From Opitutales bacterium (GTDB taxonomy: Bacteria; Verrucomicrobiota; Verrucomicrobiia; Opitutales; Opitutaceae): 64,000 nt of DNA. The notes under the pieces were generated by a model that saw only the letters and a list, made by a program, of their open reading frames with translations, had not been told where the DNA came from and searched no databases. How positions within the stretch are numbered: the stretch's first letter is position 1; each line of letters starts with the position of its first letter. This document shows, piece by piece, positions 1 to 64,000 of this stretch. The stretch lies in contig JBBRLB010000011.1 of NCBI GenBank assembly GCA_038231575.1, positions 1,488 through 65,487 on the forward strand, read 5' to 3'. Position numbers and translations under genes: made by a program.

Positions 1-3000
1 GTAGATTGTAACTGATCGGCTGCTTCAACGCGAAGGTGAGCGGCACGGTCTCGCGCGCCGGGCTCGTGTAGTCGCCGCCCTTGGGGCGCAACGCCGACGC
101 CGTCTGCGCGATCGACGAATACTGGGGCCCGCGGTCGTTCAGGAGATTGTTGATGACGAGGTTGGCCTGGACCTCACGGCGATTCTTGAAGCGCCACGTG
201 TAGTTCAGTGTGCCGGTGACGATGTAATAGTCGTTCGGCGTGTAGACCGGCGTGTAGGCACTGACGGTGGGATCGTCGATGGCCGTCAGGGGATTCGCGG
301 GATTGACAATGGTATCGGAGCCACGCGAGCCGATGATTTGCTTGTCGCGCCAGCGCACGCCGAGGCCGCCGCGCACGCCTTTGAGCCGGCCAGACTGAAT
401 CGTGTAGTCGGCGAAGAGATTGAGCAGCGGCTGGTCTTGGCTGCGGCGCTTGCCCGAGACGACGTTCTGGCGGAAGGCGACGATGTTGTTGAAGGCATTG
501 GCGGCATTGGTCGCGTCCGGCGAACGCGTGTTGATCGGGATCGAGAGGTCAACACTCGCCACATTGTTCGCGTCGATCAACACGCCGGCGTCCTTCGCGA
601 TCTGCTGGAACAGCGGCATGTTCTTGTCGATGTAAGCCGACACATCGGGGTAGAGATTGGATTCGTAAACTTTCGGAAAACTGACGCTGCCGGTCAGGCG
701 AAACGCGCGCGACGGATTGTAGACCACCTCGACCTCGAAGCCGTTGCCCGAGCGGGTGCGGATGTCGCGATACTGCACCGGGAGATCACCGGCCCCGCGG
801 ATATTGCGGCCGACGGAGCTCTGATCGCCGACGACGTTGGCCTGATAGAGCGTGGTGAAGAAATTTGGGCCGTCCTGCGAGATCGCCCCATTGATTTCAC
901 TGGTCTGGTAGTAGGTGAAGTTGAGGTTGAGCCTGTTCTGGAACAGTTCCATCCGGAGCCCGTAGTCGGTGCCGCTGGAGACCGTCGGCTCCAGTTGGCG
1001 ACCGTCAATCCGCACGATGCCGCCGGGTGGATTGAAGGTTTCGGCGTAATTAATTGAGGGATTAAACCAGGTGGCGAAGTGCAGCACGGAGCCGACGGAG
1101 CGTGTCACCTGGGTGCCTTGGACGGGGAAGGGGTTGAAGTCGTCTTTGAAGCGATCGTTGGCGTAGAGCGGATCGCGATCGCCGTTGGGAGCGAGGCGCG
1201 GCCGGATGGCGGCTTCCTGGGGCGTGCCAATGGGCTTGCCGGCGGCGTCGCGCGTGCGGTAGGTGAGCGTCGCGTAGTCGGGGGGCGGGGAAGGACGCAT
1301 GATGCGGGTGAGGCCGTCCCAATTGAGCGGGTAGTCACCCTTGTCGATCTGCTGGACGGTGCGGAAAAGATACGAGTCCTTGCGCACGGCGCCAAGGATG
1401 ATGAGGCGGTTCTTGAAGAACTTCGCGTTCACGGAGCCGAGGAGATATTTGAAATTTGAGCGGTTGATCGACTCGGTGTCGCGCCGGGAAGTATCGACGG
1501 CCCAGATGGGCTGGATCGTCGTCGAGGTGTTGGTGTTGGGATCGAAATATTTGATTGGGCTGCCCGACGGGTCGGGGATCGGGCGGCTGAACTGGTTCCA
1601 GTAACGCCGGACGCGGACGTTTTGCGTGGCCGGGGTCGAGAGAAAGCCCCAAAGGCGGTGGTCGTTGCCCTGCGCAACGCTGAGGTAACGATAGTCGCTT
1701 TGATCTTCACCTTGGTTGATACCGCCAAGGGTGTTGAAGGCAAAGTTACCGAAGCGCGTGTCGAGCACGTAAGCGGCGGCGCCGCGGACGTTGTTATAGT
1801 CAAATTTCCGGTAGCCGCGCATGAGTTGGCCATCGCCGTAGGCTTGCTTGAAATTGGGATTCGGCGCCCCGCTGGGGAGCAGTTGGTTGATGTCGATGTA
1901 AGTGTCGTTGCTGCTGCGGTTCTGCTCGCCGTTGATGAAGGAGCGCGCGCGGTTGAAATCGCCGGCGACCTCGAAGTAAAAATCTCCGAGGCGCTGATTG
2001 AAGGTCACCTGAATGTCCTTGAAGCGTTGAGCCAAAATCGGTGCATCGGGCGAGATGGTGAACTCCTCGGAGGGCGGACGGAAAAAGGAGTTGGCGATCG
2101 CGGTGCCGAAGCGGTTGCCCGGAAGATCGACGGCGTGGAGAAACGTCGCGCCTGCGCTGGCGAAGGAGGGCAGGCTGCCCTGCACGAAGCCGGCAAGCGG
2201 CGTCGTGGTGCTGTTGCCGCCGGGGAGCGTGATGGGATCGTTCTGGTAATTCATGATTGCCGGCGAAGCGGCGCCAGGATCGAGCACAAAATAATTTGCG
2301 CCGCGGCGGCCAACGCCGAGGGCGTTGGCGTTGCCGGGCAGCGTCGTGGCGGCGGCGGGCGCATTGTAAACCGTGCGGCCATCCCAACCCGAGAGGCGGT
2401 CGTCGAGCGTGGTGAAGCCGGACTGGCGGGAGTTGACGCCATATTCACCCTCGACGCGAAGTTCGCCGTTGCGCCACGGGCGGTAGGTCGTCGTGAGCGT
2501 CGCGGCCTTGCGTTTGTCGAAGTCTTTTAACCGCCAGCCGCCGCTGTCGCCCCACACGGCGGACGCCCGCGCGGCGAACTTGTCGTTGAGTGGCTGGTTA
2601 ACATCGATCGTCGTGCGATAATTGCGCCACGAGCCGACGCTCAACTGCACGCTCTCAGCCGCCCGGTTGGTCTGTGCCCGCTTCGTCGTCGCGGAGCTGA
2701 CGCCGCTGAGCGAGCCGTTGCCGAATAGAATGGAGTTGGGACCGCGGCCGAAGTCGTAGCGCTCGAGGTTGTAGCTGTCGCCGTTGTTGAACTGCGGGAA
2801 GAAATTTCGCTGCGGCCGGCCCGCCCCAGTTCCTCGAATGGTGTAATTGATCGGCGCGGCGAAGAAGTTCTGCATGCCGTTGTCGACATTGAGGGTGCTG
2901 CTCGTGGCCCACTCGGCGGCGCTCTGGAGATCGGTCAGACCAAGGGCGTCAATAAACTCGCGCGTGATGACCGAATAGGCGACGGGAGTATCGCGGAGAT

Positions 3001-3220
3001 CGCCAGCGAGCCGACCGCCGGCGAGCGAGCTGGCGGCGGCGAAGCCCGTGTCCTTGTCTGCGTTCACCTCGAACGGGGTGAGGACGACGGCTTTGCTTGG
3101 CGCGGGCTGATCGTCGGGGCTCGCGACAGCGGGAGCACGGGCGACTTGGCCGCGGACGGTGGAGGTCAGGAGGAGTCCGGCGAGTAGCGCGGACACGCCG
3201 GTGGGGCAGCGGAGAGGCAT
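1..3220 (-). CDS. TonB-dependent outer-membrane receptor (partial; C-terminal end runs off the window)
   Basis: Absent from the ORF track because no stop lies in the window. The reverse frame opens at ATG 3220-3218 and reads MPLRCPTGVSALLAGLLLTSTVRGQ (signal peptide). It continues with TPFEVNADKDTGF, DLRDTPVAYSVITREFIDALGL and YNLERYDFGRGPNSILFGNGSLSGV, plug-domain motifs shared with the receptor at 27989-30748. The + ORFs 338-1057 and 1622-2530 look like antisense shadows. Confidence 0.85.
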   Translation of the reverse strand, partial: MPLRCPTGVSALLAGLLLTSTVRGQVARAPAVASPDDQPAPSKAVVLTPFEVNADKDTGFAAASSLAGGRLAGDLRDTPVAYSVITREFIDALGLTDLQSAAEWATSSTLNVDNGMQNFFAAPINYTIRGTGAGRPQRNFFPQFNNGDSYNLERYDFGRGPNSILFGNGSLSGVSSATTKRAQTNRAAESVQLSVGSWRNYRTTIDVNQPLNDKFAARASAVWGDSGGWRLKDFDKRKAATLTTTYRPWRNGELRVEGEYGVNSRQSGFTTLDDRLSGWDGRTVYNAPAAATTLPGNANALGVGRRGANYFVLDPGAASPAIMNYQNDPITLPGGNSTTTPLAGFVQGSLPSFASAGATFLHAVDLPGNRFGTAIANSFFRPPSEEFTISPDAPILAQRFKDIQVTFNQRLGDFYFEVAGDFNRARSFINGEQNRSSNDTYIDINQLLPSGAPNPNFKQAYGDGQLMRGYRKFDYNNVRGAAAYVLDTRFGNFAFNTLGGINQGEDQSDYRYLSVAQGNDHRLWGFLSTPATQNVRVRRYWNQFSRPIPDPSGSPIKYFDPNTNTSTTIQPIWAVDTSRRDTESINRSNFKYLLGSVNAKFFKNRLIILGAVRKDSYLFRTVQQIDKGDYPLNWDGLTRIMRPSPPPDYATLTYRTRDAAGKPIGTPQEAAIRPRLAPNGDRDPLYANDRFKDDFNPFPVQGTQVTRSVGSVLHFATWFNPSINYAETFNPPGGIVRIDGRQLEPTVSSGTDYGLRMELFQNRLNLNFTYYQTSEINGAISQDGPNFFTTLYQANVVGDQSSVGRNIRGAGDLPVQYRDIRTRSGNGFEVEVVYNPSRAFRLTGSVSFPKVYESNLYPDVSAYIDKNMPLFQQIAKDAGVLIDANNVASVDLSIPINTRSPDATNAANAFNNIVAFRQNVVSGKRRSQDQPLLNLFADYTIQSGRLKGVRGGLGVRWRDKQIIGSRGSDTIVNPANPLTAIDDPTVSAYTPVYTPNDYYIVTGTLNYTWRFKNRREVQANLVINNLLNDRGPQYSSIAQTASALRPKGGDYTSPARETVPLTFALKQPISYNL

Positions 3221-3412
3221 CGATGGGGTTGGGTTGTCTCCGCGCGTGGCGTGAGCGGGTGGGCCCGCGGGCAGTTCCGGAGGATTGGCGGAAAGGAGTC
3301 GCCGGTCGCGGAAGAAGCAAGCGCAGATTTCCGCGGTGGATCGACGGTCGCGCGATCGTAAATTCAGGATGGACACGCGGTCGGGGTCCGCTTTTTCTCC
3401 GCCTGCGTTCCC

Positions 3413-3490
3413 ATGATTATTTCCACCGCCAACTCGATTGCGATTCGCAGCATTATTAGCTGCGCGCCCGGGCGCGGAGAAATGGCGTGA
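3413..3490 (+). CDS. Ile-rich leader peptide (25 aa, MIISTANSIAIRSIISCAPGRGEMA), putative attenuator ORF for cimA
   Basis: ATG at 3413, TGA at 3488-3490. Six Ile in the first 15 codons, all ATT, while the surrounding genes use ATC. It lies between a divergent promoter region and a terminator that abuts cimA. Confidence 0.6.
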   Translation: MIISTANSIAIRSIISCAPGRGEMA

Positions 3491-3518
3491 GTTCCTGACT
3501 AAACGCGATTCTCTCTGA

Positions 3519-3552
3519 CCCCGGGCCTCACCGCCCGGGGTTTTGTTTTTTC
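3519..3552 (+). terminator. Intrinsic terminator/attenuator hairpin immediately upstream of cimA
   Basis: CCCCGGGC (3519-3526), loop CTCACC, GCCCGGGG (3533-3540), then TTTTGTTTTTT. The T-run ends 6 nt before the cimA ATG at 3558. Confidence 0.75.
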
Positions 3553-3557
3553 CGACC

Positions 3558-5123
3558 ATGAAAAACTCCAACGTCAAAATCTACGACACCACGCTCCGCG
3601 ACGGCACGCAGGGCGAGGGCATCAGCTTTTCTGTCACCGACAAGCTCCTGATCGCGGAGAAGCTCGACCAGTTTGGCGTGGACTACATCGAGGGCGGCTT
3701 TCCCGGCTCCAACCCGCGCGACATCACCTTTTTCGCCGAGGCAAAGAAGCTGAAACTGAAGCACGCGAAACTCGCGGCCTTCGGCGCCACGCGCCGCGCC
3801 GGCGTGAAGCCCGCGGACGACGCGCAACTCCGCACCCTCCTCGACAGCGGCATGCCCGTGCTGACCATCGTCGGGAAAACGTGGACGCTCCACGTCACCG
3901 AAATCCTCAAGACCACGCTCGAGGAAAACCTCGCCATGATCGAGGACTCCACGCGCCACCTCGTCGCGCACGGCCGCGAAGTGATCTACGACGCCGAGCA
4001 TTACTTCGACGGCTACAAGTCTGATCCGGATTACGCGCTGAAGACCCTCGCGGCCGCGTTGCGCGGCGGGGCCAACAATCTTTCCCTCTGCGACACGAAT
4101 GGCGGCACGCTCGTCGACGAGTTCAAAGACATCGTCGCGCGCGCCGTGCAGGAATTCGGCGGCGACCACGTGGGCGTGCATTGCCACAACGACAGCGGCG
4201 TCGGCGTGGCGCTTTCCCTCGCGGGCATCACGGCCGGCGCGACGCTGGTGCAGGGCACGACGAACGGTTATGGAGAGCGTGTCGGCAACGCAAACCTCAC
4301 GACGATTCTCCCGAATCTGTTCTTGAAGATGGGCCGCACCGCGCGTTGTGCGTCAAATCTCGCGCAGCTCCGCGACCTCTCGATTTTCTTCGACGAGCTG
4401 GCAAACCTCCGGCCCGATCCGAAGGCGCCGTTCGTGGGGCAGTCGGCCTTCGCGCACAAGGGCGGGCTGCACGCCAACGCCGCGCAGAAGGTCGCGCGCA
4501 GTTACGAACACATCGACCCGGCGCTCGTCGGCAATCGCACGCGCGTGCTCGTTTCCGATATGGCCGGCCGCAGCAGCCTCGCGCTCAAGGCGAAGGAGAT
4601 GGGCGTCGCGCTCGACGAAAAACACCCCGCGATGAAGGATCTGATCGAGGAATTGAAGGAGCGCGAATTTCGCGGCTACGAATACGAGGCGGCGGATGCT
4701 TCGTTCAAGCTGCTCGTCGCAAAACATCTCGCGCAGCGGCAAACGTTTTTCGAGGTCGAGAGCTATCGCGTGATCATCGAGCGCCACGGTGGAGATCTTT
4801 TGTCCGAGGCGACGGTGAAGCTCAAAGTGAATGGCGAATCCGTCCACACCGTCGCTGAGGACACCGGCCCGATTGGCGCGCTCGACAAAGCGCTGCGCCT
4901 CGCGCTGGAAAAGACTTATCCGCAACTCCGCACGATGACGCTGCGCGACTACAAAGTCCGCATTCTCGAGGGCAATCAGAGTGCAAGTTCGCGCACACGG
5001 GTGCTGATTGAAAGCGGCGACGGCGACCGCATCTGGGGCACCGTCGGCGTGAGCGAAAACATCATCGATGCGAGTTGGGAAGCCCTCCGAGAATCGGCGG
5101 AGTTCAAACTCTCGCTCGGGTAA
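3558..5123 (+). CDS. cimA: Citramalate synthase (LeuA/CimA family, about 520 aa form)
   Basis: MKNSNVKIYDTTLRDGTQGEGISFSVTDKLLIAEKLDQFGVDYIEGGFPGSNPRD. HxH motif (VHCHND). C-terminal LeuA-type regulatory domain. The track start at 3543 is a TTG inside the terminator T-run, so ATG 3558 is preferred. Confidence 0.85.
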   Translation: MKNSNVKIYDTTLRDGTQGEGISFSVTDKLLIAEKLDQFGVDYIEGGFPGSNPRDITFFAEAKKLKLKHAKLAAFGATRRAGVKPADDAQLRTLLDSGMPVLTIVGKTWTLHVTEILKTTLEENLAMIEDSTRHLVAHGREVIYDAEHYFDGYKSDPDYALKTLAAALRGGANNLSLCDTNGGTLVDEFKDIVARAVQEFGGDHVGVHCHNDSGVGVALSLAGITAGATLVQGTTNGYGERVGNANLTTILPNLFLKMGRTARCASNLAQLRDLSIFFDELANLRPDPKAPFVGQSAFAHKGGLHANAAQKVARSYEHIDPALVGNRTRVLVSDMAGRSSLALKAKEMGVALDEKHPAMKDLIEELKEREFRGYEYEAADASFKLLVAKHLAQRQTFFEVESYRVIIERHGGDLLSEATVKLKVNGESVHTVAEDTGPIGALDKALRLALEKTYPQLRTMTLRDYKVRILEGNQSASSRTRVLIESGDGDRIWGTVGVSENIIDASWEALRESAEFKLSLG

Positions 5124-5134
5124 TAAATTCCCCG

Positions 5135-5848
5135 ATGTCTGAAACGATCCTCGTCGAAGGCGTCACCAACGCGGAATTTTTCGAACGCCACGCGGCGCCG
5201 GGACGCATCGGACTGTATGGCGGGCCGGAACTCATCAACCGGCTCATTGGCCGGGCGCAACGCCACCTCGACGATGAACACACCTGGAGCCGGTGGTCGC
5301 ATGCCTTTCTCTTTCAAGGCCGCCGGTCTGATGGCCACCACTGGATCATCGAGTCGGATCTCGATATTCATCGGAAGCATATCCGACTCGGGGTGCAGGA
5401 AAACCGCGTCACCAAATATCACGACGACAAGACGGCGACCACGCTCGCGGTGATCGATCTTGGGCTCACGCCGGCGCAGACGGAGCGGGTCTTGGCGGGC
5501 GCGCTGGAACTCGTCGCGCAACGCACGCGCTACTCATTGCGGGAAATCGCCGGCACGGCCTGGGCGATGCGACACCCCGAATGGCGTCCGCGCGAAAACC
5601 TGCTCGCGCGCGATCGCTCGTTCTTTTGCTCGGCGTTCGTGCGCCACGTCTTCGCCGAGGCGGGCGTCGATCTCGTGACCGGCATCGCGGAGAAAAACAC
5701 CTCCCCGGAACACATTGCCCGCACGTGCGTGCCGCACACGAAATGGCTGCTGACGCGCATTGACGTCCCGGTCAGTCGCGTGCGCGGGCTCGTGAAGCGC
5801 GTGAAGGCGCGGTTGAAGCGCAAGCCCTCGGCTGACGAGAGCCGCTGA
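5135..5848 (+). CDS. Hypothetical protein, possibly a permuted papain-fold (YiiX/LRAT-like NlpC/P60 superfamily) hydrolase
   Basis: ATG at 5135 (MSETILVEG). His-then-Cys order (WSHAFLF ... FFCSAFVRHVF) resembles permuted NlpC/P60 enzymes. The functional call is weak. Confidence 0.55.
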   Translation: MSETILVEGVTNAEFFERHAAPGRIGLYGGPELINRLIGRAQRHLDDEHTWSRWSHAFLFQGRRSDGHHWIIESDLDIHRKHIRLGVQENRVTKYHDDKTATTLAVIDLGLTPAQTERVLAGALELVAQRTRYSLREIAGTAWAMRHPEWRPRENLLARDRSFFCSAFVRHVFAEAGVDLVTGIAEKNTSPEHIARTCVPHTKWLLTRIDVPVSRVRGLVKRVKARLKRKPSADESR

Positions 5849-5865
5849 GTTCGGACCTTGCCGGC

Positions 5866-6750
5866 TCAGTGGGCTCGAGCGGCCATGCGATCCGCCAGGC
5901 TGTCGAGAAAGGACTGATTGGCCGGAAGCGAAGAGAACGCGCGGCGAGCTTGGCCGGTGTGCTCGGCGGCGAAGCGCCGTGAGGTTTCGAGGCCATGGAT
6001 CTTCACGAACGTCGTCTTGTCGGCCTGCGCATCTTTGCCGGCCGTTTTGCCGAGCGTCGCGGTGTCGGCGGTGGCGTCGAGGATGTCGTCGATGATTTGG
6101 AACGCCAACCCGAGGTGGCGGCCGGCGCGACGGAGCGTGACGAGGTTCTCTTCGGTCGCGCCGCCGATGAGACCGCCCATCACGAGCGCGGCTTCGATCA
6201 TCGCGGCGGTGTTGTTGAGGTGGATAAATTCCAATTCGTCGGGCGTGGCATCGGATTTTTTCTCGGCGAGCAAGTCCTCCATTTGGCCGCCGATGAGGCG
6301 GCGGCTTCCGGCGGCATCGGCGAGTTCGCGGACGAGTGCGGCGGCGAGCTTGGGTTGGGCGGAATAGTTTTCCGCGAGGAGGGCGAACGCGTGGGTGAGG
6401 AGAGCGTCGCCGGCGAGAAGTGCCGTCGCTTCGTCGAACTGCTTGTGGGCCGTCGGGCGGCCGCGGCGGAGGTCGTCGTTGTCCATGCACGGCAAATCGT
6501 CGTGAATGAGGGAGTAAGTATGGACGCACTCGACCGCGACGGCGGCGGGCAGGGCGGAATCGTCGTTCACTCCGCATAATTCCGCGGCCGCGAGCACGAG
6601 CACGGGACGCAGGCGTTTGCCGCCGGCTTCGAGCGAGTAGCGCATCGCGGTGTGGAGGCGCGCAGGCCGGGTGTCGGCCCGCGGCACGAATTGATCGAGG
6701 CCGCGCTCGACGCGGGCGACATGGCGCTTGAGTTCGCTGGGAAAATCCAT
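5866..6750 (-). CDS. ispA: Polyprenyl (farnesyl/geranylgeranyl) diphosphate synthase
   Basis: Both Asp-rich motifs are present: LIHDDLPCMDNDDLRRG and FQIIDDILD. Start taken at MDFPSELKRH (ATG 6750). Confidence 0.9.
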   Translation of the reverse strand: MDFPSELKRHVARVERGLDQFVPRADTRPARLHTAMRYSLEAGGKRLRPVLVLAAAELCGVNDDSALPAAVAVECVHTYSLIHDDLPCMDNDDLRRGRPTAHKQFDEATALLAGDALLTHAFALLAENYSAQPKLAAALVRELADAAGSRRLIGGQMEDLLAEKKSDATPDELEFIHLNNTAAMIEAALVMGGLIGGATEENLVTLRRAGRHLGLAFQIIDDILDATADTATLGKTAGKDAQADKTTFVKIHGLETSRRFAAEHTGQARRAFSSLPANQSFLDSLADRMAARAH

Positions 6751-6855
6751 CGCCCCACTGCGTGGGCGAAATCGGCGCCGGGCGCAATCTCCGGGCGCGC
6801 CACAAACAAACTCGCCAACGCGTGGCGGGCCACCCATAACCGCTCACGTTTCGCC

Positions 6856-7179
6856 ATGCCCACCTACGAGTATGAATGCCCAAAATGCGGCCACGCTTTC
6901 GAGTTGTTCCAGTCGATGAACGACGCGCCGTTGAAAAAATGCCCGACGTGCAAAAAAACGGGAGTAAAGCGGTTGATCGGTGGCGGGGCGGGGCTGATTT
7001 TCAAGGGCTCCGGCTTCTACATCACCGACTATCGGAACAAGGATTCCGCGGCGAAAGAGAAACGCAAAACGGGCGGCGATGCGAAACCGGCGGAGTCCAA
7101 GCCGGCCGAGGCGAAGCCCGCCGCCTCCACGACTCCCGCCAAACCGACCCCGAGCCCGGTCGCGGCCGCCAAGAAATAA
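6856..7179 (+). CDS. FmdB-family zinc-ribbon protein with a low-complexity Ala/Pro/Lys tail
   Basis: MPTYEYECPKCGHAFELFQSMNDAPLKKCPTCKK (CxxC...CxxC). ATG at 6856. Confidence 0.85.
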   Translation: MPTYEYECPKCGHAFELFQSMNDAPLKKCPTCKKTGVKRLIGGGAGLIFKGSGFYITDYRNKDSAAKEKRKTGGDAKPAESKPAEAKPAASTTPAKPTPSPVAAAKK

Positions 7180-7201
7180 TTTCTCCAACCCTACCCATCC
7201 C

Positions 7202-7954
7202 ATGAGCGCAAAAAAACATGATATGTCGGCCCACGAACCCAGTTGGGCGGAAGTCATCCTCGGTGCGGCGTTGAGCGTTGTGCTCGGCGTCGTGCTCGGC
7301 GTGGTGTTGCTCGCGATCAAGCCCAATGCGGCGGTGAAGGAGCTGCCAAAAGAGCCCGTTGCCGGCACGATTTACTACGTGCAGGGTTCCCACGACAGCG
7401 CCAAGGCCCGCGCCGCGGCGGCCAAGCGGAAACAGTTTGCGCAGGGGGCCTCCGTCACGGTGACGGAGGATGAAATCAATTCGTTCCTCCCGGCGCCCCC
7501 GCCGCTCTCGATCGCGAAGCCGAAGGCCGCGGAGAAACCCAAGTCCGCCGAAAAGAAGGCGCCGGAAAAAGCCGCGAAGGCGCCCGACAAGCCCGCCGTG
7601 CCGGGCGCGGTCGCATCGACGGGCGATCTCCTCACGCTGGGCGGTCCGAATTTTCGGGTGCACGACGGCAACGTGCAAATCGCGGTGCCCGCCGTCATCA
7701 GCGTGTTCGGCTTCGATCAGGCCGTCACCGTCGTGGCCGACGGTAAATTCGTGAAGAAAGGCAGCGGCTTTGTGTTCGCGGCGGATACGCTTTATCTCGG
7801 CTCCTGCCCGATGCAACGCGTGCCGTTTGCGTCAAGTTACGTCGCGCAAAAATTCATCGGTGGGCTCCCCGTGCCGGAAGACATCGCGGCCTCGTGGTCG
7901 AAACTCACGGACGTCGCCGTCGAGGGCAACGCACTCAAACTGACGATGCCGTGA
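7202..7954 (+). CDS. Hypothetical membrane-anchored protein (one N-terminal TM helix, Lys/Ala/Pro linker)
   Basis: MSAKKHDMSAHEPSWAEVILGAALSVVLGVVLGVVLLAI. No recognisable family. The codon pattern matches the neighbouring genes. Confidence 0.7.
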   Translation: MSAKKHDMSAHEPSWAEVILGAALSVVLGVVLGVVLLAIKPNAAVKELPKEPVAGTIYYVQGSHDSAKARAAAAKRKQFAQGASVTVTEDEINSFLPAPPPLSIAKPKAAEKPKSAEKKAPEKAAKAPDKPAVPGAVASTGDLLTLGGPNFRVHDGNVQIAVPAVISVFGFDQAVTVVADGKFVKKGSGFVFAADTLYLGSCPMQRVPFASSYVAQKFIGGLPVPEDIAASWSKLTDVAVEGNALKLTMP

Positions 7955-9084
7955 GCGGCGCGCGGGCGCTGTTCGTGCGGCTGGCGTTGCTGGGGGCGAC
8001 AGGTGCGCAGGCGGCGCCGGCTCCGGCTATTTTTCAAAGCGCGCCGGGTCACTTTGAGGTGGCGGCGCTCGACGCCACGGCCGCGGAAACGGTGGCCGCC
8101 CGGGCCGAGGAAGGCTGGCAGATGCTCGCGACGTCGCTGGGTTTGCCGGACAGGTTTTCGACGCCGGTGTTCGTGCGGCTCGTGCCGGCGACGGACTGGC
8201 GCGAGCTCGCGCCGTTTCGCGTGGTCGTCGAGACGGGTGGGGTGGTGTCGGTGCGCGTGCGCTGGAGCGAAGCGACGCCCGATTTTTTTCTGCGGCGCGC
8301 GCTGGTGCAGGCGTTGCTGATGCGGCTCGCGGTCACCCAGCATGGCGTGACGGAAAAACTCGCCGCCCCGCTCTGGCTCGAGCTCGGCTGCGTAGGGTTC
8401 TGGCAAACGCGCGCGGACGCGGCGCAGTTTGACGCCCTCAAACAGGAGAGTGCCCGCTTCGATCCGCCGGCGCTCGCGGAACTGCTCGGCTGGCAGCGCG
8501 GGCAGGGGGAGGCGCGCGGCTTGACAGTCGGGTCGGTCTGGCTGCTGGCGTGGCTCCAGACGGAATCGGGCCGCGCGGGAGAGTGGCCGGCGATGTTGCG
8601 GCGGCTGTTGGGCGACGAAGACGGCGCCGAGGCGCTCGCGGCGAATTTTCCGGGACGATTTGCGAACGAGTCCGACAGCGAACTCTGGTGGCGGACCGGC
8701 TGGCACCATCTGCGGCGCGCGCGGGCGTTGCCGGGGTTCGAGGCGGCCGAGTCGCGCGAGGAGATCGCGCGTCTCGCGCGCTTCGTTTTTCAGGTTCAGG
8801 GCCATGACGCGGTCACGCCGCTCCCCACCATCCTCGCCCACGCACGCGAACCGATCGTCGAGGCCGAAGTGCGGCATCGCGCGGCGGAGCTGAGCCGGTT
8901 GCTGCCCGCACTGCATCCTTTCTACCGCAACGCCGGGTTGTCGCTGGCCGAGGCACTCGGTGCGCGCAGCGGGTCCGCCAGGGCGGGCGGTGCGCTCGCG
9001 GCCGCGTTCGAACGCGATTGGAGCGAAGCCCGCGAACTCGAAGCCGCCACGCGCGCCGCGCTCGACGCGTGGGAGAAACGGTAG
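7951..9084 (+). CDS. Hypothetical secreted protein
   Basis: A GTG at 7951 overlaps the upstream stop (GTGA). VSGARALFVRLALLGATGAQA looks like a signal peptide. No family recognised. Confidence 0.65.
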   Translation: MSGARALFVRLALLGATGAQAAPAPAIFQSAPGHFEVAALDATAAETVAARAEEGWQMLATSLGLPDRFSTPVFVRLVPATDWRELAPFRVVVETGGVVSVRVRWSEATPDFFLRRALVQALLMRLAVTQHGVTEKLAAPLWLELGCVGFWQTRADAAQFDALKQESARFDPPALAELLGWQRGQGEARGLTVGSVWLLAWLQTESGRAGEWPAMLRRLLGDEDGAEALAANFPGRFANESDSELWWRTGWHHLRRARALPGFEAAESREEIARLARFVFQVQGHDAVTPLPTILAHAREPIVEAEVRHRAAELSRLLPALHPFYRNAGLSLAEALGARSGSARAGGALAAAFERDWSEARELEAATRAALDAWEKR

Positions 9085-9191
9085 GGGGCCGTCGGGCGGG
9101 TGCAGGGAGTGGGACTGGGCCGGGCGCGACGGGCGAACCGGTGCCCGACGTTGGCTTGCTAACGGCTCGGGGCTCCCGCGAAACTTGGCGC

Positions 9192-10748
9192 GTGTCGAAA
9201 AAGCTCAAGGATATCGGCGTCGTCTCGCTGCTCACGAGCGTGTCGCGCGTGCTCGGGCTCGTGCGCGATCAGCTGGCGACGGCGATTCTGGGCGTGGAAA
9301 GTGGCATCAACGACGCATTTGTCACCGCCTTCAGCATGCCGAATCTTTTTCGCCGGCTGCTCGGGGAGGGTTCGTTGGCGGCGGCATTCGTGCCGACGCT
9401 GCAACACGAGCTGACCGAGCGTGGACGCGAGGGGGCATTCGCGCTGCTCAATCAAGTCACGAGCTGGCTCGCCGTCATAACGAGCGGGCTCGCGGCGCTG
9501 GCGATGTTTCTGGCCAGCCAGTCGCGCCTGCTCGAAGGGCACGATGACAAAGTGTATCTCGCGGCGGATCTGACGGCGCTGCTGTTTCCCTATCTCGTGT
9601 TTGTGTGCCTCGCGGCGGCCATGGGTGCCGCGCTCAACGTGCTCGGGCATTTCACCGAGGCGGCGATTTCTCCCGTCTGGTTGAACCTTTGCATGATCGG
9701 CTCGCTCGCGGGCGCGGGGTGGCTGTGGCGAACGGAAGACTCCGCGATCGCCGCCTGGTTGTGTGGCGGGGTGTTGTGTGGCGGGTTTTTCCAAATGATC
9801 GTGCCGGCCCTTGCCCTGATGCGCGAAGGCTGGCGGCCGCGCTTCGATTTGGGTCGCTCCGCGCGACTTAATGAAATCGTGCGACTCATGGTCCCGGGGC
9901 TCTTCGGCACGGCGATCTACCAAATTAATATTTTCGTTTCGCGCCTGTTCGCATTCTCGGTGCAAAAGGGTGAAGCCTCGGTGTTCTTTTATTCGAACCG
10001 CCTGATGGAACTGCCCATTGGCGTATTCGCGATCGCGGTGGCGACCGTCGTGTATCCGCTGCTGGCAAAACACGCCGCCGAAAAGAATCACGCGGCGATG
10101 GGCCACGACTACCGCCGCGGGGTGCGCCTGATTCTATTGCTCAATGTTCCCGCCGCGGCCGGCCTCGCGTTGCTGAGCGTGCCGATTGTGCGGCTGTTGT
10201 ATGAGCGCGGCCATTTCACGGCGCGGGACACCGCATTGATGGCGCCGCTCGTGGCATGGTTCGCGATCGGCATGCCGTTTTTTGCCGTGACCAGCCTGAT
10301 GACGCGCGCGTTCTATGCCGTCAAAGACACGGTGACGCCCGTGAAGCTCGCGGCCCTCAGCTTTGTGGTGAATGCCGCGCTCGGCTGGGCGCTCAAGGAT
10401 TCGCTGGGTGCGCGTGGCCTCGTGATCGCGAGCACGGTTGCGGTCGTGGTGCAGACAGTTTCGTTGCAACACGTGCTCGGCTCCACGTTGCCGGGGATGG
10501 GGTTTAGCGACGTGTGGACCACGCTCGGAAAGATTTTACTGGCGACCGGCGTGATGGCGGCGGTGGTCGAATCGAGTTGGCTCGCGATCCGAGAGATGCA
10601 CGGCGCCCACGTGATCGCGGTGTTCGGTTTAATCCCGCTGGGCGTGGCAATCTATGCCGCGGCGCTTTGGTTGCTGAAAATTGAAGGTCGCGACGAGTTG
10701 GCTGCCTTGTGGACGCGATTCCGCGGCCGGGGCGCGCGCAACGCATGA
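9192..10748 (+). CDS. murJ: Lipid II flippase MurJ (MviN)
   Basis: VSKKLKDIGVVSLLTSVSRVLGLVRDQLATAILG...AFVTAFSMPNLFRRLLGEGSLAAAFVP. Multi-pass membrane protein. GTG start at 9192. Confidence 0.9.
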   Translation: MSKKLKDIGVVSLLTSVSRVLGLVRDQLATAILGVESGINDAFVTAFSMPNLFRRLLGEGSLAAAFVPTLQHELTERGREGAFALLNQVTSWLAVITSGLAALAMFLASQSRLLEGHDDKVYLAADLTALLFPYLVFVCLAAAMGAALNVLGHFTEAAISPVWLNLCMIGSLAGAGWLWRTEDSAIAAWLCGGVLCGGFFQMIVPALALMREGWRPRFDLGRSARLNEIVRLMVPGLFGTAIYQINIFVSRLFAFSVQKGEASVFFYSNRLMELPIGVFAIAVATVVYPLLAKHAAEKNHAAMGHDYRRGVRLILLLNVPAAAGLALLSVPIVRLLYERGHFTARDTALMAPLVAWFAIGMPFFAVTSLMTRAFYAVKDTVTPVKLAALSFVVNAALGWALKDSLGARGLVIASTVAVVVQTVSLQHVLGSTLPGMGFSDVWTTLGKILLATGVMAAVVESSWLAIREMHGAHVIAVFGLIPLGVAIYAAALWLLKIEGRDELAALWTRFRGRGARNA

Positions 10749-11704
10749 AACTGAAGCCCGATTGGTTTCTGATCGGCATGATCGGGGCGACGGCGCTGGC
10801 CTGGGCGTGGCCGGAGCCGGGCGCGGCAGGCGGGTGGCTGCACCCGGCGATTCTGACGAAGGCGGGCGTCGCCCTGATTTTTTTTCTGCACGGGGTGCTG
10901 CTGTCGTTTGGCGCGATGCGCTCGGGTGCGCTCAACTGGCGGCTGCACGCCGTGGTGCAGGGCTGCACGTTTCTTTTTTTTCCGCTGCTGGGCATCGCGC
11001 TCTACGCGTTGCTCGGCACGAGTATTTCTCCCGAGCTAAAACTCGGCCTCGTTTTCCTTTGTGCGCTGCCGTCCACGGTGTCGTCGTCCGTGGCGATGAC
11101 CGCGACTGCGCGCGGCAACGTCGCCGGCGCCGTCTTCAACGCCACGCTCTCGAGCCTCCTTGGCGTTTTCCTCACGCCGCTGTGGGTCGCGTTTGTTCTG
11201 AAGACCAGCGGGCAAACGCAGCCGCTCGGCCCCGTGATTCTCGACCTGCTGCGGTGGCTCGTGCTGCCGCTCGCGGTTGGCCAGGTGCTCCACCCGTGGC
11301 TCGGCGCGTTCGCCCTGCGCCACAAACCCACGATCAACCTCGTCGACCGCGGGACGATTCTGCTGCTCGTCTACACGTCGTTCTGCGACTCGTTTCAGCA
11401 ACACGTCTGGTCGAACCACGGTTCGGGCCAGATCTGGCTTATCCTGGCCATCTCGATCGCGCTCTTTGCGCTTGCGATGGCGGTGATGTCGGCGGTGTCG
11501 GGCGCGCTGCGGTTTTCCCGCGCAGATAAAATCGCTGCGATGTTCTGCGGTTCAAAGAAGACGCTGGCTTCCGGTGTCCCGATGGCGAAGTTGATCTTCG
11601 GCGCGCATCCCGGCCTCGGCCTGATTCTGCTGCCGATCATGATCTACCATCCGCTGCAGCTTGTGATCTGCGGTGTGCTAGCGGAGCGGTGGGGGCGCAA
11701 GTAA
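10745..11704 (+). CDS. Bile acid:sodium symporter (BASS/YfeH-like) family transporter
   Basis: MKLKPDWFLIGMIGATALAWAWP...AGVALIFFLHGVLLS. The ATGA overlaps the murJ stop. Confidence 0.8.
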   Translation: MKLKPDWFLIGMIGATALAWAWPEPGAAGGWLHPAILTKAGVALIFFLHGVLLSFGAMRSGALNWRLHAVVQGCTFLFFPLLGIALYALLGTSISPELKLGLVFLCALPSTVSSSVAMTATARGNVAGAVFNATLSSLLGVFLTPLWVAFVLKTSGQTQPLGPVILDLLRWLVLPLAVGQVLHPWLGAFALRHKPTINLVDRGTILLLVYTSFCDSFQQHVWSNHGSGQIWLILAISIALFALAMAVMSAVSGALRFSRADKIAAMFCGSKKTLASGVPMAKLIFGAHPGLGLILLPIMIYHPLQLVICGVLAERWGRK

Positions 11705-11722
11705 CCGATATTTTTCCACGAC

Positions 11723-12019
11723 ATGAAACCTGAAGATCCGAACGCGTTCACTGTCCGCCACGATCAAGCGAAGCATCGGTTTGAAGTGGTGTCGGAAGAT
11801 TTCGTGTCTGTGCTCGACTACGAGAGTAGAGCAGGACGCGTGGTCTTTACCCACACCTTTGTGCCACCGGAGTTGCGAGGGCGTGGGCTGGCCGAAAAAT
11901 TGGTGCGCGCTGGCCTCGACTGGGCGCGAACGGAGCGGGTGCGCGTGGTGCCGGTGTGTTCGTATGTGGCCGCGTTTATCGAGCGGCACCCGGAGTTTCG
12001 CGACTTGGTCGCGGAGTAG
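11723..12019 (+). CDS. Small GNAT-family N-acetyltransferase (YjdJ-like)
   Basis: 98 aa. FTHTFVPPELRGRGLAEKLVRAGLDWAR is a typical acetyl-CoA binding segment. Confidence 0.8.
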   Translation: MKPEDPNAFTVRHDQAKHRFEVVSEDFVSVLDYESRAGRVVFTHTFVPPELRGRGLAEKLVRAGLDWARTERVRVVPVCSYVAAFIERHPEFRDLVAE

Positions 12020-12067
12020 CCGGCCCGAGGTTGCGAATCGGAGAGAATCATTTTCCTTTCACGCGTC

Positions 12068-13138
12068 ATGGCCCATCTCTTCGACTCGTTTACCGTCAAG
12101 TCCGTCACGCTCCGTAATCGCATCGGGATTTCCCCGATGTGCATGTATTCGTCGGAGGACGGCGTGGCGAACGACTGGCACCTCGTCCACCTTGGCGCCC
12201 GTGCAGCGGGGGGAGCGGGCCTCGTCATCGCGGAGGCGACAGCGGTCGCACCGGAAGGCCGCATTTCGCCGGGCGATGCGGGAATCTGGGCCGACCAGCA
12301 CGTCGAGCCGCTGGCGCGCATCAACCGCTTTGTGAAATCGCAGGGCGCCGTGGCCGGCCTCCAGATCGCCCACGCCGGACGCAAGGCGAGCGCCGCGCGG
12401 CCGTGGGACGGCAGCGCCCACCTCGAAAATAGCGCCGGAGGCTGGGAAACGGTCGCACCGAGCGCCCTCGCTTACGGCGGCGGCCTGCCCAAGGTGCCGC
12501 ATGCGATGACCCACGTGGAAATCATGCGCGTGCAGCGGGATTTTGTCGCGGCGGCAAAACGCGCGCTGGCCGCGGGCTACGAGTGGCTCGAATTGCACGC
12601 GGCGCACGGCTATCTGTTTCACGAATTTCTCTCGCCGATCTCCAACCTCCGCGCCGATGACTACGGCGGGAGTTTCGAGAATCGTATTCGCTTTCTGTGT
12701 GATACCGCGAAGGCCGTGCGCGCGGTGTGGCCGGACGCGTTGCCGCTGGCGGTCCGCTTGTCCTGCACGGATTGGATGGACGGTGGCTGGACGCTCGATG
12801 AGAGCGTCGAACTCGCGCGCCGGCTCAAGGCTGCCGGGCTGGACCTGATCGATTGTAGTTCGAGTGGCAACGTGCACGCCGCGCGGCCTCCTTCGGGTCC
12901 CGGGTTTCACGTGCCGTTGTCCGACCGCATCCGCCGCGAGGCGGGCATCGCGACCGCCGTCGTCGGTCTCATCACCGACCCGCAACACGCCGACCAGATC
13001 GTGCGCGACGGGCAGGCGGATCTCGTGCTGCTGGCCCGCGAATCGATCCGCGATCCGAACTGGCCGCTGCGGGCGGCGCGGACGTTGAAGGTCGAGCCCC
13101 TGCCGAGTCCGCCCGCTCAATATACTCGCGGTTGGTAG
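12068..13138 (+). CDS. namA: NADPH dehydrogenase / Old Yellow Enzyme family flavin oxidoreductase (YqjM/NamA type)
   Basis: LRNRIGISPMCMYSS...WHLVHLGARAAGGAGLVIAEATAV...LQIAHAGRKAS. Confidence 0.88.
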   Translation: MAHLFDSFTVKSVTLRNRIGISPMCMYSSEDGVANDWHLVHLGARAAGGAGLVIAEATAVAPEGRISPGDAGIWADQHVEPLARINRFVKSQGAVAGLQIAHAGRKASAARPWDGSAHLENSAGGWETVAPSALAYGGGLPKVPHAMTHVEIMRVQRDFVAAAKRALAAGYEWLELHAAHGYLFHEFLSPISNLRADDYGGSFENRIRFLCDTAKAVRAVWPDALPLAVRLSCTDWMDGGWTLDESVELARRLKAAGLDLIDCSSSGNVHAARPPSGPGFHVPLSDRIRREAGIATAVVGLITDPQHADQIVRDGQADLVLLARESIRDPNWPLRAARTLKVEPLPSPPAQYTRGW

Positions 13139-13165
13139 TCCGGCTCGATTTTGATTTTCGCTGTC

Positions 13166-13819
13166 ATGCCGAACGTCATTTCCTCCCAGCAACTCCTCGC
13201 CGCGCTGAACTGGCGTTACGCGGTGAAGAAATTTGACCCGGCGAAAAAGATTCCGGCGGAGACGTGGAGCGCGCTGGAGCAATCGCTCGTGCTGACGCCG
13301 TCGTCGATGGGCGTGCAGCCGTGGAAGTTTTTTGTTGTGACCGATCCGGCGATGAAGACGCGGCTGCTGCCCGCCGCGAAGAACCAGCCGCAGACTGCCG
13401 CGTGCTCGCACTTCGTGGTGTTTGCCGTGCATCTCGATTTGAGCGACTCGCATGTCAGCCGGCACCTCGATCGCATGGCCGAGGTGCGCGGGATTCCGCG
13501 GGAGTCGCTCGATAAATTCCTGCAGATGGCCAAGGGCAACCTCGACGCCGCCCGGGCCGAGGGCACGCTCGATACCTGGCAAAAACACCAGGTGTATATC
13601 GCGCTCGGCACGTTTATGGCCGCCGCCGCGTTACTCGGGATCGATACGTGTCCCATGGAAGGAATTGATCCACCGGTGATGGATGAAGTTCTCGGGATCA
13701 AGGGCACGGCCTTCAGCACGGTGGTCGCCTGCGCGGCCGGCTATCGCGCAGCCGACGACAAATACGCCGCGATGCCGAAGGTGCGGTTCAAGGCGGATGA
13801 TGTCGTGGTGCGGATCTGA
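13166..13819 (+). CDS. Nitroreductase-family NAD(P)H oxidoreductase
   Basis: MPNVISSQQLLAALNWRYAVKKFDP...PSSMGVQPWKFFVV...CPMEGID. ATG at 13166. Confidence 0.85.
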   Translation: MPNVISSQQLLAALNWRYAVKKFDPAKKIPAETWSALEQSLVLTPSSMGVQPWKFFVVTDPAMKTRLLPAAKNQPQTAACSHFVVFAVHLDLSDSHVSRHLDRMAEVRGIPRESLDKFLQMAKGNLDAARAEGTLDTWQKHQVYIALGTFMAAAALLGIDTCPMEGIDPPVMDEVLGIKGTAFSTVVACAAGYRAADDKYAAMPKVRFKADDVVVRI

Positions 13820-13829
13820 GGATAAATGT

Positions 13830-13896
13830 AGGACGTCTGTCCTGCGGACGCCGTGTATGGGTTGGCAGACGACGGCGTCTGCAAGACAGACACCCT
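13830..13896. repeat. About 67-nt imperfect palindrome (REP-like / bidirectional terminator) between convergent genes
   Basis: 5' arm AGGACGTCTGTCCTGCGGACGCCGT. The reverse complement of the 3' arm is AGGGTGTCTGTCTTGCAGACGCCGT. It starts with the same TGTAGG-type head as the palindromes at 51736 and 59278. Confidence 0.6.
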
Positions 13897-13902
13897 CCGC
13901 GA

Positions 13903-14481
13903 TTACGGAGTGGTCGTGAAAACTGCCGCGCGCTCGGTGGCGCTGAGTTGGCGCCATTTTCCCGCGGCGAGATCACCGAGCGGAAAATCGCCGATGCGCG
14001 CGCGAACGAGTCGCAGCGTGGGATGACCGACCACGGCCGTCATGCGCCGGACTTGCCGGTTTTTCCCTTCTATGAGCTCCAACGCGATCCAGCAATCGGG
14101 GACATTTTTCCGAAAGCGAATCGGCGGAACGCGCGGCGCGATCTTCGGGGCGGGGTCGAGCCGCCGTGCGCGGCAGGGGAGGGAAGGATGATCGTCGATT
14201 TTGAGTCCACCGCGACTGAGGCGGGCGAGGGCGTCGTCGGTCGGGATGCGTTCGACTTGAACCCAGTATTCCCGGCGGTGCGCGTTTGCGGGATCGAGGA
14301 GGCGCGAATTGAGGCCGGGCTCGTCGCTGAGCAGCAGCAGACCCTCGGAATCGGCGTCGAGCCGGCCGAGCGCATAGACGTCGCGCGGCAGGGCGAAGTC
14401 CGCCAGGGTGTGCCAGCGCGAACCCGGCTCGGGCGTGAACTGCGAGAGGACGCCGTAGGGTTTGTGAAACGCGAGGAGCAC
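13903..14481 (-). CDS. rluE: rRNA pseudouridine synthase, RsuA/RluE family
   Basis: HKPYGVLSQF...ALGRLDADSEGLLLLSDE...GKNRQVRRM. GTG start. Confidence 0.85.
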   Translation of the reverse strand: MLLAFHKPYGVLSQFTPEPGSRWHTLADFALPRDVYALGRLDADSEGLLLLSDEPGLNSRLLDPANAHRREYWVQVERIPTDDALARLSRGGLKIDDHPSLPCRARRLDPAPKIAPRVPPIRFRKNVPDCWIALELIEGKNRQVRRMTAVVGHPTLRLVRARIGDFPLGDLAAGKWRQLSATERAAVFTTTP

Positions 14482-14591
14482 GGTTCCAGTTAATCGCGGA
14501 AACGCGGCGGAGCGGAAGCACGGAAAGGGCGGGCGGCGTGCATTCGGGCTTGGCGTGGGCGGAAGCGACTGGGAGAACTATCGGACAATTC

Positions 14592-15662
14592 ATGAGCGAC
14601 TCCTCCCGAAATTACGCGTGCGTCATGGCTGGCGGCAGCGGTGAGCGCTTCTGGCCGATGAGCCGCGCGCATGCGCCGAAGCAACTCATCAAGCTCTTTG
14701 GCGACAAAACGCTCCTCGAGGCGACTGTGCACCGGCTCGATGGGGTGGTGCCGCGGGAAAACATCTTCGTCCTGACGAATGAGGTGCAGCTCGCGGGGGC
14801 CCGCGCTGCGCTGCCGATGCTCGCCCCGGAACAAATCGTCGCTGAGCCGGCGAAACGCGACACGGCGCCCGCGGCGGCGCTCGCGACCGCCCTCGTGCGC
14901 GCGCGCGATCCGCGCGGCGTGATGGCGCTGCTGTCCTCGGATGCGATGATTAACAACGCCAAGCGCTGCGGTGAACAGATCGGCGCGGCGCTGGCGCGGG
15001 CGGCCGAGACGGAGGCATTGCTGACGCTGGGCATCCCGCCGACCTATCCGGCCACGGGTTTTGGTTATCTGGAATTGGGCAAGACAGTGGCCACGGGCGC
15101 GGAAAAAAGTGTGATCCGCACGGTGAAGCGCTTTGTGGAAAAGCCCGACACCAAGACGGCGGAGAGCTACGTCAAAAGTGGAAAATATTTTTGGAACGCC
15201 GGCATGTTTGCCTGGAGTGTCAGCGCGTTCCTCGCCGAGGCGGATCGCAGCGCGCCGACCATGGCGACGTTCATCCGCAAATTTCCCGCGAAGAAAGCCG
15301 CGGATTACATCGCCAAAAAATTTCCCACGCTGGAACCAAAGATCTCCCTCGATTTCGCGATTATGGAGAAAGCCAAGGCGGTCGAGACCGTTGTGGCGGA
15401 ATTTGACTGGGACGATGTCGGGCTCTGGACGGCGCTGCCGAAACACGTGGCGACGGATGGCGACGGCAACACGATGAAAGGGCCGGTGCTCCTTTCCGGA
15501 TCGGCGGGCAACATCGTGATCAGCACCGGCCGCATGATCGCGTTATGCGGCGTGAAGGACTTGGTTGTCGTCGAGACGGCGGACGCGGTGCTCGTGTGTC
15601 ATCGCGACGCGGTGCACGATATCAAGAAGCTGACGGGAAAACTGCCCAAGGAATTGCTTTAG
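14592..15662 (+). CDS. manC: Mannose-1-phosphate guanylyltransferase
   Basis: YACVMAGGSGERFWPMSRAHAPKQL...GFGYLE...WNAGMFAW...DFAIMEKA. Confidence 0.88.
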   Translation: MSDSSRNYACVMAGGSGERFWPMSRAHAPKQLIKLFGDKTLLEATVHRLDGVVPRENIFVLTNEVQLAGARAALPMLAPEQIVAEPAKRDTAPAAALATALVRARDPRGVMALLSSDAMINNAKRCGEQIGAALARAAETEALLTLGIPPTYPATGFGYLELGKTVATGAEKSVIRTVKRFVEKPDTKTAESYVKSGKYFWNAGMFAWSVSAFLAEADRSAPTMATFIRKFPAKKAADYIAKKFPTLEPKISLDFAIMEKAKAVETVVAEFDWDDVGLWTALPKHVATDGDGNTMKGPVLLSGSAGNIVISTGRMIALCGVKDLVVVETADAVLVCHRDAVHDIKKLTGKLPKELL

Positions 15663-18600
15663 GCCGCTTCGAGTTCCGACTCTTTCGGCAGACCGAAGCG
15701 ACCGAAGCGCAGCGCGAGCGTCGGGAGGACGAGGAGATTGAGCGCGGTTGACGTCGCGAGGCCGCCGAGGATCACGAGTGCCATCGGACCCTCGATTTCG
15801 CAGCCGGCTTCGTTGCTTTTGAGCGCCAGCGGTAGCAGGCCAAAGGCCGTGACGGTCGCAGTCATCAAGATGGGGACGAGCCGCTCAGACGCGGCGCGGG
15901 TGGCGGTGGCAAGATTCCACGGCAGACCGTCCTGGCTGACGAGGTGTTCGCAGTGCGAAAGGAGCATGATGGCATTGCGCGTGGTGACGCCGAAGAGGGT
16001 GACGAAACCGACCAGCGAGCCCATGTTGAGCACGCCTCCGCCGGGATCGCCGAAGACGGATTTTAGCCAGAGTGCCAGCACGCCGCCAGCGAGCGCAAAC
16101 GGGAGGTTGACGAGAATCACGACGAGGTTGCGCCAGTGTCCGAGGACGACGGCAAGCAGCAGAAGAATCCCGACGGCGGCGATGGCCGAGTGGAGGAGTA
16201 ATTGGCGGGTCGCCGCTTTCTGTGCTTCCGCTGCGCCCGCGAACTGGAGATAAACTCCCTTTTGCAGCGGAACTTTTTCCGCGAGAATCCGGCGCGCGTC
16301 CGCGACAAAGGACTGCACATCGCGGGTGGGATTGCAGGTGATGGTTTGCCGCCGACGCGCGCCATCGTGCAGGATCGAGAACCGGCCCTCGGTCTGATAA
16401 ACATCGGCGATCGCGCGGAGTGGCACGCGCTGGCCCGCGGGTGAGGTGAGGAGGAGTGAACCCAGATCCTCGGGATTTTTGCGGTTCGCAGCGTCGAGGG
16501 TGACGGCGATGTCGTTCACCTCATTATCGCGATAGATCTGCGCGACGACTGTGCCTTGATAGGCGGTGTCGATGGCGTCGAGCACGTCAACCGAGCGAAA
16601 CCCATAGGCCGTGAGTTGGGCCGGCCGCAGCCGAATTGCCAGGCGCGGTGCGCCGGGCGGTGACTTCACCACCACCTCGGCGGCACCGGGCACGGATTCG
16701 AGGGCCTTGGCTACGTCAGCGGCCTTGACGTCGAGGTCATCGAGGTTTTCGCCGTAAAGGTTGACGACGACGGGCGCCGTTTCACCGCTGATGCTTTCGC
16801 CGATGCGGTCGCCAAGGAAGGTGAGGATTTCAAATTGAATGCCGGGTGTGTTCTCGAGCGCTGTGCGAATCTCGCCGGACACGGCTTCCTCCTCGTCACC
16901 GGAGAGCGGTTTGAGTTCGATATGAAACTCGCTTTGGTGGGGGCCCCATGTGTCCTCGCCGAGTTCGGCCCGACCGATCTGTTGCTCGACGGTCAAGATA
17001 TGGGGGTTCGCCAGCAGGGCCTTGGAGACTTGTTCGCCGATGCGCCGCATCTCGGGGAGAGAGGTTCCCGGCGCCGCCGAAACGCCGAGCACGAAGTGCC
17101 CCTCGCGAAATTCCGGCAGCAACGCGCCGCCGAGTGACGACAATCGCGAGAGGGCGAGCACGACGAACAGCAAGACCGTGGCCATGGTCAACCACGGGTG
17201 CCGCGCGACTCCGCCGAGGATTCGTTCGTAGACGTGACGCAAGACCGACTGGAGGCGGGGGGCGGCGGTATCCTGAAGGTGCTTCGAGAAGAAAACGAGC
17301 GTGAGTGCGGGCGTGACGGTCAATGCCGTGGCGAGCGAGGCGAGAATCGCCAGAATGTAAGTCTTGGCGAGCGGCGCGAAGAAACTGCCTTGCAGGCCGG
17401 TGAGCGTCAGCACGGGAAGAAACACGAGCGCGACCACGAAAGTCGCGTAGACCACGGCGCTGCGCACCTCGAGCGAGGCGGAAAGAATCACGGCGAGCGT
17501 GGAGCGAGGACGCACGAGCGTGGAATTTTCCCGCAGGCGGCGCACAATGTTTTCCACGTCAATGATGGCGTCGTCCACCACTTCGCCGATTGCGATGGCG
17601 AGGCCGCCGAGCGTGATGGTGTTGAGCGACACTCCGAACCGGTCCATCACGATGATGGCGGAGAGCAGCGAGAGGGGGATCGCCGCGAGTGAAATCAACG
17701 CGGTGCGGACGTGCCCGAGGAAGAGGAACAGCACGATCGCCACGAGCGCGGCACCGAGGAGCAGGGAACTGCGGATGTGCGAGAGCGACGCTTCGATGAA
17801 CGACGCGGGGCGGTGCAGCTTAGGGTAGGACGTAATGCCTTCGCGCTCAATCAGTGGCTTGAGATCCTCGAGGGCGGCCTCGAGGAGCTTGGTGACGTCC
17901 ATCGTGTTCGCGCCGTATTGGGTCTTGAGCGTGAGGAGGACGCCGGGCCGGCCCATGATTAGCGAGTCGCCGAACTTGGGCGCCGCACCGTAAGACACCG
18001 TGGCGACATCCTTCAACCGCACGGGCGCGCTGGACGCGCTCAGAACGACCGCGATGTTACCAATGTCTTCCGGGGTTACCAGCTGACCTTCCGTCTGGAG
18101 CACCACGCGCTGGTTGGCGGTCTCGATATAACCGCCGCCGCGAACCCCCGTCGCGGTGCGGGCGGCGTTGAGCACGTCGGTGATCGTCAGGTTGCGGGCG
18201 AGAAGTTGATCGGAGTGAACCTGAATCTGCAACGCGCGCACGTCGCCACCAAACACGGTGCAGCCGGCGACGCCGGGCACGGCGAGGAGGCGAGGCTTCA
18301 CGGTCCAGTCGGCAAACGTGCGCAATTCCATCGGCGACATTTTTTCGCTCAGCAGACCGATCTTGAGCACATCCATCGTCGAGGAATAGAGGGGCGACAT
18401 CTTTGGCGAGTGCACCCCCGCAGGCAGCGAGCCGGCGATCTCGCCGAGTTTTTCCCCGAGCGTTTGGCGCGCGAGGTGAATGTCACTGCCCTCCTTGAAG
18501 ACGACGGTGATGACCGAGAGGCCTTGAATGGTTTCCGAGCGCAGCGATTCCTGCGCGCCGAGGCCGTTGATCGCGTTTTCGACGGGGCGGGTGACGAGTG

Positions 18601-18787
18601 TCTCCACTTGCTCGGGCGAGAGGCCGGGCGCTTCCGTCTGCACCGTCACCTGCGGCGGCACGAAGTCGGGAAACACGTCGAGCTTCGCGTGCGCGGCCAC
18701 CCAAATGCCGTAGGCGACGACGAGGCAGGCGAGAGTCAGCACCACGCCGCGAAACCGCAGCGAAAACTGGACGATGGCTTGCAGCAT
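15659..18787 (-). CDS. czcA: CusA/CzcA-family heavy-metal RND efflux pump, inner-membrane subunit
   Basis: 1042 aa. MLQAIVQFSLRFRGVVL...LDVFPDFVPPQVTVQTEAPGLSPEQVETLVTRPVE. Confidence 0.92.
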   Translation of the reverse strand: MLQAIVQFSLRFRGVVLTLACLVVAYGIWVAAHAKLDVFPDFVPPQVTVQTEAPGLSPEQVETLVTRPVENAINGLGAQESLRSETIQGLSVITVVFKEGSDIHLARQTLGEKLGEIAGSLPAGVHSPKMSPLYSSTMDVLKIGLLSEKMSPMELRTFADWTVKPRLLAVPGVAGCTVFGGDVRALQIQVHSDQLLARNLTITDVLNAARTATGVRGGGYIETANQRVVLQTEGQLVTPEDIGNIAVVLSASSAPVRLKDVATVSYGAAPKFGDSLIMGRPGVLLTLKTQYGANTMDVTKLLEAALEDLKPLIEREGITSYPKLHRPASFIEASLSHIRSSLLLGAALVAIVLFLFLGHVRTALISLAAIPLSLLSAIIVMDRFGVSLNTITLGGLAIAIGEVVDDAIIDVENIVRRLRENSTLVRPRSTLAVILSASLEVRSAVVYATFVVALVFLPVLTLTGLQGSFFAPLAKTYILAILASLATALTVTPALTLVFFSKHLQDTAAPRLQSVLRHVYERILGGVARHPWLTMATVLLFVVLALSRLSSLGGALLPEFREGHFVLGVSAAPGTSLPEMRRIGEQVSKALLANPHILTVEQQIGRAELGEDTWGPHQSEFHIELKPLSGDEEEAVSGEIRTALENTPGIQFEILTFLGDRIGESISGETAPVVVNLYGENLDDLDVKAADVAKALESVPGAAEVVVKSPPGAPRLAIRLRPAQLTAYGFRSVDVLDAIDTAYQGTVVAQIYRDNEVNDIAVTLDAANRKNPEDLGSLLLTSPAGQRVPLRAIADVYQTEGRFSILHDGARRRQTITCNPTRDVQSFVADARRILAEKVPLQKGVYLQFAGAAEAQKAATRQLLLHSAIAAVGILLLLAVVLGHWRNLVVILVNLPFALAGGVLALWLKSVFGDPGGGVLNMGSLVGFVTLFGVTTRNAIMLLSHCEHLVSQDGLPWNLATATRAASERLVPILMTATVTAFGLLPLALKSNEAGCEIEGPMALVILGGLATSTALNLLVLPTLALRFGRFGLPKESELEAA

Positions 18788-18790
18788 GGC

Positions 18791-19771
18791 TCAGGGTTCC
18801 GCGCCGGCCCCGCCGGATTGCAACTCGGCCGAAAGCAACTGGCCCGCGCCCGTGAGGGCGACCTGATCGTTTTCTTCGAGTCCGCTGACAATCGTGACGC
18901 TCTCGCCGGACGTGCGGCCGAGCGTGACGATCTTGCGCTCGAACGTGTCCTCTTCCCCGAGCACGTAAACCCACGCGCTGCCCTGATGGTAAACGATGGC
19001 CGTGCGCGGCACGACGAGAACTTTCTCGGCTTCGCCGGGGCCGGGCAGCGTCACCCGCAGCGCGGCACCGACCGGCGGCGCATGCTTCGCGACGAACGCG
19101 AGGAAGCTCACGCCTTGCAACTGCGCGTCGGCCATCGGGGCCGTCCCGAGAATTTCGGCCTCGACGTCCTCGGTGCCGCCGAGCGCGCCAATCGAGGCTT
19201 TCTTCAAGCCGGTCGCCGGCACGTCGCCGGGCAGCACGTCGATGCGCACGAGCGCCGCACCCGACTCGAGTTCGGTGATGATGGTCTTGAGTTCACTGCT
19301 ATCCGCGAGCGCGCGGCCCCAGCCGGAAATGAGGCGCGCGCGGGCCGAGGCGACGGCCACCCGATCGCGCGCGGCGGCGGCTTGCGCGATCTCGAGGGTT
19401 TGACTCGAGGCATTGGCGCCGGCCTCGAAAAGTTTCTGGACGCGCGCGGCGTCTTTCTCCGACGCCGCGAGGGCGGCGCGCGCGGTTTCCGCCTCGGCGA
19501 TAAGGGCAATCAGCGGCGACGGATCCAAAACGCGGCCGAAGGCCTTTACTTCGGGCGCGAGCGTTGAGCTCGTGGGTTTCGCCAGGGTGACGCCCGTGGC
19601 AGTGCGCTTCGCGGCGTTGAGGTGAAGGGCATTTTCCTTGGGCTTTTCCGCGGGCGCGGGAGCGGCACTCGCCGTGGTGGGCGCGATCGCCGCGGTGCGA
19701 TGCAGGGCGACCCAGGTTGCGCCCGCACCGACTGCGAGGCCGCCAACGATTCCGAGAATAACTTTTTTCAT
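18791..19771 (-). CDS. czcB: Efflux RND periplasmic adaptor (membrane fusion protein)
   Basis: Signal anchor, coiled-coil hairpin and beta-barrel segments. It sits 3 nt upstream of czcA, and its start overlaps the czcC stop. Confidence 0.8.
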   Translation of the reverse strand: MKKVILGIVGGLAVGAGATWVALHRTAAIAPTTASAAPAPAEKPKENALHLNAAKRTATGVTLAKPTSSTLAPEVKAFGRVLDPSPLIALIAEAETARAALAASEKDAARVQKLFEAGANASSQTLEIAQAAAARDRVAVASARARLISGWGRALADSSELKTIITELESGAALVRIDVLPGDVPATGLKKASIGALGGTEDVEAEILGTAPMADAQLQGVSFLAFVAKHAPPVGAALRVTLPGPGEAEKVLVVPRTAIVYHQGSAWVYVLGEEDTFERKIVTLGRTSGESVTIVSGLEENDQVALTGAGQLLSAELQSGGAGAEP

Positions 19772-21219
19772 GGCGTGCGGGGGAGTGGCGGATGCGCTGC
19801 GTCGGCAAGGGCGGCGAGGTGCGGGAAGGGAATTTGCAGGGCATCCTCGAGCTGTCCGGCGGCGAGCGCGGCGGCCGACTCGGCGTCGGTGATCGCGATC
19901 TCGGCGGCGGCGGCCTCGAGTGCCGCGGTCTGCTGTTCGACTTGATCAGCGGCGCCGAGCGCGAGGCGTTGCTGCACGCGCGCAGTTTGCGTGGCGCTCT
20001 CGTCGCGCAACGTGCGCATCTGCGCGATCTGCGAGGTGGCGGCGGCATGCGCGACGACCGCGGCATCGATCGCGGCGATGGCCTGCGCCTGCGTGAGATT
20101 GAACTGGGCGACCGCCTCGGCGCGGCGCGCCGCCGCCTCACCGATCGGGCCCTCATTGCGGTGGAAAATCGGGAGCTCAAATGTCAGCGCAAGGCTCCAT
20201 TTGTTCGCGCCCTGATCCCATTGGTAGCCGGGGCCGAGGTGAAAATCTGGCTGCTGCTTCGCGTATTCGAGTTCGAGTGCGGCATGGGCGGATTGAACTT
20301 TCGCGAGTGCACCGACCACATCGGCGCGCGTGTGCAACGACTCGCGGCGCGCCGCCGCGAGCATCTCCGGAGAGAGCGCCGGTGCGGTGGGCGCCAAAAA
20401 TTGCTGGTCGTCGAGCGCTGCGAGCGGCACGCCGAGCGCGGCGGCGAGGCGCGCGCGGGCTGCGGCGAATTGGGCAGAGGTATCGGAGAGCGTCGCCCGC
20501 AAGCGCAGCGATGCCATCCGCACCAGTGAAACTTCGGACGCGGAGGCGCGGCCGGCGTCGAAGCGCTGGCTGACCAGCGTCGAAAGCTGGTCCTGCACCG
20601 CGGATTGTTGGTGCACGCCGTGATCGCGCACGGACAACGTGTGCAGTTCGATCAGCGCGCGGCGGAGATCGCTGCGCACCTGCCAGGCCGCTGAGAGCAC
20701 GGCGAGCCGCGCGGCCTCCGTGTCGGCGCGCGCGATGTCCTGCTGATGCGCGCGCTTGTTGCCCTGCAGGAGAAAATCAAAATTGATCGCGGGAAACCAC
20801 GGCGAGAGGCCGGGTTCGCGGGTCGAGTTGTAGCCGGGGACGAGCGAGATCGTGGGATTCGGACGCGCGGCGGCGGTCTGGCGCCTGGCGCGGGCCGTGG
20901 CCCACTGCGCGCGCGCGACGTCGAGCGACGGGTTATAGTAGAATGCCACCCACGACAACGTCTCGAAGTCCCACGCTGCCTGCCCTGAGCCGGTCGAAGC
21001 GGACGGCTCGTGTCCGAGATTCTCGGCGAGGAACCGGCGCAGCGCAGCGTCTTGCAGCGAACGCCCGCTGAAATTCGCCGCCGCGGTTTCCGGCGAAATA
21101 TTGGGTGCGGCCGGCGGATTCGTCGCGCAGGCGGTCAACGCCAGCGCGAGGAGCGACGAAAACGCGAAGCGGCGATTCACGCGGGCGAAAGGGCTTCGTT
21201 TACTTCGTCCCGACCACAA
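19768..21219 (-). CDS. czcC: TolC/NodT-family outer-membrane efflux lipoprotein
   Basis: Lipobox LALALTAC, followed by the two-repeat OMF architecture. An alternative GTG start at 21180 (VNRRFAFSS) would remove the 20-nt overlap with the upstream gene. Confidence 0.8.
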   Translation of the reverse strand: MWSGRSKRSPFARVNRRFAFSSLLALALTACATNPPAAPNISPETAAANFSGRSLQDAALRRFLAENLGHEPSASTGSGQAAWDFETLSWVAFYYNPSLDVARAQWATARARRQTAAARPNPTISLVPGYNSTREPGLSPWFPAINFDFLLQGNKRAHQQDIARADTEAARLAVLSAAWQVRSDLRRALIELHTLSVRDHGVHQQSAVQDQLSTLVSQRFDAGRASASEVSLVRMASLRLRATLSDTSAQFAAARARLAAALGVPLAALDDQQFLAPTAPALSPEMLAAARRESLHTRADVVGALAKVQSAHAALELEYAKQQPDFHLGPGYQWDQGANKWSLALTFELPIFHRNEGPIGEAAARRAEAVAQFNLTQAQAIAAIDAAVVAHAAATSQIAQMRTLRDESATQTARVQQRLALGAADQVEQQTAALEAAAAEIAITDAESAAALAAGQLEDALQIPFPHLAALADAAHPPLPRTP

Positions 21220-22219
21220 TTACTTCGAATGTGTCGGCGAGGATGGGTGCGCGGGGCGGCCGGCCCCCTTTGACCGGAGCGGGCTTCGGGCCGAACTTCG
21301 GAGCGCAGAGATAGATACGGCCGGTGGACGGATCGATGGTGATGGTCTTCGCTCCCAGCATCGTCGGGACGGCGGGCAGCGCGGTGTATTTGTCGGCGCT
21401 GTCCTGTTTGATCACGGACATCGTGCCGTCGGGATTCGAGGTGAAGATGAAGCCGGCCTTCGCGTCATAGACGAGGCCATCGGGATCTTCGCCGGCGGCG
21501 ACGGTTGCGATGACCTTGCCGGTGTCGCTGTCCAGCACGACGACCTTGTTGTTGGCGCAGGCGCTGAAAACGCGATGATGGGCCGCATCGACCGCGAGAC
21601 CGGTGCCGCCTTCGCCGGGCGCGGCGGACCAGAGCGCCTTGGGCTTGAACGTGTGTGTGTCGAAGACGCCCACGCTGCTCTTGTCCTCGACATTGACGAA
21701 GCCTTGGCCGCGGCCGTCGAAGCCGATGCCCTCGAGTTTGCCGCCGACGTCGATCGTCGCGACCACGTCGCCCGAGACCGGATCGATGACGGTGACTTTG
21801 CCGTCGCCGTGGTTACCGGCGTAAATCTTTTTGCTCTCAGGATCGTATTCGATCGAGTCGGGGTTCGAGCCGGTGGACTTGATCGTCTTGAGCTGCGCGA
21901 GCGTTTTCAGATCGAACATGATCATCGCGTCGTCGATACCGCTGCTGGTGAAACCGTGGCCCGTCCCGGGTGCGATGGCCACGCCGTGCGCACGGGCGAC
22001 CGGCCCGATCTCGCCGACTTTTTTGCCGGTCACGAGGTCGAGCACTTCAAATTTTTTCTCGTGCGAAACGTAGAGCCGACGGGCATCGGGATCGACCCGG
22101 AGATAGTCGTAGGTCGAGATATCGCCACCAATCGGGAGGTGGGCGACGACTTTATACTGGGCGTGCGCGGTGAGGGCGGACGCAGCGAGGAGCAGAACGG
22201 AACGAATGAGGTGACGCAT
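21200..22219 (-). CDS. YVTN/YncE-like beta-propeller repeat protein, secreted
   Basis: Signal peptide MRHLIRSVLLLAASALTAHA. Repeated units of about 40 residues (RLYVS, KIYAGNHGDGKVTVID, RVFSACANNKVVVLD, FIFTSNPDGTMSVI). It is the first gene of the czc operon. Confidence 0.8.
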   Translation of the reverse strand: MRHLIRSVLLLAASALTAHAQYKVVAHLPIGGDISTYDYLRVDPDARRLYVSHEKKFEVLDLVTGKKVGEIGPVARAHGVAIAPGTGHGFTSSGIDDAMIMFDLKTLAQLKTIKSTGSNPDSIEYDPESKKIYAGNHGDGKVTVIDPVSGDVVATIDVGGKLEGIGFDGRGQGFVNVEDKSSVGVFDTHTFKPKALWSAAPGEGGTGLAVDAAHHRVFSACANNKVVVLDSDTGKVIATVAAGEDPDGLVYDAKAGFIFTSNPDGTMSVIKQDSADKYTALPAVPTMLGAKTITIDPSTGRIYLCAPKFGPKPAPVKGGRPPRAPILADTFEVIVVGTK

Positions 22220-22336
22220 GGGAGGGAAGGGGGGCGCATGCGAACATGCCGGCGCCCCTCCATGCGAGTGTGAAGCCGGGCTGTAATCAAACTGTAATCA
22301 GGTGCGCCGGCCGGTGAAGCGCGCGGAGCGCCGGGC

Positions 22337-22366
22337 AAAAAAGAGGCCGGTCGAATGACCGGCCTC
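22337..22366 (-). terminator. Intrinsic terminator of typA
   Basis: Perfect 10-bp stem GAGGCCGGTC/GACCGGCCTC with a 4-nt loop, followed on the minus strand by TTTTTTG. It lies 26 nt after the typA stop. Confidence 0.85.
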
Positions 22367-22391
22367 GCAAAAGAGAAAACGCGAACGAGGC

Positions 22392-24221
<1,830 letters not shown>

Positions 24222-24330
24222 TGGCGGACGCGTGCGGGTGTTGGAAAAAGAGGCCCAACTTGCTTCGCGGGGGTCCCGAATGCAAGGCCGAAGGCGCGAG
24301 GTGCACAACTGTCACGGCGGCCTTGGCATT

Positions 24331-24372
24331 GCGAAAAATAAAATGGCCCCAAAACCTTGCGGTTCTGGGGCC
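24331..24372 (-). terminator. Terminator-like hairpin (minus orientation) about 110 nt upstream of the typA start
   Basis: 12-bp stem GGCCCCAAAACC/GGTTCTGGGGCC with one mismatch and loop TTGC, followed on the minus strand by ATTTTATTTTTCGC. Confidence 0.6.
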
Positions 24373-24508
24373 AAATTATGGGGGTGGGCGTGCGTCACTC
24401 GCTCTTTCCCGGCGGCACACGCTTGGACGCGCTCGCTTTCGCGGGCGGTGTGCTTCCCGACGCCACTCTCCGCGGCATGCGGAGGTTTCGGTCTCATGGC
24501 GGGACCGT

Positions 24509-24537
24509 CCTGACCGTTGCCGGTCGGGATTTTTTTG
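24509..24537 (+). terminator. Terminator-like hairpin (plus orientation) inside a gene-free gap
   Basis: CCTGACCG, loop TTGC, CGGTCGGG (one G-U pair), followed by ATTTTTTTG. Confidence 0.55.
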
Positions 24538-25379
24538 AGTGAGGCCTCTGCGCCCGGTTCGGACACTCCCTGCCGGGAGCGGCGCGCCGGACGTGGTGGG
24601 GACACGTCTGCAATACCAATCTTCGCGTCCTCACCCTTGCCACGGGGACGGCACCAGCTTTTGGCCGGCCGTTGGCCCCGCGTTACGGGTCTGACCTCTT
24701 ACCTCTCAGGTTGCTTTCGCTCTTGCAGCGAGGTGACGTGTTTTTGCACGCCGCCTCATTGAGGAGGTTTGACGAACTTTGCCAGGTTCGCTCGCTCCCC
24801 GCCGCCGCGCTGCCTTTACGCGCCCGATCCGAGTGACCGGATTGGGCCTTTTGGCGGGGTAGGCCCGCCAGACAACGCGACTGCGTTCTGGTCTGCGCAG
24901 TAGCAACCGAAACCCTCTGGGTAACTGCGTTGGCGCACGGGTCGAAACGCCCCGTGGGCCTGACTCGGCTCGCATGCGGTTTCTAATCGCCGCTTGCCGC
25001 TCAGTTCACTTCTTCGTGGACTTGCCTGACCGAACACGACTTCGGCCAGAGGAACTGGTGAGATATGCCTGCCATACCGCTAACGCGGTGTGGAGGGGGA
25101 GCCGGCACCAGCTGCCGTCACCCTTTCCCCGGTCGCCCGGGATTATCCCAGTCGTGCTCTCGGCGATTTTTTTCAGACCGCCGCGCTGCGACTGTTCTAT
25201 CAAGGAACGTTTTGGACGGTGCGCACAGAATTTGAAAAATGAAGCCTAGGTTCTTCACATTCGGTGCACCGTCGAAATCGGTGAATAAGTTGGGAGCAAT
25301 CTGGCTCACCGGTTATTCACCGGGCTTGCCACGACGGGAAATGACCGGACGCTCTGCCGCTCGCCAGATTGGAAATAAC

Positions 25380-27926
25380 ATGACTCCGCGCGAACTGCCC
25401 ATCTACGAACTCGAGCCCGCCGTCGTCGCCGCTGTGCGCGGCGCAGGCCGGCTCATCGTGCAGGCGCCGACGGGCTCGGGCAAATCGACGCAGATTCCGC
25501 AAATGCTTTGGCGGCACGGTCTGCTCGGTGAGAAAGGCGAAGTGGTCGTGCTCCAACCGCGCCGGCTCGCCGCGCGCATGCTCGCGAAGCGCGTCGCTGA
25601 AGAAGCCGGCACGAGTCTGGGCGAGGGCGTCGGCTACCAAATCCGCCTCGAGTCGCGCGTGAGCGAGCGCACGCGGATTCGGTTCGTGACCGAGGGAATC
25701 TTGCTCCGCCAAATGTCCTTCGACGCGGCGCTCCGCGGCATCAGCGCGATCATTTTCGATGAGTTTCACGAGCGGCATCTCTACGGCGACATCTCATTGG
25801 CCCGCGCTCTGCAGATTCAGCAAACGATCCGGCCCGACCTGAAGATCATCGTAATGTCGGCAACCCTCGATGCCGGCCTCCTGAAGAACTATCTGGCGCC
25901 GTGCGAAGTGCTCGTCTCGAAAGGCCGCAGCTTTCCGGTGCGACTCGAGTATTTGGAGAAGCGTGTGGATTTCGAGGCGGAGCCGGTATGGGACGTCGCG
26001 GCGCGGGAATGTGAGCGCGTCGCGGCGGCGACGGGCGGAGATTTTTTGGTGTTCATGCCCGGCTCCTACGAAATCAACCGGACCGTGCAGGCCATCCAGA
26101 CGGCGCGCGGGCTGCGCGACTTCGTGACGTTTCCGCTCCACGGCGAACTTCCCCCCGAGCAACAAGACCGCGCTGTCGCGCGCTACGACTCGCGCAAAAT
26201 CATTGTCTCGACTAACGTCGCCGAAACCTCGCTCACGATCGACGGTGTGACCGCCGTGATCGATTGCGGCCTTGCTCGCATCGCCCGTTTCGATCCGCAC
26301 CGCGGGATCAACACGCTGCTCGTCGAGAAAATCTCCGCGGCGAGTGCCGACCAGCGTGCGGGTCGTGCCGGTCGAACGGCGCCAGGTGTGTGTGTGCGAC
26401 TCTGGACCGAGCGCGAGCACGAACAGCGCGCGCCGCAGGAACTGCCCGAGGTGAAGCGGCTCGATTTGTCCGAGGTCGTGCTGACGCTCAAGGCGAGCGG
26501 GATCGACGATGTCGCGAATTTTCCGTGGCTCGAAAAGCCCGACGCCGTCGGTCTCGTCCGCGCGGAAAACCTTCTCGTCGATCTCGGCGCACTCGGGGGC
26601 GAACAGAAATTGATCACCGAAGTCGGCCGCAAAATGCTGCGCTTCCCGGTGCATCCGCGCTACGCCCGCATGTTTCTCGCGGCTGCCGATCGCGGCTGCG
26701 TGCGGCCGGTGGCACTCATGGCGGCGCTCACGCAGGGACGAAACTTCCTGCTGCGCGGGGTGCCGAAGGAGGTCGAGCGCACGCGGGAAGACACGCTCGG
26801 TGAAGAGCACGAGAGCGACTTTTTCTTGCTCATGCGCGCGTGGCGCTATGCCGACAAAGCGAACTACTCCCTCGAGGCGTGCCGCCGGCTTGGCATCCAC
26901 GCCCAGGGTGCGCGGCAAGTCGGGCCGTTGTTCGAGCAGTTCTTGGAAATTGCCGCGAAGGAAGGGCTCGATGTGACGGAGAAACGCACCGACGGCGCCG
27001 AAGTCCGCAAATGCGTGCTCGCCGGTTTCTCCGACCAACTGGCGCGCCGCCTCGACGCCGGGACGCTCCGCTGCGAGGTGGTCCACCATCGGCGCGGCGT
27101 GCTCGCGCGCGAGAGTGGCATCCAGCAGGCGAAGCTCCTCGTCGCCGGTGAAATCAGCGAAATCGGCCGCGGCGACGGCGAGGTCAACACGCTCCTCTCC
27201 ATCGCCACGGCGATCGAGGAGTCGTGGCTGAAGGAATTTTTCCCCGACGATTATCGCGAGACCCGTGGCGTGACCTACGACGAACAGCAGAAGCGCGTCG
27301 TCACGCGTCGCGAGCGTCGTTTCCGCGACCTTGTGCTCGACGCGAAGGTCAGCAGCGACGAAGCGCCGCTCGATGCCGCCGCCGCGTTGCTCACGAAAGA
27401 GGTGATCGCCGGCCGCCTGAAACTCGAGGGCTGGGACGAAGCCGTCGAGCAATGGATCACCCGCGTGAACCGGATGGCGGAGTGGTTTCCGGAACTCGAA
27501 GTAAACCCGATCGCCGAGGCCGATCGCGCGACGCTCATCGAGCAGATCTGCTATGGCGAACTCGGTTACCGCGACATCAAGGACAAGCCGGTCATGCCGA
27601 TCTTGCGCGACTGGCTGACCGCCGAGCAGCTCGCGGTAATCGATGACTATCTCCCGGAGCGTCTCGTGATGGGTAACGGGCGAAAGTCGCGTCTCACGTA
27701 TAACAAGGAAGGCCCGCCTGTGCTGAGTGCGCGCATCCAGGAACTCTACGGCATCGAGGGAAAATTCACGATCGGTCACGGCCGGGTGCTCGTGAAATTC
27801 GAAATCCTCGCGCCCAATCAGCGTCCGATCCAAGTGACGGACGACCTGACGAATTTCTGGCGCGAGCAATATCCGAAAGTAAAAGCGGAGTTGTCCCGCC
27901 GCTACCCGCGACACGAGTGGCGCTAG
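25380..27926 (+). CDS. hrpB: ATP-dependent RNA helicase HrpB (DEAH box)
   Basis: QAPTGSGKSTQIPQ...IIFDEFHERH...SATLD...TNVAETSLTIDG...QRAGRAGR, plus the HrpB C-terminal domain. ATG at 25380. Confidence 0.92.
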   Translation: MTPRELPIYELEPAVVAAVRGAGRLIVQAPTGSGKSTQIPQMLWRHGLLGEKGEVVVLQPRRLAARMLAKRVAEEAGTSLGEGVGYQIRLESRVSERTRIRFVTEGILLRQMSFDAALRGISAIIFDEFHERHLYGDISLARALQIQQTIRPDLKIIVMSATLDAGLLKNYLAPCEVLVSKGRSFPVRLEYLEKRVDFEAEPVWDVAARECERVAAATGGDFLVFMPGSYEINRTVQAIQTARGLRDFVTFPLHGELPPEQQDRAVARYDSRKIIVSTNVAETSLTIDGVTAVIDCGLARIARFDPHRGINTLLVEKISAASADQRAGRAGRTAPGVCVRLWTEREHEQRAPQELPEVKRLDLSEVVLTLKASGIDDVANFPWLEKPDAVGLVRAENLLVDLGALGGEQKLITEVGRKMLRFPVHPRYARMFLAAADRGCVRPVALMAALTQGRNFLLRGVPKEVERTREDTLGEEHESDFFLLMRAWRYADKANYSLEACRRLGIHAQGARQVGPLFEQFLEIAAKEGLDVTEKRTDGAEVRKCVLAGFSDQLARRLDAGTLRCEVVHHRRGVLARESGIQQAKLLVAGEISEIGRGDGEVNTLLSIATAIEESWLKEFFPDDYRETRGVTYDEQQKRVVTRRERRFRDLVLDAKVSSDEAPLDAAAALLTKEVIAGRLKLEGWDEAVEQWITRVNRMAEWFPELEVNPIAEADRATLIEQICYGELGYRDIKDKPVMPILRDWLTAEQLAVIDDYLPERLVMGNGRKSRLTYNKEGPPVLSARIQELYGIEGKFTIGHGRVLVKFEILAPNQRPIQVTDDLTNFWREQYPKVKAELSRRYPRHEWR

Positions 27927-27988
27927 TGAAAGTCGTCAGCGACCGAGCCACCGCGATGACGTGGGTGGTCCCGGTCCGCTTCCACGCC

Positions 27989-30748
27989 TCAGAGGCGCGT
28001 CGTCACACTGAGACTCCACGTGGTGGGTTCCGCGTAACGATAGATGTAGTTGGGGCGTCCGGCCGCGCTGTTGAACGAGGTGGCGCCGGTAATGCGGTAG
28101 GGGCTGTCGCCGTTGACGACGTCGTAGATGTTTTGCAGGCCCAGGCGAAAGTTCGTCTGATATTTCTTCAGGAAGCGCCGGTCGTAGAGAACGTAGGCGC
28201 TGATCGGAAACATCGCGCCGGCTTTGTAGCTCACACCGTTGAAAATGGCGGCATTATAGTTGGGCCCATACACGCCATTGAGGCCCAGCCGCAGACTTCG
28301 CATCCACGGCAGCTGGTAATCGAGCACGAAACTGCCGGTATAGGGCGCACTGCGGCGGCCCGAGACGGCGTCGGTAAGCGTGTTGGACCCCAGCACCGTG
28401 CGGGCGTTGGCCAGAATCGTGGCGCTCTCCGCCAGCGCGGGGTTTCCGCCGGGCGCGGTGGCGGCGGCCGTGCGGGCTTCCGCGGCTGTGAGATACACCC
28501 GGAACTGCGAAAAGTCGGCCTGCGCCCGAACGCGCGAGGCGGAAAACGAGACGCGCGTCTGCAACCCGTGCCAACGCTGGCCCTGAAGCGTGAGCTCAAG
28601 GCCCCGCGCCTGCTCATTTGAATTCACGGTGCGGCGCTCGTTGTTGAGGCCGTTGATGACGGTCACATACTTCGGGTCGCTCGGCAGGACGTCGTTCGGG
28701 TTGATGAGGTCCTCGAGTTGCGTGAGCGAGAGCGAGTCGGGCGACCACGCATAGGCCGCGTTGACGCGCTTGATGTCGTAGACTCCCAGGGTGTAGGTGA
28801 GCGTCCGCTGGAAGAGATCACCCTTCAGGCCGACTTCCCTGGTCTTGCCGCGAACGGGTCCGATGTCGGGACCGTAAAAAACCTGGCGCGACTGCCAGTT
28901 GAACGACTCCGAGTTTACGCCGTAGACGTTGACGGTCGCGGCGTCGCTGCGCCAGACGGACACGCTCACGCCGGCCATCGCGCTCGTGGCAGAGAGATCG
29001 AAATTGGGATCATAGGTGTAGACGCTCGGATTTTCCCACGGCATGCCCGGGTGATGAAAATAGCCGCGGGCATCCGTGGCATATGCGGCGTTGGTCGGAA
29101 TCTTCCGCTTCAGCCTGTTCCAACTGGTGCCCACAAGGGAGTGGACGCGGCCGCCGAAATACTCGCCGGAGAGCGAGGCGGTTTGGGTTTGGGCGTAGCG
29201 GATGTCGACGAACGGACCGGTGACGGTCGTGCTCTCGTAAATCACGGGCTTGAAGTCCGGGGTGGATCGGATGTTCGGGAGGAGGAACTGGTCCCAGAAT
29301 CCGGTCGTGCCAAACGCGGGATCGTCGAGGTAGGCGCGCAGGCGGACGCCGTTGTTGGCGATGAGGCCGGCGCCGAGTTCGTTGGCGAGACCGGTGCGGC
29401 GAGAGAACTTGGTGTCGCGCTGCTTGAGGGCCGTGACGACGAGGAGCTGCTTGCTCCAGCGGCCGAAGTCGAACGGATAAACCGCCGCGAGGCGGCCCGC
29501 GATCACGATGTTGCCGAAGACCTTGAAAGCCGCGCCACCAATGGCCTCCTCGATGTAGGGGCGGCCAGTGCTATCGACGCTCAGCACCGGCGGTGTCTGG
29601 CTCGTGCCGAACGAATTGTCGTTTCGATCCTCGTGTTGGAATTGCTGATTGAAGGCGGCCTCGATCGCCAGTTTGCCGATGCGCTGCTCGATCGTGACAC
29701 TCGCGACGTTGAAGATGCGGTTGTTGTAATCGACGGTGCCGAGCATGTTCGTGTATTTGTCAAAGCCGGTGAAAGTCTTGAAGGTGCCATTGGGCAGGCG
29801 CACGGGCTGCGACTGGCCGGCGAGCAACGACACCTGGTTGCCGGAGGGCCCGTTCCGATCGATGGCGGCGGGAAACGTGCTCGTGCGATAGAAGATCTCC
29901 TGGTCGGAGGTGTAATACCACTGGTTGTTCGAGCTGAAGCCGCGGCCCGTGGCGGCGACGTCGTTGACCGCGAGGGCGCTGTCGGCGCGCACGCGGTGCG
30001 TCTCGCCGCGCTCGAGTTCGACGCGAATCGTGGTGGTCTTGAACGGCTCGTAGGTGAAGGCGAGGTCGGCGGCGCGAAACACATCGTTGGTGCCGCGGAC
30101 GTAGGTCTTGTTGCGCCGGTTGACGAGATTCAGCCGCACAAAGAAATTGTCGGTCACCTTGCGGTTGACATCGAGTTGGACGCGATAGGCCTGGTAGGAT
30201 CCGTAGCTGGCGAAGAGTTCCTCCATGTTGCGCGAGCGGGCGCGCTTGGTGTAAATCGTGGCCTGTCCGCCGGGCTGGGAGTCGCCAAACATGAGGGAAT
30301 TCGATCCCTTGTTGAAATCGAAACGCTCGACGTTGTAGGTGTCAGAGGGGACATACCACGTGAAGAAGTTGCGGGAGCTGCCGCTGCCGCTGAGGCCGCG
30401 ATAGGTGATGCGGTCGTCGTTGCGCGACTCGAGCCGCGGCGTGACATTGACGCCCGCCACGTATTGCGCGGCGTCCTCCATGCTGAAGGCGCCGAGGTCG
30501 CGCATGAATTCAGCGGTGATGACGTCGACCGTGACGGGGAGCTTCGCGAGTTCCTGGTTGGTGCGACTCCCGATGAGGGTCGTCGTCGCCTGCCAGGATT
30601 TGTCGTCCGTCTCCGCGACGGTGAACGGTGACAGGGCAACGACCTCGTCGGCCGGAGGTGGGGGCGGGGTCGTTTGCCCGGCGCCAGCGGCGCGAGCGAC
30701 AAGCGTAGCGATCAGGACGGGCACGGAAAAAACGCGAAATGGTTTCAT
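27989..30748 (-). CDS. TonB-dependent outer-membrane receptor
   Basis: Signal peptide MKPFRVFSVPVLIATLVARAAG. Plug motifs ALSPFTVAETDD and LPVTVDVITAEFMRDLGA...YNVERFDFNKGSNSLMFGDSQPGG. Paralogous to the partial receptor at 1-3220. Confidence 0.88.
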   Translation of the reverse strand: MKPFRVFSVPVLIATLVARAAGAGQTTPPPPPADEVVALSPFTVAETDDKSWQATTTLIGSRTNQELAKLPVTVDVITAEFMRDLGAFSMEDAAQYVAGVNVTPRLESRNDDRITYRGLSGSGSSRNFFTWYVPSDTYNVERFDFNKGSNSLMFGDSQPGGQATIYTKRARSRNMEELFASYGSYQAYRVQLDVNRKVTDNFFVRLNLVNRRNKTYVRGTNDVFRAADLAFTYEPFKTTTIRVELERGETHRVRADSALAVNDVAATGRGFSSNNQWYYTSDQEIFYRTSTFPAAIDRNGPSGNQVSLLAGQSQPVRLPNGTFKTFTGFDKYTNMLGTVDYNNRIFNVASVTIEQRIGKLAIEAAFNQQFQHEDRNDNSFGTSQTPPVLSVDSTGRPYIEEAIGGAAFKVFGNIVIAGRLAAVYPFDFGRWSKQLLVVTALKQRDTKFSRRTGLANELGAGLIANNGVRLRAYLDDPAFGTTGFWDQFLLPNIRSTPDFKPVIYESTTVTGPFVDIRYAQTQTASLSGEYFGGRVHSLVGTSWNRLKRKIPTNAAYATDARGYFHHPGMPWENPSVYTYDPNFDLSATSAMAGVSVSVWRSDAATVNVYGVNSESFNWQSRQVFYGPDIGPVRGKTREVGLKGDLFQRTLTYTLGVYDIKRVNAAYAWSPDSLSLTQLEDLINPNDVLPSDPKYVTVINGLNNERRTVNSNEQARGLELTLQGQRWHGLQTRVSFSASRVRAQADFSQFRVYLTAAEARTAAATAPGGNPALAESATILANARTVLGSNTLTDAVSGRRSAPYTGSFVLDYQLPWMRSLRLGLNGVYGPNYNAAIFNGVSYKAGAMFPISAYVLYDRRFLKKYQTNFRLGLQNIYDVVNGDSPYRITGATSFNSAAGRPNYIYRYAEPTTWSLSVTTRL

Positions 30749-30854
30749 GGGGCAGGGGTTCGACGCGGACGGGAAGTGAGTGGACATGCTCGCTTCACTC
30801 CGAGGCAAGGTGAAACGCTGCCCGGTCAGCGTGCGGCCGCGTGCCGCGCCCACG

Positions 30855-33800
30855 TTAATGGAAATCGTGCGACGCCTGCGCGGGCAGATCGGATTCCCGC
30901 AGCGGTTCGATCGTCTCGGCGCGCACGTGGGTGACGTTCGACACGTTTTGCAGACGTCCGGTGATTTTCAACGCGGGCTCCTGGGTGATGACGAGGCGCA
31001 GGCGTTCGAAGAGCTGCGGCACCACGACGGCGTTGGCGATGCCGGTTTCGTCCTCGAGGCTGAGGAAGACAAAACCCGCCGCCGTGCCGGGGCGTTGCCG
31101 GCAAATAACGGCGCCCGCGATGGTGACCGTCTGGCCGTTGGCCACGTGCCGCAAGTCTTTCGCCGGACACACCTCGAGCCGATCGCGGATCAAGGCCATC
31201 GGGTGCTCGCCGACAGTGAGGCCGAGGCCGGAAAAATCCGCCTGCACTTCCTCCCCGCGCGACATCGCGGCGAGCGGGGAGTCTTCGCGATACGCGTCGG
31301 CGAACTGCTTGAAGAGTGCCTCGTCATCCGACCACGCGGCTTCGACCTGCCAGAGCGCCGTGCGGCGGTGATGCGAAAACACATCCAGCGCACCGACGGC
31401 GGCGAGCGCGCGCCGCTCGGTGGCGGTGAAGTCCGAGCGCCGCAAAAAATCGTCGAGCGAGGTGAAGGGCTGTTCGTCGCGGGCGGCGAGCATCGCCCGA
31501 GCGGCCGCTTCGCGCAGGCCCTTCACGAAGCGCAAACCGAGGCGAATGCTTTTTCCCCCTGCGACCGTGCACTCCCAGCGGGAAGCGGCCACGCAGACCG
31601 GGTGGGCCTGCAACGCGTGGCGCCGGCCATCCTGCAACAGCGTCGCGGGCGAATAGAATCCCATCGGCTGATGATTGAGCAGGCTCGCGTAAAATTCCGC
31701 CGGCCGGTGAATCTTCAGCCACGTGCTCGCATACGCCAGCATCGCGAACCCAATCGCGTGCGATTCGGGAAAGCCGTAGGCGGCGAACGTGCGCGCGGAA
31801 TCACAGACGCGGTTGACGACGGCTTCATTGTGACCCTCGCGGCGGAGCGCGAGCATGAGCTGGGCGAGGGCGTGGTGCAGTTTCTCCGGTTGCTTGGTGA
31901 AGCCCATCGCGCGGCGCAATTCCTCGGCTTGCGCCCCGCTGAATTTCGCGAGCGTCATGGAAAGCTCCAGCATCTGCTCCTGAAACAAAATCACGCCCCG
32001 CGTGCGCGCGAGGATCGGTTTCACGAGCGCTTCGACGGAAGGATCGATGTAGTCGTCTTTTTCCACTCCGTCCCGCCGGCGGATGAGCGGATGGACGAGG
32101 TGGCCGGTGATCGGACCGGGCCGGATGATCGCGACTTGGATGGCGAGGTCGTAGAGGTTGACGGGCTTGAAGCGCGGGAGCGTCGCCATCTGGGCGCGGC
32201 TCTCAATTTGGAAAACACCCACGGTGTCGGCGGCGCGGATTTTCTCGTAGGTTTCAGGATCGTCGGGCGGGATGTCGTTGAAATTGTGCGGGCCGCCGCG
32301 GTGGGCGCAGAGTTCGAACGAATCCTGCAGGACGGCCATCATGCCGAGACCGAGAAAATCGATCTTCACGATGCCGAGATTTTCGCAGTCGTCCTTGTCC
32401 CACTGGCAGACGCTGCGCCCGGGCATGGTGGCGGGCTCGAGCGGCACGACTTTGTCGAGTTGATCGCGCGAGATGACCATGCCGCCGGAGTGCTGACCGA
32501 GATGGCGGGGCAGGCCCTGGAGGTGATGGTGCAACCGCACCATCGCTTCGGCGCGCGGATGCGGCGCGGCGATGCCCGCCATCCGGAGTTGCTCCTGCAG
32601 ATCGAGCGTCTGGGGAAAATCGCCATTGGCGTAGAGACTCGAAAAACGATCGAGCGCGTCGTCGCCGAAGCCGAGGACCTTGCCGATTTCACGCGTGGTG
32701 CTGCGACCGCGATAGGTGATGACGTTGGCGGTCATCGCAGCGCCGCGCATTCCGTAGCGACGGTAGACTTCTTGGATGACACTCTCGCGTCGATCACCAC
32801 TCGGCAGGTCGAGATCGATGTCGGGCCAGGACGGGTTGCCGTCGGCGCCGACGCGGCCGTCGCTGAGAAAACGCTCGAAGAGGAGGCGGTGCTTGAGCGG
32901 GTTGACGGCGGTGATGCCGAGGACGTAGCAAACCGCACTGTTGGCGGCACTGCCGCGGCCCTGCACGAGAATTTTTTGCTGACGGGCCCAAGCACAGATA
33001 TCCCAAACGATCAGAAAATAGCCGGAGAATTTCAGGCGGGCGATGAGTTCGAGTTCCTTGTTGAGTTGCAGCTGGAGATTTTCGGGCAGCGCTCCGAATC
33101 GTTCATGCGCGGCGGCGAAGGTGCGCGCGCGGAGATAGGTGTCCATCGTTTCGCCCGGCGGCGTGAGGAAGCCGGGAAATTGGTAGCCGAGATTTTCGAG
33201 CGTGAACGCGAGGGTGGCGTCGAGGTGGAGGGAGTTCGCGACGGCCTCGGGCAGGTCGGCGAAGCGCTCCGCCATCTCGCGGGCGGATTTCAGGCGGCGC
33301 TCGGCGTTGATTTCGAGGCGGCGGCCGGCGGCGTCGAGCGTCGTATGCCCGCGCAGGCAGGTGAACACATCGGCGACCATGCGATCGGCGGCGGTAGCGT
33401 AGGCGACGCCACCGGTGGCGAGCACAGGCAGGCGATGCGCGGCGGCCAGGTCGCGCAGGAAGGTCATCTCGCGCTCCTCGCCACGGATCCGGTGGCGCTG
33501 CAGTTCGACGAAGAGTCGATCGCGACCGAAGATCGTGAGAAGTTTCGCGAGGGAAAAATTCGCGGCGGCGGCGCCTCCGGTGCGCCAGGCGCGGCGCACG
33601 GAGCCGTCTTCGTCGCCGGTGAGGGCGATGAGTCCGCCGGAATATTTTTCGAGTTCGGTCCACGTGGCGAAGCAGGGGCGCTTGCGATCGGAGGGAGCAG
33701 GCAAGTGGCAACGGCTTCCCGCCGCCAAGTCAGGGGATTCACCGGCGGGAAACCGTGGCCCCTTCAAACCCGGGGCGCGCGGAGTCAGCTTCGCCTCGGT

Positions 33801-34091
33801 GATGAGCTGGCAGAGATTTTGGTAACCGGTGCGCGTGGCGACGAGGAGTGGAACGACATGGCCGTCCTCCATCGTGATTTCGGCGCCGACGCGGGCGCGG
33901 AGATTTTGCTCGCGGGCGGCGCCATAGAAACGCGGCGCACCGTAAAGCCCATCGCGGTCGAGCACCGCGACCGCGGGCAGTTCCAGTCGCGCGGCCTCGC
34001 GCGCGAGATCCTCGGGCGACGAGGCGCCGCGCAGGAAACTGAAGGCGCTGCGCGCGTGGAGTTCGACGTAGCCGCTCATGGTGCTAGTCAT
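30855..34091 (-). CDS. dnaE2: Error-prone DNA polymerase DnaE2 (ImuC)
   Basis: PHP-domain start YVELHARSAFSFLRGASSPEDL. About 1075 aa. The ATG at 34091 overlaps the imuB stop (ATGACTAG). ATG 34079 is an alternative start. Confidence 0.9.
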   Translation of the reverse strand: MTSTMSGYVELHARSAFSFLRGASSPEDLAREAARLELPAVAVLDRDGLYGAPRFYGAAREQNLRARVGAEITMEDGHVVPLLVATRTGYQNLCQLITEAKLTPRAPGLKGPRFPAGESPDLAAGSRCHLPAPSDRKRPCFATWTELEKYSGGLIALTGDEDGSVRRAWRTGGAAAANFSLAKLLTIFGRDRLFVELQRHRIRGEEREMTFLRDLAAAHRLPVLATGGVAYATAADRMVADVFTCLRGHTTLDAAGRRLEINAERRLKSAREMAERFADLPEAVANSLHLDATLAFTLENLGYQFPGFLTPPGETMDTYLRARTFAAAHERFGALPENLQLQLNKELELIARLKFSGYFLIVWDICAWARQQKILVQGRGSAANSAVCYVLGITAVNPLKHRLLFERFLSDGRVGADGNPSWPDIDLDLPSGDRRESVIQEVYRRYGMRGAAMTANVITYRGRSTTREIGKVLGFGDDALDRFSSLYANGDFPQTLDLQEQLRMAGIAAPHPRAEAMVRLHHHLQGLPRHLGQHSGGMVISRDQLDKVVPLEPATMPGRSVCQWDKDDCENLGIVKIDFLGLGMMAVLQDSFELCAHRGGPHNFNDIPPDDPETYEKIRAADTVGVFQIESRAQMATLPRFKPVNLYDLAIQVAIIRPGPITGHLVHPLIRRRDGVEKDDYIDPSVEALVKPILARTRGVILFQEQMLELSMTLAKFSGAQAEELRRAMGFTKQPEKLHHALAQLMLALRREGHNEAVVNRVCDSARTFAAYGFPESHAIGFAMLAYASTWLKIHRPAEFYASLLNHQPMGFYSPATLLQDGRRHALQAHPVCVAASRWECTVAGGKSIRLGLRFVKGLREAAARAMLAARDEQPFTSLDDFLRRSDFTATERRALAAVGALDVFSHHRRTALWQVEAAWSDDEALFKQFADAYREDSPLAAMSRGEEVQADFSGLGLTVGEHPMALIRDRLEVCPAKDLRHVANGQTVTIAGAVICRQRPGTAAGFVFLSLEDETGIANAVVVPQLFERLRLVITQEPALKITGRLQNVSNVTHVRAETIEPLRESDLPAQASHDFH

Positions 34092-35709
34092 ATTCGCCCT
34101 CGATGAACCAGGCGCCGTCGACGCGCAGGAGCCGGTAGAGTCCGCCGCCGGCCAGCGCGATGTCCCACTCAAGTCGCGACCACGCGCGATCGTTTTGCCA
34201 CCACTCGCCGCTGCTGGGCCAAACGAGGCTGCGAAAGGCAATTTCACCCCGGAGGCGCTCGGTCCAGAGGAACGTCGGGCGACCTTCCATGAACTCGAGT
34301 CGGGCCGGGAGCGGCGGGCGAAAACGGCGCAGCGGCGTGCTGAGGACGGGATGCAGGGGCGGCGACGCGAGCGGAGGAATCACGGCGGCGGGCGGGGTGA
34401 GTCTCACGGCATCGGGCCGATGCGTGTCTTCAAGTTGCGGCGTGCCCAGACGATCGGCGCCGACGAGGGCGGAGACGCGCGCGAGGGTCTCGGCGAAGCC
34501 GTGCGGATCGCGCAGGCCGGTTTCGAACAGTCCTTGCTGGCGGACGAGCGGGCGCGTGGGCGTGAGGCGAAGATCGACGGCGATGATCGAGGCGGCGGTT
34601 TGCAGCGATGCGAGATGCGTGTGCAGCGCGCGAAAAAGGATTTCCGGATCGGCGGTGGGCTCGGGCAGGCGGAAATCCCGGGCGTGCCGGGTTTCGTCCT
34701 CGAGGCGGAGCGTGAGCTCGATCTCGGCGGCGACGTGTTGCGAGGTGATCAACTCGAGCGAGAGGCGATCGAGGAAGCGGCGGAGGAGGAAGAGGAGGGG
34801 ATCGAGGGTTTCGATCGGGTCTTCGAATTCCATCGTGGCGGAAAAGGTTTGCGGCGGGATGACGGGGCGCAGCGGGCGCGGGTCGCCCCCGGCAGCGCGT
34901 TGCCAGACGGCGAGGCCCTCGGCGCCGAAGCGGCGCACGATGTCGTCGCGGGGCAAGGCCGTGAGATCGCCGAGCGTGCGCAGACCCCAGTTGGCAAAAA
35001 CCCCGGCGAGTTCAAGCGACGGATCGGCAAAGGCGAGGGGAAGTGGGGCGAGGAAGTTTTTTTCGTCGGGACTCGCGATGAAGCGGAGGGAAGATTCTTC
35101 GCCGGCCATCGTGCTCGTAATTTGAATCGTTCGCTCGGTGGGAGCGGAAGCGGGTGATTTTCCGGCAGGAGCACGAGAAAGATTAAGAGCACCAGAAGGA
35201 TTGAACGGAGTCGCCCTCGCGGCGTAGAGCGCGAGGAGCGGCGTGCGCGCCAGGCCGGCGGTGGCGGGGAGCGCGAGCCGCGCCAGTTCGGCGATGGCCG
35301 CGTGAGCCGCGGGGGTGAATTTTTCGCGAACGGAACCGCGGAGATCGATCGTGGAGATGCCGGGGGCGGTGGCCTCGATCGCGGGCGAGAGGGTGAAGGC
35401 GACGGCGAGGAGGGCGGCGCGGGCTTCGATTTCGGCGGCGAGGTTGGGCGCGCGAATGAGGAGCGTGGGGCAGCGCGCGACGGCTTGTGGGGCCGTCATG
35501 CCACGTTCGACGCCAGCGGCACGCGCGGTGGGGGTGGTCGCGAGGACGAGGGATTTCTTCCCCGTATTGGCGAAGAGCGCCGCCTTTCGACCCTGCTCTC
35601 TTCGGCTCGGCTCAGGGCCGGCAGGGCCGGCAGAATTATCGCGACTCGCGCGCTCCGTGCGCAGCACGGCGTAAAGAGCGAAGTCGGCGATGTGAAGAAC
35701 GGCGAACAC
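34084..35709 (-). CDS. imuB: ImuB (Y-family polymerase-like mutasome subunit)
   Basis: MFAVLHIADFAL...GVERGMTAPQAVARCP. Its position between imuA and dnaE2 fits. GTG start. Confidence 0.85.
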   Translation of the reverse strand: MFAVLHIADFALYAVLRTERASRDNSAGPAGPEPSRREQGRKAALFANTGKKSLVLATTPTARAAGVERGMTAPQAVARCPTLLIRAPNLAAEIEARAALLAVAFTLSPAIEATAPGISTIDLRGSVREKFTPAAHAAIAELARLALPATAGLARTPLLALYAARATPFNPSGALNLSRAPAGKSPASAPTERTIQITSTMAGEESSLRFIASPDEKNFLAPLPLAFADPSLELAGVFANWGLRTLGDLTALPRDDIVRRFGAEGLAVWQRAAGGDPRPLRPVIPPQTFSATMEFEDPIETLDPLLFLLRRFLDRLSLELITSQHVAAEIELTLRLEDETRHARDFRLPEPTADPEILFRALHTHLASLQTAASIIAVDLRLTPTRPLVRQQGLFETGLRDPHGFAETLARVSALVGADRLGTPQLEDTHRPDAVRLTPPAAVIPPLASPPLHPVLSTPLRRFRPPLPARLEFMEGRPTFLWTERLRGEIAFRSLVWPSSGEWWQNDRAWSRLEWDIALAGGGLYRLLRVDGAWFIEGEYD

Positions 35710-35757
35710 AGGAGAGGGACGAGTGGCCCGGGACGTGAGACGAGTCCGGACGGGCGC

Positions 35758-36402
35758 TCATGCCGTGGCGGCGGTGTGAAGGCGCTGGCGTTGCAGAGTG
35801 GGCGAGAGGATTGTGGCGAGCGCGGGACGTTCGAGGGAGAGCGCGGTGAGCGCGTGCGAGGCGTTGAGGAGGAAGCGGAGTTGGGCGCTGGGCACCGTGG
35901 CGTGCGGGGTAATGACGACGAGGGCGAGGTCGCTGGGTTCGGCGGCGCGTTGGAGGCGATACCAAAAGCTGGCGGGCGTGCGGCGCAGTTCGCGGTCGCT
36001 GGCGTGGCGTAGATCGAGGACGACGAGGCCGAGATTGGCGTCGCGGGTGAGAAGATCGGTGGCGGCGAGAGCTATCGCGGGCGTGCAGCGGACCCACACC
36101 AGGTGCGCGAGCAGATCGACAGGAAACGAGCCGGGATCGAAGGAGTCGGTGGCGTCGACGAGGGCGACGCGCGTGCGAGTGGCGCGGGTCGCGGCAAGCA
36201 GTTGCTCGAGGAGGAGATGACTGCCGCAGCTCGGCGCGGCGCAGACGATCTCGGTTACGGCGCCGAGCGGGAGTCCGCCGGCCGGATCATCGAGCGCGGC
36301 GAGGCCAGTGCGCAGCGCGCGCGCGACGACGCGCGGCGCGGTGGGAAATTTTTCGGCGAGTTTGCGCCGGAGCTCCGCCAGTTTCTCGGCCGCCGCAGGC
36401 AT
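35758..36402 (-). CDS. imuA: ImuA (RecA/SulA-like mutasome subunit)
   Basis: 214 aa. TGLAALDDPAGGLPLGAVTEIVCAAPSCGSHLLLEQLL. Located upstream of imuB-dnaE2. Confidence 0.8.
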   Translation of the reverse strand: MPAAAEKLAELRRKLAEKFPTAPRVVARALRTGLAALDDPAGGLPLGAVTEIVCAAPSCGSHLLLEQLLAATRATRTRVALVDATDSFDPGSFPVDLLAHLVWVRCTPAIALAATDLLTRDANLGLVVLDLRHASDRELRRTPASFWYRLQRAAEPSDLALVVITPHATVPSAQLRFLLNASHALTALSLERPALATILSPTLQRQRLHTAATA

Positions 36403-36767
36403 GAGACAGAAGGACGAAGGCCAGAGCGCAGAGCGTGAAGGCGAGGGAACGGGCGCCGGGCTTCACGGGGACTGAATCAACCCACCAAATCTTGATCGGC
36501 GTCGAAGTTTTCGCGGAGGGGCGTCCAGAGACGGAAGAGCGAATGCGTGCGGAAAACCTGGATCACGCCGGAGGTGTGCAGGGCGAGCAGGGTGAAACGG
36601 AGCGGACGGCGGGGGGCGGGTTTAGTGAAGAGTTGGAGTTTCATGGTGGGAAAGAGGGCGGAGTTTTTTTGACCGCGGATGACGCGGAGGATCGCGGACC
36701 AAGCCGGATGGCGGGAGAGTGATATCGGTGTGATCCGCGTAATCGCGGTGAAGCGATCGGGATGGAA

Positions 36768-37391
36768 TCAGCAGGCGCCGGTGCGCAGGAGGCCGACCAT
36801 CACGCCTTGGATGGTAAGCTCGGTGGTGGGGAGCAGATCGGGGTAGCGCGGGTTTTCGGCGCGGAGAAACGCCTGGCCGCGCTGGAGGAGAAAACGCTTG
36901 AGGGTGGACTCGCCATCGATGAGCGCGGCGACGATGTCGCGCGGGCGCGGCTCGCGGGGCGTGAGAAAGACGACGTCGTTCTCGACAATGTTGGCGCCGA
37001 TCATGGAGTCGCCGCGGACGCGGAGGGCGAAGACTTTGGTGTTGGCGCGCACGCCGAGCGCGGCGGCGTCGACGGAGATATGGCTGTCGGCTTCCTGCAC
37101 GGCGTCGGTCGGCAGGCCGGCGGGGATCACGCCGAAAAGCGGGATGCTCATGAGGGCGCTGCCCGGATGGTGATTGGGATGGAGGAGGCCGCGGGCCTTG
37201 CCGGGGAGGCGCTGGAGCGCGCCCTTTTGGGTGAGGGCGTCGACATGGCGTTGGACGGCGAACGGGCTCGCGAAGCCGAAGTGTGCCTGGATTTCGCGGA
37301 GCGAGGGCGACACGCCCGATTCGAGTTGATGGGCGTGGATGAAATCGAGAACCTGCTGCTGACGGGGCGTAAGAGAAGGGTTATCGGCCAT
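36768..37391 (-). CDS. lexA: LexA repressor
   Basis: MADNPSLTPRQQQVLDFI...SLREIQAHFGF. Cleavage and peptidase motifs are present (GDSM ... LKR). ATG at 37391; the track start at 37400 is a TTG inside the operator. Confidence 0.92.
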   Translation of the reverse strand: MADNPSLTPRQQQVLDFIHAHQLESGVSPSLREIQAHFGFASPFAVQRHVDALTQKGALQRLPGKARGLLHPNHHPGSALMSIPLFGVIPAGLPTDAVQEADSHISVDAAALGVRANTKVFALRVRGDSMIGANIVENDVVFLTPREPRPRDIVAALIDGESTLKRFLLQRGQAFLRAENPRYPDLLPTTELTIQGVMVGLLRTGAC

Positions 37392-37393
37392 AG

Positions 37394-37407
37394 TGTTCAA
37401 GTGAACA
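37394..37407. promoter_or_regulatory. Candidate LexA operator TGTTCAAGTGAACA
   Basis: Perfect TGTTC-N4-GAACA palindrome 3 nt upstream of the lexA ATG. It matches the LexA motif I recall being reported for Verrucomicrobia. Confidence 0.7.
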
Positions 37408-37524
37408 CGTCAGCGCCGAAATGCAATGTTTTGTTTTTGGCGCAGCACGATTTTTTAGATTCGAGCGTCGATTTGACATCAAATCTAAACCGACCAGTAT
37501 CCGACCAGTTAATCTCTTGAAATC

Positions 37525-37773
37525 ATGAACACGATCACTGTCGGCGCCTACGAGGCCAAGACCAAGCTCGCCCGTCTGCTCGCGCGGGTGTCGCGCGGCG
37601 GTGAAGTTATTATCACCAAGCACGAGAAACCTGTTGCACGTCTGATGCCGATCTCGCCCGACACGCGGCTGTCTGTCCAAGAATCTCTCAATGGGCTGGC
37701 CGCCATCCGCAGTCGCGCAGGACGAGGTTCCGAATCCCTCAAGCAGCTCATCGTCGCCGGCCGTCGCGCATGA
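37525..37773 (+). CDS. Phd/YefM-family type II antitoxin (VapB role)
   Basis: MNTITVGAYEAKTKLARLLARVSRGGEVIITKHEKPVARLMP. Its stop overlaps the downstream PIN gene start. Confidence 0.85.
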   Translation: MNTITVGAYEAKTKLARLLARVSRGGEVIITKHEKPVARLMPISPDTRLSVQESLNGLAAIRSRAGRGSESLKQLIVAGRRA

Positions 37774-38186
37774 CGCCGGTCGTGATTGATAGTTCGGTGA
37801 CGCTGGGTCTGGCGTTGCCGGATGAAAGTGGCGACGTGGTGACTGCGGCCGAGACGGCGATGCGCAAAGGCACGCCGTTCTATGCGCCGGCACATTGGAG
37901 CATCGAAGTCGCCAATGGCGTGTTGATGGCGGAGCGCCGCAAACGGATCACCCATGCCGATGCCCGCGCTGTGCTGAATCTGATTCGCCATCTGCCGGTC
38001 GAGATCGATGGTGAACTGACGCTTCATGCTTTCGACACCATTTCGGCTCTGGCGCGGCAATATAGTCTGACGACCTACGACGCGGCTTACCTTGAACTCG
38101 CGATGCGCCGGCGCGCGGCGCTGGCCACGCTGGATGCAGCCTTGCGAAAAGCGGCTTCGACAGCGGGCGTGCCACTTCTCGCCTGA
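37770..38186 (+). CDS. vapC: PIN-domain toxin VapC
   Basis: MTPVVIDSSV...TTYDAAYLELA. Acidic PIN residues sit at the expected spacing. Confidence 0.85.
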   Translation: MTPVVIDSSVTLGLALPDESGDVVTAAETAMRKGTPFYAPAHWSIEVANGVLMAERRKRITHADARAVLNLIRHLPVEIDGELTLHAFDTISALARQYSLTTYDAAYLELAMRRRAALATLDAALRKAASTAGVPLLA

Positions 38187-38222
38187 GCGTTCCATCTGCT
38201 CTCACGTTCATTTCTTTTCTCC

Positions 38223-39323
38223 GTGTCACGCGCCCTGGCCGATTTCAGTTTGTCCGAACTCCAGCAGCAATTCGCTGCGTGGGGCGCGAAGCCGTCGCAC
38301 GCGGCGCGGGTGCTGCGGGCGTATTACGAGAACGGCGGCGAACTGCCTGAACTCGTCGCGACTCCGACGTCATCGCGCACTTCGTCGGCGCGGCCTGGTT
38401 TCGCGCTGCCCGATGATCTGCTCGCGCGGCTCCGCACGGAACTCGCGCCCGGCGCAGCGGAGGTGGCGGTGCGCCAAGTCGCGGCGGACGGCACGACGAA
38501 ACTGCTCTTGCGACTCGGCGACGGGCGCACGGTCGAGTCGGTGCTGATGCCGGATTTTCGCGCGGACCGCGCGGCGGGTTGCATTTCCTCCCAAGTCGGC
38601 TGCGCGATGGGTTGTGATTTTTGCGCGACGACGAAGACCGGTTTCGAGCGCAACCTCACCGCCGGCGAAATCGTGGCGCAGTTTCTCGCGCTTCGTCGCG
38701 AAGCGCGCACCACGGGCCGCCGGCTGCAAACGGTCGTGTTCATGGGCATGGGCGAACCGCTGCTCAACCTCGACCACGTGATCGAAGCCGTGCGCCGCAT
38801 CGCCGACAACCCGCTTGGCGCGCTCGGTTGGCGGCAGGTGACGGTGTCGACCGTCGGCATTGTGCCGGGCATCGATGCGCTCGCCGCCACCGGCCTGAAC
38901 GTGAATCTCGCCGTCTCGCTCCACGCGCCCGACGACGCCACGCGCGCGTCACTCCTGCCGATGGGAAAACGTTTCGCCATCGCGGAAATCCTCGCCGCCG
39001 CCGATCGGTTTCAGGCGAAACGCGGCCGGCCGGTGACGATTCAATACTGCCTGCTCAAGGGCGTGAACGATTCCGCCGAACACGCGCGCACGCTGGCGTC
39101 CGTCCTCGGCGCACGCCGCATGCACGTGAATTTGCTGCGCTACAATCCCACCGGCCTCAGTCTGCGCGGCATCAGCTACGAGCCAACGTCCGACGACACG
39201 GCTGAGACGTTTGTCGCCGAATTGCGCACGCGCGGAGTCGTCGCACATTTCCGCCGTTCGCGCGGGCCGGAGATCGACGCGGCCTGCGGGCAACTGCGGC
39301 GGCGGGTTTCCGAGCCAGCATAG
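38223..39323 (+). CDS. rlmN: Radical-SAM 23S rRNA/tRNA (adenine-C2) methyltransferase RlmN
   Basis: CISSQVGCAMGCDFCATTK radical-SAM cluster motif ... MGMGEPLLN ... IDAACGQL at the C-terminus. GTG start. Confidence 0.92.
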   Translation: MSRALADFSLSELQQQFAAWGAKPSHAARVLRAYYENGGELPELVATPTSSRTSSARPGFALPDDLLARLRTELAPGAAEVAVRQVAADGTTKLLLRLGDGRTVESVLMPDFRADRAAGCISSQVGCAMGCDFCATTKTGFERNLTAGEIVAQFLALRREARTTGRRLQTVVFMGMGEPLLNLDHVIEAVRRIADNPLGALGWRQVTVSTVGIVPGIDALAATGLNVNLAVSLHAPDDATRASLLPMGKRFAIAEILAAADRFQAKRGRPVTIQYCLLKGVNDSAEHARTLASVLGARRMHVNLLRYNPTGLSLRGISYEPTSDDTAETFVAELRTRGVVAHFRRSRGPEIDAACGQLRRRVSEPA

Positions 39324-39815
39324 AAGGCATTAAGAACTAAAACCTGACTCCGCCTGCTCGCTCGGTTTCGGGCGCCGTGGCGATCATCTCGTCGGACCAC
39401 GCGATCACTTCGGGCGCTTCGACGAAGCTTTCGTGATGCGTTGGATAAAATATTCCGCCTTAGTCCGGATAGTTCATCTTCCGAACTCTTCAGAGGTCAT
39501 GATTATGCCCAGAGCGAAAGGCTGGTGTGAAGATCGCCCCGAGCACGGATGAGGCGAGGAGAACCCCGGTGGTTTTCACGGGGGGACAGATTCATGATGG
39601 GCAGAAAGCTTACCGCCACGAGTAACTCTGCTCGCGTGGATGCGAGTTAAGAACCAAGGACGGCTAGCGTAACCCGAGCGAGGATCGACCCAGCGAGAAG
39701 CTCAGGAAAGCGAGGATTGCCTTGGAGGAAAATCCTCCCGCGTAGGGTTGAGACCCACTCATGCGGAGGAAGAATGTCGGGAACCAGCGACCGATCCGCT
39801 CAATCTATTCTCGTT

Positions 39816-40403
39816 ATGAAAGCCCCCGCTCTCCCCCTGAGTGCTTTGGCCGCTGCCATCGCGACACTCGGCTCCGGCTGCGCCAGCAGCACCCCGCCCC
39901 CGCCCCCTCCTCCTCCCGCTTACTCGCAATACCCCAACTCCTATCCAGCCGACGAGTCTCGCACTCCGAACCACACCGCGCGGGGCGCCGTCGCCGGGGC
40001 GGTGGCCGGTGCCGTGCTCGGCGGGATTATCGGCAACAACTCCGAGCACGGGAACACCGAAAAAGGTGCCGTGATCGGTGCCGTCGCCGGCGGCATTGCC
40101 GGCGGTGTGATCGGTCACCATGCAGATCAGCGGGAGTCCGCCGGCGTTTACTCGCCGGACACGGGCTATGTCGTGCAAACCGTGCCCCAGCAGCCTGGAT
40201 CGGAGCCGTATGAGCAGGTGCCGCCGCAACCGGCGCAGCAAGCCGTGTGGATCCGCGGCCACTACGATTACGTCGGCAACGGTTATCAGTGGACACCGGG
40301 CCGGTGGGAGATTCCACCGGGCGGCGCACGCGTGTATATCGGCCCATCATGGCAGCCAGCGGCGAGGGGCGGCTACATTTACGTGCGCGGACACTGGCAG
40401 TGA
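39816..40403 (+). CDS. Lipoprotein with a glycine-zipper segment and C-terminal YXWGXW-type repeats
   Basis: MKAPALPLSALAAAIATLGSGC lipobox. GAVAGAVAGAVLGGIIG / GAVIGAVAGGIAGGVIG glycine zippers. WIRGHYDYVGNGYQWTPGRWEIPP and YIYVRGHW repeats. ATG 39774 is an alternative start. Confidence 0.75.
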   Translation: MKAPALPLSALAAAIATLGSGCASSTPPPPPPPPAYSQYPNSYPADESRTPNHTARGAVAGAVAGAVLGGIIGNNSEHGNTEKGAVIGAVAGGIAGGVIGHHADQRESAGVYSPDTGYVVQTVPQQPGSEPYEQVPPQPAQQAVWIRGHYDYVGNGYQWTPGRWEIPPGGARVYIGPSWQPAARGGYIYVRGHWQ

Positions 40404-40550
40404 GCCTCGCGTGCAAAATGGTATCCTCGGTTCACAAAACTGGCGGTGCCCAGAGCCTCCTTTTGCTGTAAACCCGCCGAATGAGAGGGGGTGAATGTTT
40501 GCGTTCAGCTCCCCACCTACCGCTGGTCCCGCTCATCGCCGATCGTTGTC

Positions 40551-42710
40551 TCACTTCGCCAGCGGATCGGGCCGGAGCTGGAAGTGCATGACTTTGCTCG
40601 TGGTGCCTTTCCCGGTCTCCATGTGAAACGGCGCGCGCGTGCTCACGCACGCCCAGAGGCCGCGGCCTTTCCAGCCGGCCTTCGCGTCGTCGATGCGGCC
40701 GTCCATCCACTTGGTATAAAACCCGAGCGGGTAGGGCACGCGCAGGATCACCCACTGGCCGTCCTTCAACGCGAGCAGGCCCTCGGATTCGTTGCCGGTG
40801 TTGATCGGCGTGTTTTTACCGAGGCCCAGCGTGTCGAACTGATCGACCCACGTGTAGTAACTCGCCTCGGCGCTGCCGCCGGTCTTCACGCCCTGCAACT
40901 GCGGCAACGGTTCCGGATAAAATGTCCAGCCCTCGCGCGCGTGCTGGCCCGTCGCGGTCGGGCCGTTGAGCGGACCCTTCACTTTGCGCCGATCGAAACT
41001 CGCCATGTGCCCGCTCGCGAGCGCGACCCACGCCACGCCGTCGCGATCGATGTCCATCCCGCGGGGCGAGAAACCCTCGATGGGCTCACCCTTGTCATTG
41101 AGCGGGAGTTCGTAATATTCGGCGAGCGCCGTTGAGGGCGGATTCGCTCCGGGATTCAGTCGCACGATCGCGCCGGGATAACTGAGCACCGAGCCCCACA
41201 CGGAGCCGTCGGGTGCCGGCGACACCGAATAAAACGGCGCGTTGATGCGTTTGTCCTTCGCGGGATCGACGGGGTCGTTGGGCTCGACGTAGGCGTCGCG
41301 GCGGCCGTTGCCGTTCGTGTCGAGAATGAGCGCGGTCCAGCCTTGCGACGCGACCTCGTCGCCCGTCTCGAGAAATTTTTTCGTGTTCAACCAGCCCACG
41401 ACCTGGCCGCCGCCGCTCGTCCACGCGGTGTTGTTGGCGTCCTCCGCGAACATCACGTGATGCGTGCTGAAGCCGGTGCTGATGTGCGTGTATTTCTGCG
41501 TCTTCGGATCATACATGCCGAGGTGGCGGCTCGCGTTGGCGAGCGGGAAAAGTTTTGCCGACTCGAAAGCCGAGCCCTTGCGGAAAACTTCCGGATTGGC
41601 CGACGGCCGCACGGTCGCGGTGATCCAGACGCGGCCTTCGCCGTCGAACATCGGATTGTGCACGTTGGCCTTGCTGTTCCAGATAATCTCGTCGCCCCAA
41701 TACGGCGAGGCGCCCGGTTTTTCCTGCGCGGCCGCCGGTTTCGTCGCCGGATCGCGCACCGTCAACGGCACGCGGCTCGTCGTGTGATGCACCGGATCGA
41801 GCACGGGTAGGTAGTCGGCGCTGAGCTCGAGCGAGCCGTAGAGGAGACCGTTGGCGTTGACGGTGGGGTTGCGGCGGTCGGTCGAGACCACGTCGTGGAG
41901 ATAGGCCTTCGGATCGGCCCAGTCCCACTGCGTGATGACGACGTTGCGCTCGATCCCCTGCGGCCGGCGCGGTGCCGGCGGCACCTCGCCCGCGGCGATG
42001 CGATCGGTCCAGTCGGCAAACATTTTTATGGCGCGCTCGCGGCCGACGCTGGCGAGCGTGCGGACCATGTCGGCGCCCGCCTGGCCCGAGAGAATCCGGC
42101 GTTCCCAGGCCTTCTCGGTGGACTCCAAGCCGTGAAACAGATCGGGCAGCTCGCGCGTCGCCTGCGTGCCGAGCGCGTGACACGAGAAGCAGCCGCCGGA
42201 TTTGATGATGCGGAGAAACTGCGCCTGATTTTTGATCGTGGGTGAAATGCCGTTGCCGATGGTGCCGGGAAATTCTTCCGGCGCCGGCGGACGCAACAGC
42301 GAATACCAATAGCCCGCCGGATAATAATGCGCGGCGGCTTTCGGAGTCGGCGCGATGACGGCAGAGAGATTGAGCGTCTTGCCGGGCGCGGATTTTAGCT
42401 TCGCGGAATCAACGAGACCATAGCCGCGCACCCACACGTCGTAATTCGCCGCCGGGAGTTCCGGGAGCACATAACGCCCGCGATCATCGGTCACGACGAT
42501 CTTCGCGAACTTGGTCGGGAGGTCCGTCGTCTCCGCGATCACCCACACGCCCGCCTCGGGGCCGGCCGGGCTCGTGACGACGCCCTCCAGTGATCCAGTC
42601 CCTGGCGGCGGTGATTGACCGAAACTCAGAGTGACACCGACGAGGAATAGAAAGAGCGCGCCAGTGATCGGCGCACGCAATGAGAAGCCGGAGTCGAGGA
42701 GAAGTTTCAT
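40551..42710 (-). CDS. Secreted multidomain protein: carboxypeptidase-regulatory-like domain, single CXXCH heme-c motif, large beta-rich C-terminal region
   Basis: Signal peptide MKLLLDSGFSLRAPITGALFLFLVGVTLSFG. GSLEGVVTSPAGPEAGVWV...VTDDRGRYVLPELPAANYDVWV. The only heme motif is GGCFSCH. The track start at 42884 adds an implausible 58-aa extension. Confidence 0.7.
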   Translation of the reverse strand: MKLLLDSGFSLRAPITGALFLFLVGVTLSFGQSPPPGTGSLEGVVTSPAGPEAGVWVIAETTDLPTKFAKIVVTDDRGRYVLPELPAANYDVWVRGYGLVDSAKLKSAPGKTLNLSAVIAPTPKAAAHYYPAGYWYSLLRPPAPEEFPGTIGNGISPTIKNQAQFLRIIKSGGCFSCHALGTQATRELPDLFHGLESTEKAWERRILSGQAGADMVRTLASVGRERAIKMFADWTDRIAAGEVPPAPRRPQGIERNVVITQWDWADPKAYLHDVVSTDRRNPTVNANGLLYGSLELSADYLPVLDPVHHTTSRVPLTVRDPATKPAAAQEKPGASPYWGDEIIWNSKANVHNPMFDGEGRVWITATVRPSANPEVFRKGSAFESAKLFPLANASRHLGMYDPKTQKYTHISTGFSTHHVMFAEDANNTAWTSGGGQVVGWLNTKKFLETGDEVASQGWTALILDTNGNGRRDAYVEPNDPVDPAKDKRINAPFYSVSPAPDGSVWGSVLSYPGAIVRLNPGANPPSTALAEYYELPLNDKGEPIEGFSPRGMDIDRDGVAWVALASGHMASFDRRKVKGPLNGPTATGQHAREGWTFYPEPLPQLQGVKTGGSAEASYYTWVDQFDTLGLGKNTPINTGNESEGLLALKDGQWVILRVPYPLGFYTKWMDGRIDDAKAGWKGRGLWACVSTRAPFHMETGKGTTSKVMHFQLRPDPLAK

Positions 42711-42837
42711 AGTCCGTGTCCTTTCACGAAGCGAGGGAGTGGGGCAGCAACCGCCGGATGATCGAACGCCCGGCGGTGGCGTGAACGGCAACACACTGAC
42801 CTCCCCGAGGCAACGTCGATGTGGGTTGTCTCGTTGC

Positions 42838-43133
42838 TCACATTGTGAGGTGCTCGGCCCAATAGCCCGGCCTCCGTTTGCCATGCATCACTGCGACGAC
42901 GTGCAGCCGTTCGGGTTCAATCGTGTAGAGCAACTTGAACGGAAATCCCGCACGACGCATTTGCGCACCGGTCCGCGCAGGCGCGGCCACACTTTGGGAT
43001 GCGCCGTTATGCGCGCGACGGTGAGCATCGCCGCTTGATAGAATCTCAAGCCCAAGCCGGGGGACCCAGCCTGATAATAATCGATCGCCGCCTGAAACTC
43101 CGCGTCAGCCTCGGGGTGGAAGAGCGCGTTCAC
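42838..43133 (-). pseudogene. RelE/ParE-family toxin with a -1 frameshift
   Basis: The N-terminal frame reads MNALFHPEADAEFQAAIDYYQAGSPGLGLRF...VRKCVVRDF. The family-typical C-terminus (P)FKLLYTIEPERLHVVAVMHGKRRPGYW is only readable after a one-base shift at GG 42941-42942, where GGG is expected. Confidence 0.75.
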
Positions 43134-43243
43134 AGGCCCAGCCGTCGCTGCGCCTTGGCAAAGACTTCCTCCGCCGGCACACCTTTGACTGCACCGCTCG
43201 TCAATTCCTCGGCCCGTCGCTCAGCCGTGTCAGCCCAAGCGGC
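43130..43243 (-). pseudogene. 5'-truncated addiction-module antitoxin (only the C-terminal 37 codons remain)
   Basis: AAWADTAERRAEELTSGAVKGVPAEEVFAKAQRRLGL matches the C-terminal half of the small 'putative addiction module component' antitoxins. There is no start codon. Its upstream part is replaced by the rlmN fragment. Its stop overlaps the toxin GTG. Confidence 0.65.
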
Positions 43244-43319
43244 TTTCCGCCGTTCGCGTGGTCCGGATATCGACGCGGCGTGCGGGCAACTCAGGAGGCG
43301 TAATGAAATATTAGCATGA
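43244..43319 (+). pseudogene. Orphan second copy of the rlmN 3' end (last 24 codons plus stop)
   Basis: Encodes FRRSRGPDIDAACGQLRRRNEILA*, compared with FRRSRGPEIDAACGQLRRRVSEPA* at 39248-39323. There is no upstream rlmN body. Confidence 0.85.
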
Positions 43320-43381
43320 GCTGCGCGTCTGCTGGCTGAGTGACGCGTGACAAGTTACGAGTTTCTGCCTACAGAATCTGA

Positions 43382-43972
43382 ATGCTCTTTGCCGAAATTA
43401 TTGAAAACCACGGCATCGATTTAGTTAATGCTGTCGCTGTTCCATTTGTTGTTTCTCTAGTCGTTGGGATACCTCTTGCGATCTATGCCGGATTAGTGGG
43501 ATCGCGACTTGTTGGGTTCTACGAGACTCGCACTGCAGCTGTTCAGGAATTGATGTTTTTGCCGCGAGCGCTTTCAGAGGCTGGAAATATTCGTAAGGCG
43601 AATTTGAGACTCGCTGAAATGTGGGCAGCCACACGAGTAGCTTTTAATGGTCAGAACCAAGCCGAGGCTTCGGCAGTTCTCGATCGCTTGAATAGAGAGG
43701 CGATCGGATTTTACAGGCACGCCTTCCTGACGCAGATGAGCTTAGCTGAGATAAATGCGGTTATGGGTGACGCTCAGGCTATGAGTGAGGAGCGCTGGTT
43801 TTCGATGAGTTGTGGCATTATCGAGCAAAACACGATTGGCTTAAACCAGCTTCGCGAAATTGAATCTTTAGAGCCTAACTACTCGGTGATTTTTGAAGTG
43901 CCAACTTTGGGACGCTGGTTGCGTCGCAGCGATTGCGGCGACTGCTGCTCGAATTGTAAACGAGTGCTTTAA
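43382..43972 (+). CDS. Orphan hypothetical membrane protein (196 aa), AT-richer than its surroundings
   Basis: One predicted TM helix (AVAVPFVVSLVVGIPLAIYAGLVG), a helical body, and a Cys-rich tail CGDCCSNC. Its codons (TTA, ATA, AGA, AAT, TTT) are otherwise rare in this window. Confidence 0.65.
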   Translation: MLFAEIIENHGIDLVNAVAVPFVVSLVVGIPLAIYAGLVGSRLVGFYETRTAAVQELMFLPRALSEAGNIRKANLRLAEMWAATRVAFNGQNQAEASAVLDRLNREAIGFYRHAFLTQMSLAEINAVMGDAQAMSEERWFSMSCGIIEQNTIGLNQLREIESLEPNYSVIFEVPTLGRWLRRSDCGDCCSNCKRVL

Positions 43973-43974
43973 TC

Positions 43975-44079
43975 TTACGCCTTCTTATTCCGTCCGCCCT
44001 TTGCCTCGATGTTCAGGTAAGTCTCATTGAGCATCTGGCTTTCGTAAAGTTCGAGGAGGCGGACGCCTTCGCGCGGCTT
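43975..44079 (-). pseudogene. Orphan second copy of the speA 3' end (last 34 codons plus stop)
   Basis: Encodes KPREGVRLLELYESQMLNETYLNIEAKGGRNKKA*, compared with KPREGVRLLELYESQMLNKTYLNIEAKGGRKKKA* at 44781-44885. Confidence 0.85.
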
Positions 44080-44384
44080 CAGGCGGACAGGGGTTCGACT
44101 TCGGCTTCGATGCGGCGACCGAGCGCGGTGCGGGCTTGCTCCAGATCGTAAGCTTGCTGGAGATTCAGCCAGAAGCGCTCACCGGTGCCGAAGAAACGGC
44201 CGAGGCGCAGCGCGGTGTCGGCGGTGATGGCTCGGCGCCCTTTGGTGATCTCGGTGAGGCGCGAGGCGGGAATGCCCGTGCGCTGGCTCACTTGATAGCA
44301 GCTGAGGTCGTGCGGTGTGATCCACTCCTCGAGCAGAATCTCCCCGGGCGTGATATTGGAAACGACGGGCAGTTTGGTTTTCAT
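44079..44384 (-). CDS. higA: HigA-family antitoxin (XRE helix-turn-helix)
   Basis: ITPGEILLEEWITPHDLSCYQVSQRTGIPASRLTEITKGRRAITADTALRLGRFFG. Confidence 0.88.
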   Translation of the reverse strand: MKTKLPVVSNITPGEILLEEWITPHDLSCYQVSQRTGIPASRLTEITKGRRAITADTALRLGRFFGTGERFWLNLQQAYDLEQARTALGRRIEAEVEPLSA

Positions 44385-44412
44385 GGCAGATGAATTCTCG
44401 GGCGAGCAGGGT

Positions 44413-44694
44413 TCAGTGGTAATCTACAATTTCAACGTTGTGGGCATCTTCGCCGGCCCAACGGAAGCAGAGGCGCCACTGGTCGTTTATGCGAATGCTG
44501 TGTTGGCCGCGGCGTGAGCCCTTGAGAGCTTCCAGTCGATTGCCGGGTGGCAGGCGCATGATGTCGAGTCGATCGGCGGCATCAAGTTGGAGGAGCTTGC
44601 GTCGGGCGGCGCGTTGGATGTCAGGCGGCAAGTGACGTGAAGCCGTGCCGCCAAAGAGCTTTTCGGTCTCAGCGTCAGCGAAGCTTTTGATCAC
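44413..44694 (-). CDS. higB: HigB-type (RelE-fold) plasmid-maintenance killer toxin
   Basis: MIKSFADAETEKLF...LEALKGSRRGQHSIRINDQWRLCFRW. Toxin-first gene order is typical of HigBA. GTG start. Confidence 0.88.
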   Translation of the reverse strand: MIKSFADAETEKLFGGTASRHLPPDIQRAARRKLLQLDAADRLDIMRLPPGNRLEALKGSRRGQHSIRINDQWRLCFRWAGEDAHNVEIVDYH

Positions 44695-44780
44695 GAAGGC
44701 CAGGGTAGGCCACGTGACGATGTTCGCAAGCAGAATAGTTACGCGAAGCGTAACTATGGATTCGAACTACAGATCCACGC

Positions 44781-46724
44781 CTACGCCTTCTTCTTCCGCC
44801 CGCCCTTCGCCTCGATGTTCAGGTAGGTCTTGTTGAGCATCTGGCTCTCGTAGAGTTCGAGGAGGCGGACGCCTTCGCGGGGTTTGACCATGTCCTTCTT
44901 CGTCGCGGCATCGATCTGCACTTTCATTTTCCGGCACAGATCCTCTTGCTGGTATTGCACGCCTTCGATCACGTCGGCGATGCGGCTGCCGCTCAGCGCT
45001 TCTTCAATATAGAAGCCGTTCGGCTCGTCGTCTTCGAGGAACACGTGGACTTCGTTCACGCGGCCGAAGAGGTTGTGGAGGTCCCCCATGATGTCCTGGT
45101 AGGCGCCGGTGAGAAAGATGCCGAGGTAGTAGGGTTTGCCGTTGAGCGGGTGGAGCGTGATGTAGTCGCGCACGTCCTGCAGATCGATGAAGCGATCGAT
45201 CTTGCCGTCGGAGTCGCACGTGATGTCGACGAGGATGGCGTTGACGGTGGGCTTTTCCTTGAGCCGGTGGAGCGGCGCGATCGGGAAGAGTTGATCGAGA
45301 CCCCAGTGATCGAGCAGCGACTGGAAGACGGAGAAATTGCAGACGTATTGGTCGGCGAGGAGCTTGTCGAGGTCGTGGAGTTCCTCGGGCTGGTAGCCGG
45401 ATTTTTTTCCTTCCTTCGCGATCTGCTCGCAGATTTGCCAGAAGAGCGATTCGGCGGCGGCGCGGTTTTCGAGATCGAGATAGCCGAGGTTGAAGAGGGA
45501 GAACGCCTCCTCCTTTTTCTGCAGCGCATCGTGGAACCGCTCAAGCAGGCCGAGCTTGGTTTTGTTCTTCAACATCACCTCGAGATCGGTGACGACTTTG
45601 TGCTTTTCGTCGGGCTCGTGCTGCTTGCCGAGTGACTCGCGCTTGTTGATCCGCTCGAACACCTCGACGACGAGCATCGAGTGCTGCGCGACGACGGCGC
45701 GGCCGGACTCGCTGACGATGTCGGGGACGGCGACGCCGGACGAGGTGCAGATTTCGCGGATGTTGAAGACGACATCGCGCGCGTATTCCTCCATCGAGTA
45801 GTTCATCGAGCTTTCGAAGTTCGTGCGCGAGCCGTCGTAGTCGATGCCGAGGCCGCCGCCGACATCGAGGTAGCCCATCGGGAAACCCATCTTCGCGAGC
45901 TGGCAGTAGAAGCGCGTGGCTTCGACGACCGCGTTTTTGATCGTGAGGATGTTCGGCACCTGCGAACCGATGTGGAAATGCACGAGGCGCAGGCACGATT
46001 GCAGTTTCGCGGCGCGGAGTTTTTCGCAGGCGAAAAGAATTTCCGCGGTGTTGAGACCGAACTTGGCGTTGTCGCCGGTCGAGGTCGCCCAACGGCCTTC
46101 CCCGCGCGTCTGGAGTTTCGCGCGAAAACCGATCATCGGTTTCACGCCGGTCTCAGCGGCGAGGCGGATGATGTCGTCGAGTTCGGAGAGTTGTTCGACG
46201 ACGAGGATGATCTTCTTGCCGAGCTTGCGGCCGAGGAGGGCGAGCCGGATGTAATCCTGATCCTTGTAGCCGTTGCAGATGATGAGGCGTTGGGCGCCTT
46301 CGTGCATCGCGAGCGCAATCATCAGCTCGGGCTTGGAGCCGGCCTCGAGGCCGAAGTTGAACTCCTTGCCGGCCGCGACGATCTCGTCGACGACCTCGCG
46401 GAGCTGGTTGACCTTGATCGGGAAGACGCCGCGGTAGTCGCCCTTGTAGCCTTCCTCTTTCATCGCCTTCAGGAAAACTTGGTTGAGCTGGACGACGCGG
46501 TGGCGGAGCAAATCCTGAAAGCGGATGACCATCGGCGCCTTGAGGCTCATGCCGAGGGCCTCGTTGACGACATCGAGCACGCGGATGCCGCGGCCATCGG
46601 TCAGCGGCTGGACGTTGACGAAGCCATCGTCATCGACCGAGAGATGCCCGGAGCCCCAGCGTTTGAAGCCGTAGTGCTCTTCGGACTTGGCGGCCGACCA
46701 GGCGGCGGAGGATTTGGTTTTCAG
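44781..46724 (-). CDS. speA: Biosynthetic arginine decarboxylase SpeA (start uncertain; CTG proposed)
   Basis: FPIKVNQ...GLEAGSKPEL...NGYKD...HFHIGSQ...DVGGGLGIDY. The conserved N-terminal segment EEHYGFKRWGSGHLSVDDDGFVNVQP lies upstream of the first ATG/GTG/TTG (GTG 46580). The only near-cognate start in the open frame is CTG 46724. Confidence 0.85.
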   Translation of the reverse strand: MKTKSSAAWSAAKSEEHYGFKRWGSGHLSVDDDGFVNVQPLTDGRGIRVLDVVNEALGMSLKAPMVIRFQDLLRHRVVQLNQVFLKAMKEEGYKGDYRGVFPIKVNQLREVVDEIVAAGKEFNFGLEAGSKPELMIALAMHEGAQRLIICNGYKDQDYIRLALLGRKLGKKIILVVEQLSELDDIIRLAAETGVKPMIGFRAKLQTRGEGRWATSTGDNAKFGLNTAEILFACEKLRAAKLQSCLRLVHFHIGSQVPNILTIKNAVVEATRFYCQLAKMGFPMGYLDVGGGLGIDYDGSRTNFESSMNYSMEEYARDVVFNIREICTSSGVAVPDIVSESGRAVVAQHSMLVVEVFERINKRESLGKQHEPDEKHKVVTDLEVMLKNKTKLGLLERFHDALQKKEEAFSLFNLGYLDLENRAAAESLFWQICEQIAKEGKKSGYQPEELHDLDKLLADQYVCNFSVFQSLLDHWGLDQLFPIAPLHRLKEKPTVNAILVDITCDSDGKIDRFIDLQDVRDYITLHPLNGKPYYLGIFLTGAYQDIMGDLHNLFGRVNEVHVFLEDDEPNGFYIEEALSGSRIADVIEGVQYQQEDLCRKMKVQIDAATKKDMVKPREGVRLLELYESQMLNKTYLNIEAKGGRKKKA

Positions 46725-46903
46725 GGAGTGGGGAGTTAAGGGCTGAGCGTTGAGAGGCCGAACTCAGAGAAGGAGCGGTGCCGCAGTGTCTTGGCTCTCA
46801 ACGCTCATCTCTCAACCCTCAACTTTCCGGTGTTCTGTCTTGCTTTTGCAGGCGGCGAATCAGTTAGATGCGCGTTTTCTTTTTCCAAATCACCCAACAC
46901 GCA

Positions 46904-47275
46904 ATGCCGAAAATGTCCTCCTTAATCGATGCCGCCTCGTTTCTCGCTCAAGCTGCCGCTCCGGCGCAGCCCGGTGGCGCTGCTTCGATGATCACGGGCA
47001 TGCTGCCGGCGATTCTGTTGATGGCGGGTTTTTATTTCCTGTTCATCGCCCCGCAGCGCAAGAAACAGAAGGAGCACGAGAAGATGCTGGCCGCGCTCCA
47101 GTCCGGGGACGAAATCGTCACGACCGGCGGCATCTTCGCCACGATCACCAATGTGAAGGATGACCGTTTCGTCGTGCGCATCGCGGACAACACGAAGGTC
47201 GAGCTCGGCAAGGGCTTCGTGCAGACCGTGGTGAAGTCGCAGGCGAGTCCCGCGAAGGACGACAAGAAGAAGTGA
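46904..47275 (+). CDS. yajC: Preprotein translocase subunit YajC
   Basis: LLMAGFYFLFIAPQRKKQKEHEKMLAALQSGDEIVTTGGIFATI. Confidence 0.9.
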   Translation: MPKMSSLIDAASFLAQAAAPAQPGGAASMITGMLPAILLMAGFYFLFIAPQRKKQKEHEKMLAALQSGDEIVTTGGIFATITNVKDDRFVVRIADNTKVELGKGFVQTVVKSQASPAKDDKKK

Positions 47276-47356
47276 GGCCGTTGTGCGGCGATCCATCGCG
47301 GCGGGAAGCGCCGCGCAATCGCCGTCTGAATTTTTAATAATAAACCCAAAAGACCC

Positions 47357-49912
47357 ATGCTCAAACGCAACCTCTGGAAGATCCTACTCTCGCTCGCGCT
47401 CCTCGCGTGGGCGGTGTCGGAGCTGATCCCGCTGCAAGACGTTCCCTTCGTCGACTACGCCCGCTCCCATGCGACGGCGAAACCGGCGGAGTTCGGCAAG
47501 CTCCTCGACGAAGCCATCGCGACCAAGAAGTCCGGCAAGTCCGCCAGCGAATTCGTCGCCCTCCGCACCATTGGCAAGGAGCGGAAGCTCGACCTCTCGC
47601 AATATTTCCCCGACATCCGCCTCGAGGACACCCTGCGCAACGTCGAGAAGCGCAACAGCATCCTCCTGACCGAGCTCCTCCGCCGCTCCAAGGGTCGCGT
47701 GCAACGCGGCCTCGATCTCGCGGGTGGCGTGGCGTTCACGCTCGAAGTCGATGAGCGCGCCGCCGGCGCCGACGATGTCAATGTCCGGAAGGAAAAAATC
47801 ACCAAGGCCATCGAGATCATCAGCGCCCGCATCAATTCGTTTGGCGTCGCCGAGCCGGTCATTCGGCCCGTCGGCACGAATCGCATCGAGGTGCAGCTCC
47901 CGAATCTCAACACCCGCGACAACCCCGATGTCGTCGACAACGTCAAGAAGCCCGCGCGCCTCGATTTCCGCACGGTGCACCCGACGCTCACCCCCGGGAT
48001 CGGCGTCGACACGCCGGTCGGCTACGAGGTGATGACGCTCGAGAACGAGGGCCGCACCGGCCAGACGTTCAGCGAGGATGTGTTCGTCAAGCAGCGTCCC
48101 GAGATGGGCGGCAACCTCATCACGAACTCGTTCGCGCGCCCTGATCTTTACGGGAAGCCCGAGGTTGTTCTCCAGTTCAGCGACGAGGGCAAAAAACGTT
48201 TCGCCGAAATCACGCGCTCGCTTGCCGACATGGGCCAGTCGTCCGGCCGCCTCGGCCGCCTCGCCATCGTGCTCGACGGCAAACTCTATTCCGCCCCGAC
48301 CGTCCGCGAGGAAATTTCCGGCGGCTCCGCCCAAATCTCCGGCGGCGCCATGACCGACCGTGAGGCGATCAATCTCTCGAACGTCCTCAACAACCCGCTC
48401 GATCTGCCGCTGCTCGTGAAAGAGCAATACGAGGTCGGGCCCTCGCTCGCGCAGGACGCCGTCGATTCCGGCGTGCGCGCGACCGTCATCGCGACCGTCG
48501 CGGTGGCCGCGTTCATGATCACGTTCTACGCGACGGGCGGCCTCATCGCCGTCTTCGCGCTCGCGATCAACATCGTCCTCATTCTCGGCATCATGGCGTT
48601 CTACCAGGCGACGATCACGTTGCCCGGCCTCGCCGGTATCGTGCTCACCATGGGCATGGCGGTGGATGCGAACATCCTGATCTTCGAGCGCATGCGCGAA
48701 GAACTCGCCGCGGGCAAGAGCCTCGCCGCCGCCAGCGACAGCGGCTTCCTCAAGGCGCTGTGGACCATCCTCGATGCCCACGCCGTGCAGCTCATCATCT
48801 GCGGCATCATGATTTGGAAGGGCACCGGTCCCATCAAGGGCTTCGGCGTCACGTTGCTCATCGGCGTGCTCTCCACGTTGTTCTCCGTCCTGATCACCGG
48901 CCACATGGTGATGGAAATGCTCACCGAGTCGCTCACTCTGAAAAAAATCACGATGCGCCGCATGATTGGCGAAATCCACACGGACTTCGTCAAGCTCGGC
49001 AAACCCGCCTTCATCGGCTCGTGGATCGTGGTGCTGATCGGTTTCGGTTACGTGCTCTTCCAGGGCAATAAAATCTACGGCATCGACTTCGCGGGTGGCG
49101 ACGTGATCGCCCTCCAGTTCAAGACCAAGCTTGATGTCGGCCAGATCCGCGACGCCGCGAAGGCCGCGGGCGTCAGCGATGTCAACCCGACCTACACCAG
49201 CGCCATCGGCGGCGGGGGCCGCGAGACGCTCAACGTCGAGTCGCCCGAGGGCAAGTCACCCGTCGTGCTGGCCGCGCTGCAGAAAGCCTTCCCGAACGCG
49301 GGCCTCGAGAAGGTCGGCGAGAACCACATCGGCGCCTCCATCGGCAAGGAGATCGAGTGGAACGCGCTCGTCGCCATCGGCATTTCGATGCTCACGATTC
49401 TCGTCTACATCGCCTTCCGCTTCGAGTTCGGCTTCGGCGTCGGCGCGATGTTTTCCACGCTGCACGATCTCCTGATGACCATCGGCATCTTCGTGCTGAC
49501 GGGCCACCAGTTCAACGCGCCCATGGTCGCGGCCCTCCTCTGTATCGCGGGCTACTCGATCAACGAGACCGTCGTCGTCTTCGACCGCATCCGCGAGGAG
49601 TTGAAAAACAACCCGACCGGCTCGCTCCGCGACGTCGTCAACTCCGCCATCCGGAAAGTTTTCGCCCGCACGATTATGACGGCGTCGACGACCTTCCTCG
49701 CCGCGCTCTCGCTCTACATCTTCGGCGGCGGCGTGCTCCGCGACATTTCGTTTACGTTCCTGGTCGGCATCGTCACCTCGACCTTCTCCGCGATCTTCAT
49801 CGCGGCGCAGGTGTTCTACTGGTGGCACAAGGGCGACCGGAAGCACGTCGAGGCGCATGCGGATGTCGCCCCGAAATACGAATGGCAAGGCGCGTCCAAG
49901 GCGTCCGAATAA
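47357..49912 (+). CDS. secDF: Fused protein translocase subunit SecDF
   Basis: 851 aa. SecD periplasmic domain, then two six-helix bundles (RGLDLAGG ... AGIVLTMGMAVDANILIFER ... YSINETVVVFDRIRE). Confidence 0.92.
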   Translation: MLKRNLWKILLSLALLAWAVSELIPLQDVPFVDYARSHATAKPAEFGKLLDEAIATKKSGKSASEFVALRTIGKERKLDLSQYFPDIRLEDTLRNVEKRNSILLTELLRRSKGRVQRGLDLAGGVAFTLEVDERAAGADDVNVRKEKITKAIEIISARINSFGVAEPVIRPVGTNRIEVQLPNLNTRDNPDVVDNVKKPARLDFRTVHPTLTPGIGVDTPVGYEVMTLENEGRTGQTFSEDVFVKQRPEMGGNLITNSFARPDLYGKPEVVLQFSDEGKKRFAEITRSLADMGQSSGRLGRLAIVLDGKLYSAPTVREEISGGSAQISGGAMTDREAINLSNVLNNPLDLPLLVKEQYEVGPSLAQDAVDSGVRATVIATVAVAAFMITFYATGGLIAVFALAINIVLILGIMAFYQATITLPGLAGIVLTMGMAVDANILIFERMREELAAGKSLAAASDSGFLKALWTILDAHAVQLIICGIMIWKGTGPIKGFGVTLLIGVLSTLFSVLITGHMVMEMLTESLTLKKITMRRMIGEIHTDFVKLGKPAFIGSWIVVLIGFGYVLFQGNKIYGIDFAGGDVIALQFKTKLDVGQIRDAAKAAGVSDVNPTYTSAIGGGGRETLNVESPEGKSPVVLAALQKAFPNAGLEKVGENHIGASIGKEIEWNALVAIGISMLTILVYIAFRFEFGFGVGAMFSTLHDLLMTIGIFVLTGHQFNAPMVAALLCIAGYSINETVVVFDRIREELKNNPTGSLRDVVNSAIRKVFARTIMTASTTFLAALSLYIFGGGVLRDISFTFLVGIVTSTFSAIFIAAQVFYWWHKGDRKHVEAHADVAPKYEWQGASKASE

Positions 49913-50014
49913 TCGGCCGGGAGGGCCGGCTCTCCGCGCCGGCCTGAGTTTACACGCGAATCGCCGCGCGAACCCAGGCTGGTTCGGAGAACCGGCCCCA
50001 CCGCTCCCAAGCCC

Positions 50015-51736
50015 ATGCGCTGGACCCACACGCCCCGCCCGGCCGCCGAGGTCGAAGCGTTGAGCAAACACGCGGGCCTGAGCCGCGTGCTGGCGGAGTT
50101 GCTCCTGCGCGCGGGATTGAGCGACGCGCAAGCCGCGGCAGAATTCCTGCAACCCGCGCTCGCCGCGCTGCGCGATCCGTTTTTGCTGCGAAATCTCGAG
50201 GCGGGTGCCACGCGCCTCCGAGCCGCCATCGCGGGCCGCGAGGAGATCGTGATTCTCGGTGACTACGATGTGGACGGCGTGAGCAGCACCGCGCTGCTCG
50301 TGATGATTTTACGGCGCTTCGGGTTGAACCCGCGCTTCGTCGTCCCGCGCCGCTCCGCGGACGGCTACGGCCTCTCGCGCAGTGCGATCGATCGCGCGCT
50401 CGAGGGCGGGAAGCCGCAACTTTTCATCGCGCTCGACTGCGGCACGAACTCGCACGCCGAGGCCGCCTACCTCCGCGGGCAGGGCATCGACGTGATCGTC
50501 GTCGATCACCATCGCTCGCGGGAGCAGCCGCTGACCGACGGCATTTTGATCAACCCGCACGTCGAGGCCGACGTGACGAACGGCGACGCGGCGTGGCGCC
50601 ACCTCTGCACGGTCGGCCTCGTGTTCAAGCTGTGCCACGGCCTGCTCAAGCAAATGCGCGCGGAAAACCATCCCGTCGCGTTTCGGATCAAGCTGAAGGA
50701 TCACCTCGATCTCGTGGCACTCGGCACGGTCGCGGATCTCGTGCCGCTGCTCGGGGAGAACCGGATTCTCGCGCGGCACGGGTTGCGGATCCTCGAGGCC
50801 ACGCTGCGGCCGGGTTTGCGCGCGTTGATGGACGTCGCCGGCGTGAAGCCGACGCAGGGCATCACGCCGACGGACATTTCCTTCCGGCTTGGGCCGCGGA
50901 TCAATGCGAGTGGCCGGCTGGCCGACGCCGCGCTTTCGGTCGAGCTGTTGATCAGCGACGACGCGAAATTTTGCGCGGACACCGCCCAGCAGCTCGATAC
51001 GTTCAACCGCGAGCGGCAGGACATCGAGCGCGGCATCACCGAGCAGGCCGAGAAAATGATCGAGACGCAGTTTTCCGCGCTGCCGGGCATCGTGCTCTTT
51101 CACGAGGAGTGGCATCCCGGCGTGGTCGGGATCGTCGCGGGCCGGGTGACGCGGAAATACAACCGCCCGTGCGTCGTGCTCGGCAACGAAGGCGACATGG
51201 CGAAGGGTTCCGGCCGCAGCGTGGACGGGTTGAATCTGGTCGAGGTGCTCGGGACGTGCTGTGAAAATCTTTCAAGCTGGGGTGGCCATCCGATGGCGGT
51301 GGGCATCGCGTTGCCGAAAATCCACGTCGCTGATTTTCGCGCGCGCTTCGCCGAGGCGGTGCGGGCGCATGCCGGCAGCGATGTCGCCGAAGCGCGGCTC
51401 GACATTGCGGCGTGGCTTACGCCGGAGCAGCTCAACGAGCGGCTCATGGACGAACTCGATACGCTGCATCCCTTCGGACAAGGCAATCCCGAGCCGGTCT
51501 TCGGCCTGCGCGGCATCGTGCTGGCCGGGCGCCTCGAGGTGTTCAAGGAGCTGCATTTTCGTTTTGGGATCGAGGATGGCCGCGGCCGGCGCCTGCACGG
51601 CGTCGCGTGGAAACTCGCGCACCGCCAGCCGCCGATGGGCCAGCCGATCGATCTCGCGGTCGAGTTGAAGTGGAATCACTTCAACGGCCGGAAACTTTTG
51701 CAGCTCGGATTGATCGACTGGCGCAAGTCGGGGTAG
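50015..51736 (+). CDS. recJ: Single-stranded-DNA-specific exonuclease RecJ
   Basis: DHH motifs ILGDYDVDGVSS, ALDCG and VVDHH, plus DHHA1 GGHPMAVG. Confidence 0.92.
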   Translation: MRWTHTPRPAAEVEALSKHAGLSRVLAELLLRAGLSDAQAAAEFLQPALAALRDPFLLRNLEAGATRLRAAIAGREEIVILGDYDVDGVSSTALLVMILRRFGLNPRFVVPRRSADGYGLSRSAIDRALEGGKPQLFIALDCGTNSHAEAAYLRGQGIDVIVVDHHRSREQPLTDGILINPHVEADVTNGDAAWRHLCTVGLVFKLCHGLLKQMRAENHPVAFRIKLKDHLDLVALGTVADLVPLLGENRILARHGLRILEATLRPGLRALMDVAGVKPTQGITPTDISFRLGPRINASGRLADAALSVELLISDDAKFCADTAQQLDTFNRERQDIERGITEQAEKMIETQFSALPGIVLFHEEWHPGVVGIVAGRVTRKYNRPCVVLGNEGDMAKGSGRSVDGLNLVEVLGTCCENLSSWGGHPMAVGIALPKIHVADFRARFAEAVRAHAGSDVAEARLDIAAWLTPEQLNERLMDELDTLHPFGQGNPEPVFGLRGIVLAGRLEVFKELHFRFGIEDGRGRRLHGVAWKLAHRQPPMGQPIDLAVELKWNHFNGRKLLQLGLIDWRKSG

Positions 51737-51801
51737 GGCGGGCTTCCACCCGCTCTTCGGTTGCACACCCCACGCCGGAAAAGGCGGGCAGAAGCCCGAC
51801 C
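51736..51801. repeat. About 66-nt imperfect palindrome between convergent recJ and the sensor kinase
   Basis: GGGCGGGCTTC (51736-51746) pairs with GAAGCCCGACC (51791-51801). There is also an inner CCCGC/GCGGG pairing. Confidence 0.5.
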
Positions 51802-51805
51802 GGCT

Positions 51806-54622
51806 TCACTGCCCGAGCACTGCACCGAGTTGGCGGAGCATGGTCTCCAGCGTGAAAGGCTTCGGCAGCAGGACGACTTCGCCGAGCCCGCGCAGGCGAT
51901 GCAGCACGTCCTGTTCGCTGAAGCCGCTCATGACCAGCACGCGCGCCGCGGGTCGGAGCGCGCGGATTTCGCGCAGCACTTCCGCGCCGTCGAGCCCCGG
52001 CATCGTGAGATCGAGCATAATGGCGGTGAAACGATCGGGCTCCGCGCGAAAGGTCTTCAGGGCCGCGATGCCATCGGCGGCGAGCACCGTGGTGTAACCG
52101 TGGTGGCGAAGCAGCGCGTCGGCAGTCGCCAGCACCGTCGGCTCGTCGTCGACCACCAACAGGGTGCCGCCGCTGGCCGGCGCGGGCGTAACGGTGATAG
52201 TCTGGCCCGGATACCCGGCGCGCGGCGCGGCGGCCGGCAGGAACAGCCGGAACGTCGAGCCCCGGCCGACGGTGCTTTGCACGGTGAGCGCACCGTGGTG
52301 GGTGCGGACGATCCCGAGTGTCGCCGCGAGCCCGAGTCCGCGGCCGGTGAACTTCGTCGTGAAAAACGGATCGAAGACACGCGCGAGCGTGGCCGGGCTC
52401 ATGCCCTCGCCGGTGTCGGATACTTCCAGGCAAATGCAGTCGCCGGACGGCACGTCGAACGCGTGCACCGCATCGGCCGGCTCCGCGGTGGGACGCCCGA
52501 GACGGGTCGTCACGCGGATCTCGCCGGGCGCTTCGCCGAGCGCCTCCGACGCGTTGATCACGAGGTTCATCACAACCTGGCGGAGTTGCGAGGCGTCGCC
52601 TTCCACGGCGGGCAGATTGGGCGCGAGCGAGACGTGCAACGCGGCTTTCTTGCCGATCGAAACTTCGAGCAGGCGCGCGGTGTCGTGCACGAGCTGGCCG
52701 AGATCGAGGCGCTCGACGACGAGGTTGCCGTGGCCGGCGTAGGCGAGCATCTGGCGGCAGAGATCGGCGGCGCGGCGCGCGGCCGTCTCGATGGGCGCGA
52801 GATGCTGGTCGGCGGGATTGGTTTGGCGCGCGAAGCTGGCGTTGGCGAGGATGACGGTGAGGAGGTTGTTGAAATCGTGCGCGATGCCGCCGGCGAGCAC
52901 GCCGAGGCTCTCGAGCTTTTGCGTCTCGAGCATCTTCAACTGGATTTTCTGTTGTTCTTCCTCCGCGGTTTTGGCCGCGGTGATGTCCTGCAGCGAGCCA
53001 TAGATTTTCACGACCTGGCCATCGCGGCGCTCCACGCGCCCCGTGGTGTGCACGCGAATGGCCCGGCGTTTGGCCGTGACCAGCGAGAGTTCGAGATCGT
53101 AGTTCGTGCCGAGTTGGATCGCGTGAGCCATGGCGGCGGCGATGAGCGTGCGGCTTTCCGGCGCATAGAACACGATCGCGGAGTCCAGGGTCGGGCGAAA
53201 CTCGCCCGGCGTCGTTTCGTGGATGCGGTGGGTTTCGTCCGACCAGTAAAGATCGTGCGTGGCCAAATCGTATTCCCAACCGCCGATGTGGGCGACGGCC
53301 TGCGTTTGCTCCAGCAAATGTGCGGAGCGGGCGAGGAGTTCGCGGCTTTCGAGCAGGGCCTGCTCGGTGCGTTTGCGTTCGGTGATGTCAGTGTGCGTGC
53401 CGGCGATGCGCTGCGCCGAGCCGTCGGGGGCGCGCGCGACCACCTTGCCGCGATCGAGAATCCAGCGCCACTCGCCGGACTTGGACTGCATGCGGTATTC
53501 GATGGTGTAGGAGCCGCCGTCGCCGGCGTGGACGCGCGAACGCCAACCGTCGTGCGACGAGCGATCGGCGGGATGCACGAGCTGCGTGCCGCCCTCGAGC
53601 GTCGGCGGAATTTCGGCGAGCGTGTAACCGAGCATCGCGGCCCAGCGTTCACTGCGGGCAAACCGGCCCGACCGCACATCCCAGTCCCAAAATCCATCGC
53701 CGCTCCCCTCAAGCACGAGAATGAGCCGCTCCTCGCTGTCGCGCAGGGCGCGCGCCTGCTCGCGCACCTTGCTGAGCAGGCGGCGCTGCCGCACGATGAC
53801 GAGGAGCACGCCGGCGAGCACGAGAGTCAGCGGGATGAGGTAAGCCTGGACGTCCTTGAACCGCACGCCCCGCGTGTCGAGCGGACCGATCCATTGTTCG
53901 TAGATTTTGTCCCACGTGCCGTCGGCGTGAATGTTGGCGAGGCCGTCGTTGAGCTGCGCCAGCAGCTCCGGCTCCCCGGGATGCACGCCGAGTCGCAGGC
54001 GATAATGCATGTCCTCGACCTCGAGGTCGGCCTCGGTCACCTGCGAGAGGTGTTCCTGATCGGCGAAATGGCGGCCGAAGAGTCGCACCGCCAGCACGGC
54101 GTCGCACTCGCCGCGATCGACCGCGGTCAGCGCGTCGACGAGCCGCGGGTAGAAACGCAATTTTGTGAAGCCCTGCCGCAGGAGGTATTGATGGCCGGCG
54201 CTGAGCTGCGTTGTGCCCATTGTTCGCGCTTTGAGCTCGGCGAGATTCGTGGCCGGCGGCGCGCCTTTGCGGACGAACACCGCCGATTTCAGATCCAGAT
54301 GGGTCACGCTGTAAGCGATGAAACTCTCGCGCTCCGGCGTGGCGACGACCGCGGCGAGGATGTCGAGCTGGTGCGCACGGAAATCATCGAGCAGCTCCGG
54401 CCACGGTTTGCAGACGAACTCGATTTCCAAGTGCTGGTCGCGCGCCACGGCGCGCGCCACCTCCACTGCGTAGCCCTCGGGCTGGCCGGTGGCACCGAGG
54501 TGCGACAGGCGGTCCGCGACGGGTTCGACGCCCACGCGCAGCGGCGCCCCTAGCCCGAGAGCGGTCAGCAGAAAGAACCCCAGCACGCCGCAAGGCAGGG
54601 TTCGGCCACTTGGTGGACACAT
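51806..54622 (-). CDS. Hybrid sensor histidine kinase/response regulator with an N-terminal periplasmic solute-binding domain and PAS domains
   Basis: SBP_bac_3-like N-terminus, TM helix, tandem PAS domains, H-box GGIAHDFNNLL, HATPase (DTGEGM ... GRGLGL), and a C-terminal receiver (LLVVDDE ... DLTMPGLDG). Confidence 0.88.
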   Translation of the reverse strand: MCPPSGRTLPCGVLGFFLLTALGLGAPLRVGVEPVADRLSHLGATGQPEGYAVEVARAVARDQHLEIEFVCKPWPELLDDFRAHQLDILAAVVATPERESFIAYSVTHLDLKSAVFVRKGAPPATNLAELKARTMGTTQLSAGHQYLLRQGFTKLRFYPRLVDALTAVDRGECDAVLAVRLFGRHFADQEHLSQVTEADLEVEDMHYRLRLGVHPGEPELLAQLNDGLANIHADGTWDKIYEQWIGPLDTRGVRFKDVQAYLIPLTLVLAGVLLVIVRQRRLLSKVREQARALRDSEERLILVLEGSGDGFWDWDVRSGRFARSERWAAMLGYTLAEIPPTLEGGTQLVHPADRSSHDGWRSRVHAGDGGSYTIEYRMQSKSGEWRWILDRGKVVARAPDGSAQRIAGTHTDITERKRTEQALLESRELLARSAHLLEQTQAVAHIGGWEYDLATHDLYWSDETHRIHETTPGEFRPTLDSAIVFYAPESRTLIAAAMAHAIQLGTNYDLELSLVTAKRRAIRVHTTGRVERRDGQVVKIYGSLQDITAAKTAEEEQQKIQLKMLETQKLESLGVLAGGIAHDFNNLLTVILANASFARQTNPADQHLAPIETAARRAADLCRQMLAYAGHGNLVVERLDLGQLVHDTARLLEVSIGKKAALHVSLAPNLPAVEGDASQLRQVVMNLVINASEALGEAPGEIRVTTRLGRPTAEPADAVHAFDVPSGDCICLEVSDTGEGMSPATLARVFDPFFTTKFTGRGLGLAATLGIVRTHHGALTVQSTVGRGSTFRLFLPAAAPRAGYPGQTITVTPAPASGGTLLVVDDEPTVLATADALLRHHGYTTVLAADGIAALKTFRAEPDRFTAIMLDLTMPGLDGAEVLREIRALRPAARVLVMSGFSEQDVLHRLRGLGEVVLLPKPFTLETMLRQLGAVLGQ

Positions 54623-54696
54623 GCCGGCAGGCGAGCGACTTCGCCGCCGGTGCGCGACAAAAAAAACCGGTTTAGTCGCGCCCGCCAGACGGACGC

Positions 54697-55608
54697 TCAG
54701 TTGCGGGGCAACTTGCGGAATTCTTCGCTGCGGCGGAGGCCGTTGCGGACATCGGCCTCGGTCCAGCCCTTGTGCTGCATGAGGTCGGTGTAGCTCTTGA
54801 GTCCATCCGGATCGGGATCGCGGCGCAGGATTTCGCGGTAGGCGCGAGTGACGGCGAGGGAGACCTGCTTGTCCGCGCCCTCGCGGCTGCGCCGGAGATC
54901 CTCGCGCATTTCGTTTTCGGTCATGCCCCGGCTGAGGCTGCGCTTGTAGGCGGCGATGCCAGAGGCGTCGGGCTCGCGTCCGAGGACGTCGTGATACACC
55001 CGTCGAATGACCGCATCCAGATCGCGATTCTTAAACTCGTCGCTCCGGCGCAGTTGATCGCGGAGCTGATCTTCATTCCAACCCCCCTCGATCAGCCGGC
55101 TCAGGTAAAGCCGCAGACCCGGGCCATCGGCGTCGCGGCTGAGGATGTCACGATAGGCCGCGCGCACCACGCGCTCGGCGTCGCGGCGATCCCAGCGGGC
55201 AAAGACCACGGCGCCGTGCCCGACGGTCTGCACTTGGACCGCGGAAACGTTGCGACTCCACGTCTCGCGGGGATCATGGCCGAGGGCGAAGGCGCCGAGG
55301 TCGGGCACGTCGCCGTTGATCCAGATGTTGGCGCCGCGAAATTCGGAATTCTGAAACGCGAGCACGCGCACCGGCCCCTCGAGTTGCACGGAGCGCACGC
55401 GATCGTTGAAGGGCTGGCCGCGCGAATCGCGGAGCGACGCGAGATTGTTCACTTCCCTGCCGGCATCGACGACGAAGACTTCGCCGCGAAATCCGGGCTC
55501 GGTGTAGAAATAAGCGCGGCCGGGCTCGGAATGGGACAGGGGTGGTTGCGCGGACAACACCGTCGCGACGGCGGCGAGCAGCAGCAGCGGAAGGTAACGG
55601 GGAAGCAT
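54697..55608 (-). CDS. Secreted protein: beta/gamma-crystallin-like domain plus three DUF4214-type repeats
   Basis: Signal peptide. Greek-key signatures YTEPGFRG and FQNSEFRG. Three repeats of the Y(R/H)D(I/V)L.R..D..G...Y type. Confidence 0.75.
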   Translation of the reverse strand: MLPRYLPLLLLAAVATVLSAQPPLSHSEPGRAYFYTEPGFRGEVFVVDAGREVNNLASLRDSRGQPFNDRVRSVQLEGPVRVLAFQNSEFRGANIWINGDVPDLGAFALGHDPRETWSRNVSAVQVQTVGHGAVVFARWDRRDAERVVRAAYRDILSRDADGPGLRLYLSRLIEGGWNEDQLRDQLRRSDEFKNRDLDAVIRRVYHDVLGREPDASGIAAYKRSLSRGMTENEMREDLRRSREGADKQVSLAVTRAYREILRRDPDPDGLKSYTDLMQHKGWTEADVRNGLRRSEEFRKLPRN

Positions 55609-55643
55609 GGTGGGAAATGCGACCGCGGCAGGGCGAAAAAGTT

Positions 55644-56468
55644 TCAGCGGGCGAAGAAGGGATTGTGCTGCTTCTCCTGCGCGAGGGTCGTGAGCGGGCC
55701 GTGGCCGCAGGCCAGCACGGTGTCGCGCGGCAGCGTGAAAATCTTCTTCTGGTTGTTCTGGAACTGTTCGGCGAAATGCGTGGCGCTGCCGCCCATCGAG
55801 CTGGAAAAAACGGCGTCGCCGACGACTGCGAGCGGCCAGCTCAAACCGTTCATGAAATACGTCGTGCCACCCGGCGAATGTCCCGAGGTGAGCAGCGTCT
55901 TGATCGAGATCGGGCCGAGATGGAAGTGGGCGTTTTCCTTGAACGTTTTCGCCCCGGCAATCGGCGCCGGCTCGATCTCATGCGCCCAGACCTCGGCTTT
56001 CGTCTCCGCGACGAACCGCGCGAGATCAGCGACGTGATCTTCGTGGGTGTGGGTGAGGAAGATATATTGGAGCTTCAGCTTCTCGGCGCGGAGGAGATCC
56101 TGCATCGGCTCGCTGGTCGCGCCGGTATCGAAGGCGGCGGCGATCTTGTTGCGCGCATCCCAGATGAGATAGCTGTTCACCGTCATGTCCTCGTAGCGCG
56201 TGTTGAACGCCGCGAAGCCCGCCGGAAAAATTGCCTGCTGGGGATACCAGCGCTTGTGCGCCAGGGCCTCGAGCGCGTCGGCCGAGAGCCGCAGGTGCCG
56301 CGCAACGCGGCGGATTGCCGCATCGATCGGCTGGCCGGATTTGATCGCCGCGAGATCCTCGGCGGACACCTCGGCGCGCTGCGCGAGATCGGCGTCGGCG
56401 ATTTTCAGACCGCGTTGGGCCTTGTTGATGACGTCGTCAAAATTGTCTTCCAGCGGGATGCGGGCCAT
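55644..56468 (-). CDS. MBL-fold metallo-hydrolase with a short N-terminal helical extension
   Basis: THTHEDH metal motif ... GHSPGG ... GHG. ATG at 56468; the track start at 56921 is a shadow extension. Confidence 0.82.
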   Translation of the reverse strand: MARIPLEDNFDDVINKAQRGLKIADADLAQRAEVSAEDLAAIKSGQPIDAAIRRVARHLRLSADALEALAHKRWYPQQAIFPAGFAAFNTRYEDMTVNSYLIWDARNKIAAAFDTGATSEPMQDLLRAEKLKLQYIFLTHTHEDHVADLARFVAETKAEVWAHEIEPAPIAGAKTFKENAHFHLGPISIKTLLTSGHSPGGTTYFMNGLSWPLAVVGDAVFSSSMGGSATHFAEQFQNNQKKIFTLPRDTVLACGHGPLTTLAQEKQHNPFFAR

Positions 56469-56553
56469 GGGGAGCAGCTTTAGCGGGGTGGACGGTGGCG
56501 CCGAGATAAAACTGGAGTTCGGCGCCGCGCCGCGGCTAGCGTGCGCGGCTGTC

Positions 56554-56943
56554 ATGCTCGCCCACGGCATCCTCAACCCCCACCTCCTGTCGCTCCTCGC
56601 GCGCGCGCGCCACACCAACACGATCGTGATCGCCGACCGGGGGTTTCCGTCGTGGCCCGGCCTCGAAACGATCGATCTTTCGCTGGTGGACGGGGTGCCA
56701 ACGGTGCTGCAGGTGCTAAAGGCGGTGCGGAAAAATTTCCTCGTGACCGAGGCGTTCATGGCGGCGGAGTTCGCCGGGGCGAACGCGCCTGCGACCCGCC
56801 AAGCGTTCGCCGCCGGACTGCGTGGCGTGCCGCTCACGCGCGAGCCGCACGTGGATTTCAAGCGACGCGTGCCCGGGGCCCTCGGGCTCATCCGCACCGG
56901 CGACACGGTGCAATACGCCAACCTGATCCTCGTGTCGGGTTGA
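56554..56943 (+). CDS. RbsD/FucU-family sugar mutarotase/pyranase
   Basis: [28 protein letters not shown] ... YANLILVSG. Confidence 0.8.
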
Positions 56944-57016
56944 TCGCGCGGGCGCGGACGCTGACAAGATTTGCGATTGCCAGTGGCGTTGGCGCGGCGC
57001 TTCTTCTCCCTTTCTC

Positions 57017-57808
57017 ATGAGCACCTCCTCCGATTATCTCTCAGCGTTGTTCAACCTCAGCGGCAAGGTCGCGGTCGTCATCGGTGGGACCGGCGAACTT
57101 TGCGGCGCGATGGCCGAGGGCCTGGCCGGCGCGGGCGCCGAGGTGGTGCTCGTCGGCCGTAACGAGGAAAAAGCGAAGCCGCGCCTGGAACGCATCGCGG
57201 CCGCCGGCGGCAAGGGCTATTTCGTCTCCGCCGAAGCGAGCGAGAAGGCGGCGATCGAGCAATTGCTCGCCACGGTGCTCCAGCGTTCCGGCCGCGTGGA
57301 CATCCTCGTCAACGGCGCCGGCGTGAATTCCGCGACCCCGTATCTCGACATCCAGGAAGACGAGTTCGATCGCATCATGCGCATCAACGTGAAGGGCGTG
57401 TTCCTTGGCTGCCAGATTTTCGGCAAATACCTCGTCGAGCGCGGCGAGGGCGGCTCGATCATCAACCTTGGCTCCATGACCGGGCTGGTGCCGTTGTCGC
57501 GCGTGTTCACCTATTCAGCGAGCAAGGCCGCGGTGCACAATCTCTCGAAGAACCTCGCCCGCGAGTGGGCGACCAGGAAGGTGCGCGTCAATATCCTCGT
57601 GCCCGGCTTTTTCCCGGCGGAGCAAAACCGCAAGGTGCTCACCCCGGAGCGCGTGGCGTCGATTCTCGGCCACACGCCGGCGAAGCGTTTCGGGGAAGCG
57701 CGGGAATTGGTGGGCGCGACGCTGCTCCTCGCGAGTGACGGGGCGGGCAGCTTTATTACCGGCGCGGAAATCGTCGTGGACGGCGGCTACCACGCGATGA
57801 CGATCTAA
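57017..57808 (+). CDS. SDR-family oxidoreductase
   Basis: [18 protein letters not shown] ... NGAG ... [16 protein letters not shown] (YxxxK). Confidence 0.88.
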
Positions 57809-57886
57809 TATTGCCTGTAGAGTTGGCGGATAATCGCCAATGGGCGCTTGCTATAGAGCGGAGGTGATTGTAGCTAGGTCCTCCCT

Positions 57887-58267
57887 ATGATTACTCAAAA
57901 GATTAAAGAACTCGCAGCGGCCAAAGCAAAACTCGCAGGCCTCGAAAAAACCATCGCGGCGGAGTTGAACCAGGAACTGGCGGCGTTGCCTGCGCAGTTT
58001 GGGTTCACGGACGTGAAATCCTTTATCCAGGCGGTGAAAGCCGCCGCCGGTAGCAAGCGCGGCCCGAAAGCGAAAGCGGCCAAGCCCGCCAAGGGCGGCA
58101 AGAAGCGCCGCACGCGCGCCGTCATCACCGACGCCATGCGCGCGCAGGTGAAGAAGCTGGTCGAGGCCGGGAAGACCGGGGGCGAGATCGCGAAGGCCGT
58201 CGGCGTTTCCCTGCCGAGTGTGCACAACATCAAGAAGGCCCTCGGCCTCGTGAAGAAGAAGAAGTAA
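57887..58267 (+). CDS. Small basic protein: N-terminal coiled coil, Lys/Arg-rich linker, C-terminal helix-turn-helix
   Basis: ITQKIKELAAAKAKLAGLEKTIAAELNQEL ... SKRGPKAKAAKPAKGGKKRRTRA ... GGEIAKAVGVSLPSVHNIKK. Followed by a strong terminator. Confidence 0.7.
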   Translation: MITQKIKELAAAKAKLAGLEKTIAAELNQELAALPAQFGFTDVKSFIQAVKAAAGSKRGPKAKAAKPAKGGKKRRTRAVITDAMRAQVKKLVEAGKTGGEIAKAVGVSLPSVHNIKKALGLVKKKK

Positions 58268-58294
58268 GCGGAGATTTTTACCCGCGCACTTTCG

Positions 58295-58320
58295 GCCCCG
58301 TTTCGACGGGGCTTTTTTGT
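58295..58320 (+). terminator. Intrinsic terminator
   Basis: GCCCCG, loop TTTCGA, CGGGGC, then TTTTTTG. Confidence 0.85.
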
Positions 58321-58358
58321 TTGCGGGTGCCGCCGGCGATGGCGAAGAGTCGCGGTCC

Positions 58359-59273
58359 ATGTCCGCCGCATTCATCCAGGCCAACACCAACGGCCGCCTC
58401 CATCCCGCGACCGAGCCGTCGATTTCCCCGCTCAACCGCGGCTTCCTTTATGGCGACGCCATCTACGAAGTGTGGCGCACCTACCAGGGCGTGATTTTCA
58501 CGTGGGAGGAGCACTGGGCGCGGTTGTTCCGCTCGGCGAAGTCGCTCTATATGGATCTGCCGTTCACCCCCGCGCAGATGTTGCCGGAGATCCGGAAGAC
58601 GGTCGCGGCGTATCGCGAGAAAACGAGCGACGCGGGCGAACTTTATATTCGCATCCAGATCACGCGCGGCGCCGGCGCGATCGGGCTTGATCCTGCGCTC
58701 GCGGATCGGCCGGACTTTGTGTTGCTCGTGCAGGCATGCCCGACCATGGCCGACGAAAAAATCCGTGCGGGGATGAAGCTCTCGCTCGCGACCGGCCTCC
58801 GGCGCAATCCGATCGACGCGCTCAATCCGGCGTGGAAGACCGGCAACTATCTCAACAACGTGCTCTGCCTCCGGGAGGCGCGCGCGCGCGGCGCCGACGA
58901 GGTCGTGATGTTGAATCTCGCCGGTGAAGTGACCGAGTCGGCCGTGTCGAACATCGCCTTCATCAGCGGTGGCATCCTGATCACCCCGCCGCTCTCGGCG
59001 GGAATTCTCGGCGGCATCACGCGCGATCTCGTGCTCACGAAAATCGCTGCGACCGCGCAGGTGCCGGTGCGTGAGGCCGCGGTGAAGCCGGAGGAATTCG
59101 CGTCGATGGACGAGGGTTTCCTGCTGTCTTCCACCAAGGACATCGCGCCGATCGCCAGCATCGACGGCGTGAAGTTCAAAGTCGGCGCGGACACGATCGC
59201 GATGAAGCTGAAGGCGGCGTTTGCGGACTACATGACGTCCTACGCGGCTTCGCACCCGGAGCTGAAAGCATAG
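58359..59273 (+). CDS. Class IV aminotransferase (branched-chain amino acid / D-amino acid aminotransferase family)
   Basis: LNRGFLYGDAIYEVWRTY ... YIRIQITRG ... KTGNYLNNVLCLREARARGADEVVMLN ... GITR. Confidence 0.85.
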   Translation: MSAAFIQANTNGRLHPATEPSISPLNRGFLYGDAIYEVWRTYQGVIFTWEEHWARLFRSAKSLYMDLPFTPAQMLPEIRKTVAAYREKTSDAGELYIRIQITRGAGAIGLDPALADRPDFVLLVQACPTMADEKIRAGMKLSLATGLRRNPIDALNPAWKTGNYLNNVLCLREARARGADEVVMLNLAGEVTESAVSNIAFISGGILITPPLSAGILGGITRDLVLTKIAATAQVPVREAAVKPEEFASMDEGFLLSSTKDIAPIASIDGVKFKVGADTIAMKLKAAFADYMTSYAASHPELKA

Positions 59274-59277
59274 GTTT

Positions 59278-59342
59278 GTAGGCCCGGCCGTTGGCCGTGC
59301 ATCACGTTGATTTTTTCCAACCCGGCCCGCGGCCGGACCTAC
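59278..59342. repeat. About 65-nt imperfect palindrome between convergent genes
   Basis: GTAGGCCCGGCCGTTGG (59278-59295) against CCAACCCGGCCCGCGGCCGGACCTAC (59317-59342). A T6 run sits in the loop. Confidence 0.55.
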
Positions 59343-59343
59343 C

Positions 59344-60516
59344 TCAATACCGCTGCAGCGTCGGATCGATTTGATCGGTCCACGCGGCGATGCCGCCGCC
59401 GACATTGCTCACGGCGTTGAAGCCTTGGGCGCGGAGAAATTCTGTGACGCGCATGCTGCGGACGCCGGTGTGACACATGATCAAGAGATGCTCATGCCGC
59501 GGGAGATCGTGCATCTTCTCCGGGATTTGCCGCATCGGGATCAGCTCGGCGCCTGTGACGTGGCAGATTTCCGTTTCGTAGGGCTCGCGCACGTCGATGA
59601 GCAGCGCGGTGCGGGTTGCGGCGTCGAGCAGGCGTTTAGTTTCGGTGACGGAGATTTCGAGCGGATATTCAGTGGCGTCCATGGAAGGTGAGGGGAGCGG
59701 CTCGCACGCCGCGGCATAATTCTCCGCGCGCACGTCGGGAATCGTCGGTGACGCGCCGCAGAGCGGACAACGCGGATCCCGCGGCAGGGCGAGGGTCTGG
59801 AAACGCTGCGTGAGCGCGTCGTAAGTGAGTAACCGGCCGCGCAGCGGTTCGCCGGCGCCGGTGATTAATTTAATCACCTCGAGGGCTTGCAGGCTTCCGA
59901 TCACGCCGCACAGCGCTCCGAGCACGCCCGCCTCGCCGCAGCCCGGCACGCTTCCCGGCGCAGGTGGTTCCGGGAAAAGACAGCGATAGCAGGGACCGCC
60001 CTGGGCCGGATCGAAGACGGACACCTGACCTTCGAATTTAAACACGCTGCCGTAAACGAGCGGTTTCCTGGCGAAAAACGCCGCGTCGTTATTCAGGTAG
60101 CGCGACGCGAAGTTGTCCGTGCCGTCGACGATGAGGTCGTAGCCGCCAAACAGCGCGACCGCGTTGGCGGCGTTGACGCCATCGGCGTGCGGGACGACGC
60201 GGATGAACGGATTCGTCGCGCGCAGCCGCCGCGAGGCCGAGGCCACCTTGGGCTCGCCGACCGAGTCGTCGTCGTGGAGGAGCTGCCGCTGCAAATTGTG
60301 ATCGGCGACGCAATCGAAGTCGGCGATGCCGAGCGTGCCGACACCGGCGGCGGCGAGATAGAGCGCGGCGGGGCTGCCGAGTCCGCCGGCGCCGACGACG
60401 AGCACGCGGGCCGCCGCGAGCTTCGTCTGGCCCGCGACGCCCACCTCGCCGAGCAGGATGTGCCGGCTGTAGCGCGCCAGTTCGGCGGGCGAGAGTTTGG
60501 GCATCTGATCGGGCAT
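59344..60516 (-). CDS. moeB: MoeB/ThiF-family adenylyltransferase with a C-terminal rhodanese domain
   Basis: RYSRHILLGEVGVAGQTKL...VLVVGAGGLGSPAALYLAAAGVG. CYRC...CPLC zinc site. Rhodanese CHTGVRS. ATG at 60516. Confidence 0.88.
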   Translation of the reverse strand: MPDQMPKLSPAELARYSRHILLGEVGVAGQTKLAAARVLVVGAGGLGSPAALYLAAAGVGTLGIADFDCVADHNLQRQLLHDDDSVGEPKVASASRRLRATNPFIRVVPHADGVNAANAVALFGGYDLIVDGTDNFASRYLNNDAAFFARKPLVYGSVFKFEGQVSVFDPAQGGPCYRCLFPEPPAPGSVPGCGEAGVLGALCGVIGSLQALEVIKLITGAGEPLRGRLLTYDALTQRFQTLALPRDPRCPLCGASPTIPDVRAENYAAACEPLPSPSMDATEYPLEISVTETKRLLDAATRTALLIDVREPYETEICHVTGAELIPMRQIPEKMHDLPRHEHLLIMCHTGVRSMRVTEFLRAQGFNAVSNVGGGIAAWTDQIDPTLQRY

Positions 60517-60593
60517 CGTCGCGAAGGAGAGCCGGAACCCGGCGCGCCGCAAATGAAATTGCGCCCGCGCCACGCCGCCGCCGGAATCGCCGG

Positions 60594-61025
60594 ATGCGTT
60601 GCATCGGCATCGACCTTGGCACCCGCCGCATCGGCCTCGCGTTTGGCGACGAGCTTGGCGTGGCCACACCGCTGGCCGCACTCACCCAAGCCGACGCCGC
60701 GCAACGCTGGGCCGCGCTGCTGGCCATCGTGCGCGAGCGTCGCGCGACCGACCTGGTGATCGGTCATCCGCTCAACATGGACGACACCGTCGGTCCCAAG
60801 GCGAAAGAGGCCGAGGTGATCGCGGAAAAACTGCGCGTCGACCTTGGCCTGCCCGTGCACCTCATTGACGAACGGCTGACGAGCTATGAAGCCGAATCAA
60901 CGATCGCAAAATCGAAGCGGCGCGAAGTGCGGGCGAGCGGCATCATCGATTCGCGCGCGGCCACGTTGATTTTGCAGGACTACCTCGATCAGATCATGCC
61001 GGCGCCGGAAGCGGAAATGCCTTAA
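60594..61025 (+). CDS. ruvX: Holliday-junction resolvase-like / pre-16S rRNA nuclease RuvX (YqgF)
   Basis: MRCIGIDLGTRRIGLAFGD ... VIGHPLNMDDTVG ... IDERLTS. Confidence 0.9.
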   Translation: MRCIGIDLGTRRIGLAFGDELGVATPLAALTQADAAQRWAALLAIVRERRATDLVIGHPLNMDDTVGPKAKEAEVIAEKLRVDLGLPVHLIDERLTSYEAESTIAKSKRREVRASGIIDSRAATLILQDYLDQIMPAPEAEMP

Positions 61026-61678
61026 AGTTCGAAGGAGTGCGCGGCGGCGAATGTCGCCAGGTCGGCGTAAACCGGCGCGTCGCTCGCGCGCAATCGCGCC
61101 GCCGGATGGTGGCCGGCGGCGATGAGCGCGCACGCGACCCCCAGATGGCGGGCGACTTCGAGGTCGTGGAGCGTGTCGCCCACGAGGAGAATTTCGGCGG
61201 GCGGGAGGCCGAGCCGGCCGACGAGTTCACGCCCGAGCGCGAGTTTCGAGTGCGCGTGAATGTTATCGAGACCGGCAATGTGATCGAAGTGCGCCGTGAG
61301 TCCGAAGTGCGCGACGATCTCGTGGAGGGTTGCGTGGCGATAGGCGGAGAGGATCGACTGGCCGAGCCCGGCGGCGTGGACAGCCGCGAGCATCGCGGCG
61401 GTGTTGGCATGGAGCTTGGTTTCGAGGCGACGCGCATCGTAGCCCGAGATGAATTCCGCGCTAAGTTTTTCAAAACTATCGCGCGCCGGATCGAAGCCGA
61501 GCCGTTCATAGTAAGTGCGCACGGGAAAATCGAAGAGCGTGTGGTAGCGACCGCGATCGAGCAGGGGCAGGGCGCGACGGGCGAGCACGGCGTTCATCAC
61601 GTCGATGCTGAAATCCAGATCGTCGAGGAGCGTGCCGTTCCAATCCCAGATGATGTGGCGATAAGGAGCGCGGGACAT
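61022..61678 (-). CDS. HAD-superfamily hydrolase (phosphoglycolate phosphatase-like)
   Basis: IIWDWNGTLLDD (DxD-type motif I) ... LVGDTLHD. ATG at 61678. Confidence 0.82.
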   Translation of the reverse strand: MSRAPYRHIIWDWNGTLLDDLDFSIDVMNAVLARRALPLLDRGRYHTLFDFPVRTYYERLGFDPARDSFEKLSAEFISGYDARRLETKLHANTAAMLAAVHAAGLGQSILSAYRHATLHEIVAHFGLTAHFDHIAGLDNIHAHSKLALGRELVGRLGLPPAEILLVGDTLHDLEVARHLGVACALIAAGHHPAARLRASDAPVYADLATFAAAHSFEL

Positions 61679-61729
61679 ACCGAGAAAACACTTTGGACAG
61701 CGGCGTGCGGGCCACGCAATCTCCACCTG

Positions 61730-62491
61730 ATGTCCGTCGCCCCATCGCCTGCCGCCCGTCGCTGGAAATGTGTCTGCGCCTATGACGGCGCGGCGTTTTC
61801 GGGCTGGCAGTGCCAGGAGGACGGCAAAGGCATCCAGGACGTGATTCAGGCGCGGCTGGCGCAGATCCTCCAAGCCAAGGTGCGGATTGAGGCGAGCGGC
61901 CGCACCGATGCGGGCGTGCATGCGCGGGCGCAGGTGTTTCACTTCGACGCCGAGTGGCGGCATGGCACGGATAAGTTATGTGCGGCCCTGAGTTCCTGCC
62001 TGCCCGACGCGATCCAGATTATTTCGGTGCGGCCGGCGGCAGCAGATTTTCACGCACGCTTCAGCGCGAAGGGCAAACGCTACGTCTATCACCTTCACCT
62101 CGGCGACACAGACCCCTTCAAGCGGCCGTATTGCTGGATGCTCTTCCGGCCGATCGACCTCGTGGCGATGCGGGCGGCGGCGGCGTTGCTGGTAGGGAAG
62201 AAGGATTTTCGCGCCTTCAGCGCGTTCAACGGATTCGAGCGCGAAGATACCGTGCGCCACGTGCGCCGGCTCGACCTCGTGCGTCGTGGAAAAAATATCC
62301 GCGTGATCTGCGAGGGTGACGGCTTCCTCTACAAGATGGTGCGCAGCCTCGTGGGCGCGCTCGTGAAGGTCGGGGAGGGGCGCGCCTCGCTGGACGACGT
62401 CCGCGCGATCCTCGCGTCGCGGAAGCGCACCGAGGCCGTCTACACGGCGCCGCCGCAGGGCTTGTTTCTCGAAAGAGTTTTCTATCGATGA
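61730..62491 (+). CDS. truA: tRNA pseudouridine(38-40) synthase TruA
   Basis: YDGAAFSGWQCQ ... GRTDAGVHARAQV ... FLYKMVRSLVG. Confidence 0.9.
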   Translation: MSVAPSPAARRWKCVCAYDGAAFSGWQCQEDGKGIQDVIQARLAQILQAKVRIEASGRTDAGVHARAQVFHFDAEWRHGTDKLCAALSSCLPDAIQIISVRPAAADFHARFSAKGKRYVYHLHLGDTDPFKRPYCWMLFRPIDLVAMRAAAALLVGKKDFRAFSAFNGFEREDTVRHVRRLDLVRRGKNIRVICEGDGFLYKMVRSLVGALVKVGEGRASLDDVRAILASRKRTEAVYTAPPQGLFLERVFYR

Positions 62492-63252
62492 AAGCGGTGC
62501 TCGGGCAATGGGCGCGTGGGCTCAGCGATGCGGTGTTTCCGCCGGTGTGCGTGCATTGCCGCGGACTGATCGAGACGGTGGGCGCCGAGGCGACCGACGC
62601 CGCCCAGGAGGCGTTTCGGCACCTCTGCGTGAAGTGCGTCGCCCAGATCGATTTTGTGCAGGCGCCGCACTGCACGACCTGCGGGCATCCGTTTTATGGC
62701 GAGGTCGAGGGCGAGCGGATGTGTCCGCATTGCCAGGGGCTCGACCCGGCCTTTCGCGAGGGGCGGACCGCCGTGCTGTTCAAGGGCCCGGTGCGCGCGC
62801 TCGTGATCGAGCTCAAATACCATCACGGGCTGCACGTGCTCGAGGATGTGGAAAAGATTTTTCGCCGCGCGCCGCACGTGCTGGAATTCGCGCGCGGCGC
62901 CGTGCTCGTGCCGGTGCCGCTGCACCCGACCAAGGCGCGCCATCGCGGCTACAACCAGGCCGCCCTGATCGCTGCGGGGTTGGCCCGGGTGGTGGGCGGC
63001 GACACGCGCGTGGAGCCGTTGCTGCGTCGCAGCGCGAATACCGAAACGCAAACTGCTTTTGACCGACGCACCCGAATGGCGAATCTGAAAAATGCCTTTG
63101 CACTTGCCCGCGGCGCACACCTAAATCCCGACCAACATTACATCCTCGTTGATGACGTTTTCACGACCGGCTCCACGCTCAACAGTTGCGCCCGCACGCT
63201 CCGCCGGGCGGGGGCGCTGAAGCTCGACGTCCTTACCCTCGGCCACGGCTGA
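62488..63252 (+). CDS. comF: ComF-family phosphoribosyltransferase-like protein
   Basis: N-terminal Cys pairs (CVHCRG ... CTTCG ... CPHC). C-terminal PRTase motif ILVDDVFTTGST. Confidence 0.85.
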   Translation: MKAVLGQWARGLSDAVFPPVCVHCRGLIETVGAEATDAAQEAFRHLCVKCVAQIDFVQAPHCTTCGHPFYGEVEGERMCPHCQGLDPAFREGRTAVLFKGPVRALVIELKYHHGLHVLEDVEKIFRRAPHVLEFARGAVLVPVPLHPTKARHRGYNQAALIAAGLARVVGGDTRVEPLLRRSANTETQTAFDRRTRMANLKNAFALARGAHLNPDQHYILVDDVFTTGSTLNSCARTLRRAGALKLDVLTLGHG

Positions 63253-63264
63253 CCCCACTCCCGC

Positions 63265-64000
63265 ATGCATTTCGACAAACCCACCTATACCGTCCGAAAA
63301 ACCCGCAAAAAGGAGATCCCGAAGGGGGTTTATACCAAGGATCCGGTGACGGGGGACATCGTTTTCAACAAGGAGGTCGAGGACAACCAGATGGTCGCCC
63401 CGAAGAGCGGGCACCATTTCCCGATCGGCGCCCGGGCGCGCATCGCGAAGCTGTTTGACGAAGGCACCTGGGTCGAGACGGACGCGAAGGTGAAGTCGAG
63501 CGACCCGCTCAAGTTCGTCGATTCACAGGCCTATCCCGACCGGATCAAGCGCTACGAAAAAGACAGCGGGCTGCCGGAGGCGGTCATCAACGGGACCGGA
63601 AGAATTTACGACCTCGAAGTATCCGTGGCCGTAATGGATTTCAAATTCTGCGGTGGCGCAATGGGCGCGGCGGCTGGCGAAAAACTCACCCGCGCGATCG
63701 AGACCGCCGCCGCAAAAAAAATCCCCTGCATCATCTTCAGCGCCTCCGGTGGCGCGCGCATGCAGGAGGGCATTTACTCGCTCATGCAGATGGCGAAGAC
63801 CAGCGCCGCGCTCGGCCGCCTCGCGCAGGCCCGGTTGCCGTTCATTTCCGTGCTCACGCACCCGACGATGGGCGGGGTGACGGCCAGCTTCGCGACGCTC
63901 GGCGACGTGATCATCGCGGAGCCGGGCGCGCTCATCGGGTTCGCCGGTGCGCGCGTGATCAAGGACACCACGAAGCAGACGCTGCCCGCGGGTTTCCAGA
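63265..64000 (+). CDS. accD: Acetyl-CoA carboxylase carboxyltransferase beta subunit (partial; runs off the window)
   Basis: Not in the track because no stop lies in the window. MHFDKPTYTVRKTRKKEIPKGVYTKDP ... FCGGAMGAAAGEK ... FSASGGARMQEGIYSLMQMAKTSAAL ... PTMGGVTASFA. Confidence 0.9.
   Translation, partial: MHFDKPTYTVRKTRKKEIPKGVYTKDPVTGDIVFNKEVEDNQMVAPKSGHHFPIGARARIAKLFDEGTWVETDAKVKSSDPLKFVDSQAYPDRIKRYEKDSGLPEAVINGTGRIYDLEVSVAVMDFKFCGGAMGAAAGEKLTRAIETAAAKKIPCIIFSASGGARMQEGIYSLMQMAKTSAALGRLAQARLPFISVLTHPTMGGVTASFATLGDVIIAEPGALIGFAGARVIKDTTKQTLPAGFQ

Follow-up and report, generated by a model that had tools for sequence, protein, structure and literature searches.

How did a toxin–antitoxin (TA) module of 0.7 kb come to lie between two copies of the 3′ end of a conserved gene? 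The window analysed here is a 64,000 nt stretch of a metagenome-assembled genome of an Opitutales bacterium, and all positions refer to it. It carries speA, the gene for biosynthetic arginine decarboxylase, on the minus strand at 44781–46580 as listed from the first canonical start; coding conservation extends upstream to about 46724. The protein has the Pfam domains Orn_Arg_deC_N, Arg_decarb_HB and Arg_decarbox_C, and shares 87–97% amino acid identity with SpeA at 80 Opitutaceae loci. The last 105 nt of the gene are present twice in the same orientation and are 90% identical. The proximal copy is the functional end of speA (44781–44887, minus strand, stop codon TAG at 44781–44783). The distal copy is an orphan (43975–44081, minus strand, with the 105 nt at 43975–44079) that is truncated on its 5′ side at −105 and is complete at its 3′ end.

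The duplication is real and was recovered by BLAST as a direct repeat of 104 nt (43976–44079 and 44782–44885, 90% identity, E = 1e-37). The original prediction had counted 10 differing codons among the 34 compared, eight of them synonymous and two non-synonymous (K to E and K to N), together with different stop codons (TAG in one copy, TAA in the other), and had placed only higA, higB and an 86-nt spacer between the copies. All of these values were reproduced, TAA being the stop of the orphan, and the intervening segment spans 701 nt (44080–44780).

The toxin gene higB (44413–44694, minus strand) matches PF05015 across the whole profile (positions 1–91 of 91, 5e-18), and its product is 90–94% identical in amino acids to HigB of three other loci (L083, L084 and L006). 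The antitoxin gene higA (44079–44384, minus strand) codes for a full-length HTH_3 protein of 101 aa. The toxin gene comes first, both genes lie on the same strand, and they are 28 nt apart, an arrangement that would fit a type II TA module with a full-length RelE-fold HigB upstream of an HTH (Xre-type) HigA in one predicted operon. In L006 the HigA tail is 10 aa longer, and shortening of HigA at the junction was considered; most of the 120 homologs listed are 100–101 aa in length and the close ones use the same stop, and the idea was rejected.

The spacer (44695–44780, minus strand) separates higB from the functional speA stop. Its first 23 nt past that stop (44758–44780) are unique to this genome, and are followed by a palindrome of 23 nt (ATAGTTACGCTTCGCGTAACTAT, 44735–44757) that is conserved in other higBA contexts. 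Homology to higBA cassettes elsewhere starts at this palindrome, which is likely to be the HigA operator. A T-arm-like string (AGTTCGAATCC, within the 23 nt after the speA stop) was tried as a tRNA remnant and discarded; ARAGORN predicted no tRNA and the string is absent elsewhere in the fetched loci. No terminator was found in the spacers, and no RNA family by Rfam.

The original prediction proposed looking in other genomes for higBA immediately downstream of speA. This arrangement does occur in one relative (L006), but the duplicated end is missing there, and the same cassette is found in two further contexts, again with no repeat. The repeat is therefore not a property of the higBA cassette. 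No repeats flank higBA at an oxidoreductase locus, and none flank a vapBC insertion within the window.

The differences between the two speA copies indicate where the repeat came from. Nine of the ten base differences are at third positions, and at eight of the ten the state of the orphan is polymorphic in the functional speA genes of 79 relatives, while the K to E and K to N changes are unique among them. The orphan variants are thus mostly third-position states of working genes, which argues that the orphan derives from the functional speA of another lineage. Duplication in place followed by neutral decay is ruled out by this excess of synonymous, naturally polymorphic differences. The comparison shows one of the two ends to be xenologous.

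Which end was the incomer is a separate matter. The functional end has a GC3 of 0.91, matching the remainder of the gene, and its nearest relative is the closest genome, L001, as it is for most of the gene. The orphan also matches L001 best, at only 90%, and no donor lineage was identified. A phylogenetic placement of both ends had originally been suggested; by nearest relative, L001 was nearest or near-nearest in each case, which favours neither end as the incomer. Functional speA is about 90% identical to L001 throughout, with no step near the 3′ end, at a distance where no relative is close enough to show a breakpoint, and no mosaic breakpoint within functional speA is visible in the comparison with relatives.

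The inner edge of the orphan, junction J2, coincides with a 13-nt string, TGAAGCCGCGCGA (44069–44081, minus strand), that is common to the native 3′ flank of higA and to speA at −105. On these alignments the crossover is placed somewhere inside TGAAGCCGCGCGA. The higA stop is at 44079–44081, as predicted, and the speA homology runs through to 44081 (relatives read G-TGAAGCC), so that the overlap between the stop and the orphan is 1–3 nt rather than the single base first described, or 13 nt with the shared string included. The observation that the junction coincides with the very end of the antitoxin gene is accounted for in the same way, since TGAAGCCGCGCGA both follows the higA stop and occurs in speA at −105. 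Comparison of the higA 3′ flank in 17 loci showed 15 to be identical, one with the stop TAA, and variants TGAATCGCGCGAGG and TGAATCGCGCAAAGG in L083/L084. Two other genomic contexts have the string behind the higA stop, either exact or with TAA as the stop (L082 and L085–L098) or as the variants TGAATCGCGCGAGG and TGAATCGCGCAAAGG (L083 and L084); in speA it occurs at −105 in L001, L100 and 10 of the 79 relatives.

The higA/orphan junction is known from one assembly alone, and an assembly artefact was considered, in which two co-occurring strains (one with speA–higBA, the other with speA–ORF196) were joined and the orphan is part of the complete speA of the second strain. The window comes from a metagenome-assembled genome, and the sole independent contig (L081, a Logan contig from SRR19962015), which is 100% identical to 42208–44040, ends inside the orphan, 39 nt before J2. 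Exact look-ups of HigA and HigB gave no other contig carrying the junction. Against this, assembler k-mers are far longer than the 13 nt shared at J2, L081 reproduces the remaining junctions of the region (parE′/orphan rlmN/ORF196/orphan speA) at 100%, and similar stacked ends are present in three contigs that other projects produced with other assemblers. An artefact is very improbable.

The speA end is not the only duplicated one. The original prediction implied a second repeat pair in the region, and this was found at rlmN (38223–39323, plus strand; Radical_SAM; TIGR00048 RlmN equivalog with 317 bits, cut-off 290), which is convergent with speA. The last 76 nt of rlmN (39248–39323, plus strand) form the proximal copy, and an orphan rlmN end with its own stop lies at 43244–43319 on the same strand, 5′-truncated at −76. 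The two are 88% identical over 57 nt (39248–39304 and 43244–43300), beyond which the orphan has a diverged tail to its stop at 43319. They differ by six synonymous changes and one non-synonymous change. GC3 is lower in the two orphans (0.71 and 0.52) than in the functional ends (0.91 and 0.80), but was rejected as a marker of direction; L001 is similar in those segments and only about 55 codons are sampled. Just past the functional rlmN stop is a motif of 20 nt (ATTAAGAACTAAAACCTGAC, 39329–39348, plus strand). The rlmN coding region also contains a conserved string, FRRSRGPDIDAACGQLRRR.

The orphan rlmN end cuts a TIGR02574-type antitoxin gene at junction J1, where only four nucleotides (GGAA) are shared, leaving the C-terminal 37 codons (43130–43243, minus strand). 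The adjoining ParE-like toxin gene (42838–43133, minus strand) is frameshifted, and has intact relatives in L099 and L100 at 84–87% amino acid identity. Between the two orphan ends lies ORF196 (43382–43972, plus strand), an ORFan of low GC content (48%) with a stop 2 nt from that of the orphan speA. It had no homolog among 5.8 billion clusters, and looking for it between complete rlmN and speA genes elsewhere gave no match. The interval between functional rlmN and the parE remnant holds further cargo, a glycine-zipper lipoprotein gene (39717–40403, plus strand) and a gene for a secreted protein of 777 aa (40551–42884, minus strand), and this segment (39717–42884) is absent from all 80 related loci.

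In related genomes, the interval between speA and lexA varies from 86 nt to 4.9 kb, compared with 7.4 kb in the window, and holds unrelated cargo that includes TA pairs. In L001, rlmN and speA stand tail to tail about 50 nt apart. The speA–lexA interval is a hypervariable hot spot.

Gene ends are stacked in relatives as well. The window has two rlmN ends, L100 and L103 have three each, and L099 has a single orphan beside parDE; these last three are metagenome contigs from other projects and assemblers. TA cassettes lie between the rlmN copies in L100 and in L103, which has two of them, and beside the lone orphan in L099, while one of the rlmN pairs in L100 encloses no cargo. All seven orphans, including that of speA, are 5′-truncated, 3′-complete, downstream of the working gene and in the same orientation. 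Their 5′ edges differ: −403, −213, −184, −179, −98 and −76 for rlmN, and −105 for speA. Two of the rlmN edges nearly coincide (−179 in L100 and −184 in L103). Compared with the functional copy of the same genome, synonymous to non-synonymous differences in rlmN orphans were 23:5, 10:2, 6:1, 6:4 and 7:7. These counts, like those for speA, show that coding constraint acted while the copies diverged.

The block of parDE and orphan rlmN end is present in three genomes with differing neighbours. L099 and L100 share it, and carry a complete speA where the window has the orphan. The adjacency of orphan rlmN and parDE in these two genomes rules out one insertion of an 836-bp foreign fragment (orphan rlmN, ORF196 and orphan speA) between resident parDE and higBA, and, being common to both, it predates the speA event.

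This recurrence could be taken further. TA cassettes of this Opitutaceae clade might carry an rlmN or speA 3′ end as a portable homology arm, and, bracketed by two conserved-gene ends, might propagate themselves by host RecA alone, which would insert them beside an unbroken gene. The route would be an excised circle (cargo and one repeat) that re-enters by a single crossover, or a linear fragment, with both repeats targeting the same gene in any relative. Such a cassette would need one conserved gene rather than conserved synteny, and addiction would block reversal and prevent loss, building integron-like arrays with no integrase. In keeping with this, L100 and L103 each array three rlmN ends and have TA pairs between them, and the parDE block recurs with changing neighbours; whenever a 3′ fragment of a gene recombines by a single crossover, a 3′-complete, directly oriented orphan results automatically, and all seven are of this kind. 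Behind an L085-type higBA at an unrelated locus come about 45 nt similar to the rlmN tail and the motif downstream of it, and the longest perfect identity between the two speA copies, 26 nt, is near their 5′ edge. However, neither a circle nor an empty site turned up in the searches, and in no case did two contexts hold an identical cassette-plus-repeat unit with a shared junction. No further case of the speA duplication occurs in 76 related species, higBA follows speA in L006 and stands elsewhere with no repeat, one L100 pair is free of cargo, and the vapBC insertion of the window also lacks a flanking repeat. The portable arm is possible, but rather improbable.

Unequal lengths of the rlmN orphans beside parDE (−213 in L099, −179 in L100 and −76 in the window) would also be expected if a foreign segment with a complete speA, and separately one with rlmN, had been inserted and deletions had left only the 3′ ends, the 13 nt at J2 being a deletion end-point. 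Progressive deletion would resemble the window junction that cuts into an antitoxin gene, and one of the L103 orphans (A) is about 400 nt long and frameshifted. Random erosion should, however, also give 3′-truncated or internal remnants, whereas all seven are 3′-complete, and two events are required where one suffices. The original prediction had raised the possibility that the orphan is part of a longer, decayed speA paralog; among 76 related genomes there is neither a longer speA fragment nor a second complete copy. Erosion of a second copy is unlikely.

The prediction also held that this is not a standard mobile-element architecture, and the domain searches bear this out. No integrase or transposase domain was found by Pfam in the 37 predicted genes of the window, nor in the cargo ORFs of L099, L100 and L103; these searches covered the window and that cargo, and the rest of the genome may hold a recombinase. 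The window also gave no Phage_integrase match (intI). Judged by eye, the 20-nt motif behind rlmN departs from the attC consensus (RYYYAAC ... GTTRRRY); it has no Rfam match, and the repeats themselves consist of in-frame coding sequence from the ends of speA and rlmN. A search for a phage or satellite carrying the gene ends found none; viral contigs held no close relatives of these ends or of HigA, for which the viral relatives reach at most 66% identity, and at most 57% near full length.

The hallmark of integrative elements is a direct repeat that extends from an internal site of the target gene as far as its stop codon, the incoming element having brought a diverged end in place of the old one. 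The speA locus shows this classic footprint, with direct repeats at the 3′ end of the target and an intact gene, and it might be the remnant of an element with an attP mimicking the speA or rlmN 3′ end, inserted by a tyrosine or serine recombinase of its own or acting in trans, and decayed to a TA module like an att-flanked cis-mobilizable element. The 26-nt identity near the 5′ edge of the repeat and the rlmN edges at about −180 in two genomes speak in its favour. Against this, no tyrosine or serine recombinase gene was found in the window or the cargo of the related arrays, the independent rlmN insertions, with edges at six positions, have no common or fixed att core (speA being a single instance), one repeat pair encloses no cargo, and no viral or satellite carrier was found. 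A site-specific origin is very unlikely.

We consider it somewhat more probable than not (about 55%) that the speA repeat is a recombination scar, formed by homology-anchored insertion at a hot spot and short-homology closure, with no dedicated element. On one side, ordinary homologous recombination would have paired DNA from a related Opitutaceae lineage, about 10% diverged, with the resident speA; the other side would have been joined through the 13-nt identity that follows the higA stop and lies 105 nt before the speA stop. This would leave speA complete, followed by a self-contained higBA that has its own operator and by the last 105 nt of the other lineage's speA as a dead, 5′-truncated remnant, and element-encoded machinery would not be involved. 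The same process would have acted repeatedly at the convergent rlmN across the clade, giving up to three stacked ends, usually with TA cassettes between or beside them. Addiction may explain an over-representation of TA cargo, as cells in which the repeats recombine and the cassette is lost would be killed. In this reconstruction, we infer the order of events, the route of DNA entry and the identity of the incoming end. The recurrence at rlmN and the near-coincident edges at −179 and −184 may be signs of a process more systematic than chance events.

The original prediction offered two alternatives: a cassette that brought or regenerated the speA end, or a foreign end placed beside a resident higBA. 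That one end is foreign is supported by the differences at synonymous, naturally polymorphic sites. Between the two alternatives, we lean slightly towards a cassette with a regenerated speA end, because the orphan sits where L099 and L100 have a complete speA; collinearity fits either direction.

A scar of this kind resembles homology-facilitated illegitimate recombination (HFIR; one homologous anchor and a few-base junction), which is experimentally documented in three transformable bacteria (Meier and Wackernagel 2003, summarised in PMC6382021). HFIR combines extended homology on one side with a short GC-rich identity on the other, and inserts foreign DNA that has no homolog in the recipient; it needs no element-encoded enzyme. 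The same is proposed for speA. One junction at a short identity is likewise seen here (13 nt at J2, and the 4-nt GGAA at J1), but the 13 nt at J2 exceed the 3–10 nt of shared sequence given for published joins (PMC6382021). The speA locus is a natural scar in an uncultured lineage, while HFIR is a laboratory event. At speA the join is inside the anchor gene and the gene end is duplicated, whereas published HFIR events are known for the loss of recipient DNA, not for its duplication; a join of this kind would be a special case, and we know of no description of one.

Other systems share parts of this anatomy. Integrative elements at the 3′ ends of tRNA, tmRNA and protein genes, including tandem arrays and cis-mobilizable elements, have the 3′-end direct repeats, the replacement end, the distal position of the old end and the arrays, but at this locus no integrase was found, edges are at varied positions and cargo is only 0.7 kb or absent. 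In Neisseria, minimal mobile elements consist of alternative cargo between conserved flanking genes, exchanged by homologous recombination in the flanks. The speA–lexA/rlmN interval similarly holds alternative cargo between the same conserved genes, whereas the Neisseria elements are replaced cleanly and leave no duplicated gene ends. Campbell-type insertion-duplication by a suicide plasmid with a 3′ gene fragment gives an identical product (intact gene, insert, and 5′-truncated, 3′-complete copy), but is a laboratory construct, and a natural circular intermediate is hypothetical here. The Vibrio superintegron, like this locus, has small promoter-bearing TA cassettes (higBA, parDE and others) between repeats; here, however, housekeeping genes supply the repeats, as coding 3′ ends rather than attC hairpins, intI and attI are lacking, and arrays hold one or two cassettes. 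TA modules are thought to stabilise the integron array (PMC3827094), and chromosomal TA loci stabilise flanking DNA (PMC3827094, citing Szekeres 2007).

How small chromosomal TA modules move between genomes is poorly understood, because most lack mobility genes. The speA locus offers a readable junction, the 13-nt string, together with recurrent stacks of xenologous gene ends. Taken together, these suggest that the vehicle is host recombination and that addiction lets an unstable, repeat-flanked state survive. If the process is a rare accident, the locus still illustrates, cleanly and in nature, how short homology can assist insertion in an uncultured freshwater lineage. If it is general, duplicated 3′ ends of core genes could serve to search metagenome-assembled genomes for genes acquired with no integrase.

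The last 105 nt of speA (44781–46580, minus strand) are present again in the same orientation at 43975–44079, forming an ungapped direct repeat of 104 nt with 90% identity (BLAST E = 1e-37). The copies differ in 10 of 34 codons (eight synonymous changes, two non-synonymous, K to E and K to N), and nine of the ten base differences are at third positions. Between them, downstream of speA, are an 86-nt spacer, higB (44413–44694, minus) and higA (44079–44384, minus). The original prediction was right about this duplication in all details, including coordinates, codon counts and the enclosed higBA genes, and its wording that speA is "also" duplicated holds, since the end of the convergent rlmN gene (38223–39323, plus) is copied at 43244–43319 (plus). 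Along the plus strand the order is lexA (−), phd/vapC (+), rlmN (+), a lipoprotein gene (+), a gene for a 777-aa protein (−), frameshifted parE with half an antitoxin gene (−), the orphan rlmN end (+), ORF196 (+), the orphan speA end (−), higA and higB (−), speA (−), and yajC with secDF (+).

ORF196 (43382–43972; 48% GC in a genome of ~63%) has a predicted membrane N-terminus and no homologs among 5.8 billion protein clusters, and may not be a real gene. A phd/PIN (vapBC-type) pair at 37525–38186, inside the divergent lexA-rlmN promoter region, has no repeats on its flanks and is missing from three related loci (L001, L101 and L103). An imuA-imuB-dnaE2 mutagenesis cassette downstream of lexA (30855–36402) is also found in L002, L006 and L101; the closest genome (L001) lacks it at that position. 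Upstream of speA, about 48 conserved codons (46581–46724) precede the first ATG, GTG or TTG, and SpeA is annotated as 647 aa in relatives, so the window gene has either a non-canonical start codon or a shortened N-terminus.

A scan of species-representative genomes gave 80 Opitutaceae loci with SpeA 87–97% identical. In the closest relative, L001 (97% aa, 90.5% nt), the 3′ ends of rlmN and speA face each other across about 50 nt, lexA adjoins rlmN, and there is no other cargo. Where lexA lies downstream of speA, the gap is 86 nt to 4.9 kb in relatives and 7.4 kb in the window, and the relatives' cargo is unrelated (a PIN toxin pair, glycosidase-like genes, regulators), which identifies the interval as a hot spot for accessory DNA. 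In two loci (L101, L102) the rlmN-speA interval contains a pair of unrelated genes, and repeats are absent. A higBA cassette directly behind speA was found in L006 (83% nt identity), with no second speA end. None of 76 testable relatives repeats the end of its speA anywhere within 10 kb, and no longer speA fragment was found among them. One RlmN from the 90% identity cluster of the window protein (109,872-nt contig P0146) has an esterase and a HAD hydrolase as neighbours, a wholly different setting, indicating that rlmN has moved within that group.

Both speA ends were compared with 79 functional ends. Eight of the ten differences are third positions at which both states occur in working genes, and the only states unique to the orphan are the two non-synonymous changes, so that most of the orphan's divergence arose while it belonged to a working speA of a different lineage, with only slight decay afterwards. 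The functional end matches the rest of its gene: L001 is among the top two relatives in every 3′ window, and no breakpoint is visible in this comparison. By identity, L001 is the nearest or near-nearest relative of both copies (92% and 90%), which does not separate the direction of transfer; no donor lineage was found among the compared relatives. The orphan occupies the place of complete speA in L099 and L100, compatible with either direction. The original prediction, of a cassette that brought or regenerated the gene end or a foreign speA end placed beside resident higBA, is thus supported in part, by the xenologous speA end. Further upstream, a patch at 45824–46423 (positions 301–900 of a 1943-nt segment aligned from 46723) is nearest to L003 and L008 (up to 92%), which suggests older mosaic recombination inside speA.

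Of the 120 HigA matches listed, most measure 100–101 aa and every close one 101 aa; the window's higA is therefore complete. After its stop codon the flank reads TGA-AGCCGCGCGAG where the cassette follows an oxidoreductase gene (L082, L085–L098) and TGA-ATCGCGCGAGG or TGA-ATCGCGCAAAGG at another locus (L083, L084); beyond this conserved string the flanks diverge. At exactly 105 nt before its stop, speA reads G-TGAAGCCGCGCGA-AGG in L001, L100 and 10 of the 79 relatives, which places the junction within a 13-nt identity (44069–44081) that speA shares with the cassette's native flank. The predicted position at the antitoxin gene end holds, and its apparent precision is explained by the shared string. 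A chimeric contig is unlikely, as the sequence shared at the junction is just 13 nt, although only one assembly shows that junction; an independent contig (SRR19962015) that is 100% identical to 42208–44040 ends 39 nt before it. On the other side, homology between contexts begins at a 23-nt palindrome (44735–44757), a putative higBA operator, 23 nt past the speA stop, making the cassette a compact unit of operator, higB, higA and ~12 nt. The intervening 44758–44780 holds a tRNA T-loop-like string, AGTTCGAATCC, unique among fetched loci, with no tRNA predicted. The same higBA cassette has at least three different islands behind it within a single population (L085–L098), among them a helicase (ResIII)/RhuM/methyltransferase set and a RES-Xre pair; the region, with this cassette at its edge, is a second hot spot.

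A metagenome scan with a repaired ParE sequence gave two contigs, L099 and L100, and RlmN proteins >90% identical led to L103; the three are separate metagenome records. In rlmN orientation, L100 (1790–3010) carries functional rlmN and, after a 52-nt spacer, a first orphan rlmN end that begins 98 nt before the stop; parE and parD separate it from a second orphan (starting at −179) with its downstream motif, which is followed by one ORF and speA. L099 (1215–2060) has speA, one ORF, an orphan (from −213) and parDE, and L103 (5900–8159) has rlmN, a small RelB/ParD-like gene pair, a frameshifted ~400-nt orphan, hicAB, one more ORF and a third rlmN end (from −184). L103 and L100 thus have toxin-antitoxin cassettes between rlmN copies, and L099 has one next to its only orphan. 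In the window (42838–43243), a frameshift disrupts the ParE-like toxin gene, and a TIGR02574-type antitoxin gene lacks its first half and promoter; judged by its sequence, this parDE-type module is dead. Here the orphan rlmN end directly joins the antitoxin gene midway along it, and the two share just GGAA at the join. Set beside L099 and L100, this suggests a deletion of later date, which would also have disabled the module, parE being frameshifted.

The motif CATTAAGAAYYAAAACCTGAC(C/T)CC is conserved after rlmN ends in the window (39329–39348), L100, L099 and L103, and ~35 nt past the higA stop in L082 and L085–L098, where the variable defence-island region begins ~12 nt beyond it. The 1.55 Mb of DNA fetched contain it 19 times, 18 of these behind an rlmN end or higA; it has no Rfam match.

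All seven orphans, of rlmN and speA, are 5′-truncated and 3′-complete and lie downstream of the working gene in its orientation, with edges that differ from one another. Synonymous to non-synonymous differences from the working copy are 23:5, 10:2, 6:1 and 8:2, with lower ratios in L100 (6:4 and 7:7); RlmN C-terminal tails are hypervariable beyond CGQLRRR. The orphans may, though improbably, be complete second copies that have eroded, or remains of a decayed site-specific element. Neither the 37 predicted genes of the 64-kb window nor the cargo ORFs from related arrays yielded an integrase or transposase domain, and no tRNA, Rfam family or viral contig with speA or rlmN ends or a close HigA was found, in keeping with the prediction that this is not a standard mobile-element architecture. 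That the cassettes propagate themselves, using the gene end as a homology arm that travels with them, seems improbable, and a new kind of mobile element is not supported on present evidence.

The simplest account of the repeats is recombination between diverged alleles of the hot spot. One crossover, a homologous one, would fall within the conserved gene (speA or rlmN), and the other junction would form at a short identity that by chance lies inside the same gene; the incoming DNA would supply a complete gene end and cargo, and the other end would stay behind. The mechanism is close to homology-facilitated illegitimate recombination as summarised in PMC6382021, except that here the anchor gene itself contains the join, which yields a duplication and not a deletion. 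Toxin-antitoxin cargo may be enriched because cassette loss through the repeats would kill cells, consistent with the stabilising effect of chromosomal toxin-antitoxin loci reported in PMC3827094. The locus is a clean, recurrent footprint of integrase-free acquisition beside core genes.
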